From NCBI GenBank assembly GCA_950072105.1, contig CATMOE010000029.1, forward strand, positions 1 through 43,651: a stretch of DNA of 43,651 bases, in the 5' to 3' direction. Shown piece by piece: positions 1 through 43,651 of this stretch. The position numbers were made by a program, and so were the translations under genes. A model generated the notes under the pieces. The model had not been told where the DNA came from. It saw only the letters and a program-made list of their open reading frames with translations, and did no database searches. The stretch's first letter is position 1. Each line of letters opens with the position of its first letter. The DNA is from an uncultured Dehalococcoidia bacterium. Its GTDB lineage: Bacteria; Chloroflexota; Dehalococcoidia; Lucifugimonadales; UBA3495.

Positions 1-141
1 CAGCAACTCCAAGTCTTCCTTTCGCGGCCACTCTTCCACCACGATATCCATGTTGGTGATGGCCTGTATCATTTCGGACGGGATCTGGCGGTATGCCTGG
101 CGCACCAACCGGACGAACTCGCGGCGCGAAATGTTGATCAA
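1..141 (-). CDS. Possible zincin-like metallopeptidase family protein (Zincin_1/DUF1025 type), 5' part only; runs off the window edge
   Basis: Manual translation from TTG at 141 gives MINISRREFVRLVRQAYRQIPSEMIQAITNMDIVVEEWPRKEDLELL. The start overlaps the nfo stop (TTGA), and the N-terminus resembles this family. The HEXXH region is outside the window. Confidence 0.6.
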   Translation of the reverse strand, partial: MINISRREFVRLVRQAYRQIPSEMIQAITNMDIVVEEWPRKEDLELL

Positions 142-1007
142 CTACCCATACCCGGGTCCAAACCCGCCCGATGACGAATCGATTTCAAGATGTCTATGTT
201 CTGTTGGTCCGGACCTTTCCCTTCGAATCCTGGTACCTCCAGAAGGAAAGGAACTTCCCGGAAGGCTGGATGCCCCATGATCGTGGCGAAACCGGACTCG
301 CCGATAAATCCTTCGCCGATGTTGTCATGCCGGTCAACTCCGGAGCCGCAGGGTCGCTTGGAGTCGTTGGCATGGACGACCAGGAGATTTAAGACTCCGA
401 TGGTATCCTCAAACTCGCTGATCATGGCCTCGATACCCTCGGCAGAAGCCAGGTCGTAGCCAGCCGCTAAGCTGTGCTGGGTGTCCAGACAGACCTTTAG
501 CCGCGGACTGTTCACCCCTTCGATGATGCGCCCCAATTCCTCAAATTTTGCGCCGATGTGCTGGCCCATTCCAGCCATATTTTCCACTGCTAGGTAAGGG
601 CCGTCTGGCGAATCTTCCAGCACCCTTTTAATAGCCGCCACGGATTGGGCTAGAATAGCTTCATAACCCGCTCCTTTGTGGCTGCCCGGATGGAAAACGA
701 CACCTTCAGCCCCGATTTTCGCGGCAAGATTCATGTAATTGACCAGGGACTGGATCCCCCGCTCCAGGTGGGCTTCGTCGGCAGTTCCCAAATTGATCAG
801 ATAGATGGCATGTAGGAAGATGGAGTCTATTCCCGCCTCGGCCGCCTGACTCCGGAAAGACTCAATCTCCGGTTCAGGTATCGGCTTGAAGGCCCAACCT
901 TGGGGTGAAGAGCCGAATATCTGGATGGCCTCGCAGCCAATCTCCGCGGCTCGGGCGATCGACTTGCTTAATCCCCCTGCGGTGGAGACGTGGGCGCCGA
1001 TCTTCAT
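138..1007 (-). CDS. nfo: Endonuclease IV (AP endonuclease)
   Basis: Motifs MKIGAHVS, HAIYLINL, VFHPGS, ENMAG, CLDTQH, HANDS and DRHDNIG supply the trinuclear Zn ligands of endonuclease IV. Confidence 0.95.
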   Translation of the reverse strand: MKIGAHVSTAGGLSKSIARAAEIGCEAIQIFGSSPQGWAFKPIPEPEIESFRSQAAEAGIDSIFLHAIYLINLGTADEAHLERGIQSLVNYMNLAAKIGAEGVVFHPGSHKGAGYEAILAQSVAAIKRVLEDSPDGPYLAVENMAGMGQHIGAKFEELGRIIEGVNSPRLKVCLDTQHSLAAGYDLASAEGIEAMISEFEDTIGVLNLLVVHANDSKRPCGSGVDRHDNIGEGFIGESGFATIMGHPAFREVPFLLEVPGFEGKGPDQQNIDILKSIRHRAGLDPGMGS

Positions 1008-1046
1008 CTGAGACTCCTCTTAGTTATCAACTGTTCAAAGTTCGTT

Positions 1047-1081
1047 TGACCGCTGACCGCTGATGGCTGAAAGCTGACCGC
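1047..1081. repeat. Five tandem heptamers TGANNGC
   Basis: TGACCGC TGACCGC TGATGGC TGAAAGC TGACCGC, read directly in the nfo/dehydrogenase divergent spacer. Confidence 0.85.
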
Positions 1082-1104
1082 TCAAATTATACGCCAGCGC
1101 TGGA

Positions 1105-1133
1105 TTGGCGGCGCAACCTCTCAAGGATATAAT
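1105..1133 (+). promoter_or_regulatory. Putative sigma70-type promoter of the dehydrogenase gene (near-leaderless)
   Basis: TTGGCG-17 nt-TATAAT. The ATG lies 8 nt after the -10 box and there is no Shine-Dalgarno sequence. Confidence 0.55.
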
Positions 1134-1141
1134 CCAACCCC

Positions 1142-2179
1142 ATGATGCGTGCGTTATTCCTGGAAAAACCCGGCAGGCCGCCGGTCCTAGCAGTGAAAGA
1201 GACTCCTATCCCGTCCCCTGGACCGGGAGAGGTGCTGGTGGAGGTCGCGGCGTGCGGATTTTGCCACCATGACCTGCTGGTGATGGCCGGCGTCCTGCGG
1301 CGCGGGGTTAAGCCGGGAGTGATTCTAGGCCACGAGATATCGGGAATCGTGGCCCAAGTTGGCGAAGGGGCTAGGCTGGTCGAGAAAGGCGACCGGGTCG
1401 TTAGCCTACTGACCAACGCCTGCGGCCAGTGCGAACGCTGCTTGAACGGCCGGGAGCACCGCTGTCTCCACGGCCAAGGCATCGGCCACGGCCGCGACGG
1501 TGGCTTCGCCGAGTGGGTGGTGCTGAGTGAGTTCAGCCTGGTGAAAATACCCGAGTCTATCGATCTGACCGGCGCGGCCCTACTAGCTTGTCCCATGGGT
1601 GTGGCGTTACAAGCGGTTCAGCATGTGGCGGAGGTTGGCCCCGGCAATATCACCGTAGTCACCGGAGCTGGGGGCGGCCTGGGGATCCATGCATTGCAGA
1701 TCGCCGTTGCGTTGGGGAGCCGGGTATTAGCGGTGACCACATCGCCGGATAAGCTGGGTCGATTCGCGCCGCTGGGCGCCGAGGAAGTGCTCCACACGGG
1801 TGAGTTGGATTTTAGTGAAATGGTCTTGGCGCTGACAGAAGACCTGGGCGCCGAGGTAGTGATCGATACGGTAGGCTCTGTCCTCTTTCCGTCTTCCTTG
1901 CGCAGCCTGGCCCAATTCGGACGCCTGGTTTTATTGGGGGAAGTCGCCGGCAAACCGGTGGAGCTGAATCTGGCCGAGATAATCTTTCGGGACGCCCAAG
2001 TCCTGGGGTCATCGGGCGTTTCACGATCGGTGATCGAACAGGTCGCGGATATGGTTTCCAGTGGACAAGTAAAACCGGTGGTTGGAGGGTCCATGCCTCT
2101 GGAAGAGGCGGCAAGAGCCTTCGATCTGCTGTCCAGCAGAAGTGTTTTGGGGAGGCTGGTGCTTACCGCCCCAAGATGA
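1142..2179 (+). CDS. Zinc-dependent medium-chain alcohol dehydrogenase (MDR family)
   Basis: Catalytic CHHD and GHE, structural Zn site CGQCERC-x7-C, Rossmann motif GAGGGLG. Confidence 0.9.
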   Translation: MMRALFLEKPGRPPVLAVKETPIPSPGPGEVLVEVAACGFCHHDLLVMAGVLRRGVKPGVILGHEISGIVAQVGEGARLVEKGDRVVSLLTNACGQCERCLNGREHRCLHGQGIGHGRDGGFAEWVVLSEFSLVKIPESIDLTGAALLACPMGVALQAVQHVAEVGPGNITVVTGAGGGLGIHALQIAVALGSRVLAVTTSPDKLGRFAPLGAEEVLHTGELDFSEMVLALTEDLGAEVVIDTVGSVLFPSSLRSLAQFGRLVLLGEVAGKPVELNLAEIIFRDAQVLGSSGVSRSVIEQVADMVSSGQVKPVVGGSMPLEEAARAFDLLSSRSVLGRLVLTAPR

Positions 2180-3158
2180 CGCTCATCAGCGTCGTCGCGG
2201 TAGCCGATGTGGCCCGTCTGCCCCGTCCTATTAGCTTGCCGAGCTCGCCCCGGTCCCAAATCACGATGAACTGACTGGCGATGAAGATGGAACTATAAGT
2301 TCCAACCACGGCGCCGATCGCTACGACCAATAACAGCCCCCTGATACTGGGCCCCCCCATCAAAAGCAACGCCAGCAACACAAACAACGTCGTGAAGCTG
2401 GTGTTCAGCGACCGCCCCATGGTGTCCATGATGCTCATGTTGACCAATGTAGCCAGAGCCCGGTCAGGGAAACGAATGGTGTTCTCCCGGATCCGGTCAA
2501 ATACAACGATGGTGTCGTTCACGCTGTAACCGGCAACGATGAGCACTCCAACGATGAACATGGAATTTACCTCCATGTTCAACACCTTGCCCAGTATGGA
2601 GAACACTCCGATCACGATTATCACGTCGTGGACCAGGGCCAATATGGCGGCCACTCCGTACCGGTAGGACTTGGGAACACGGCGGAAGGCGTACCAGATA
2701 TACAGCAGAATGAAGACCGAAGCCGCCAGCAACGCAAAGAACGCGTTTATCACGGTCTCACTAGCGACGATGGGCGACACCGAATCGAATTTTATTTGAT
2801 CCCTCACCAATCCAAAGGAGTCTTCCAGGTCTTGCTCCAGAAATTCCCTTTCCGACGGAAGATCGCCCACCGGTTCCGCTAGAAGCTTGGTGCGGATGAA
2901 AAAGGAGCGCTCTCCGGTTCTTTGGATCAGGGCCTCGCTGTGTCCCATTTGGTTCATGCGTTCTTGGATCTGCTGCTCACTAACCGGCGAGTCAAAGCTA
3001 ACTTGCAATACCGACCCGCTGGTGAAGTCGATACCAGGGTTTAGACCCGACTCCCCCGAGGCCCAACCGGGAGGGACTATCAGAGAGATCAGACCCGGCA
3101 GGATAATAAACGCCGAGATCAGGAAGTACCAGCCTCGTTTGCCAACGATGTCAATCAA
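2163..3158 (-). CDS. secF: Protein translocase subunit SecF
   Basis: GIDFTSG, LVHDV, GYSVNDTIVVFDRIRE, RSLNTS and GTYSSIFIA; directly follows secD. Confidence 0.96.
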   Translation of the reverse strand: MIDIVGKRGWYFLISAFIILPGLISLIVPPGWASGESGLNPGIDFTSGSVLQVSFDSPVSEQQIQERMNQMGHSEALIQRTGERSFFIRTKLLAEPVGDLPSEREFLEQDLEDSFGLVRDQIKFDSVSPIVASETVINAFFALLAASVFILLYIWYAFRRVPKSYRYGVAAILALVHDVIIVIGVFSILGKVLNMEVNSMFIVGVLIVAGYSVNDTIVVFDRIRENTIRFPDRALATLVNMSIMDTMGRSLNTSFTTLFVLLALLLMGGPSIRGLLLVVAIGAVVGTYSSIFIASQFIVIWDRGELGKLIGRGRRATSATATTLMSVILGR

Positions 3159-3160
3159 TT

Positions 3161-5005
3161 TTAGCTCCCACCTACCGGGACGTCTCCGGTTCGGCGCAGA
3201 CGCTCTGGAGTGAACAAGTTTATCCGGCGGCCCAGGCCGATCCAGGCTAGAAGTTGAAGCAGATTACGGCTGACCACCACCGCCGTAAACATGCTGGCCA
3301 AAACGCCAATCATGAGACTTATCGCGAACCCGGTGATCAGCCCGCCTCCCAACCGGTCGCCAAACCAGATCAGCACGATACAAGTGATAAGGGTGGACAC
3401 GTTGCCGTCCCGGATGGCCGGCCAGGCCCGGTTGAACCCCACTTCCATGGATGAGGCCAGGGTACGGCCGATGCGCACTTCCTCTTTCATCCGCTCGAAG
3501 ATCAGCACGTTTGCATCGACGGCCATACCTATAGACAGGATGAAACCACCGATGTGAGAGAGGGTCAGGGTAATAGGTATCATCTTGAATAGCGCTAGGA
3601 CTATCAGCGAGTAGACCACCAGAGAGACCGCCGCGACCACTCCGGCCATGCGGTAGTAGGCCACCATGAACACCATCACTAGACCCAGGCCTATCATCCC
3701 GGCTACCAAGCTTTTTTCCAGGGATTCAGACCCGAGCAGAGCATCTACGTCGCTTTCTTGAATGATCTTCAATGGCACCGGCAGACGGCCCGACTCCAGT
3801 TGGATCGACCGAGTCCTAACTTCTTCCCGGGTGAAATTACCCGTAATCTCGCTACGGCCGTCCCGGATCCAGGCCCGGGAAACTGGGGCCAAGAGTTGCT
3901 CACCATCCAGAATTATCGCGATCCGTTTGGTTTCAACACCTACGATGCGCCTGGTCAATTCGGAAAAGATATCCGAGCCCCGATCGTTGAACTGGATGGA
4001 GATCGACCAACCCACTCCGGATGAATCCATTACTGGATCGGCTCGATCCAAGTCGTCTCCAGTGAGTCCTATATCGGCGTCCTCATAGCTTAGGCAAAAC
4101 CGGTCTGCGCAAGTCCGTTCTTTGAATTCCAACAGGGCCGTCTGCCCGATGAGGGCTTTGGCTTCGTCAATGCCGCTCACTACTTGGAATGAGTCGATCT
4201 TAACGCCTAACTGATCTCCTAGAGCCTGACGCAGTTGGGTCTTTCGCCCCGAACTTAACGTATTGGTCTTGAGCTTGAACCGACGGTTATCGTCTTGGTC
4301 CAAGGAATTGAACGGCATTTCAATCCGGGCCAAAACCGACAACAGATCTTCCATTTCAACCGGTTCGCTGAAGGTGACCCGGATGATTGAGCCGGTGGCT
4401 CCAGGCAACTGGACTAATATCCGGTCGTCGCCGATCGTTTGGATGATCGGCTCCTCCGTGCCAAAAGCGTTAACCCGGCGATTTATGATATCCAGCACAC
4501 CTTCCATCTGTTCCGGGGTGGGCGGGGGAGTTTCGATAGCCTGGAAGGTCTCCAAGCTGTCAAATTTCTCCTTCAGGCCCTTCTCCAAACGGTCTCGGGT
4601 GTCGGCGTCCAGATTATCAGAGGTTATTCGAAAGACGTTGTTCCCCTTAGATTTAACCGACACAGGGATCTTTAATTCGTTCGCGGCGTCGGTGATCTGT
4701 TTCGCGGTTAGGACTTCCCCGAAAACTACTTCCACTCGGATGGCAGTATCCGCCTGGTATACCAGATGCCCGCCGCCCCGCAGGTCAAGGCCCAGCTTCA
4801 AACCAAGCGGACCAGAGCCGCCTCGGTCTAATTGAAATAAACCGGGAATATTTATGCTGACTTCGCGAAAAGCCAGGGAAGCAACTGAAACCGCTAAGAT
4901 CAACAGAACCAGGAACGATAGCCGGATGCTCCTTTCCCTCGAAGAGGAAGGAAATAGCATCCACAGAATCGAGCCGAAAAATCCCCCTATCCACCTTCCC
5001 AGCAA
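3161..5005 (-). CDS. secD: Protein translocase subunit SecD, with two extra extracytoplasmic insertions
   Basis: LGLDLRGG, RRVNAFGTEEP, RILVQLPG, GRLPVPL, GMAVDANVLIFER and AIRDGN. Confidence 0.96.
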   Translation of the reverse strand: MLGRWIGGFFGSILWMLFPSSSRERSIRLSFLVLLILAVSVASLAFREVSINIPGLFQLDRGGSGPLGLKLGLDLRGGGHLVYQADTAIRVEVVFGEVLTAKQITDAANELKIPVSVKSKGNNVFRITSDNLDADTRDRLEKGLKEKFDSLETFQAIETPPPTPEQMEGVLDIINRRVNAFGTEEPIIQTIGDDRILVQLPGATGSIIRVTFSEPVEMEDLLSVLARIEMPFNSLDQDDNRRFKLKTNTLSSGRKTQLRQALGDQLGVKIDSFQVVSGIDEAKALIGQTALLEFKERTCADRFCLSYEDADIGLTGDDLDRADPVMDSSGVGWSISIQFNDRGSDIFSELTRRIVGVETKRIAIILDGEQLLAPVSRAWIRDGRSEITGNFTREEVRTRSIQLESGRLPVPLKIIQESDVDALLGSESLEKSLVAGMIGLGLVMVFMVAYYRMAGVVAAVSLVVYSLIVLALFKMIPITLTLSHIGGFILSIGMAVDANVLIFERMKEEVRIGRTLASSMEVGFNRAWPAIRDGNVSTLITCIVLIWFGDRLGGGLITGFAISLMIGVLASMFTAVVVSRNLLQLLAWIGLGRRINLFTPERLRRTGDVPVGGS

Positions 5006-5008
5006 GGG

Positions 5009-6553
5009 CTAACCTCCGGCCGACTTATCGTCGTTAGAAATTCCATCTTTCTCCAGGACCTTTGAGGCCAAAACAAACGCGTCATCACGGGTCGCAAGTT
5101 CTCCTACGGCCTGAGCCTCTTCTATCTGAGCTAACAGGTTGCCAATCAACGGTCCAGGCACTAGATGGAAACGCTCCATCAAGTCGAGGCCCGTGACCAG
5201 CCGTTCTTTTTGGGCGGTAGCCTCCGGCTGGGCGCCCAATTCCAAGATGTGCGCCACCATTCTAGCATGGACGGACCAAGCATCTGTATCAAGTTCCGGC
5301 CCTTTTGCGGCCAAATGGTCCGCCATCCACAGGAAAAGGGTGTCTATGGCAACGTCCCCCAAGTCGCGGAAGTACCGGTATACGGCCCGGGCCGTGGCCA
5401 ATTCCGCGCCTTGTTGCATGGTGGCCGGCCGCAGATGTTCTTCCACCATCTTGCATACGGCAGCGACGCCTCTTGCGCTCATGTGCAATTGGGTCAGCCG
5501 GGTCTCAGCAATCGCGGCCCCCAATTCCGGGTGGCCCGGAAATCTGGTGCGTCCGGTTTCGTCCATATGCTTTGTTTGAGGCTTTGCCACGTCATGGAGC
5601 AGGGCGGCCAGTTTCAGCACCGTTCGCCGGTTATGGCCGTCGCTGATCACTTGATTGAAGTATTCTTCCCTTCCCCCTGGCCAGGGTAGTTGGGTGTATA
5701 TAGGCGAATTGTGATGCCCTTTGGTTACCAGTTCCGCGAATTCCACCGCGTGCAGGGAATGGTCCCACACATCCCAATAATGTTCCTTAGGCTGATCAAC
5801 TCCCTTGGCATCGGCCAGTTCTGGAATAACGCGGCAGAGCAGATCCAAGTGGTCCAACACCTGAAGATATCCCCGTGCTCCGTCCATCGAAAGTATTCCC
5901 AGAAACTCGTTGCGGATACGGTCTCCGGATACCTGGGAAATCAAGGGAGCCGCCTCAGTTACCATTCGTACCGTTTCCGGTTCGAACCGGAATCGAAGCC
6001 GGGCCGCCAGATGCACCGTTCTAAGGAGTCGTCCCGGGTCATCTTGGAATACGTGCGGGTTGACGGCCCGGATGCACTTTTTCGCCAGATCCTGACGCCC
6101 ATTGAAGGGGTCCATGACCTTTTCCGCGAGTTCTGGCGACTCTATCGCTGGCCAATCCTGAAATGGAAGGGCCATGGCGTCGATGGTGAAGTCTCTTCGG
6201 GCTAGGTCCTCCTCAACGGTTCCGGTGTACCCCCAAAGATCAATGGTCCAGTCTTTCCCTTTTTCGTCTTCAGGAGATTCAGGGTCCGGACTCGGTACGA
6301 CTACCCGGGCAGCTCCGAAGGCGGTGCCTAAAGGTACGAAGGTTCCCCCTAGAAATCTGGCTAGTTCCCGTCCGATCTTCTGGGCGTCTCCCGGCAAGGC
6401 GATGTCCACGTCCCGTGCCGGCGTGGCCGACCGCAACGTGTCCCTCAGGTAGCCTCCTACCAAAACAACACCACTCTCTTGAGCAGCGAAAAACCCGCTC
6501 AATCTTTGGAGCATCGCGGAATGAGTCACCGGTGATTCGTCAAAATTTGTCAT
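5009..6553 (-). CDS. tRNA nucleotidyltransferase/poly(A) polymerase family protein with HD domain
   Basis: VGGYLRD-x-DVD, EDLARRDFT and DDPGRLLR; HD domain with H...LLHDVAKP...GH...H...D. Whether it adds CCA, CC or A cannot be determined by eye. Confidence 0.88.
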   Translation of the reverse strand: MTNFDESPVTHSAMLQRLSGFFAAQESGVVLVGGYLRDTLRSATPARDVDIALPGDAQKIGRELARFLGGTFVPLGTAFGAARVVVPSPDPESPEDEKGKDWTIDLWGYTGTVEEDLARRDFTIDAMALPFQDWPAIESPELAEKVMDPFNGRQDLAKKCIRAVNPHVFQDDPGRLLRTVHLAARLRFRFEPETVRMVTEAAPLISQVSGDRIRNEFLGILSMDGARGYLQVLDHLDLLCRVIPELADAKGVDQPKEHYWDVWDHSLHAVEFAELVTKGHHNSPIYTQLPWPGGREEYFNQVISDGHNRRTVLKLAALLHDVAKPQTKHMDETGRTRFPGHPELGAAIAETRLTQLHMSARGVAAVCKMVEEHLRPATMQQGAELATARAVYRYFRDLGDVAIDTLFLWMADHLAAKGPELDTDAWSVHARMVAHILELGAQPEATAQKERLVTGLDLMERFHLVPGPLIGNLLAQIEEAQAVGELATRDDAFVLASKVLEKDGISNDDKSAGG

Positions 6554-6733
6554 AGGATCTAGGTGGGTTTGACAGACGGTCGATGGGATATAATTCGTGG
6601 TCGGCGCGGAGATGGAATCAACCGCCCGGGATGGGTTGGCCAGACGGCGGATTGCCCAAAATCTGAAAAAACGCCGGGATGCCGGTCCACCGGTGGCAAT
6701 TATTTGGCAAGCCCCGGAATCAACGCTTCTTGT

Positions 6734-7318
6734 TTACTCTGGCTGTTCCCCCGCTTCTTGATCATCAGCGGCCGTTCCCCGACCGGACCCGGAATCTTCG
6801 CCCGATTCCTCCTCCTCCTCTTCTTCCTCTTCTTCCTCTTCTCCGTCCTGGGGTATCTTCCACAGGTCGTCAGGGGTGACCAAGTGGTCGATATACAGGC
6901 TTCCTTGCAGATGGCCGGTCTCGTGCTCCAAGGCTTGAGCTAGTAGCCCGTCGGCCTTGATGCGGATCACTTTCCCATCTAGACCGATCGCCCTGGCCCG
7001 GACGCTCACCGAGCGCTTGACCAATCCACGATATCCAGGAATGCTCAGGCAGCCTTCCACCACTTCCCTTTCTCCTTCCTGCTTGACGATCTCGGGATTG
7101 ATAAGTACCAACGCCTCTTCCCAGTCGGGTAGTTGAATCACCGCCACTTTCTGAAGGGACCCGATCTGGTTGGCCGCCAGCCCTACGCCCAACTCGGCGT
7201 GCATAGTCTCTATCATGTCATCGGTGAACTTCTTCATGTTCGCCGGAACCTTCCCGACTTTCCTGGCCTGCCGCCGTAAGATCGGGTCCGGTAAGATCCG
7301 CATGATCAAGACCGACAC
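6734..7318 (-). CDS. def: Peptide deformylase with acidic C-terminal tail
   Basis: GVGLAANQ, EGCLS and HETGH motifs; located after priA. Confidence 0.93.
   Translation of the reverse strand: MSVLIMRILPDPILRRQARKVGKVPANMKKFTDDMIETMHAELGVGLAANQIGSLQKVAVIQLPDWEEALVLINPEIVKQEGEREVVEGCLSIPGYRGLVKRSVSVRARAIGLDGKVIRIKADGLLAQALEHETGHLQGSLYIDHLVTPDDLWKIPQDGEEEEEEEEEEEESGEDSGSGRGTAADDQEAGEQPE
6806..6841 (-). repeat. Poly-Glu tract (12 GAA/GAG codons) in def
   Basis: The plus strand shows TTC/CTC triplet repeats; the translation has 12 consecutive Glu. Confidence 0.9.
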
Positions 7319-7448
7319 TGTTGTCTCCTCCCAATTGCTGGTTTGGATTGATCCGCGATCAAGACGGCTTTCTCAATCAATATCCGATTATATCCAAGGG
7401 TCTTTGCGGGTGTAAAGATTAGCGTACCCAATGTGCGGGTATATTTCG

Positions 7449-7584
7449 ATGTCATCCCGAGAGAAGCGCGGGGTCTCAGGCCTGATTTTAATTCGGCGAC
7501 GAGGCGTGGACATGACGCCTAACGGAAGCTCCCTGTTGTTGGCCTGAGATTCCTCACCAGCCTGCGGCAGGTTCGGAATGACAT
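7449..7584. repeat. REPIN/MITE-like inverted-repeat element (GTCATTCCGA...TCGGAATGAC type)
   Basis: Ends ATGTCATCCCGA / TCGGAATGACAT are 11/12 complementary. Inner pair TCTCAGGCC / GGCCTGAGA; internal hairpins AGGCGT-N7-ACGCCT and CCTGC-G-GCAGG. Confidence 0.75.
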
Positions 7585-7638
7585 GAGCAGTGGGCGCGAG
7601 GGAAACATGCACAAAGAGGAACATGCACATCGGATTAG

Positions 7639-10128
7639 CTAGAGGACATGGACTGGGTCCACGTCCACCGTGGTTCCAGAGGGGAAGCTGGTTCCTTCAA
7701 GAAACCGCTGTAGATCTGGCCCTCTAAGCACCATATGCCACCGGAAGCGGCCTCGGAGACGGGAAGGCATACCGGGCGCCGGGCCAACAATCTCGATACC
7801 GGTTAGACCTTGAGCGTAGGCTTTCTGCCGCAGCAATTCGGCGGCGGCCGTGGCGTTGCGCTGGCAGACGCTCTCGCTGGAGTTTTGAAATACCAGATGC
7901 GCCAAACTGTTGAATGGGGGATTGCCTAACTGCCGGCGGAAGGCGATCTCTTGCTCGTAAAGGGACACATAGTCCTGCTTTGCCGCTGCGGCGATGGCGT
8001 AATGTTCGGGGCTGTATGTCTGGATGAATACCCTTCCCGGTGCTTGACCGCGTCCCGCCCGGCCGGCCACCTGGCATAGCAGTCCGAACGACCTTTCGCC
8101 GGACCGAAAATCGGGCAGATGTAGGCCAACGTCGGCCAAGATAACTCCCACCAAGGTTACGTTGGCAACGTCTAATCCTTTGGCCACGACCTGTGTGCCC
8201 ACCAGGACTTGAATCTCGCCGGACTGGAATCCGCGCATGGTTTCGCCGGGATCAAGTCCGCCGCGGGCCGTGTCCGAGTCCCACCGCTGGACTCGGACCC
8301 CCGGCAACATCGCGGTAACCTCGTCCACCACCCTCTGAGTCCCGATTCCCAGTTGACGTATGTGGGAACTGCCGCACTCCCGGCACTGCCGAGGGACCCG
8401 GCTCCGGCGGTTACACCGGTGGCACATCAATCGTGGTTCGGCTGATGGGGCTGCTGATGAGTCCTCGGACGTGCTCATCGAGTGATACGCCAGGGGGACC
8501 GAACAGCGGCTACAGTTCACGACTTTTCCGCAGTCCCGGCACTGGACTATGGGGGCGCTGCCCCGGCGATTCAGGAACAAGATCGCCTGTTGTCCCTTGC
8601 GGACGCATTCCCGGAGACCTTGCGCCAAGCTTCGGCTGAATATGCCGCGATTACCGTCCCGCAATTCCTGGCGCATATCCTTAATCTCAACCCGCGCCAA
8701 TTCCGCCGTGCGGCCCGGAGACTCCTCGCCGATGCGGTGGGGTAACTCCAGAAGTTGGTGACGCCTAAACTGGGCGTCACGGGCAAAGTAGTAGGTCTCC
8801 ACATCCGGTGTGGCGCTGCCTAACACCACCACCGCTCCGGTGAGTTGGGATAGTTCTGCCGCGACGGTCCTGGCATGGTACAGAGGTTGGGCCTCTTCTT
8901 GCTTGTAGGTCCATTCGTGCTCTTCATCCAGCACGATCAGCCCAAGCCGGGGCACCGGCGCGAAAAGGGCGCTGCGAGGACCCACCACCACATCGTATTC
9001 GCCCGACTGAATCTTCCACCACTGGTCGAATTTTTGCCTCGGTGTCAAACGGCTGTGAAGAAGGGCCACCCTCCCCGGAAACCGGGAGCCAACCCGGTCC
9101 AACGTCTGAGGCGTGAGCGAGATTTCCGGCACCAGGAATATCGCTTGCTGGCCCCGGTCCACCACGTTCTGAATCGCTTGTAGGTATACCTCGGTCTTGC
9201 CGCTGCCGGTGACTCCATGCAGCAGAAAGCTGCGAGGGGGCCGGGCCGGGTCGTCTAGGGCCCGGGTGATGCAGACCAGCGCGTTCTTTTGCGCCGGAGT
9301 CAATATCAATCTCGAGCCCGGTTGAGACCGCTCTACCTGGGCGGCGGGAGTTGACTCTGTTCTGATCCACTCCAGCCCCGCCAGACCTTTCTCCACCAAG
9401 GCGTTCCCCACGCCCCGGCCGAACTCCTTGTTGGCCAGCGAGATTGGGTAACCTCGTTGGGCTGACCGGACCGCTTGCAACAGATTCGATTGCCGCTGCG
9501 GTAGCCCGCCGGGTGTTTCCGGCCATTCCTGTTGGGGGTCAGGCTTTCCGATGGCGAACAGGTTGCAGGAATGGCGGGGGGAAAGGCCCGGCGCGGGCAG
9601 GTCCACCCTGCGCGACAACAGACCATTGTCGATGAGGCGGGCCAGCTCCCGCTCGCCGCCCCGGCCCAGCAACTTAACAAAGTCCGTCTCTTTCACGCGG
9701 GAGTCACCCGTTAGTGATAGCAGCGCCTCCCGGGTCTCAGGACGCAGGGACTCCAAGCGGTCATCTTCCCCGATTCTTGGCATTTCGGCGGCAAATACTT
9801 GAGAGCGCACCTGGGTTTCGAAGCCGGGCGGCAGCATTAGAGAGACGGCGCTGAAGAGGGAGCAGAGGTAATATTCGCTCAGCCAGCGGGCCAATTCCAT
9901 GTGGACCTCGTCCACCAAGGGGCTCGGCTCTATGGGCGCCAGGATATCCCGGGTTTCTTCTACCTGGGAGGTTGCCGCCAATTCGGTCACGATTCCTTGA
10001 GTGAGGCGGCTACCGAAGGGTACCCACACCATCTGGCCGGGCTCAAGCGAGTATCGGGGAGGGATGCTGTAGGAGAAAGTCCTTGAATGGCCGACCGGGG
10101 CATCGACCGCGACTTCCGCGTATCTCAT
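7639..10128 (-). CDS. priA: Primosomal protein N' (replication restart helicase)
   Basis: GVTGSGKTEVY, LVPEISLTPQ, DEEHE, SATP, four CxxC pairs and QVAGRAGR. Confidence 0.97.
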   Translation of the reverse strand: MRYAEVAVDAPVGHSRTFSYSIPPRYSLEPGQMVWVPFGSRLTQGIVTELAATSQVEETRDILAPIEPSPLVDEVHMELARWLSEYYLCSLFSAVSLMLPPGFETQVRSQVFAAEMPRIGEDDRLESLRPETREALLSLTGDSRVKETDFVKLLGRGGERELARLIDNGLLSRRVDLPAPGLSPRHSCNLFAIGKPDPQQEWPETPGGLPQRQSNLLQAVRSAQRGYPISLANKEFGRGVGNALVEKGLAGLEWIRTESTPAAQVERSQPGSRLILTPAQKNALVCITRALDDPARPPRSFLLHGVTGSGKTEVYLQAIQNVVDRGQQAIFLVPEISLTPQTLDRVGSRFPGRVALLHSRLTPRQKFDQWWKIQSGEYDVVVGPRSALFAPVPRLGLIVLDEEHEWTYKQEEAQPLYHARTVAAELSQLTGAVVVLGSATPDVETYYFARDAQFRRHQLLELPHRIGEESPGRTAELARVEIKDMRQELRDGNRGIFSRSLAQGLRECVRKGQQAILFLNRRGSAPIVQCRDCGKVVNCSRCSVPLAYHSMSTSEDSSAAPSAEPRLMCHRCNRRSRVPRQCRECGSSHIRQLGIGTQRVVDEVTAMLPGVRVQRWDSDTARGGLDPGETMRGFQSGEIQVLVGTQVVAKGLDVANVTLVGVILADVGLHLPDFRSGERSFGLLCQVAGRAGRGQAPGRVFIQTYSPEHYAIAAAAKQDYVSLYEQEIAFRRQLGNPPFNSLAHLVFQNSSESVCQRNATAAAELLRQKAYAQGLTGIEIVGPAPGMPSRLRGRFRWHMVLRGPDLQRFLEGTSFPSGTTVDVDPVHVL

Positions 10129-10235
10129 GCCAAAAAACTATCCGGAAGATTTACGAAACCTGGATGGACGCGGCGCCCATCCTGACGAGAGCGCCGTAGG
10201 CCGTAGACAGAATACCGGGCCGGAACTGTTTTTTC

Positions 10236-10610
10236 CTAAGTGTTCGTCTGGGTCCGCGCTCGTCTGGGCAAAGTCTTCTCTTTGATTCGGGCCGCTCGGC
10301 CCTGGAGACCGCGCAGGTAGTAAAGCTTGGCCCGCCTTACGCTGCCTCGCCGGGTTACTTCCAAGGATTCGATCAGCGGGGAAAAGAAGGGAAAGATTCG
10401 CTCGATACCGATACCGGCGGAGATTCTTCGAACGGTGAAGTTGGCGGCTGGGCTATTCCCATTCGACAGACGGATGACAACCCCCTGGAATGCTTGGATA
10501 CGTTCACGATCCCCTTCCCGGATGCGGAAGTTGACTCGTACACTATCACCAGGACCAAAGGCCGGAATATTGGGGTTGGCATCGACTTTTACAATCTGAG
10601 CAGGTTCCAT
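10236..10610 (-). CDS. rplS: 50S ribosomal protein L19
   Basis: [36 protein letters not shown] and [10 protein letters not shown]. Confidence 0.97.
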
Positions 10611-10934
10611 GATATATATCGCCTACGTTGAGATTCGATTTAGGGTCCCGCGCCGGGGAGTTCGACTTACTAGAATAGCATAACACTGGGTTGTTTGGTA
10701 AGCCGCGCGGAGGCGGATTTTAGCGTCTGATCGATTCAATGATTGCCTACCGGGTTACATCCCCGCGATGGAATATAACGTCCGTCCCCTCGAATTTACG
10801 CCGCCGGGGGTACAGGCAAAAAGGTATGTTCCTAGATATGCGCCGGCATCGGAGTAAATCGTGCGGGAAGATGCCGCATCTAAGAGACGAAACGTGGAAA
10901 TTGGAATCCTAATTTTTCTTCTGGAGTGCCCTAG

Positions 10935-12340
10935 ATGAAGTTGAAACGCAACTGGGCGTTGGGAATCATGTCCACCGTCTTAGTCTTTGTATTGGCCGGC
11001 TGCGGAGGGGATAGCACATCAACTCCCCCTCCTGCGTCCCAAGCAGATCCGGTTTTCCCCACGGTGGCCGCGCAACCGGCAACATTGGCTCCTACCGATG
11101 TTCCGGTGGCTAAGGAGGCGGCAACCGCCACGAGCGCGCCGACTGCCGTAAAAACCACTCCCGTTTCCTCTGATGCCCCATCCGAGCTTGGCAAGGGCGA
11201 ATCAAAGCAGGGATCTGAGGCTGAGGGAAGCAATGCGAACCGCCCACTCGTGGCGGCTGACCCGGGATATCGCGAGGAGTTGAGCTCTTCGGGCCTAAGG
11301 ACCGGTGGTTGGGAGACGGACTTCAGCTTCCACACGGTGCCCTTCGACTCCATACTGTCCGGGGGGCCGCCCCGGGACGGCATTCCCCCGATAGACAACC
11401 CTACATTCGTCGAGATCAAAGATGCTGACGAGTGGCTGGAAACCCTGGAACCGGTCGTGTCATTCGAGCTGAACGGCGACGCCAGGGCCTACCCTCTGCA
11501 GATACTGATGTGGCATGAGATCGTGAACGATACCGTAGGCGGCGCTCCGGTGTCGGTGACCTTCTGCCCCCTCTGCAACTCGGCCATCGTCTTCGACAGA
11601 AATATTAATGATCTGGTGCTCACGTTCGGGACATCGGGCATGCTACGGAAGAGCGACCTTATAATGTGGGACCGGCAGACCGAGACCTGGTGGCAGCAGC
11701 TAACCGGTGAGGGGATAATCGGGCAACTGGCCGGACACAAGCTGACCTTCATCCCGGCTCAGATCATCTCCTGGGAAGACTTCAAGGCAGCCAATCCAAA
11801 AGGCCAGGGCTATCCCGGGATACGGGTTTGGGCCGTCGCTACGGTCAAAATCCCTACGCCGGATACGACCGGGTAGATAATCCACCTTTCTTGTTCGACG
11901 GTGCCATCGACGGCCGTTTGCTTCCCAAAGAGCGAGTCGTAACGGTCACTATCAGTGACGTTGAGGCGGCATTCCCTTTCTCGGTGCTGGCCAAAGAGGG
12001 AACCATCAACTACAACCAACTACAACGTCGGCGGTACGGGTCTGCCGTCTTCTTCAAACCCGGCACCCGTTCTGCCCTGGACTCCGGTAATATCGCCGAT
12101 TCCAATAAGATCGGGGCGGCCGGGCTCTTTGAGGCCACCCTTGAAGGAACCAAATATATCTTCAAGAACGAAGGCGACAAAATTGTGGACAACGAGACCG
12201 GCAGTGTTTGGAGTATCCAAGGTGAGGCCGTCGAGGGACCCTTGGCCGGAAAGAAGCTGACACCGGTGGTCCACACCAACTCGTTCTGGTTCGCCGTCGC
12301 CGCTTTCAAACCCGACACCAAGATATACCAAGGCAAATAG
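10935..12340 (+). pseudogene. DUF3179-family lipoprotein, frameshifted near 11808
   Basis: Lipobox LAGC; SGGPPRDGIP, AYPLQILMWHEIVND, TFCPLCNS and WDRQTETWWQQ. The family-like continuation LSRDTGLGRRYGQNPYAGYD...FWFA is in a different frame (ORF 11828-12340). Confidence 0.8.
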
Positions 12341-12346
12341 AGATTT

Positions 12347-12415
12347 CCTCACCCAATCCCCGATTCCTTCAGGGCCACCCCTCTCCTTCTGGGAGAGGGG
12401 CCGGGGGATGAGGGC
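12347..12415. repeat. CCCTCTCC/GGAGAGGG-type palindromic intergenic repeat (copy 1)
   Basis: CCTCACCC... followed by hairpin CCCCTCTCC-TTCTG-GGAGAGGGG and tail CCGGGGGATGAGGG. Related copies at 20911 and 33055. Confidence 0.8.
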
Positions 12416-13408
12416 CTACCGCCCCAACCCAGGAAATATGACATCTCTAAAAACCCGCACTTCCGGGAAGGGCATATCGTACCCGCTGGCCACCGTATGC
12501 GAAGGAAAGATAAACACGTGGTTAACTCCGGCTTCCTCCTGCGCCCGCTGGAGCCTGCTCAAACATTTTTGGGGTGAGCCGAACAAGCCGAAGGCATCGC
12601 AGATCTGCCGGGCCAGATCGTCGCCGATCTGCTCGGGTTGAACGTTGTCAGGAAGGTCGATACCCGCTTCTCTCAGCCAATGCAGGTTGGCACTGCTGGG
12701 GTAGGTTAGGAAGGGTAATCCACGGCGCAGCCAGCGTTGGGGCCAGCGAAAAGCCTCTAGGCCCTCCTCATCTAAGGCCATCGGAGTGATAAATATCGTG
12801 TGGAAGTTTTCCAGAGTACGTCCAACCCTTGCCGCTCCGGCTTCGAGACGCTCTCGGGCCGCGGCGATGGCCTGAGGGTGTAGCCCTACCAGCAGAAGCG
12901 CGCCGTCGGCAACCTCTCCGGCAAGTTCCACCATTCTGGGACCAGCGGCGGTCATGTAAACCGGCGTCGGCGGGCTACTGGTGTTTCTCAGACTCGTTTC
13001 AGTCCCGTTGAAGGTCACAGTTTCACCGGCCAGCAGGCTCCGGATAGTCAATATTGTTCGGCGCATCGTTTCCACCGAGGCTCGGGGACGGCCGATGTTG
13101 CCAACCGACAGGAAGCCAGGCGCGATGGTCAACCGGATCCTTCCCGGCGCCAACTCCTCCAGAGTGTGGCTCAACGACGCCAACACGCTGGGATGGCGAG
13201 TAACCGGGTTTGACGTGGCCGGATACAGATTCAGCGTGGAAGTACGCTCCGCCGCCAAAGCCAGGGTTAGGTACACGTCCCTTCCACTGTGCTGATGGTC
13301 GTGGACCCCCACGCCGTCGAAGCCGGCGTCTTCGCAACCGGCAATAAAGTCCGCAGTCTCCTTCACCGGAAGACCAACCGGAACGCGGATGTCCACTTGT
13401 ACAGGCAT
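12416..13408 (-). CDS. Luciferase-like monooxygenase (LLM) class flavin-dependent oxidoreductase, Mer-like
   Basis: AGFDGVGVHD, LAAERTS, NPVTRHP, LAPGR and AAGPRMVELAGEVADG. Confidence 0.88.
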   Translation of the reverse strand: MPVQVDIRVPVGLPVKETADFIAGCEDAGFDGVGVHDHQHSGRDVYLTLALAAERTSTLNLYPATSNPVTRHPSVLASLSHTLEELAPGRIRLTIAPGFLSVGNIGRPRASVETMRRTILTIRSLLAGETVTFNGTETSLRNTSSPPTPVYMTAAGPRMVELAGEVADGALLLVGLHPQAIAAARERLEAGAARVGRTLENFHTIFITPMALDEEGLEAFRWPQRWLRRGLPFLTYPSSANLHWLREAGIDLPDNVQPEQIGDDLARQICDAFGLFGSPQKCLSRLQRAQEEAGVNHVFIFPSHTVASGYDMPFPEVRVFRDVIFPGLGR

Positions 13409-13591
13409 ATGTCTTCCCCTAGCTCCGGTTAATCACCGGGCGCTCTATCGCAAATCTTGATACAGTGCCGAGTATAATCCGCCAGGCCACCAACACCCAA
13501 TCGGGCATCCGATTTGATTGACTTTGAGGGCATTGGGGGAATTAAATAAGACCCTTCCTAATAACTATTCCCTACACCGATGGAGGCAGTC

Positions 13592-14431
13592 ATGGTCAGC
13601 AGCCAGACAGACTTATTGATCCAAATCGTGAATAACGAAGCAACCCGGTTGGGCGACTTTCTGACCGGGCTTGACGAGCAGATGTGGACCCGTGATAGCG
13701 CCTGCGAAAGTTGGGTTATCGGCGACGTGGTTGCCCACTTGGCGGCGGGTGCCGCCACTTGGGCCAACTCCATCACCCGGGCAGTGGCTGGAGACTCAGG
13801 CCCGCCAGAGGGGCAGGATTTTTTGGGCCCCGGAGATCGCGGCTCAGAAACCATCGGGCAAACCGCCCGGGATTCCCATCAGCGAGTTGGAATGGGGCTT
13901 ATGGAGAACTTCCGCTCTGGATACGCTGGCTTGGCACAGGTGCTAGCCGGTCTCAAGGCCGATGATTGGGACAAACCCTGCTTTCACCGCCGCAGCCCCA
14001 TGCCGATCATGGATTTTGTGTCCCTTAGGCTACAGGAACTGGCGATTCATGGTTGGGACATTCGCTCCGGACTGGATCAAAACGCGACGGTGTCTGAGGA
14101 AGCATTGTCGGTGCTGGCGGGCCGGGTGGCCCGATGGCTGGGCTTCGCATTCGAGCCCGGCCTAGATCTGCCGACCCCGGTAAGGTATCGCTTTGACATT
14201 TCGAGTCCCGTGGCGGTCCAGGAGGACGTTGTGGTCACCCATGACGCATACTCCATCCAATCTTCCGGCCGAGGCGTCGCCGACGTCACTTTCCGATGCG
14301 ACACCGGAAACTACATCCTCTTGATCTACGGCCGGATGGCTCCTAGTCACGGCGTCGCCACCGGCCGTCTAACCATCGAAGGGTCGCAGAAAGAGGCAGA
14401 CAACTTCACCGCTTGGTTCAAGGGATTCTAA
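13592..14431 (+). CDS. Maleylpyruvate isomerase family (DinB-like MDMPI) protein with C-terminal SCP2-like domain
   Basis: W...SACESWVIGDVVAHL and ELAIHGWDIR metal ligands. Start placed at the ATG after GGAGG (13592). Confidence 0.85.
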   Translation: MVSSQTDLLIQIVNNEATRLGDFLTGLDEQMWTRDSACESWVIGDVVAHLAAGAATWANSITRAVAGDSGPPEGQDFLGPGDRGSETIGQTARDSHQRVGMGLMENFRSGYAGLAQVLAGLKADDWDKPCFHRRSPMPIMDFVSLRLQELAIHGWDIRSGLDQNATVSEEALSVLAGRVARWLGFAFEPGLDLPTPVRYRFDISSPVAVQEDVVVTHDAYSIQSSGRGVADVTFRCDTGNYILLIYGRMAPSHGVATGRLTIEGSQKEADNFTAWFKGF

Positions 14432-14444
14432 AAGCCCCTGATTA

Positions 14445-14522
14445 GCCACAGAGCCACAGAGAACACTAAGTTTTTTTAAATTTCTCACATAAATTCTTTG
14501 TGACCTCTGTGTTCTCTGTGGC
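14445..14522. repeat. CACAGAG/CTCTGTG inverted-repeat element with AT-rich core
   Basis: GCCACAGAGCCACAGAGAACACTAAG ... CTTTGTGACCTCTGTGTTCTCTGTGGC, between convergent genes. Confidence 0.85.
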
Positions 14523-14541
14523 AATTTCGTCCTCCCCGCCT

Positions 14542-14934
14542 TCAGCCGATAACCGCTATCGCCTCCACCTCCACCACCAACTCCGGGTCGGCCAGGCCGG
14601 CCACTATCACGGTGGTGCTGGTGGGGCGTCCTTCCGGCGGCTGTGCTTTCGCCCGGCCCGCCCGCACCCCGGCCATGTTCTCCCTTCCAACCACGTAGGT
14701 ATTGGTCTTGACGATGTCGGCCAGCGTTCCCCCGGCGGCCTTGACAGCCGCTTCCAGGTTCGCCCAGGCCTGGATCGTCTGGGCTTCAGCGTCGCCGACG
14801 TGGATGGGCTTCCCGTTGACGTCACGGGAGAGCTGCCCGGCGATGTAGACGGTGTTCCCCACCTTGACCACGTGGTGGTAGATGTTGTTGGGCGGAGTTC
14901 CCAGTTCCGGAGGATCGATAAATTCTTTCCGCAT
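14542..14934 (-). CDS. RidA/YjgF/UK114 family protein
   Basis: YHHVVKVGNTVYIAGQ, AAGGTLADIVK, RPTSTTV and LVVEVEAIAV. Start placed at the ATG after GGGGAGG. Confidence 0.9.
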   Translation of the reverse strand: MRKEFIDPPELGTPPNNIYHHVVKVGNTVYIAGQLSRDVNGKPIHVGDAEAQTIQAWANLEAAVKAAGGTLADIVKTNTYVVGRENMAGVRAGRAKAQPPEGRPTSTTVIVAGLADPELVVEVEAIAVIG

Positions 14935-15033
14935 TTCATGTACCTCCCCATAGAATTTGGAATAAGGCCGTGGCACTAAGTCTACTTGATGGAGGGAGCG
15001 GACCGGCCAAGGAATCTCCCTACAGGGGTGAGA

Positions 15034-15148
15034 CCCTTCGACAAGCTCAGGGCGAACGTTATCCGCGCGCTCTCCGTCCGTGGCGCCCCTTCCCGTTCGT
15101 GGTGAGCCTGTCGAACCACCCGTCTCAACCGGTGAGCATGTAGAACCA
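15034..15148. repeat. REPIN-like pair of TTCGACAAGCTCA-type repeats plus a degenerate third copy
   Basis: CCCTTCGACAAGCTCAGGGCGAACG (15034-15058) is inverted relative to CCGTTCGTGGTGAGCCTGTCGAACCA (15093-15118). Third copy GGTGAGCATGTAGAACCA at 15131-15148. Confidence 0.85.
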
Positions 15149-15165
15149 TAGCCCCGGCAGGCCGT

Positions 15166-16740
15166 CTACGTAGAAGAGCGGCCCCGCCGCAGCCCCCGGC
15201 CCGGCAAAGCGCCGGTGTTTTCACCTTGGTCGATGACCACCCGGCCATTGACGATCACGTAGTCTATGCCTACCGGATAGTGCTTGGGGTCCTCCTTGGT
15301 GGCGTGGGTCTTGACCGTGTCGGGGTTGAACAACACGATGTCGGCCTTGAATCCGTCCCGCAGCAGCCCCCGGTCGGGGATGCCCAGGCGCTGGGCCGGG
15401 AACGAGGTCATCTTACGGATGGCTTCCGGAAGCGATAGATGCTTCTCCGCACGCACGAACTCGGCCAGCACTATGGGAAAGCAACCGTAGGTCCTGGGGT
15501 TGGGATACTCGCCAAATAGGATGGCGTCGCTGGCGATCATGCCCATGGGGTGGGAAACGAAGGCCCAAAGAGTGTGGGGGTTGGTCCCTAAACCCACGGT
15601 TGAAATACCCAAGTTCTCCTCCACCAGCAGGTCGAACAGCGCGTCCACCGGGTCCTGGTTCCGCATGTCCGCGATATCGGTTAGCAACCGCCCGTCGTAT
15701 TGCCGGTTTTGGGGCTGAGTGAAGTTGGTGAGCCAGTTGTTCTCCAGGCGGTCCCTGGAGATCTCCCGTTTCATCCTGGCCCGGTCGTCCGCATCCTGCA
15801 GCGCCGCCATCAACCGTTCCGGTCCGCCGTCTTTGGCCCAGTGCGGCAGCCCGATGGCCACCATCGTGCCTGAATAAGGGTAAGTGTAGCAATCGAACGT
15901 AACGTCCAAACCCTCGTCCCGGGCGTTCTCCACCAAACCGATGTAGTCCAGATGGCTTCCCACTCCCTGGGCGCTCTGGCGATAGTGGGTCAGGTGGATG
16001 GGACAGCCGCTGCGCCGGCCGATCTCCAGCGCCTCCTCCCAGGGCGCCATCAGCCCCTGAGACCGGAGGCTGGCTCTGGTGTGGGTGTGATAGATGCCGC
16101 CTAAGGATGCCGCTACCTGGGACAGGGCCGACAGCTCGGCGGTGTCCGCATAGGAGCCGGGTGGATAGTCCAGACCGGTGGACAGCCCATACGCCCCCTC
16201 TTCCATGGCCTCCCGGACGACCGCCTTCATGTCTTCCAACTCGGCGGCCGTCGCGGGCCGGTCGTTCCATCCCACGGACCATATGCGCACCGGGGAGTTG
16301 CCCAAGATATACGCCATGTTTATGGCGACCTGGTGATCGTACTTGCTCAGCAGATCGGCGACGGTCAGCCAGTCGGCGGGCATGGGCGGATAGCCGTTGA
16401 GACCCGAGTCTAGCCAGATGTACCGGTGCAACTCATCCTGAGTTTTGAAGGGCGCGTGGGAGATGCCGTCGATGCCCACCAACTCGGTCGTCACCCCCTG
16501 GCGCACCTTGGGGTCGTGGTGCGGCTCTCCCAGAATCGTCAGCCCGGCGTGGGAATGGACGTCGACAAAACCGGGACAGACCACGTAGCCCGTGCCATCT
16601 ATCACCCGCCCCGCCTCCAATTGGGATACGTCGCCCCGATGAATGGTGATCGAGTCGCCCGTCACCAGCACGGCAGCGTAAAACCCTGGGCTGCCGGAGC
16701 CGTCGATGATAAGGCCGTTTTTGATGATTAGGTCTGGCAT
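15166..16740 (-). CDS. N-acyl-D-amino-acid deacylase (D-aminoacylase) family amidohydrolase
   Basis: PGFVDVHSH, QGVTTE, GLSTGLDYPPG, HTH, ASD, PRTYGCFP and KMTSFPA. Start at MPDLIIK after AGGAG. Confidence 0.9.
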   Translation of the reverse strand: MPDLIIKNGLIIDGSGSPGFYAAVLVTGDSITIHRGDVSQLEAGRVIDGTGYVVCPGFVDVHSHAGLTILGEPHHDPKVRQGVTTELVGIDGISHAPFKTQDELHRYIWLDSGLNGYPPMPADWLTVADLLSKYDHQVAINMAYILGNSPVRIWSVGWNDRPATAAELEDMKAVVREAMEEGAYGLSTGLDYPPGSYADTAELSALSQVAASLGGIYHTHTRASLRSQGLMAPWEEALEIGRRSGCPIHLTHYRQSAQGVGSHLDYIGLVENARDEGLDVTFDCYTYPYSGTMVAIGLPHWAKDGGPERLMAALQDADDRARMKREISRDRLENNWLTNFTQPQNRQYDGRLLTDIADMRNQDPVDALFDLLVEENLGISTVGLGTNPHTLWAFVSHPMGMIASDAILFGEYPNPRTYGCFPIVLAEFVRAEKHLSLPEAIRKMTSFPAQRLGIPDRGLLRDGFKADIVLFNPDTVKTHATKEDPKHYPVGIDYVIVNGRVVIDQGENTGALPGRGLRRGRSST

Positions 16741-16898
16741 GGCATTCTCCTGAGTGTTGGCCTGGAGTGTCCCCCGCTTTATATCACCGCAACGTCGTGC
16801 CAGCAACCACGGATCACCCGCCAAACCAGATTTTGCCGGAGGCGCGTTCAGGGTATACTAGTCTCCGAAATCCTGGAAACATTGCCAGGAGGTGTGTC

Positions 16899-18167
16899 GT
16901 GGTCGCAGACGTTAGTAGTCTGGTGGATGGTGAACGCGGGCTGGTTAGCCGGCGGATATTCATCGAACAGGATATATACCAGCAAGAGTTGGAGCAAATC
17001 TTTGCCCGCTGCTGGCTGTTCCTTTGCCATGAAAGCCAGATACCCAAACCAGGCGACTTCTTCAGCACCTATATGGGCGAGGACCCGGTGCTGGTTATGC
17101 GGGACTCGGGCGGCAAGATCAATGCTTTCCTCAACATCTGCCGCCATCGTGGTAACCGTCTTTGCCGAGCCGACTCGGGTAACGCCTCCTCCTTCAGTTG
17201 CGCATATCACGGCTGGACCTATGGCAACGACGGACGCCTGATGGCGGTTCCCAACGAGCGGGACGCATATTACGGGGAGCTGGACCAGAGTCAGTGGAAT
17301 CTGGTTCCGGTGGCTCAACTGGACAGCTATAAAGGTTTGATCTTCGCCACTTTCGACCCTGACGCGCCGTCGCTACTTGACTACCTGGGTGAGATGGCCT
17401 GGTACCTGGACTGCTTCTTCGACCGCCGCGAAGGTGGGGTAGAGGTTGTGGGGGGAGTTCAAAAGTGGACGATTCCCGCCAACTGGAAGCTGCCTGCGGA
17501 GAACTTTGCCGGCGATGCTTACCATACGGCTTGGAGCCATCTTTCAGCCATCAGGACCGGGTTCGCCGGAGACTTCCGGGTTAACGCATCGACCCAAGGC
17601 GCTGTCCTCTCTCCGGGGAACGGACACTGTATCATCGCCCTGGGCCCCGAAGACGTGGCGGCGCCTCCGGAACCGGATATATTGGAGTATGAGAAACAGG
17701 TCCGAGCCGAGGTGCAGCAACGCCTAGGTGAACGCACCAGCAGGGTCAATCCCATAGTGGGCACTATGTTTCCCAACTTCTCCATGCTCCGGGCCGCCTC
17801 CTACACCTTTCGGGTTTGGCACCCCAAGGGGCCGGAGAAGACCGAAGTGTGGGCCTGGGTATTCGCCGATAAAGCGGCGCCGGACCACATAAAACAACAG
17901 TTGAGACTGGCCAGCATCCGGGGGTTCGGCCCCTCGGGTACCTTTGAGCAGGACGACATGGACAACTGGCAGGAGTGCACCCAGACTTGCCGCGGGGTGG
18001 TTTCCAGAAAGTTCGAATTGAATATGCAGATGGGACTGGGCCACGAAAGTTATGACGAAGAACTCAAGGCTTGGACCAGCGATTTCCGGCTGAGCGAAGC
18101 GAACCATCGCCGTTTCTACGGGCGTTGGGCGCAGGTCATGGGTGCCGACACTTGGCAGGGACTTTAG
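16899..18167 (+). CDS. Rieske aromatic ring-hydroxylating oxygenase, alpha subunit
   Basis: Rieske motif CRHRG...CAYHGW; mononuclear Fe motif NWKLPAENFAGDAYH-x4-H ... EQDD. GTG start after AGGAGG. Confidence 0.93.
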   Translation: MVADVSSLVDGERGLVSRRIFIEQDIYQQELEQIFARCWLFLCHESQIPKPGDFFSTYMGEDPVLVMRDSGGKINAFLNICRHRGNRLCRADSGNASSFSCAYHGWTYGNDGRLMAVPNERDAYYGELDQSQWNLVPVAQLDSYKGLIFATFDPDAPSLLDYLGEMAWYLDCFFDRREGGVEVVGGVQKWTIPANWKLPAENFAGDAYHTAWSHLSAIRTGFAGDFRVNASTQGAVLSPGNGHCIIALGPEDVAAPPEPDILEYEKQVRAEVQQRLGERTSRVNPIVGTMFPNFSMLRAASYTFRVWHPKGPEKTEVWAWVFADKAAPDHIKQQLRLASIRGFGPSGTFEQDDMDNWQECTQTCRGVVSRKFELNMQMGLGHESYDEELKAWTSDFRLSEANHRRFYGRWAQVMGADTWQGL

Positions 18168-18210
18168 ATTTCGGGTTGGGTTAGACTAGGCAAGCGGTTA
18201 GAATGTTCAA

Positions 18211-18519
18211 ATGGCAACCAAGCACGTCGAAATAGAATCTCAGCCCATCGAGACGTCTAACCACTCAGGCAACGGGCTAGTAGGGATAAATCCGGCGGGA
18301 AAAATCTATGCCGGCAAGCTGAGCCAACCTTCGCTCCAGGCGCTTCGCCACATTTGGGCGCTAATACGGGGAGACGCGATTCTGGCGGCGGTAGCCAACC
18401 CAGTGCTGGCGTTTCACGACTGGATCTCCGACCCGCCCATGACGGAGCGAGACCGTATCAAGCGCTACATCGTCGAGACCCGGAATGCCAGCGAAAAACG
18501 CCGCTTGGCGGGACGCTAG
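18211..18519 (+). CDS. Hypothetical protein (102 aa)
   Basis: ATG-started ORF filling the gap. It has no recognisable motif and does not look like a beta subunit. Confidence 0.45.
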   Translation: MATKHVEIESQPIETSNHSGNGLVGINPAGKIYAGKLSQPSLQALRHIWALIRGDAILAAVANPVLAFHDWISDPPMTERDRIKRYIVETRNASEKRRLAGR

Positions 18520-18572
18520 AGAGTCTTTCTCGTAGATCGTCTGACCCACTCCCTTTCGCACGCTCGACCTGT

Positions 18573-19730
18573 TTACCCCGAACCGTACCTCCGGTAGTAC
18601 CGCATCGCATTGTCCCAGAACAGTTTCTTCTTGGCGCTCTCCGGAATGCCATCCCACGCCATCACGGTGTCAATTGAAATGGGGAACCAGCTTTCGCCGT
18701 GGGGGTAGTCGGACGCGTACATCAGGATGTCTTCACCCAAGATGTCTATGACGCTCTTGGTGACCTCCTGCCCTTCCGACATCTCGATGCTCTGGAAATA
18801 CCGCCCGCTGGACACGTACTCGCTGGGAGTTTGCGCTAGTTTTGGGAGAGCCGATGGGATCGATATCTGGTGTTCGTCCAGCCTCTTGACCCAGAAGGGC
18901 AACCAGCCGTGTCCCGCTTCCAGCACACCCACCCTCAAGTCTGGGTAACGGTCCATCACGCCCGACCCGATGATCGACGCCATGTTACGCATGCCGCACC
19001 AAGGGTGAGCGGCCGAGCGTTGGAGCCAAAGGTTGTCCCAGGTGTCCAGTCCCCCGGGCGCGTAGGGCGGGGCCACGGTAAAAGTGTGCAGCAATATCGA
19101 AAGGTCGTTCTGGGCGGCGGCGGCCCAGATGGGCTCCAGGTCCGGATGGTCCAGGGGCGTGCCGTAAGGGGCGTAAACCAAAACCGCCATCGGCCAGCGG
19201 GATTTCCCCCACCTGTCGATCTCCGAAACGGCGGCCTCCACGTCCCGGGCGGAGCACAGGATGACGCCGGTCAGCCGGTCGCTAAAGGGCTGGCAGTAGT
19301 CCTCCATCCAGCGGTGATATGCCTCATAGAACGAATTTTCCAGAGCCGTGTCCGGTTGGGAGGTCCAGACGCCGAACCAGCCCGATGGCAGCAGCAGGTT
19401 CACGTCGACGCCTTCCAGGTCCATGTCCTTGATGCGCTCGGCGGGGTCGTCTTCCAACAAAGGGTTGGGGGGCTGCCGGTGCTGGGCGGTGAACCCGGTC
19501 ATATACTCGCTGGCGTCGGACTCCCGTGCTTCCGGTTCGCCCAGCCGGCGAGCGTATTTGCGGGTGTTGAAGTTGTAGGTGGAGTGGCCCGTCTTGTCGT
19601 TCTTCCGCAGGAACCCTTCAAACTCCTTGAGTTAACCCAGGTCCCCTGCACTCATGTACCGTTCCAGAATGTCGGCCTGGGGACCAACATGAGTGTCCGA
19701 ATCGAATATCTTGTAGCCGTTCTTTGCCAT
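18573..19730 (-). pseudogene. Amidohydrolase_2 family protein with in-frame TAA at codon 33
   Basis: Likely true start MAKNGYKIFDSDTHV (19730, after AGGGAG) is in frame with ORF 18573-19502. TAA at 19632-19634. Downstream motifs DMDLEGVD, LEAGHGWLP and YASDYPH. Confidence 0.8.
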
Positions 19731-19840
19731 GGTTCTCCCTCTTGTTTAGATTCTCAAGCCGTTGTTACATATTGTTGTTCGAGTAACCGACGGGTTGCCT
19801 GCCCGCTATTTCACTCCGGGAAAGGACCGCAAGAGGCGAT

Positions 19841-20791
19841 CTACTTCCGCCCAGCCGACCGCTGGTATTTTTCCAGGGCATCGGCGGAGAAGTATTTCTC
19901 CTCCAGTTCTCGTTGCTTGGCCACTTCCGCGCCGCCGATCTTCAACTGGCCGGTGACGTAAGGGTTGTCTTTGTGAGCCTCCCGGAAATCCTGATAGGCG
20001 ATGCTGCCTCTGTCCATGAAGTCTTTGACGTAATCGTATAGCGCCACGTAGGTCACCAGGTGGGTGGGCTGGGGTACCCAGGCGATGTTGATGCCCAGGT
20101 CCAGCAGTTCGTCGTTGGTCAGAGGCGTGTTCATGAAGCCCTGCATTATCGAGAACGGTCCCTCCACGGCCTCCCTGGCCCCCCGGGCCTCGTCAACATC
20201 TCTGGGAGCCGTGAACTGTACCCAGTCGACCCCGCCGATCTCTTTGTAGGCCTTCATCCGGTCCAGGGCTTCGGCGTAGCCGCCGTTGGCAGCCTCTCCG
20301 GTATAGCACTGGGCGATGACCACAAAGTTGGGGTCCAACTCGCGCTTGCGTTCCACGGCCGCCTGATACCTGGCCAGGACCACTTCCAAGGCCTCAACCT
20401 CCATGCCCGCCGTGCCGGTGCCCCGCTTTCCTTCGATGGGCTGGTCGTCGATGCGGACTCCGGCGACGCCTTCTTTGATGCAGTCCTCCACCATACGCCG
20501 TACCGCCATGACGCCGCCGTGGCCGGTGTCACCGTCCAGAATGACGGGGAAACTCACGGCCCGGGCGATCCAGCCGGCGATCAAGATACACTCGCTGAGG
20601 GTGGCGGTCCCCACGTCCTCCAAGCCGGTATAGGAGCCCACCACGCCGCTGGTGCCCACGAATCCCGCTTCCGCCCCAGCGGCTTCCATAACCCGGGCCA
20701 GGGAGGCGCTAGGTGGGTGCATCACGCTGAGCACCCGGTCTTTCCGCTGCATCACCTCTTGCAGCTTGGCCGTGGCTTCTTGATAGGGCAT
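19841..20791 (-). CDS. Isocitrate lyase/PEP mutase superfamily protein
   Basis: GLEDVG, PVILDGDTGHG, GVRIDDQ and FVVIA. Confidence 0.88.
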   Translation of the reverse strand: MPYQEATAKLQEVMQRKDRVLSVMHPPSASLARVMEAAGAEAGFVGTSGVVGSYTGLEDVGTATLSECILIAGWIARAVSFPVILDGDTGHGGVMAVRRMVEDCIKEGVAGVRIDDQPIEGKRGTGTAGMEVEALEVVLARYQAAVERKRELDPNFVVIAQCYTGEAANGGYAEALDRMKAYKEIGGVDWVQFTAPRDVDEARGAREAVEGPFSIMQGFMNTPLTNDELLDLGINIAWVPQPTHLVTYVALYDYVKDFMDRGSIAYQDFREAHKDNPYVTGQLKIGGAEVAKQRELEEKYFSADALEKYQRSAGRK

Positions 20792-20846
20792 GATTCTGCC
20801 AACCTCACGTTAAATTAAAAGTATATTCGGATTCCAGCCAGGGTCG

Positions 20847-20897
20847 TTCGACAAGCTCACCACGAGCGGTGATAACCGTTCTCCCTGAACCTGTCGA
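20847..20897. repeat. Second REPIN-like pair of the TTCGACAAGCTCA family
   Basis: TTCGACAAGCTCACCACGAGCGG-N6-CCGTTCTCCCTGAACCTGTCGA; same family as 15034-15148. Confidence 0.85.
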
Positions 20898-20910
20898 CAG
20901 GCCGTGGGCA

Positions 20911-20948
20911 CCTCTCTACCCTTGGAAGAGGGGCCGGGGGTGAGGCCC
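20911..20948. repeat. CCCTCTCC/GGAGAGGG-type repeat (copy 2, degenerate)
   Basis: CCTCTCTACCCTTGGAAGAGGGGCCGGGGGTGAGGCC aligns with 12380-12415. Confidence 0.75.
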
Positions 20949-22091
20949 CTACCAAAGCTCCTGAGACGCCAGACGCGCTCCTTCCACCATGGATGCCAGT
21001 TTGGCCCAAGCGACTCTGGTTTCCACCTTTCTGCCCCAGGCTGACGTCCCGAAGCCACAATCGTTGCCAACCATCACATTCTCCCGGCCAACGATGTTAG
21101 CGTAGCGCACGATCCGCTCGGCCACCAACTCTGGATGCTCGATGAAGTTTGTGGTGGTGTCCAGCACGCCGGGGATAATTACTTTGCCATAGGGAAGCTT
21201 CACATCCTGCCAGACTTTCCATTCGTGGGCATGGCGGGGGTTTGCGCCCTCGAAAGATAGGCCCATCGGGCTGGCCTTGAGCACGATTTCGACGATGGAC
21301 TTGAAGGGAATATCGTAGTGGTGCGGGCCCTCGGTATTTCCCCAGCATAGATGCAACCGCATCCGGTCCGCCGGTATGCCTTGCAGAGCGTAGTTGATGA
21401 CCTCCACGTGCAGCTCGACGATCTTGACGAACTCGTCTTCCGACAGATGAGAGAACTGGGACACTCGGGTCATGGCCAGGTCAGGACAGTCTATCTGCAG
21501 CAGCAGGCCCGAATCGGCAATGGCCTTATATTCGTCCTTCATCACGCCGGCCAGGGCGTAGAGATATGCTTCCTCGGTGGGGTAGAAATCGTTGGGCAGG
21601 AAATTGGCGATGACTCCGGGGGAAGCCGATGTCATGAAGAACTCTTCAGCCTGAGCCTGGTCCGCCGCGGCTTTCAACCGGTCGATGTCCTTCTGGACGG
21701 CGGACCAGTCACTCCAGGCGATGGGACCGGTGCAGGTCGGCTGGGGGATGTTTCGGGAGGACGGACGTTGCTGCTGGGCGAATTCGGGAAAGTCTTCATC
21801 GTCCAGCCGGGGCCGCGACCGGATCTGCCGTTCACCATCAAAGCCGGTCAACCGTTCTTTGACGTAGGTTGCGTACTGGGCCCGCCCCTGTTCGCCGTCG
21901 TTGACAACGTCTATTCCGATTTCCACCTGATGCTGGGCCACCTCAGCGACGGCCTTCTCCGATTCGACGCTAAAGATGCTTTGGTCCAGATCCAGTTGGT
22001 CTTGCTGGGTTCGTAGCAGGTCCTGCATGACCTCGGACCGGGGCAAACTGCCCGTGTGGGTGGTGAGGATCCTGGATGTGCTGGTTTTCAT
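20949..22091 (-). CDS. Cobalamin-independent methionine synthase II (single-barrel MetE-like) family protein
   Basis: ILTTHTGSLPR, DGEQ and LQIDCPD; Zn ligands HLCWGN, E and DCGFG. Confidence 0.9.
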   Translation of the reverse strand: MKTSTSRILTTHTGSLPRSEVMQDLLRTQQDQLDLDQSIFSVESEKAVAEVAQHQVEIGIDVVNDGEQGRAQYATYVKERLTGFDGERQIRSRPRLDDEDFPEFAQQQRPSSRNIPQPTCTGPIAWSDWSAVQKDIDRLKAAADQAQAEEFFMTSASPGVIANFLPNDFYPTEEAYLYALAGVMKDEYKAIADSGLLLQIDCPDLAMTRVSQFSHLSEDEFVKIVELHVEVINYALQGIPADRMRLHLCWGNTEGPHHYDIPFKSIVEIVLKASPMGLSFEGANPRHAHEWKVWQDVKLPYGKVIIPGVLDTTTNFIEHPELVAERIVRYANIVGRENVMVGNDCGFGTSAWGRKVETRVAWAKLASMVEGARLASQELW

Positions 22092-22293
22092 TTCGGCTAC
22101 CCTCTGCGGTAGGCTATTCTCGGTGGTGTTTGACGATGCTATCAACATATGTCGCGCCTAGTCAAATAGCTCGTAGCTGGCAGCGTTTGCCCGCAACGGT
22201 AGGTGTTTGCTACACTAGGGCCACTTCTGAGTAGTGGGGGACGTGAGCGGGCTCGGTGAAGGGGAGCAAACTTAAAGCAGAGAAGGATTTTTC

Positions 22294-22908
22294 ATGATTT
22301 ACGAAGTCCGTACCTATGATCTAAAACCGGGGACCGTGGCCCAATTCGAGGAAGCGTTTGGCGAAGCGTTGCCCTACCGGCAAGAGTATTCTCCGCTGGC
22401 CGCCTTTTGGCACGTTGACATTGGCCCATTGAACCAGGTCATTCACGTATGGCCCTATGAAAGTCTGGATGAGCGCGAGCGGATTCGAGCCGAAGCCTCC
22501 AAAGACACTCATTGGCCGCCCCCCAACAACGGCGCCATCTTGAACATGAACTCGGAGATTTGGTCTCCCGCTCCATTCATGCGTCCGATGGGTGGCGACC
22601 AAAAGCTGGGCGATATCTACGAGATGCGTATATACACCTACGAGCCCGGTTCCATACCGGAGCTTATCCGTAAGTGGACCGACGCTATCCCCTACCGGGA
22701 GGAGTTTTCGCCTCTGGCCGCCGGTATGTCCACCGAGCTTGGCGGCTTGAATCGCTGGATGCACATCTGGCCGTATAAAGACTTGGACGACCGGGAACGG
22801 GTCCGGAAGGAAGCCGCGACGTCGCCCCATTGGCCCTCGGGCGCACCGGGCCGGGTCAGGCAGGAAAACAAGATAATGATTCCCGCTTCGTTCTCACCCA
22901 TGCATTAG
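22294..22908 (+). CDS. NIPSNAP family protein with two tandem domains
   Basis: IYEVRTY...HVWPYESLDERERIR is repeated as IYEMRIY...HIWPYKDLDDRERVR; ends PASFSPMH. Confidence 0.92.
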   Translation: MIYEVRTYDLKPGTVAQFEEAFGEALPYRQEYSPLAAFWHVDIGPLNQVIHVWPYESLDERERIRAEASKDTHWPPPNNGAILNMNSEIWSPAPFMRPMGGDQKLGDIYEMRIYTYEPGSIPELIRKWTDAIPYREEFSPLAAGMSTELGGLNRWMHIWPYKDLDDRERVRKEAATSPHWPSGAPGRVRQENKIMIPASFSPMH

Positions 22909-22981
22909 TCCGTCACCTCCCCTGAGTGTTTGCCCAGGGAAACTGGCAATCGAGTTGTACGGTAAGCGATCGATGCTACAA

Positions 22982-23015
22982 AGAAGGCCCCCAGGATATG
23001 TCCTGCGGGCCTTCT
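22982..23015. terminator. Putative bidirectional terminator hairpin
   Basis: AGAAGGCCC-CCAGGA-TATG-TCCTGC-GGGCCTTCT between convergent genes. Confidence 0.65.
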
Positions 23016-23039
23016 GTTTACCCTGTTAATAAACCGGAA

Positions 23040-23061
23040 GGGAGATTCCCGGGAATCTCCC
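23040..23061. repeat. Perfect 22-bp palindrome
   Basis: GGGAGATTCCCGGGAATCTCCC equals its own reverse complement and lies 2 nt after the stop of the minus-strand gene. Confidence 0.85.
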
Positions 23062-23063
23062 CG

Positions 23064-24005
23064 CTAGTCGCTGCTTGCAGCCAGATCGTGGGCCGCGTTC
23101 TGTCTCTCACCGTCGATCAAATCTTCTGCGCCGGTTTCGCCGTCCAACATGTTCCAACCCAACATCCACTGGTAGGTTCGCTGTAGTTCTTCCTCGGGGA
23201 TGGGAGCAGGTTCCACCACCTGCAGGCGGCTAGGGCTCAGATCGTCCACCGTCAGGGCGGCTACATCAGGGTCCGACTTGTAGTAATCGATGAAGTACTG
23301 CAGGTACTTCCGCTTATCGGCCTTGATACGCTCGACGGCTTTGTTTACCGCCCGGCTGAACGCGGCATAGGTTTCCGCGTCGACTCCCGGAGTAGCCACC
23401 TCGGTGCCGTGGAATGGAGACATAACGATGATCCTGCACCCCGCCTTCTCCGCCACAGTTATGTATGGCTCGGTCAGCGTCGTGGCGACAATCTCACCTT
23501 TCATCAAAGATCGAAATCGTGCGCCTGAGCCGTTGGGCGCCAGGCAGGTCTTGATGAGGTCCCGGGGCAGGAAACCCTCCAGCATCAACAGGCACAGATA
23601 ATGGGTGCCGGCGAAGTAGGGGACCCCAATGAGCTTGTTGGCCAGTTGTTGCGGTGTGTACACGTCCGACGACGGAGCAACCACTAGGGCCCCATAGGCC
23701 ACGATGGACCGTCTTCCCAGTTGCCGTCCCTGCACATCGCTGTCCTGCACCCGGCGGTAGTTTCCCCACTCGCAGGCGTTGTACATGCCCGCCTGACCGG
23801 TTTCAAAGGTGCTGGCATGACTCATAAAGGGACTGACCAAGTCGGGATCGGTAACGTTGGTGTCGGTCCCTGTGGGGGCGTTTTGACCGCGCTCCTTGAA
23901 CTCCACGTCCAGACCCTCCGCCTCGAAAAGACCCTCGTGAAATGCCACCAACTCTGGGAGTCCCTGGAAGGGGGCCGTTGTTTCCAACAAAAGTTTCGTT
24001 CCCAT
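23064..24005 (-). CDS. NMT1/THI5/SsuA-like substrate-binding-fold protein; no signal peptide, no adjacent ABC genes
   Basis: LPELVAFHEGLFEAEGLDVE, PQQLANKLIGV and TLTEPY. Confidence 0.75.
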   Translation of the reverse strand: MGTKLLLETTAPFQGLPELVAFHEGLFEAEGLDVEFKERGQNAPTGTDTNVTDPDLVSPFMSHASTFETGQAGMYNACEWGNYRRVQDSDVQGRQLGRRSIVAYGALVVAPSSDVYTPQQLANKLIGVPYFAGTHYLCLLMLEGFLPRDLIKTCLAPNGSGARFRSLMKGEIVATTLTEPYITVAEKAGCRIIVMSPFHGTEVATPGVDAETYAAFSRAVNKAVERIKADKRKYLQYFIDYYKSDPDVAALTVDDLSPSRLQVVEPAPIPEEELQRTYQWMLGWNMLDGETGAEDLIDGERQNAAHDLAASSD

Positions 24006-24303
24006 AGCTCACACCCGCCTTTGAACAAGATTAGGTTGCGACCTAAATACCCATGCCGGAATCGGTCCAGGCAACTACCCGCTAGTGGAGTTTCCGGCGA
24101 ATTCGCAACAATAATACCATGGGATGAGAAGGTTTTTAGCAGTCGTCCCATGTCAACGGAACCAGGGCAGTAGGTCATAGAAGACTGACCTAACCACATT
24201 ATCGTTTCATAGTGTCTCGAAACCCACCGGCCCCAACGCTAAGTAAACAAGCCCGCACCCCAACTGCCATTCTCAATAACGCTCTGTTTATTGCCCGGTG
24301 TGC

Positions 24304-25119
24304 TTAGACCATCCCCCACTCTATCGCGTTACGTAGCAGCTGTATGTAGGCGTCCGATTCCCAGGTAGCGCGGAGCGCTGCCGGCCTGCCGCCGGCGTCC
24401 TCGGGGTTGGGATCGGCTGCGAGCTGGCTTTGGCTCACGGGCGAACAATGGCCAAGCGCGATATAGGTCACGCCTCCTTTGCCAATGTTGCGAGTGAAAC
24501 CAAGCGCGCGGGTCTTGCCGTCCGGCTGGAGCGCCGTGTCCTCGTCATACTCGAATCCGGAGCCAAGCGGTGAGTCATCTGGGCCCAGCTCCGCGGTGAG
24601 TATTAGTTGCGTCTCAGAAGGGTGCTGGACCTCAATCATGTAGGGCTCGTCTATCGTCTCGAACGACTCCGGGAGGTCCTTGGTCAGCGGGTGTCCTGGG
24701 GCAACAACGTCGACGCGAAACTTGCGCATCGGTGGGTGGCTGAGAAAGAAACCTCCGAGCGTGTCGTGGTGGCTGGTTTTGACCATCCGCCGTCTTCTTC
24801 CGTTTCCGACCCGCGTTGCCTTGCCGCCACTCGTGCCGTGCAAACCCAGCCAGTGACCGCCGTCGTCAAGCCATTGACGCACGATCTGGTTCCGGTCGTC
24901 GTCGAGGAACGGCCCGGCGACGTAGGTTATAAGCAGTTGAGTCCCGGGTAGCCAGCGATGAATATCGTTGAAGTCATTTCCTACGGTCGCCGGCAGGCCT
25001 TGCTCTTCTAGCAAGCCCAGCAGCCTGAGCCGTGCATAGTCCATATCGTGCCCACCCAGCGCTCCCGGCGGGTATCCACCAGTGATAACGTGAACACGGC
25101 CCGACATGATTGTGCTCAT
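24304..25119 (-). CDS. ThuA-like domain protein (class I glutamine amidotransferase-like fold)
   Basis: GHD, GGHWLGLHG, LGGFFLSHP, HPLTKDLPESF..IDEPY and GKGGVTYIALGH. Start placed at 25119 after GAGAGG. Confidence 0.85.
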   Translation of the reverse strand: MSTIMSGRVHVITGGYPPGALGGHDMDYARLRLLGLLEEQGLPATVGNDFNDIHRWLPGTQLLITYVAGPFLDDDRNQIVRQWLDDGGHWLGLHGTSGGKATRVGNGRRRRMVKTSHHDTLGGFFLSHPPMRKFRVDVVAPGHPLTKDLPESFETIDEPYMIEVQHPSETQLILTAELGPDDSPLGSGFEYDEDTALQPDGKTRALGFTRNIGKGGVTYIALGHCSPVSQSQLAADPNPEDAGGRPAALRATWESDAYIQLLRNAIEWGMV

Positions 25120-25462
25120 CAAAACCTCTCTCGGCGAACCACTCGCCTGATCCTGACTCGTGTGCTGAATTATACTGCGCGGCGCTGTAACTCTGCTACG
25201 CTTTGTATCTTCCCAGTGGAAAGGCAAAGATTCATTAGCAGACCACCACCGAAAGGCGCAACTGAGTGGGATCACCGATGAAACCGAGGCCAGAATTCGG
25301 CGGCGAGGCTGGTAAGGACAGGGTATTACGTTTGCCGGCTCGGATAGTGGTAGCCCTAATCAGGGGATAAAGAGAACCCGCCGTCAAAAGTAGTGCTACC
25401 ACGCATGTGTTCTTCTTCTCTTTGTGGTTGAATATTACGGTCACGCTGTAAGGAGGCTAGAT

Positions 25463-25558
25463 ATGGGGTATCAGACTCCGATATCTATCACGCTCATCTT
25501 CGGTTTCATCGCCGTCTCCGCAATGTCAGGCATTGCAATCGTTCTCTCGATAGGCTAG
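25463..25558 (+). CDS. Putative 31-aa single-pass membrane microprotein
   Basis: AAGGAGG 6 nt before the ATG; translation MGYQTPISITLIFGFIAVSAMSGIAIVLSIG. Below the ORF-track cutoff. Confidence 0.55.
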   Translation: MGYQTPISITLIFGFIAVSAMSGIAIVLSIG

Positions 25559-25592
25559 GGACTTCCCTGCCGTTCTGTGAGGTGGATAACCA

Positions 25593-25784
25593 ATGAAAAA
25601 AGCATTTGGAATCGTAAGCCTAACGATCTATTCCTTCGGCCTTGTCATCGGGCTAGGGTTTGCAGTGGTAGGCGAGGTCAACGGGAGCAACCAGCTGATA
25701 GGAGACAAGGTCGCTCTTGCAAATGAGGTAGCATCCCTGGAAGTCGAACAGCAGACGCTGATGGATACCATGGTGGGTGGCTGA
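25593..25784 (+). CDS. Hypothetical 63-aa protein with N-terminal TM/signal segment and short coiled-coil-like tail
   Basis: GAGGTG upstream; MKK followed by a hydrophobic stretch; tail LANEVASLEVEQQTL. Confidence 0.6.
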   Translation: MKKAFGIVSLTIYSFGLVIGLGFAVVGEVNGSNQLIGDKVALANEVASLEVEQQTLMDTMVGG

Positions 25785-25914
25785 GCGTAAATCGCATCAG
25801 AAGGAATTAGCGCTGAGTCTCAGCATGGCCGGTAGACTGATTCTCCCCATGCCGCAGACCTACTACCAAATAGGACAATCTCCGCATCAAGAGTAAGTAC
25901 CAGGTCTTGGTGTC

Positions 25915-26832
25915 TTAAAATCTGGCTGCCTCGCTGAGTCTTACTGCACCGCCATCGGGTATCAGTCCTGAAAACACTTCGGGGTGAATGATTTCCAGCC
26001 CAGTCACCAGCCTTGGCCCCAACCGGCTGGTGTAGGCATCGGCATCTATTATGAAAACCCGGTCGTTTCGTACCGCGGGGAGAGAATCCCACCCTTCTAG
26101 ATTCAACAGTAGCGGAATGTCTTCAATCGCCCGATCTAGGTTGAACCCACAAGGCATCAACATTATTATCTCGGGTTGACTCGCTATTACCTGATCCCAG
26201 TCCAGACGCGACGACCCCGTTTCCTTGCTGCCAAAACAACTTTCACCGCCAGCTCTTTCCACCATTTCCACCACCCAGTGACCACCGCACAACAGGGGAT
26301 CAACCCACTCGAGTTGGAGCACTTTAGGACGGTGCTCTCCCTGGGCCGCTCTCTCGGTAACAGCATCGATGCGAATCTGCAATCGGCCGGTTAATGATTC
26401 AGCGGCTTCGAGCCTATCAGTGGCCCGCCCGACACGCCGGATGTCCTCCAGAACATCGCCAAGCAACTCCGGGTCTAGCGAGATCACCTGAGGTTCCTTA
26501 TTAAGTGTCAAACCAAGTTCGGCTACCTGCCGAGCGGACAGGGCTCATACATCGCAAAGGGCTTGGGTCAACAGGATATCTGGGTTTGCGGCAAGCAACG
26601 CCGCTTCATCGGTTATGTATAGTCCCAGCCCTTGCCGGAGTTTTTCTGAAATAATCTCGCTGATCTCACCACTGGACGGGCTGGTGCCATCGAAAACGCT
26701 GCGAACGATGACCGGTTTGGTTCGGGCTTCGACCGGATAGTCGCACTGGGCGGTAACCCCGTAAAGCTGGTCTTGCAATCCCAACGCGTAGACTATCTCG
26801 GTTGCCCCAGGCTGAAAGCAACAGATCCGCAT
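25915..26832 (-). CDS. BtuF/TroA-like (cobalamin-binding fold) protein, 305 aa, with in-frame TGA at codon 96; candidate selenoprotein (CxxU)
   Basis: The two listed ORFs are in the same frame: ...[37 protein letters not shown]... Family motifs [39 protein letters not shown] and GPRL. Confidence 0.75.
26506..26544 (-). promoter_or_regulatory. Candidate bacterial SECIS element
   Basis: mRNA reads UGA-GCCCUGUCCGC (11 nt)-UCGGC-AGGUA-GCCGA (hairpin 26519-26533), with a possible lower pair UGUC/GACA. Confidence 0.6.
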
Positions 26833-26968
26833 GAATCACCTCTGCCCGTTCGAATCGGGCCACCCCGGCCAGAACCTTAATTTCTGCCGAATTTTTGTAT
26901 AAAACTCGATTCCGGACCAACCTGCAAATGCTTGCCAGAAACCGCTTCCGGCTGGGAATCAAGGATTC

Positions 26969-28081
26969 TTACTCGACCAATACTCTCACCCGTTGGGCCA
27001 TGTTGTTCCCCATTCCCTGGGCGTTCCAAAACTGCTCGATCGGTTGTACGTTTTCCTCAGTGTCGGTGGCCCGTACCGATAGAGTGTGCCATCCCGGGAC
27101 GGCATTCCAGTCAAACGACCACTCCCGCCAGGCAAACGTTGAAACCTGTTCACCCAGGGTGGCTACGGACCAAGTTGATCCATCGTCGACGCTGACTTCC
27201 ACACGGGAGACCCCCAATCGACCGGCCCAAGCCCTGCCGGTTAACGTTTGCTGTCCAGCAGTCATCCATCGCACTCTGGTCATCGTATCGGGAATCCCGG
27301 GCGGGATCATCAGCGCACGGACGCGGATCAACGTCACCGGTTCGCCGGGTTCTTCTGTATCCTGGGTGTAACGGTAGGACTTGGCCATCTGATAACCCTG
27401 GAACTGATCGCCAACCACCTCGATCTTGTCTAGCCATTTGACGCTGGCCATGCCGTACCAGCCGGGCAACAAGAGCCGAAGCGGGTAGCCGTGCTGGGGC
27501 TGGAGGGGCTGGCCGTTCATCTCGTAAACCAGCATCATCTCTTCCCGCATGGATTCTGCAATGTTCAAGCTACGTTGGTAAACCTGCAACACTTCCCCTT
27601 GAATCCCTTGATCCGCTCCGGAGAAAACTATGTTCACGGCTCCGTCCGTGAGACCGGCTTCATCCAAGATCCCCTTCAGAGGAGTACCGGTCCATTCGGC
27701 GGTGCCGATCCCTTCGTTGAACCATGGCTGACTGAAGACACGAGGATTCAGCAAAGCTCGGCCGTTACCGGCGCATTCCATCGTCACTGCCATCGTGCGT
27801 GCCGGCCGCTTCTTGATGTCGTCAAGGCTCAAGCTAAGGGGTTGGGAAACCAGACCTCCCACTTGTAGCTTCCATTGGTCGATGTCGATATCGGGGATAT
27901 CAAAGTGAATGACAAGATAATGCATCCCGGTTGGGGTGACAGGATAGCGCATGATCTCTAGCGGCATGCCTCGGTTGCGTAGGGCAAGTTGTACTTCTTC
28001 CCTGTGAAACAGGTCTGTGGCTTCCCGTTCGCTGGTATCTGGGAGTTTTAAAAACCGGGATGTAGGGTTGTCCAGGGTCAT
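26969..28081 (-). CDS. Sulfite oxidase family molybdopterin oxidoreductase (Moco plus dimerisation domain), no export signal
   Basis: TPTGMHY, Mo-ligand Cys in MECAGNGR, AEWTG, HGYPLRL..PGWYG..SVKWL, RVEVSVDDG and RATD. Confidence 0.92.
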   Translation of the reverse strand: MTLDNPTSRFLKLPDTSEREATDLFHREEVQLALRNRGMPLEIMRYPVTPTGMHYLVIHFDIPDIDIDQWKLQVGGLVSQPLSLSLDDIKKRPARTMAVTMECAGNGRALLNPRVFSQPWFNEGIGTAEWTGTPLKGILDEAGLTDGAVNIVFSGADQGIQGEVLQVYQRSLNIAESMREEMMLVYEMNGQPLQPQHGYPLRLLLPGWYGMASVKWLDKIEVVGDQFQGYQMAKSYRYTQDTEEPGEPVTLIRVRALMIPPGIPDTMTRVRWMTAGQQTLTGRAWAGRLGVSRVEVSVDDGSTWSVATLGEQVSTFAWREWSFDWNAVPGWHTLSVRATDTEENVQPIEQFWNAQGMGNNMAQRVRVLVE

Positions 28082-28494
28082 GTTCCACCTCGTAATCACT
28101 GATCGGGCTACGCCGTCAGTTTACTATCCTAACTGGGAATTCCGCGTTTTGGAAGAACCCGCGACTCGTGCGACAAGCCCATCTGGCCGGCTCTCGAAAG
28201 ACTGAAGGGATATTGTTTCGCGTCTGATTTATTGTTGATTGGGTGCTGCCATTAACGTATCATCGCTTTAGCCGGGCATTATCCCATAATCGGCCGGCGG
28301 CATCGCTGGACCTGATTCGCACGATAGAAAGAGGCGCGGAATGAGCGGCCCTTCACAACCTCACCGTACATCGAAACCAACCCCTACGACGAGCCGGTTG
28401 AAGCTATATCGTCTTGATGTGCAGACAATATCGTCGTGAATATTCAAGAGTGAGAAGCCCTAACGGGCGCAACGCCGCTTTTCAGCGAATAGTG

Positions 28495-29118
28495 ATGGAG
28501 CTGCGTTTTCGCCGTTTACATCTGATGACCCTTGTCATGTTCCTGGTCGTTCCGGCTTTGATTTCGTGTAATACCGGCCAGACTCCGGCAACGCCTCATA
28601 TACCGCCCTCCGCGACCGTCATCCCACCGGTAGCGCCACAGTCTGCCACTCCGGCGCCGCTTGCCTCCAGAATCGATGGCTTGGACGATTGCCTCCAAAC
28701 TATCGATGTCTCCACCCATTTCCATGTCCAACTGACCATCACCCTCCACGGCCGCATCTTGCCGATTCCCTCAGGGATCGGGATCGATAGAGGTTGCTTC
28801 AATCGAATACACACCCACGCCGGGAGCGGCGTTATCCATGTTGAACATGCTATATCGGAGTCTTTCACCCTGGAAGACTTCTTCTTAGTGGGTCAGCGCT
28901 CGGAAGAGTTCAACCCCCTGGCCGGCCGGCGGGTGATCCGGGTATTGGTCGACGGCAAACAGTACCCCTTCGATTATCTGACCATACCACTGCGAGACGG
29001 GCTCGACGTCCGCCTCGACCTCGTCCGGCAGATCTCGGCAAGAAGGACGGAGGGTGGGGGCAAGATTCTTGCTCGGCGCTCCTCCATTCGCCACGTGAAT
29101 CTCTCACGATACGATTGA
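28495..29118 (+). CDS. Hypothetical His-rich lipoprotein; start uncertain (28495 or 28525)
   Basis: Hydrophobic N-terminus ending LISC and a Pro/Thr linker, then HFH...IPSGIG...C...IHTH..SGVIHVE...FTLEDFF. Confidence 0.65.
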   Translation: MELRFRRLHLMTLVMFLVVPALISCNTGQTPATPHIPPSATVIPPVAPQSATPAPLASRIDGLDDCLQTIDVSTHFHVQLTITLHGRILPIPSGIGIDRGCFNRIHTHAGSGVIHVEHAISESFTLEDFFLVGQRSEEFNPLAGRRVIRVLVDGKQYPFDYLTIPLRDGLDVRLDLVRQISARRTEGGGKILARRSSIRHVNLSRYD

Positions 29119-29187
29119 CAATCGATGTGGATGATACTTACCCTGTTTATCCGTATCCCGGAAATCTAGGGCTTACCAAAGGCGCGT

Positions 29188-29775
29188 ATGGCAGAGTCAG
29201 ACCGTATCAAATGGGACCAGAGGTTTGCGCGATCCAATGAGATTGATATAGCGCCGCCGAACTGGCTCAAGGAAGTTGAGGCTTCGCTACCCCAGCAAGG
29301 TTACGCGCTGGATATCGCGGCAGGCGCCGGGCGCTTGGCGATCTGGCTGGCAAGCCGGGGACTAGATGTGCTGGCGGTGGATATCTCACGGACCGGGCTG
29401 GAACTGGCGCGCCAAGGAGCCGCGGCCAAGGGGTTGCAGATCGAAACCCTGGCAGAAGACTTGGAAGCTGAGCCGTTGCCTGAAGGCCCATTTGACGTGA
29501 TTACCTGCTTCAACTACCGCCAACGCGGCCTGTTCCCTTTGATACGCGAGCGTCTGAAGGTTGGGGGATTTTTTCTGTCTGAAGTCGCAACCGTTTCCAA
29601 CTTGGAGCGCCACGCCCACCCATCCCTGAAGTACTTGGCTGAGCAGGGAGAGTTACGCCAAGATTGTGCCCCGCTGGAGATTGTGTACTACCGTGAAGGC
29701 TGGTCAGACGACCGCGCCTCGGCACGTGTACTTGCCCGTAAGATTTCTTGTCACATATCGGAGGCGCCAATATGA
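29188..29775 (+). CDS. Class I SAM-dependent methyltransferase (TehB-like)
   Basis: DRIKWDQRF, ALDIAAGAGR, AVDIS and FDVITCFNY. Its stop overlaps the next start (ATGA). Confidence 0.88.
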   Translation: MAESDRIKWDQRFARSNEIDIAPPNWLKEVEASLPQQGYALDIAAGAGRLAIWLASRGLDVLAVDISRTGLELARQGAAAKGLQIETLAEDLEAEPLPEGPFDVITCFNYRQRGLFPLIRERLKVGGFFLSEVATVSNLERHAHPSLKYLAEQGELRQDCAPLEIVYYREGWSDDRASARVLARKISCHISEAPI

Positions 29776-32700
29776 CAGAGGACCGAGTTTCCCAATCCCA
29801 AGGGAACGGCATCACCGCGATCGACCCGATGACCGCCATGCGATGGCGCTGCATCGGCCCGCCCAGGGGAGGCCGTGTGGTCGCGGTGGCCGGGGACCCG
29901 GAGGATCCGGCGGTCTTCTACTTCGGCGCCTGCGCCGGTGGTGTCTGGAAAACCTCTGACGCCGGAACTTATTGGGAGAACGTGAGCGACGGGTTCTTTC
30001 GCACCTCAGCTGTAGGCGCTATCGCCGTCGCCGACTCCGACCACAACGTCATCTACGCAGGTATGGGTGAGTCGTGCATACGAGGGGACGTCTCTTATGG
30101 GGATGGCGTTTACAGATCCACCGACGGAGGCAAAACCTGGACTCACTTGGGGCTAGAAGACACCCGGCACATCGCCCGGATCAGAGTCCATCCCGAACAC
30201 GCCGACATTGTGTACGTTGCCGCTCTAGGCCATGCATTTGGTCCTAACAGCCAGCGCGGCGTTTTTAGGTCCCATGATGGTGGAAAGTCGTGGGATAAAG
30301 TGCTGTTCCTCAGTGAAGAAGCCGGCGCCATCGACCTCTCCTTGGATGCAACAAATCCCCGAATCCTATACGCAGCGATGTGGGAAGCCCACCGAACGCC
30401 GTGGAGTTTGGTTAGTGGAGGCCCCGGCAGCGGGATTTACAAATCTACTGACGGCGGGGATTCCTGGCAAGAACTAACCGGGAACCCTGGACTGCCTCAA
30501 GGCCTGAAAGGGCGCATCGGGATCGCGGCGTCGCCGGCCAGATCGGGCCGGGTATGGGCGACTGTCGAGTCCGAAGACGCCGCCCTATATAGGTCAGACG
30601 ACGCCGGCGCCACCTGGGAAAAAGTGAGCGACAACCAGGACATCCAAGGGCGTCCTTGGTATTACCAGCACATCTTCGCCGATCCTCAAGATTCCGATAC
30701 TGTGTGGGTCCTCAACTATCAGACTTGGAAGTCCACCGACGGCGGGAAGAACTTCGATCAGGTGACCACACCCCATGGCGACAACCACGACCTTTGGATC
30801 GACCCAAGAAACCCTCGTCGAATGATTGAAGGCAACGACGGCGGCGCCTGCGTTAGCTTAAACGGCGGAGAAACCTGGTCTACCATTTACAACCAGCTTA
30901 CTGCACAGTTCTACCATGTGGCCACCGACAATGAGTTCCCCTACCGGGTATACGGCACGCAGCAGGACAATTCGGCCATCTCCGTTCCTTCCCGCACCCA
31001 CAAAGGAGCGATTCCCTGGGGCGACTGCTACACCGTCGGCAATTCGGAGAGTGGCCACATCGCCGTCCACCCCCAGGATCCCAACATCGTTGTCTCCGGC
31101 GCCGTGGGAAGTTCGGCGGGAGGCGGCGGTAACTTGGTGCGGTACGACCATGCCACCGGCCAGGTCAGGATCATTACCGTATGGCCGGAGTTGGGTACAG
31201 GCCGAGGCGCCAACGAGATGAAGCACCGTTTCCAGTGGACCTTCCCCGTCCAGTTTTCTCCTCACGACCCGGACATCTTATACGTAGCCGGCAATCTGGT
31301 GTTCCGTTCCACCGACCAAGGGAGCACCTGGGAGCCCATCAGCCCCGATCTAACCCGTGCTGATACTTCAAAGATGGAAACTTCAGGGGGGCCGATCACC
31401 AAAGACACCTCGGGTGCGGAGACCTACGGTACGATCTTCGCGTTCGTGGAATCCCCCCATGAGCCGGGGGTTTTCTGGGCGGGCAGCGACGACGGATTGG
31501 TCCACATTTCCAGAGATGCCGGCAAGACGTGGAACGACATCACTCCCATAGACCTCCCGGAGTGGACCCTTATCAACATGATCGAGGTCTCTCCCCACAC
31601 CCCTGCCACGGCCTACATGGCCGCCACCAGATACAAACTGGACGAAACCAGGCCCATGCTCTACAAGACATCGGATTATGGCCAGAGTTGGACCGATATT
31701 TCACAAGGAATCCCTGAAAGCGACTACACAAGGGTCATCAGGGAGGATCCGGGCCGCCGAGGATTGTTGTACGTTGGCACCGAGACCGGCGTTTACGTCT
31801 CTTACGACGATGGCGGCGCCTGGTCGCCTTTGCAAGGGAATCTGCCCACCGTACCCATCTACGACCTGGCCGTCAAAGATAATGACTTAATCGCCGCCAC
31901 CCACGGCCGGAGCTTCTGGATCTTGGACGATCTGACTACCCTGCATCAGCTTACCAACGAATTGGCGGGGTCACCGGTCCAACTGCTGCAACCCCGCACC
32001 TCGATCCGGCTTCGTTCGCCCGCCGCTTCCCGTAAACCTTCCAAGGGCAAGCATTATCGCTTGTCCCTAGGGGCCGACGTCACATACACCGAAAAAAAGG
32101 GCCCCGGCGGTGAAACAGTGCGCCAATTCCTGGATGCGGGCGAAAATCCGCCGCAAGGCGTGATCGTTACCTACTATCTGAAGGAAGCCCCAGAAGGACA
32201 GGTAACCCTGAAGGTTTGGGACAACCACGATCAGCTGATAAATACGTTCACCAGCACCGATCCAGAGAATCAGTCCGGCGACGGGGACCAGGAGCCACGG
32301 CTTCCCGCGGTGTCCGGTATAAACCGGTTCGTGTGGAACATGCGCTACCCAGACGCCAGGAAAGTGCCCGGAGACAAAACTACGGAAGACATGACCACCG
32401 GCCCGACGGCCCCGCCGGGAGACTACCGGATTAGCCTATCCGTCGACGGCACGGAACAAACCCGGGAATTTCAGATCGTCAAAGACCCTCGGGTGGCCGC
32501 CAGCCAGGCCGATTTTGACTCCCAGTTTGACCTGCACCTCAGCATCCGGGACAAGTTGTCTGAGACTCACGACTCTATCAACAAGCTTCGTAACATCCGG
32601 CGTCAGGTGGAGGAGTGGGAGCAGAGGGCCGAGTCCCACTCCTCGGCAGAGGCGGTGGCGAGCGCGGCGATTCCCTTGAAAGAAAAACTGGCGGCGATCG

Positions 32701-32987
32701 AAAACGAGTTGGTGCAGGTGGACCACAAAGGGGCGCGGGACCGGCTAAATCTGCCGGTGAAGTTGAACCGCAAGCTGGCCGAAGTCATCGCCGTGGTGGC
32801 AAGCGCCGACTTTGCGCCCCCAAAACAGGCCGGTGAGGTGTTCCAGGATCTTTCCACTCGTATCGACGTCCAGATCAAGCTTCTGGAAGATGTGGTCGAG
32901 AATGACGTCTTCCAGTTCGTAAACCTGGTAGAGGAGTTGGGTATTCCCGCTATCATTCCCAGCGCCGCTCCTCCCGCCGGGTCCTAG
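29772..32987 (+). CDS. Large VPS10/sortilin-like BNR (Asp-box) repeat beta-propeller protein, glycosyl-hydrolase-like
   Basis: WRCIGPPRGGR, many S-x-D-x-G-x-T/S-W Asp boxes, HGDNHDLWID, GTQQDN and ATHGRSFWILDD. Start at 29772 after GGAGG. Confidence 0.88.
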   Translation: MTEDRVSQSQGNGITAIDPMTAMRWRCIGPPRGGRVVAVAGDPEDPAVFYFGACAGGVWKTSDAGTYWENVSDGFFRTSAVGAIAVADSDHNVIYAGMGESCIRGDVSYGDGVYRSTDGGKTWTHLGLEDTRHIARIRVHPEHADIVYVAALGHAFGPNSQRGVFRSHDGGKSWDKVLFLSEEAGAIDLSLDATNPRILYAAMWEAHRTPWSLVSGGPGSGIYKSTDGGDSWQELTGNPGLPQGLKGRIGIAASPARSGRVWATVESEDAALYRSDDAGATWEKVSDNQDIQGRPWYYQHIFADPQDSDTVWVLNYQTWKSTDGGKNFDQVTTPHGDNHDLWIDPRNPRRMIEGNDGGACVSLNGGETWSTIYNQLTAQFYHVATDNEFPYRVYGTQQDNSAISVPSRTHKGAIPWGDCYTVGNSESGHIAVHPQDPNIVVSGAVGSSAGGGGNLVRYDHATGQVRIITVWPELGTGRGANEMKHRFQWTFPVQFSPHDPDILYVAGNLVFRSTDQGSTWEPISPDLTRADTSKMETSGGPITKDTSGAETYGTIFAFVESPHEPGVFWAGSDDGLVHISRDAGKTWNDITPIDLPEWTLINMIEVSPHTPATAYMAATRYKLDETRPMLYKTSDYGQSWTDISQGIPESDYTRVIREDPGRRGLLYVGTETGVYVSYDDGGAWSPLQGNLPTVPIYDLAVKDNDLIAATHGRSFWILDDLTTLHQLTNELAGSPVQLLQPRTSIRLRSPAASRKPSKGKHYRLSLGADVTYTEKKGPGGETVRQFLDAGENPPQGVIVTYYLKEAPEGQVTLKVWDNHDQLINTFTSTDPENQSGDGDQEPRLPAVSGINRFVWNMRYPDARKVPGDKTTEDMTTGPTAPPGDYRISLSVDGTEQTREFQIVKDPRVAASQADFDSQFDLHLSIRDKLSETHDSINKLRNIRRQVEEWEQRAESHSSAEAVASAAIPLKEKLAAIENELVQVDHKGARDRLNLPVKLNRKLAEVIAVVASADFAPPKQAGEVFQDLSTRIDVQIKLLEDVVENDVFQFVNLVEELGIPAIIPSAAPPAGS

Positions 32988-33054
32988 ATGGAGTCTGGCG
33001 GAACGGAGCGTAACTATTACTGTTTCTAGATGATTTTGATGCATGGACCGACAA

Positions 33055-33123
33055 CTCTCCCCCGTCAAAGGAAAGAGACCAAATCCCTTCCCCCTCGACG
33101 GGGGAAGGTTAGGATGGGGGTGA
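33055..33123. repeat. CCCTCTCC/GGAGAGGG-type repeat (copy 3)
   Basis: Hairpin CCTTCCCCC-TCGAC-GGGGGAAGG with tail TTAGGATGGGGGTGA, preceded by the degenerate inverted partner CTCTCCCCCGTCAAAGGAAAGAG. Confidence 0.75.
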
Positions 33124-33301
33124 AGCCGTAGGCATCAATTTCAGATTGACGCAGTACTAGTACTCGGGGCCGTACGCGTAATGAACTCATCGGCAGACGC
33201 ATGAAAAAAAGAGCATGTTGCCGAAAAGCGGTACCATGCCCTATCATCCACAGGTTGATGCTTGCCCGCGTACTTAATATCGATACCACAAAGGAGTAGC
33301 T

Positions 33302-33529
33302 CTGTACTCGCTGATTCGAGTTCTACCGCTGCGGCGTTTACTCTCGGAGCAGGCCCCGGCTTTCGGGTCATCCTTGCTCATCGCCGAGCTGTTTTACAAA
33401 TTCCACAGCTTCCTCTTGGAAACCGGTGCGTTTCTCGCGACGTGGTTCGTGGTTGACATGGTGCTGTCAAGCGTGATGCAGCGATTACGCCGTAGTCGCG
33501 TCACGGCAACGATTTCTGATTCCCCGTAG
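33302..33529 (+). CDS. Small 75-aa membrane protein with CTG at the start position
   Basis: AAGGAG 5 nt upstream. Translation (M)YSLIRVLPLRRLLSEQAPAFGSSLLIAELFYKFHSFLLETGAFLATWFVVDMVLSSVMQRLRRSRVTATISDSP. An in-frame TAA at 33275 rules out any upstream standard start. Confidence 0.6.
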   Translation: MYSLIRVLPLRRLLSEQAPAFGSSLLIAELFYKFHSFLLETGAFLATWFVVDMVLSSVMQRLRRSRVTATISDSP

Positions 33530-33622
33530 ATAGGGAATGCCCGTTCCTGCCGTTGGCGGAAAATAAGCGAACGCGTACTGGTGCTGTTTGGTGGGAGCCA
33601 TCTGCCGGCTGAGGAGAAACCC

Positions 33623-34654
33623 ATGAATCCAATGACGACTGGCGTCTTGCTCTTGGGCGAATTGCCTGCTAATGAACTAGCATCGCTGGCCCGCCGGATC
33701 GAGGAATGGGGGTATGACTACCTTTGGCTTGGGGATGAGCGATTCTTCCGCGAAGTGTACTCCAGCCTTACTTTATGCGCGTTGAACACTTCCCGAATCA
33801 AGCTGGGACCATGCGTCACCGACCCATATTCCAGGCATCCAGCATTGACCGCTCAGGCGATCGGCACGCTGGACGAGATCTCCGGCGGCCGGGCAGTCCT
33901 GGGTATCGGAGCTGGGATATCGGGATTCGCCGAGCTTGGGATAGCCCGGTCCCGGCCAGCCCTGGCGATCCGGGAGGCGGTAACACTGATCCAAGCCCTC
34001 ATGAGAGGCGAAGAGGTTGATTTTCAGGGCCGCACCGTGGAATTCAAGGGTGGGGGCCTCAATTTTTCCCCTCTCAGGCCTGACTTACCGATCTACATCG
34101 CCAGCAATTCACCCTTGGGACTTCAACTTGCCGGGGAAGTGGCCGATGGAGCCATAATTTCTAGCTGCGCGAGCCAGGCTACCGTGGACTATTCCCTAGG
34201 CATTATCAGCGAAGGCGCTTCTAGAACGAACCGGGACACTGCCGCCATCGACCGGGTAGCACGCCTCAATTGCTGTATCGCCGCAGACTCTCAGGAAGCG
34301 CTGCAAGGGGTAAGAATGTCCGCGGTTCGATCTTTATCCACCTACACCCGCTTCGCTATCGCGGCTGGGTTAGAAGTTACCCCTGGTCTGATAGACGCGG
34401 TCGCCCAATTAGGCTACACCCATGACACCCAGAAATTGGAAACTCTGGCCAGGCAGGCGCCAGATGATCTCATACGAGACGCCACGCTTGCCGGAACGGT
34501 AGAAGAAGTTACCGCTAAAGTCGTGAGCATGATCGAGTGGGGAATAACTCAGGTAACGATCCGAGCGTCCGCGACTCCCCGCCAAGGCATCGCCACGACG
34601 CTGGAGGCCTTCGCCACCGAAGTAATGCCTCAGGTACGCGAACAACTCCGCTGA
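33623..34654 (+). CDS. LLM class flavin-dependent oxidoreductase, Mer-like
   Basis: GYDYLWLGDE, NTSRIKLG, DPYSRHP, LDEISGGRAVLGIGAG and LAGEVADG. Start after GAGGAG. Confidence 0.9.
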   Translation: MNPMTTGVLLLGELPANELASLARRIEEWGYDYLWLGDERFFREVYSSLTLCALNTSRIKLGPCVTDPYSRHPALTAQAIGTLDEISGGRAVLGIGAGISGFAELGIARSRPALAIREAVTLIQALMRGEEVDFQGRTVEFKGGGLNFSPLRPDLPIYIASNSPLGLQLAGEVADGAIISSCASQATVDYSLGIISEGASRTNRDTAAIDRVARLNCCIAADSQEALQGVRMSAVRSLSTYTRFAIAAGLEVTPGLIDAVAQLGYTHDTQKLETLARQAPDDLIRDATLAGTVEEVTAKVVSMIEWGITQVTIRASATPRQGIATTLEAFATEVMPQVREQLR

Positions 34655-34730
34655 CGGTGAATAAGGAACGGGCGCGCTCACAAGTCCAGACCCTGGAGCG
34701 GGGTCCGGGCATCCGAGTCAGACGACGCCT

Positions 34731-36455
34731 TTAGCTCAAGTCATCGCTGAAGCTATACGGCGCTTTGGGACGTCCGCCTTCGGGCAGCCCGATGGGCAGA
34801 TGGACGTTCAGCAGGAAGGGACGCTTCTCATCCTCCACCATTTTAAGCCCATGCTCAATGGCTCTGGCGATACTCGATTCGTCAGTGGCGTCCATGGCCT
34901 CGACGCCAAAGCTTTCCGATAGTTTGACCGGGTCTATGTTGTCTAGGACGACGCCCCGGTAATCGCCAGTCCGTTTCATGTCGGCATCCGCACCGCCAAA
35001 GGCCCCTGCCACGATTCCGTATGCCCCGTTGTTGGAGATTACGTAAAGTACTGGAATATTGTGGCTCGCAGCCGTCCAGAGAGCGGAGTCAGAGTAGTAA
35101 AGGGAACCGTCGCCCACGAGACCGACGACCGGTTTGCCGGGAGCGCCGAGCTTCGCTCCGATGGCGGCGCCCATGCCGTAACCTTCCGAGCCACCGGCGG
35201 GTCTGATGTACTCGTTGTTGCCGGCATCCCCGGTGTTCTCAAGTATGTCTTGGGCGACGGCGAATTGCTCAATGGTCACCAGCCCACCGCCGATCCGCTC
35301 CAGGGCCTTGTCTAGAGCGTCCGCGAGTACATATGGACGCACCTTGCCCTGCTGTTGTGGGATCGATCGGGCGGCGTCCCGCCGCCGGGCGCGGAGTGAT
35401 GCAGCCTCTTCTCTTGCCCACGCTCGACGGTCCGCGAGATCGTCCGAAGGGGAGTCGGTTAGCTCGAGTAGGCGCTGGGCCGTTCGTTTTTCGTCGGCGA
35501 GGACCGCGAGGTCCAAGCCTGGGATATTTTGGAGATTTTCGACGTCTGAGCCTACAGCGATGATGCGTTCGGCGTTGAAGAAGGCGGAATAGTCGTCGGC
35601 GGTACCGGCGCCGTTGTGGCGCACGCCGAAACAAAGGATAAGGTCGGGGTCGATATCGCCTGCCTGCTCAAGACGGCGTCCGCCACAGTGGAGCGGATGC
35701 TTGATGGAGACCCCGCGCAACTCCCCCACAACTGGAATGCCAAAGCGCTCGGCCAGGGCCGTCACTTCGGCGTCGGCGCCGCTTTTCCAGATACCGTCGC
35801 CAGTGTACAGGACGGGACGTTTAGCATCGCGTAAGGCTTGGGCGATCTTCTCAACGTCACTATCGGATGGGTAGCCCGTGCGGATCTCCGGCAGGTCACC
35901 CTCGATAATGTTTGCGGTGTACTGCTCCGGACCGAGCAACCGGTCATAGACCGCCAGGTGGACCGGGCCGACCGGTGGAGTCATGGCAACCCGCAGCGCG
36001 CGCTCAATGGCAGCCGGCAGTCCTTCAGGCTCGATCACCGTCCAGCTGGCCTTGGTCATCGGGGCGCTGATGGCGGTTGGGCCGGCATTGTGGGTAAGGT
36101 CCAGGCTTATCCTATCCGCAAAGCTGCCGGTGTCTCCGGCGAAAGTAATCACGACGACCGGCAAGCTGCCCGTCCAAACGTTGATCAGCTGTCCCATGCA
36201 CTGGGCCAGGCCCGCTCCCAGGTGAACGACCATAACGCCCGGCACCAGGTTGGCCTGGGTGTAGCCCCCGGCCATGGCGGTAACCGTGCCTTCATGGAGT
36301 CCCAGGATGCCGTGGATATCAGACCGCGAGTGGAGCTCGTTGAAGAACAGAGCTTCGCGCGAACCTGAGTTGTTGAAGACGTATTTGACTCCCGAAGCTA
36401 CGAGTTGCTCGACCATAAGGTGGGACGCATTGGCTGTCATTTGCCTAGTTGGCAT
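34731..36455 (-). CDS. Thiamine diphosphate-dependent enzyme (benzoylformate decarboxylase-like)
   Basis: Catalytic Glu in GLHEG; ThDP motif GDGS...NNGAYG. Confidence 0.88.
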   Translation of the reverse strand: MPTRQMTANASHLMVEQLVASGVKYVFNNSGSREALFFNELHSRSDIHGILGLHEGTVTAMAGGYTQANLVPGVMVVHLGAGLAQCMGQLINVWTGSLPVVVITFAGDTGSFADRISLDLTHNAGPTAISAPMTKASWTVIEPEGLPAAIERALRVAMTPPVGPVHLAVYDRLLGPEQYTANIIEGDLPEIRTGYPSDSDVEKIAQALRDAKRPVLYTGDGIWKSGADAEVTALAERFGIPVVGELRGVSIKHPLHCGGRRLEQAGDIDPDLILCFGVRHNGAGTADDYSAFFNAERIIAVGSDVENLQNIPGLDLAVLADEKRTAQRLLELTDSPSDDLADRRAWAREEAASLRARRRDAARSIPQQQGKVRPYVLADALDKALERIGGGLVTIEQFAVAQDILENTGDAGNNEYIRPAGGSEGYGMGAAIGAKLGAPGKPVVGLVGDGSLYYSDSALWTAASHNIPVLYVISNNGAYGIVAGAFGGADADMKRTGDYRGVVLDNIDPVKLSESFGVEAMDATDESSIARAIEHGLKMVEDEKRPFLLNVHLPIGLPEGGRPKAPYSFSDDLS

Positions 36456-36498
36456 CGTTAACTCTCCTCAGTTGGCTATCTATCTCTAGATCGAATAT

Positions 36499-37377
36499 CT
36501 ATCCGAAGCTCATCGCTCGGGCCTTTGGCAATTCACCGCGGAACTCCTGGTACAAGCGCTGAACATTGACCATGACCCTCTCCGGCTCCACCCAGTCAGC
36601 ATACTCTCCCAAGGGAATCGCACGGCTAGTGTCCTCAACGCTCGCGCCCCGCTGAAAATGCGATCGGGACTTGCGCTTTACCAAACGAAGGTACTTCAAG
36701 GTCGCGCTAACCACTTCCTTGCCGCTTACGGGACCATGCCCCGGTATCAAAGTCGTGGCATCCAAATGATTCAGGATCCCGTTTGCTACCTTGATCCAGT
36801 TGCTTACGTGTCCATCCCGCGCCAGTGGGGTCAGATAGTGAAATGCCACGTCTCCCGTGAAAAGCACCTTATCCTCAGGCAGGTATACGAGGGTGTCCCC
36901 GTAAGTATGGGCCGGACCCGGATGGAGCAATTCGACCACCTTGCCGCCCAGGTGGACAATCATTTTGTCCTCGTAAGTGATACTGGCAGGAGTTAGCCGA
37001 GCCTCCGCCCAGTCTTCTTTGTACTGGGGGTATCGTTCACTCAGCATCCCCACGTCCGCGCCCCTGGTGATCAAAGATTCCCGGCATCCACGGTGAGAAA
37101 CTATCTCGGCCGGAAGGTAGAACTGGTTGCCAAAGGAATGGTCCACATGATGGTGGGTGTTGACCACGTATCTGATGGGCTTATCGGTGACTTTGCGTAT
37201 CTCCTCCATGTACATACGTACCTGGCTGGCTACCATCATGGCGTCGATAACCAACACGCCATCGTCGCCTACTATGAAGCCGGAGTTGCATATGTCCCAT
37301 CCTACCCCGCTGTGGATATAAGCGAAGACGTTGGGAGCGACCTCTTGTAATCCCGACTTCCAGGATGGTATGGGCAT
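36499..37377 (-). CDS. Metallo-beta-lactamase fold hydrolase (cyclase-like)
   Basis: NTHHHVDH (HxHxDH), AHTYGD, FTGD and IPGHG. Confidence 0.9.
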   Translation of the reverse strand: MPIPSWKSGLQEVAPNVFAYIHSGVGWDICNSGFIVGDDGVLVIDAMMVASQVRMYMEEIRKVTDKPIRYVVNTHHHVDHSFGNQFYLPAEIVSHRGCRESLITRGADVGMLSERYPQYKEDWAEARLTPASITYEDKMIVHLGGKVVELLHPGPAHTYGDTLVYLPEDKVLFTGDVAFHYLTPLARDGHVSNWIKVANGILNHLDATTLIPGHGPVSGKEVVSATLKYLRLVKRKSRSHFQRGASVEDTSRAIPLGEYADWVEPERVMVNVQRLYQEFRGELPKARAMSFG

Positions 37378-37448
37378 CTTTGGCTCCTTTGGCGACTATT
37401 TTAAGGCGGGGAATGGGCTCTCACCGGGGCAAATGTACAAGTACCCCA

Positions 37449-38354
37449 CTAAGCGTTCGCAAAAGACAATGCTTGGTCAACGAAGTCCACTCCAACCATC
37501 TCGCTCCACGCGGACTGTAATTGGCGGGTGATCGGCCCCGGCACGCCTTCGCCCACCGGCCGGTTGTCGATCTTCCCGGCGGGCAGGATGCAGTACGTGG
37601 TGTTGGTAAGAAATATCTCGTCGGCGGTATATGCGTCGTAAGGTTGGAGCTCTTCTTCCCGCGTTGGGATCCCCAGCCGTTTAGCCATCTCCCGGATGAC
37701 CCTCTGGGTATCGCCTTGAAGAGAGCTGTGGTCGGTCGGCATTCTTAGCACGCCGTCGGTGATCAGGTAAAAGTTGCCGGCTATATGCTCGGCGATGTTG
37801 CCGTTCTCATCTAGCAGAACTGGATACGCTTCCGGGTCCACGTCAGCCGCTTCCAGACTGGCGATGACGAAATTCATCCGGCTATAATGCTTCACCTTCG
37901 GATCGAGGGATTCGGTGGAGTAGGAACGGGTTCGCGGTATAACGACGTGCACGCCGGACTGGTAGAATTTAGCGAACTGGGCGAAGTCTATTCGCTGGGG
38001 CAGGATGCACACGGTTGGGGGCACGGGATCGACGACACTTTTCGCCCTGCCTCGTGTCACGAACTGGGTGACCGTAAAGTCTCCTCCAGGCTCACGCAAG
38101 TCTTCGTTTCGCTCCACGACTTCGCGGGTCAACGCTTCTAGCTCGTCGATATTAAGTCCGGAGTCCAGACGGGTGAATTTAAGTGAGCGCATGAATCGCT
38201 CTAGGTGCTCACGCAGCCGAAAAATCTTTCCATCGAAGGTGCGTTGGAGATCGTAGACCACGTCTCCAGTACGGAACCCCCTGTCGGTGGCGTGGATCAG
38301 ACACTGACTGTCAGGAACAAACTCCCCGTTAAAATACGCGATAAGCTCGTCCAT
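37449..38354 (-). CDS. PLP-dependent aminotransferase class IV (branched-chain/D-amino acid/ADC lyase family)
   Basis: DRGFRTGD, EHLERF, probable PLP lysine in KVKHYSR, IAE and ADEIFLTNT. Confidence 0.9.
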   Translation of the reverse strand: MDELIAYFNGEFVPDSQCLIHATDRGFRTGDVVYDLQRTFDGKIFRLREHLERFMRSLKFTRLDSGLNIDELEALTREVVERNEDLREPGGDFTVTQFVTRGRAKSVVDPVPPTVCILPQRIDFAQFAKFYQSGVHVVIPRTRSYSTESLDPKVKHYSRMNFVIASLEAADVDPEAYPVLLDENGNIAEHIAGNFYLITDGVLRMPTDHSSLQGDTQRVIREMAKRLGIPTREEELQPYDAYTADEIFLTNTTYCILPAGKIDNRPVGEGVPGPITRQLQSAWSEMVGVDFVDQALSFANA

Positions 38355-38655
38355 ATTTACCTCAATATCGAACGCCGGTAGGGAGGGTCAGAGACAGAAA
38401 CTCTTGGACTGTCAGCGGCGTCCACGCATCCGGTCTCTAGAGGCATATTACGTCGGAGGAGAGGGGTTGTCCACACGGCACAACGGTTTCTCCAGAAGTG
38501 AGTATCAAGCGCGATAGCCACAAATGTGGAAGAAGAGTCGCACCGGGAGGACCTCTTTCGATTGTAAGTGTTGGACCGTTGGGTCTTCAATTGTTATAAA
38601 ATCCATTTCGAAGGCCCCCTGGGTGATCCAATAGAAGGTGATTAGGAGGAAGACC

Positions 38656-40083
38656 ATGCTAGATCTGATTATTAAAGGCGGCCAGGTCGTGACTAGCTGG
38701 GGCGTAGGCGACTGGGAGATAGCGGTCCAAGGAGACAAAATCGTCGGAGTTGGGGCTCCGGGGACATTCACCGAAGAAGCGGGCCGGGTGATCGACGCTT
38801 CGGGCAAGATAGTGGTTCCTGGAGGCATCGAACCCCACGCCCATATCGCCGCGCCTTTCGTGGCCCAGGGTCAAAACCTGAGTACGGCGCCGCCGGAGCA
38901 GGTCAGCCGTGCCGCCCTCTTTGGAGGCACGACCACGCTGCTGGACTTCGCCGTCCAGAATCCCGGCATCGACGTCAACCAGGCCATCGCCGAGCGCACT
39001 TCGGTCTGGCAGGGAAATTCCTACGCCGACTACTCTCATCACCTGATGCTATCGGGCGAGATTGATTCCAACATTATGGGCCAGGTGCGCGAGGCCGTCG
39101 AGGAAGGATTCGCATCCGTTAAGATATTCACCACGAATGTACGTCCTCCCACCACTCCAGGGCCTGGGCGAATGGTCCGCATGGGCCACCTTCACGATCT
39201 GATGGAGCTGATACAGCGTCACGGCGCAATGCTGCTGGTCCATTCCGAGGACGACGACATGGTGATGAACATGTACCGGAAGCTGGGCGACGAAGAGCGC
39301 ACCGTTTGGTGGAATATGCCGCTGGTGCACAATAACGAGTCAGAGGACGTGTCGTTTCGCCGGGTCTTGAACGTGGCTGGGTGGACCGGATCTCCGGTTT
39401 ATTTCGTCCATGTCAGCGCCAGGGAGGGGATCCAAGCGATCGGAGAGTCCAGAGCCAAAGGGATGCCGGTATACGGAGAAACACTCCACAACTACTGCTG
39501 TTTCAACTCTGATAACTACCGGGAAGAGAACGGCATGAAGTACCACACCTATCCGTCCCTAAAGTCGGAAGAGGACCGGCTCTCCCTGTGGAACGGCATC
39601 GTTCAGGGCGGCCTCAGCACCATGGCCACCGACGAGTACTGCACATCCTGGGAGGTCAAGATTGCCGGGAAAACCATATCCGACGTGACCGGAGGACACA
39701 ACGGGGCCGAGACCCGCATGGGGATCACGTTCAGCGAGGGGGTTTCCAAGCGCGGAATGACGCTGCCGCGGTTTGTGGACGTAACATCGGCCAACGCCGC
39801 CAAAATCATGGGCCTGTACCCACGCAAAGGGGTCATCGCCCCAGGCAGCGATGCCGATATCGTCCTTATCGACCCAAATATCAAGAAGACACTAGCCACG
39901 GGAGACTTCCACATCACTGACTACAGCATTTGGGATGGATTTGAAATCGAAGGCTGGCCGACAACCACTATCTTGAGAGGAAAAGTGGTCGTGGAGAACG
40001 GCCAGCTACACGCAACCCTGGGCGGAGGCCAGTTTCTCCGTCGAAAAGTCGACCCCGCTGTCACCAACGGGCCGGTCTGTTAG
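38656..40083 (+). CDS. Dihydropyrimidinase/hydantoinase-like cyclic amidohydrolase
   Basis: PGGIEPHAH, GGTTT, SVKIF, VHSE, VHVS, ATD and GLYPRKG...GSDAD. Start after AGGAGG. Confidence 0.88.
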   Translation: MLDLIIKGGQVVTSWGVGDWEIAVQGDKIVGVGAPGTFTEEAGRVIDASGKIVVPGGIEPHAHIAAPFVAQGQNLSTAPPEQVSRAALFGGTTTLLDFAVQNPGIDVNQAIAERTSVWQGNSYADYSHHLMLSGEIDSNIMGQVREAVEEGFASVKIFTTNVRPPTTPGPGRMVRMGHLHDLMELIQRHGAMLLVHSEDDDMVMNMYRKLGDEERTVWWNMPLVHNNESEDVSFRRVLNVAGWTGSPVYFVHVSAREGIQAIGESRAKGMPVYGETLHNYCCFNSDNYREENGMKYHTYPSLKSEEDRLSLWNGIVQGGLSTMATDEYCTSWEVKIAGKTISDVTGGHNGAETRMGITFSEGVSKRGMTLPRFVDVTSANAAKIMGLYPRKGVIAPGSDADIVLIDPNIKKTLATGDFHITDYSIWDGFEIEGWPTTTILRGKVVVENGQLHATLGGGQFLRRKVDPAVTNGPVC

Positions 40084-40090
40084 CCCTATC

Positions 40091-40130
40091 CACCGCTGCG
40101 CTTTCTCAAGAAAGGTGAGCTGCAGCGGTG
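40091..40130. terminator. Putative terminator hairpin between convergent genes
   Basis: CACCGCTGC...GCAGCGGTG with inner CTTTCT-CA-AGAAAG. Confidence 0.55.
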
Positions 40131-40182
40131 AATCTGAAAAAGATTGGGACGTCTGCCTCCTGAGAAGCGCGGCGTCCATTGC

Positions 40183-41454
40183 TCACGTGTATTTATCCCC
40201 ATCGGCACGAAGCATCGGTGGAGCGGTATTTCGGGCGTAAGCTGGATAGAACACGCTGGCGACTACACCCAATCCGGTGAGGACACACAGCGTTACCAAC
40301 CCCGTCTGCAGCGAACCGGTGAACTGGGCTACCAGCCCGGTCACAACCGGACCCGCGGCGAATCCCAATCCCGAAAACGTGACTACCAAGGAAGAGATCA
40401 CCGCAACCTCCCTGGGCCGTATCCCAGGAAACTCAAAGGGCAACACATTAATGGCCGGGGTGGCAACCCACACGATCCCCAGCCCGGTGATCAGGAACAT
40501 CAGCAGAATCGGGTTGGTCGTGAAGGTGATGGCCACCCCAAATAGCACGTTAAAGAGCGCCGGGACACCCAGCAACAGCTTGCGGTTCCGAATCTTGCGT
40601 GCCAGGAATCCTCCAAAGAGTCCGCTGGGAATGAGGCCGTAGTAGAGGAAACCCAATAAGGGGCCACCCAAGGTGAGCGACACTCCCCGTTCTTCCAGCC
40701 AAAGCGTCGGCAGGAAAGTCACCATGGCGGTCCAGGTAGCTGACAGGAAGAACATCATCGCGGCGATGATCCAGGCTTGAGGATAAGCAGCCAGGGCCCG
40801 AAGCGGCGCTCCTTCTTGCTCATTCAGCTGGCTCTTAATGTCGCGCACCGGGGCCTTTCTTTCCTGGGCCACCAACACCCAAGCGAAGGCTTGCACCAGC
40901 ATCAGTCCGCCCATCAACAAGTATGCGCCCCGCCAACTGCCAACTGCTGTGATAAAAAGGGCGCTGGTGCTCACGGCCAGCGCGAGGATCAAGCTGTGCT
41001 GCGAAAGACCGACCGAGTTGATCTGTGCGTATTGGCGGGGTGCGGCCCACTGCTGCAGCAGCAATGTACGGGCGGGAGTGGCGATGACGTGGCAAAGGAC
41101 GAGGAATAATCTCGCCAATAGCAGGAAGACGAAGCCGGTGGCCAAGGCCTGCATGAATAGAAAAGGGAGGCTCAATAACAGAGACACCAGGACAACTGGC
41201 ACGGGCCGGAAGCGAGAGAACCAAGCGCCGAATGGCAACGCGGCGGTAGCAGCCGTGATCCACCAGACCCCCTGGAGCAACCCTGCCTGGAGCAGTGAAA
41301 TATTCAGGTCGTCGCGGATAAACGGAAGGAACAGGCCGAAGGTATAGGAGATGAGGATGACACTGCTGCCCTGAGCCCGGAAGAGCAGCAACACCGCCCA
41401 ACCGCGGGCCGGGGTACGAGTCACCGTACCTATTGGTGAATCGGAGGCGTCCAT
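40183..41454 (-). CDS. Major facilitator superfamily transporter
   Basis: 423 aa with about 12 hydrophobic segments, MFS-like loops (GAWFSRFRP, GFLARKIRNRK) and GPVVTG. Confidence 0.85.
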   Translation of the reverse strand: MDASDSPIGTVTRTPARGWAVLLLFRAQGSSVILISYTFGLFLPFIRDDLNISLLQAGLLQGVWWITAATAALPFGAWFSRFRPVPVVLVSLLLSLPFLFMQALATGFVFLLLARLFLVLCHVIATPARTLLLQQWAAPRQYAQINSVGLSQHSLILALAVSTSALFITAVGSWRGAYLLMGGLMLVQAFAWVLVAQERKAPVRDIKSQLNEQEGAPLRALAAYPQAWIIAAMMFFLSATWTAMVTFLPTLWLEERGVSLTLGGPLLGFLYYGLIPSGLFGGFLARKIRNRKLLLGVPALFNVLFGVAITFTTNPILLMFLITGLGIVWVATPAINVLPFEFPGIRPREVAVISSLVVTFSGLGFAAGPVVTGLVAQFTGSLQTGLVTLCVLTGLGVVASVFYPAYARNTAPPMLRADGDKYT

Positions 41455-41522
41455 CTAGGACCCTGGTTTTGCAGCGAGTGGTCCCCGTTGCTCGCCTATG
41501 GGACATATCGAGGGGAATCCGA

Positions 41523-42479
41523 TCAACCCCGGACCGCCGTGCCATCGATGCGGGCCATAACTTCCGGCGCAAGCCGTCCTTTGGCTTCGGCTTCGACACA
41601 CTCCTCTAACTCTGCTCGATTCTTTACGCCGAGAATTACTGTGGCTACTCCATCCATGGACAAGGCGTACCGGTGGGCCAACGCGGCGGGAGACTCACCC
41701 AACTCTCTGCTCAGATCTCTGAAGGCTGCCGCGCGCCGGTAGTCGGCCAAATCCGGATGGTCTTCAGGCAACTGCCGGTCAAATTCACTGGTCAATGCTC
41801 CCGCTTGGACCGCCCTGATGCCCATGACACCGACGCCACGACGGTGTGCGGCGGCGGCGATCTCCCTGGGTTTGGCCGGACCCTCAAACCGCTTTAGCGC
41901 ACCAGGGGAATCTAGAAGATTGGTAATGACTTGGATCGCCTGAGGAGGCGGGTCGCTTTCTATGGTTTCCAGGATGGCATCGGGCACGCCGATACCCGTG
42001 ATTCCCCACGCCCCGATCAGGCCTTCCTTCTTTAGCGTCTCAAACGCCGGAATCACGCTCTCGACGAATAGTGTTCGAGGCGTACCGTCGTAGCGCGCCT
42101 GGTCTTCGTCAGCCACGATCATGTTATGCAGAAAGAAGAAGTCCACCCGCTCCAGCTTCATCCGGGCCAGGCTGTCACTCAAGCTCGCCCGCAAGCGGGT
42201 TAGGACCTCCCCAGGCGGTGGGTTGCCCAGTCTGCATTTGGTGGACACCCGCACCCCGTCCGGCAGCCTGCCGCCAAAGGCCTCACCGATGACATCTTCC
42301 GCCTTCCCGTCACCATAGGTGGGCGCCGCGTCCAGGAAGGTGATTCCCCAATCCACGGCCGCCTTTACCGTGGCCACCGCCTCTTCCTGGCTGGTGGGGC
42401 CCCAGACCTGCCCGGTCCCCCCGCCGCCAAGAGTCAGTGCGCTAACTTCACCCATATTTCCAAACCGGCGTTGTTCCAT
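41523..42479 (-). CDS. Aldo/keto reductase
   Basis: VSALTLG; catalytic D-Y-K-H in FLDAAPTYG, VSTK and FFLH; LKKEGLIGAWG; TVILG. Confidence 0.92.
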   Translation of the reverse strand: MEQRRFGNMGEVSALTLGGGGTGQVWGPTSQEEAVATVKAAVDWGITFLDAAPTYGDGKAEDVIGEAFGGRLPDGVRVSTKCRLGNPPPGEVLTRLRASLSDSLARMKLERVDFFFLHNMIVADEDQARYDGTPRTLFVESVIPAFETLKKEGLIGAWGITGIGVPDAILETIESDPPPQAIQVITNLLDSPGALKRFEGPAKPREIAAAAHRRGVGVMGIRAVQAGALTSEFDRQLPEDHPDLADYRRAAAFRDLSRELGESPAALAHRYALSMDGVATVILGVKNRAELEECVEAEAKGRLAPEVMARIDGTAVRG

Positions 42480-42530
42480 ATCTCCCTCAGACTGACTACC
42501 ACTTCGGCCCTTACGATGATTGCTGTGCCG

Positions 42531-42677
42531 TTAGGCCTTAAGTATCTCCCTCCGGGACAGCACCCGCTCCATCAGGGGCCGCATGCCTAGCTCGCTGGAG
42601 ATAGCCAGAGACTCGTCCAGCAGGCATATTGCCTTGGCGCGGTCACCCTCAGCATCGCGCTCTCGACATATTTCATT
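42531..42677 (-). pseudogene. Orphan C-terminal fragment of a large TPR-containing (AAA/kinase-type) regulator
   Basis: The frame reads ..RERDAEGDRAKAICLLDESLAISSELGMRPLMERVLSRREILKA-stop. It has no suitable upstream start and an upstream TAA at 42678-42680. Family assignment is from recollection. Confidence 0.6.
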
Positions 42678-42693
42678 TTAGATTTGAAGACAG

Positions 42694-43651
42694 CTATTGG
42701 GTGATAACCTGGGGGTTGTCTTGAAAATTGGGCATCACTTCATCAACAAAAAGTCGCAAAGAATTGAGCGACTGCTCATGGAACATAGTCCCCCAGGCAA
42801 AAACGCAAATCAAGTAATTGCAGCCGGATACTTCAAGCAAGCGAGCGATTTGCTCATTTACTCGAGAAGGAGAGCCATAGTTTAAAGTTTCGTTTTGAGT
42901 AGAAGAATCCCAATTGAAAAGTCCGTCCGGGAAATGGTCATCATACTCGTGCCATAACTTAGTGAGTGAATGGAACCAATCCTGGTGGGCTGCGCGGGCT
43001 ACCATCTCAGCTTGATTATCGGTTTCAGTCACCAAGATCCGCCGCATTACTCCTACCTTGGGCTCTGTTACATGCCCGTTCAGTCGATCCGGATCGGATT
43101 GATGCTCTTTCCACAGGTTCCAATACAGGTCAACGTTTTCTCTTATCCGTGCCGCCGGAGCGAGACTAACAAAGTGGTACCCGTTTCTTGCCACATTAAG
43201 GAATGCTGTTCGGATTATCAGTTGGATACCATAATGGTGGGTAAGGCTTCTGGTAGGGTTCCATCTCCATCGGAACGTTGTTGAAGTTGTAGTATTCTCC
43301 CTGAAAGTTCAGTCTTGACTGGGTCATCCCCTGAACGATAACCGCCACGCTCTCGTCGAAAATTGCTCGCGCATTATTATGATCGATTCCGGAGAATCCC
43401 AATTCGTACGGGGAAACGCCACGGGCCACACCCAAATCCAAACGGCCATCGGAGAGATTGTCCAACATACAAATTTCTTCTATCAGACGCAGCGGCGAGT
43501 AAAGCGGCAGTAGGTAGCCTAGCGGCCCTATCCTGATTTTCTGAGTCCGTTGGGCGGCGGCGGCAAGAAATAATGCTGGCGAAGGAGCCATGCCCAAAGG
43601 GGTGGCATGGTGCTCGGCCAGGTGGTAGCTGTAGAAACCCGCGACATCAGC
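42694..43651 (-). pseudogene. LLM class flavin-dependent oxidoreductase (LuxA-like), 5'-truncated by the window, frameshifted near 43195
   Basis: YHLAEHH, PSPALFLAAAAQRT, LDNLSDGRLDLG and PYQKPYPPLW. The junction CCT-TAA-T-GTG restores to P-Y-V-A-R if one A is removed. Confidence 0.8.

Follow-up and report, generated by a model that had tools for sequence, protein, structure and literature searches.

A BtuF-like gene predicted to encode a CxxU selenoprotein through an in-frame TGA in a marine Dehalococcoidia bacterium

When a single TGA interrupts an otherwise continuous gene, it is necessary to ask whether the gene is broken or whether the codon is read as selenocysteine (Sec), and in the second case what the product might do. 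The question is raised here by a 43,651-nucleotide stretch of DNA from an uncultured Dehalococcoidia bacterium (GCA_950072105.1, contig CATMOE010000029.1; hereafter the window), in which table-11 ORF calling divides a BtuF-like gene into 26545-26832 and 25915-26511. A sequence-only reading of the window had joined two ORFs in frame across the TGA at 26545-26547 and proposed Sec recoding. Our translation agrees with the join and places it on the minus strand, which that reading left unstated: the frame from 26832 to 25915 is 305 residues long and is interrupted once, by a TGA at codon 96 in the context TQALCDV-(TGA)-ALS, so that read-through would give the Sec of a C93-x-x-U96 motif. The product is a signal-less protein of the BtuF/TroA type (class III solute-binding-protein fold), as indicated by a match to PF01497 (E 2e-20) and by a structure model, computed with U read as C, that has a pLDDT of 94.6 and a best structural Z of 23.9. 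A Shine-Dalgarno-like GAGGTGA lies upstream of the ATG (26836-26842, minus strand), and GAGG- or GGAG-like words are found upstream in most relatives. A promoter scan of the gene gave chance-level results only, and contigs carrying the gene are present in one RNA run, which is not proof of transcription.

Recoding demands a dedicated machinery, and the host genome (4.08 Mb, 92% complete, 6% contamination) contains selA, selB, selD and tRNA-Sec, with selD itself carrying an in-frame TGA. More broadly, 120 genomes of the host's marine Dehalococcoidia family were sampled, and selA is present in 112 of them and in 70 of the 71 that are of high quality. The BtuF-like protein is similarly widespread, with a match in 118 of the 120 genomes, and the best match carries the TGA in 114. 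Exactly one TGA is found in 138 of the best 150 matches in the family, including all of the best 137 (183 weaker matches lie beyond these), and it occupies column 96 in all 29 family loci checked. In a class-wide sample of 301 genomes, strong TGA-bearing matches come only from the host's family.

The distribution of TGA and cysteine codons follows sequence identity. Genome loci gave 113 matches. The 18 with at least 60% identity, which include the window gene and a second copy in the host genome, all have TGA, and the other 95, all below 60%, have TGC or TGT; the TGA thus falls on a conserved Cys, as had been proposed, and close orthologs carry the TGA with the hairpin described below and not TGY. 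A similar picture emerges from a metagenome scan seeded with one full-length Cys protein, where 23 of 25 rows with at least 58% identity have TGA and two have Cys. The TGA is also present at the locus L069, which is 91% identical over residues 1-162. The host genome also contains a paralog with TGA and the same hairpin but lacking the deletion discussed below (G000:C3:32241-33152, plus strand), and two in the Cys form (C1:31919-32824 and C86:5075-5971, both minus strand). Protein databases give a complementary view: among the 120 protein matches listed, 97 are fragments of 83-98% identity whose alignments start at residue 98 or later, the pattern that a conserved TGA would cause, and 23 are full-length Cys proteins of 58-62% identity, from which it follows that Sec is not indispensable.

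The mRNA immediately downstream of the UGA reads, as described previously, 11 nt followed by UCGGC-AGGUA-GCCGA, which we place at 26533-26519 (minus strand) as a candidate bSECIS upper stem-loop. The bSECIS model, as set out in section 5 of PMC13188914, specifies a loop of 3-9 nt with a G at its first or second position, a stem of 4-16 bp, a spacing of 16-37 nt and an MFE of at most -7.5. The hairpin falls within these limits: the loop AGGUA has 5 nt with G second, the stem has 5 bp, the loop starts 16 nt after the UGA, and the 48-nt fold has -12.4 kcal/mol. The stability of the hairpin is ordinary by itself (z = -0.53; 57 of 200 shuffles fold equally well) and a loose TGA-plus-hairpin filter gives 214 matches in the host genome, on which grounds we rejected stability as a stand-alone proof of Sec. 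Among the matches listed, inspection by eye picked out further candidate sites whose peptides resemble those of selenoproteins (CxxU, UxxT and the like), at G000:C7:86820 (-), C8:11651 (+), C3:69061 (+), C45:8510 (-), C78:4382 (-), C81:11157 (-) and C87:5465 (+).

What exceeds chance, on the alignments, is the conservation of the hairpin across relatives and not its stability. The folding energy of the hairpin core is -11.4 in the 18 TGA rows versus -4.0 in the 95 Cys rows, the rows being kin and not independent. Of 301 windows of synonymous conservation, the top one comprises codons +4 to +9, which encode the hairpin (0.89 versus a median of 0.45). In 49 distinct downstream 36-mers, again from kin and not independent, and excluding the divergent locus L206, the hairpin codons are almost frozen (CGG in 48, CAG in 49, GCC in 48 and GAG in 46) and only the wobble base inside the loop is free to vary; crude genome usage of the same codons is 0.36, 0.60, 0.52 and 0.53, respectively. 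Covariation in the stem is not significant (122 of 500 shuffles score as high, with 11 rows), because the stem hardly varies.

Selection gives the same answer on both sides of the TGA, as the sequence-only reading had suggested comparing. Against 16 relatives, with one fragment dropped, dN/dS ranges from 0.065 to 0.195 in the 13 pairs for which it could be estimated upstream, and from 0.06 to 0.162 in the 7 such pairs downstream. Most pairs are near or at saturation; the two closest relatives give 0.13/0.15 and 0.13/0.12 (upstream/downstream). Sequencing reads offer a further view, since a TGY there would speak against the TGA: no other letter appears at 26545-26547 in four public runs (40 of 46 rows listed), and difference-free pieces cover codon 96 in three runs, with only 27 letters on one side. 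Taken together, the Sec genes, the conservation of TGA and hairpin in relatives and the low dN/dS agree with recoding, and the UGA at codon 96 is almost certainly decoded by SelB and tRNA-Sec by way of the hairpin 16 nt further on, so that the predicted product is a CxxU selenoprotein of 305 residues.

Two features had been put forward as possible marks of decay in this protein. The first, SRLGPR in place of the usual SRPGPR, is clade-wide, with RLGPR in 96 of 97 close fragment homologs, and we rejected it as a sign of decay. The second, a short GLEIIHP, reflects a real in-frame deletion of 12 nt (4 residues) at approximately 25990-25995 (minus strand), which takes out about one turn of the last helix, but it is specific to one species-level lineage and absent in the nearest other species. 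An assembly error can be rejected for this deletion: two marine metagenomes, belonging to different studies, have contigs that run across it gap-free, and it is found in all 12 site-reaching members among the 15 cluster members listed. The window copy might nonetheless be impaired by it. Other genes in the window are indeed broken, as had been noted, with frameshifts in a DUF3179 gene (10935-12340, plus strand, split near 11810, with the Cys form of its motif) and apparently in a luciferase-like monooxygenase gene (42694-43651, minus strand, near 43200); DUF3179 is itself a selenoprotein family listed in a review.

How often Sec has been gained and lost can be considered with quick trees, of which a second was built without the SECIS-encoded columns. 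They require four Cys/Sec changes, three of them forced by strong branches. The divergent metagenome contig L206 (38% identity) shares the TGA column but has another hairpin (with a GGAC-type loop, by eye) and is nested in a Cys clade, and it is likely to be a separate gain of Sec. Conversely, a Cys branch among the Sec rows (L138, L141 and the P0002-P0060 full-length matches, one protein of which is labelled Tectimicrobiota) retains the hairpin-encoded RQV-like peptide, and in the two loci of this branch with DNA the hairpin is lost at synonymous sites (-1.5 and -2.8 kcal/mol). The simplest reading, at a weak node, would be a Sec-to-Cys reversion with the RQV-like peptide as a possible fossil.

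What the protein does is a separate question, and its anatomy gives the first indications. The model resembles class III binding proteins to much the same degree whether their ligand is heme, iron or B12 (Z 22-24, about 20% identity), and we found no solved structure of a close relative. The Cys homologs form a large wider family in bacteria and archaea, with 3,453 clusters at E up to 1e-30, and 150 family representatives reveal a set of near-invariant residues: Cys30 (26743-26745; 146 of 150), aligned to S51 of E. coli BtuF beside cavity residue Y50; Cys93 (26554-26556; 148), in a 4-residue insertion after Q90, the W85 equivalent; Cys228 (26149-26151; 149), in the C-terminal lobe (all minus strand); and Q90 (148), C96 (148), W176 (150) and W186 (149), with H185 in 118. 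The CxxU motif comes directly after the BtuF W85 position. Cys30, Cys93, Cys/Sec96 and Cys228 probably lie on cleft-side loops and meet in space, as judged from the alignment.

The same comparison argues that the protein is not a canonical BtuF in any of four tested features, namely signal, docking glutamates, aromatic cavity and adjacent permease or ATPase. No more than nine residues precede the first strand in 140 of the 150 representatives, the window protein starting at strand 1, and none of the long N-terminal extensions inspected by eye has a hydrophobic leader. The docking glutamates of BtuF, E72 and E202 according to the available text of bioRxiv 10.1101/2022.12.02.518933, correspond to A77 and D213 here and are Glu in 50 and 54 of the 150 family members, though Glu is found in all seven canonical rows (E. 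coli BtuF and six signal-bearing BtuF neighbours). The six cavity aromatics given in the consulted part of PMC5269720 (Y50, W66, W85, F162, F168 and W196) become Q29, L71, Q90, E175, L181 and S207, in an alignment at 20% identity whose register near W66 is unsure; residue terms were not found in PMC4581229. Permease or ATPase genes adjoin neither the gene, among the window proteins scanned, nor any of 40 TGA loci. It is thus highly probable, on these predicted features, that the protein resides in the cytoplasm and has no part in an ABC importer, with a cleft that would be lined by thiol and polar groups in place of aromatics. The label "cobalamin-binding / ABC substrate-binding" is probably misleading. 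Single fusions to a DCC1-like thiol-disulfide oxidoreductase (P0218), a gamma-glutamyl cyclotransferase-like domain (P0184) and dephospho-CoA kinase (P0195) also occur in the family and may be gene-calling artefacts.

Genomic context links the Cys homologs to vitamin B12. Of the 148 non-TGA loci that have any neighbouring ORF, 28 show neighbours of B12 type (BtuB-, BtuF-, FecCD-, DUF71-, CobA- or DUF6580-like); where each flank reaches 2.5 kb or more, the figure is 20 of 63. Many of the 120 loci that lack such neighbours are short. The 28 loci come from at least five phyla, with seven from close Porticoccaceae kin and others from Planctomycetota, Bacteroidota, Armatimonadota and one Dehalococcoidia-class genome. 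For instance, one locus (L129) has in order a TonB receptor, DUF71, the BtuF-like Cys homolog, cobA, a permease, an ATPase and a separate signal-bearing BtuF, and Cys homologs in B12 loci often adjoin a separate true BtuF in this way. Cobalamin riboswitches are found in 11 of 19 loci hand-picked for B12 context. In 16 Chloroflexales-type loci, the Cys homolog is followed immediately downstream by a 666-residue protein that matches nothing in Pfam or NCBIfam (L079:3312-5312 in one of them).

The Sec clade presents a different context, with B12-type neighbours at 0 of 40 TGA loci (0 of 14 long ones) and no Rfam match in 15 TGA sources, the window included. The host genome has four cobalamin riboswitches, none at any of its four BtuF-like paralogs. 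The conserved neighbours of the Sec clade (a Lon N-domain protein, a Na/H exchanger, UvrC, a XerC-like integrase and an enoyl-CoA hydratase) suggest no pathway. In the window, a sulfite-oxidase-family molybdoenzyme gene (26969-28099, minus strand) lies 137 nt upstream on the same strand, an arrangement common only to the two nearest relatives. Elsewhere in the host genome, 29 tRNA genes are packed into 4.5 kb (G000:C23:17631-22111, minus strand), perhaps a mobile element or a contaminating contig.

Of the functions considered, we tentatively place first the handling of corrinoids in the cytoplasm through a thiolate/selenolate site, ahead of metal or cluster binding and then of thiol-redox catalysis. 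The aromatic cage of BtuF would have been remodelled into a site between the lobes, with C30, C93 and U96 from the N-lobe and C228, H185 and E175 from the C-lobe. With this site the protein would handle imported corrinoids within the cell, either chaperoning them or catalysing removal of the upper ligand or reduction of cobalt before adenosylation by CobA/BtuR. In this marine Dehalococcoidia lineage, rich in selenoproteins, Sec would exceed Cys in reactivity as a nucleophile or ligand. Such a CxxU protein may be redox- or metal-reactive, as the sequence-only reading had supposed. Against corrinoid handling stand the lack of B12 context in the Sec clade, the location of the riboswitches elsewhere and the lost aromatic cage, which argues against B12 binding of the BtuF type. 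A fuller version is speculative and rather doubtful: the binding-protein fold would have turned into an intracellular B12-salvage enzyme or chaperone. Both lobes would contribute Cys/Sec ligands, four in all, to a metal, Fe-S or cobalt-reactive site at which the corrinoid upper ligand is removed or swapped before adenosylation. The Sec form would be a corrinoid-processing selenoenzyme that arose at least twice and returned to Cys in the Tectimicrobiota-labelled branch.

The same residues could instead bind a metal ion or Fe-S cluster (Zn, Co, Fe or a toxic metal) with no corrinoid involved, in a cytoplasmic chaperone, store or sensor, and the B12 neighbourhoods would then reflect cobalt handling or one sub-branch. 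This is possible but less probable than corrinoid handling. Four near-invariant thiols, with His and Glu, on the predicted cleft-side loops would suit such a site, as would the lost cage and the absence of B12 context in the Sec clade, and metal-ligand roles for Sec in other transporter-related selenoproteins are proposed in the available part of PMC13188914. It leaves unaccounted the recurrence of Cys homologs under cobalamin riboswitches and between DUF71 and cobA, and recurrent metal-resistance neighbours were not found among the commonest annotated neighbour clusters.

Less likely again is a CxxU thiol/selenol oxidoreductase or transferase that acts through a C93-U96 selenosulfide on a small molecule held in the cleft. 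Its spacing is shared with many selenoenzymes, according to the portions of reviews consulted, Cys and Sec have been exchanged at least three times on the tree, and one representative is fused to the DCC1-like domain; however, the fold is not thioredoxin, the equally invariant C30 and C228 are left unexplained, and the fusion occurs in just one of the 11 long proteins scanned. A canonical BtuF of the periplasm or cell surface that hands cobalamin to BtuCD, with Sec incidental, agrees with the fold and the automatic names and is very improbable, given the features above, a score of 34.8 bits far under the 234-bit cut-off of the NCBIfam BtuF model, and the separate true BtuF in B12 operons. Equally remote is a pseudogene, a sequencing error or a TGA decoded as Trp or Cys under another code: TGY to TGA is one change, the window has frameshifted genes, this copy has a deletion and the hairpin statistics are unimpressive, but the uniform single TGA of the best 137 family matches, the purifying selection (dN/dS 0.06-0.2), the synonymous freeze and the prevalence of selA all oppose it, and conserved Trp columns are not TGA because each match has only one TGA.

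The gene is near-core in a marine Dehalococcoidia family and, since its close homologs are deposited as C-terminal fragments, systematically mis-annotated. Sec singles out position 96 as the reactive residue and gives biochemical work a direct starting point. Should the B12-salvage reading be true, a step between corrinoid import and adenosylation would be filled in.

Comparison with known systems places the finding. The sequence-only reading had spoken of BtuF-related selenoproteins as flagged at annotation level, and two reviews do list the family, in the parts consulted (one being PMC13188914) as table rows only and without function. All three of the refuting conditions that had been proposed (missing Sec genes, TGY without the hairpin in close orthologs, TGY in reads) came out in favour of recoding. 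The finding is therefore real but known as a predicted family, and the gene is with near certainty a genuine, if predicted, selenoprotein gene and another member of it. We infer identity with the reviews' listed example, from which the gene is not known to differ and whose accessions are not among the cluster members listed. The word "BtuF" was not found in the main text and five supplements of PMC5029168 (Peng 2016), the source that one review credits, nor were family terms found in the genome-listing part of the BSepDB supplement (PMC13326102); the available text of the latter counts two Dehalococcoidia, one of them UBA1141, among the ten most selenoprotein-rich bacteria. In keeping with the earlier statement that no function is established, a literature search, with most subscription papers outside it, returned no functional study of the family.

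In structure, the protein resembles E. coli and Vibrio BtuF and the class III heme and siderophore binding proteins (PDB IDs: 5ysc, 5m29, 2r79, 4m7o) in its two lobes and backbone helix (rmsd 2.5-3.2 A), and differs from E. coli BtuF in a 26-residue insertion before the W66 region and in the 4-residue insertion that holds C93. DUF71-B12 proteins are predicted to act in B12 salvage in the consulted part of PMC3541065, and Cys homologs adjoin DUF71 in 12 loci, whereas the Sec clade lies outside such clusters and the host genome (at its 92% completeness) has no DUF71 match. The hairpin is like the E. coli fdhF SECIS in lying within the coding region directly after the UGA with GCAGGU at its apex; this hexamer, pointed out before, is identical, although it starts at position 18 here and 19 in fdhF (counted from the U of UGA), one base nearer the UGA, and the stem is 5-7 bp of GC with a loop AGGUN, and no conserved bulged U was seen. 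The SaoB/SaoX selenoproteins, as described in the accessible part of PMC13188914, likewise carry Sec on an ABC substrate-binding scaffold, but with CUxxT and UxP motifs and an associated permease, SaoP, and their NCBIfam models do not match the window protein. The closest counterpart, on the portions of the reviews consulted, is the listed BtuF cd01144 CxxU selenoprotein family, with which the window protein shares the BtuF-like fold, the CxxU motif and one Sec.
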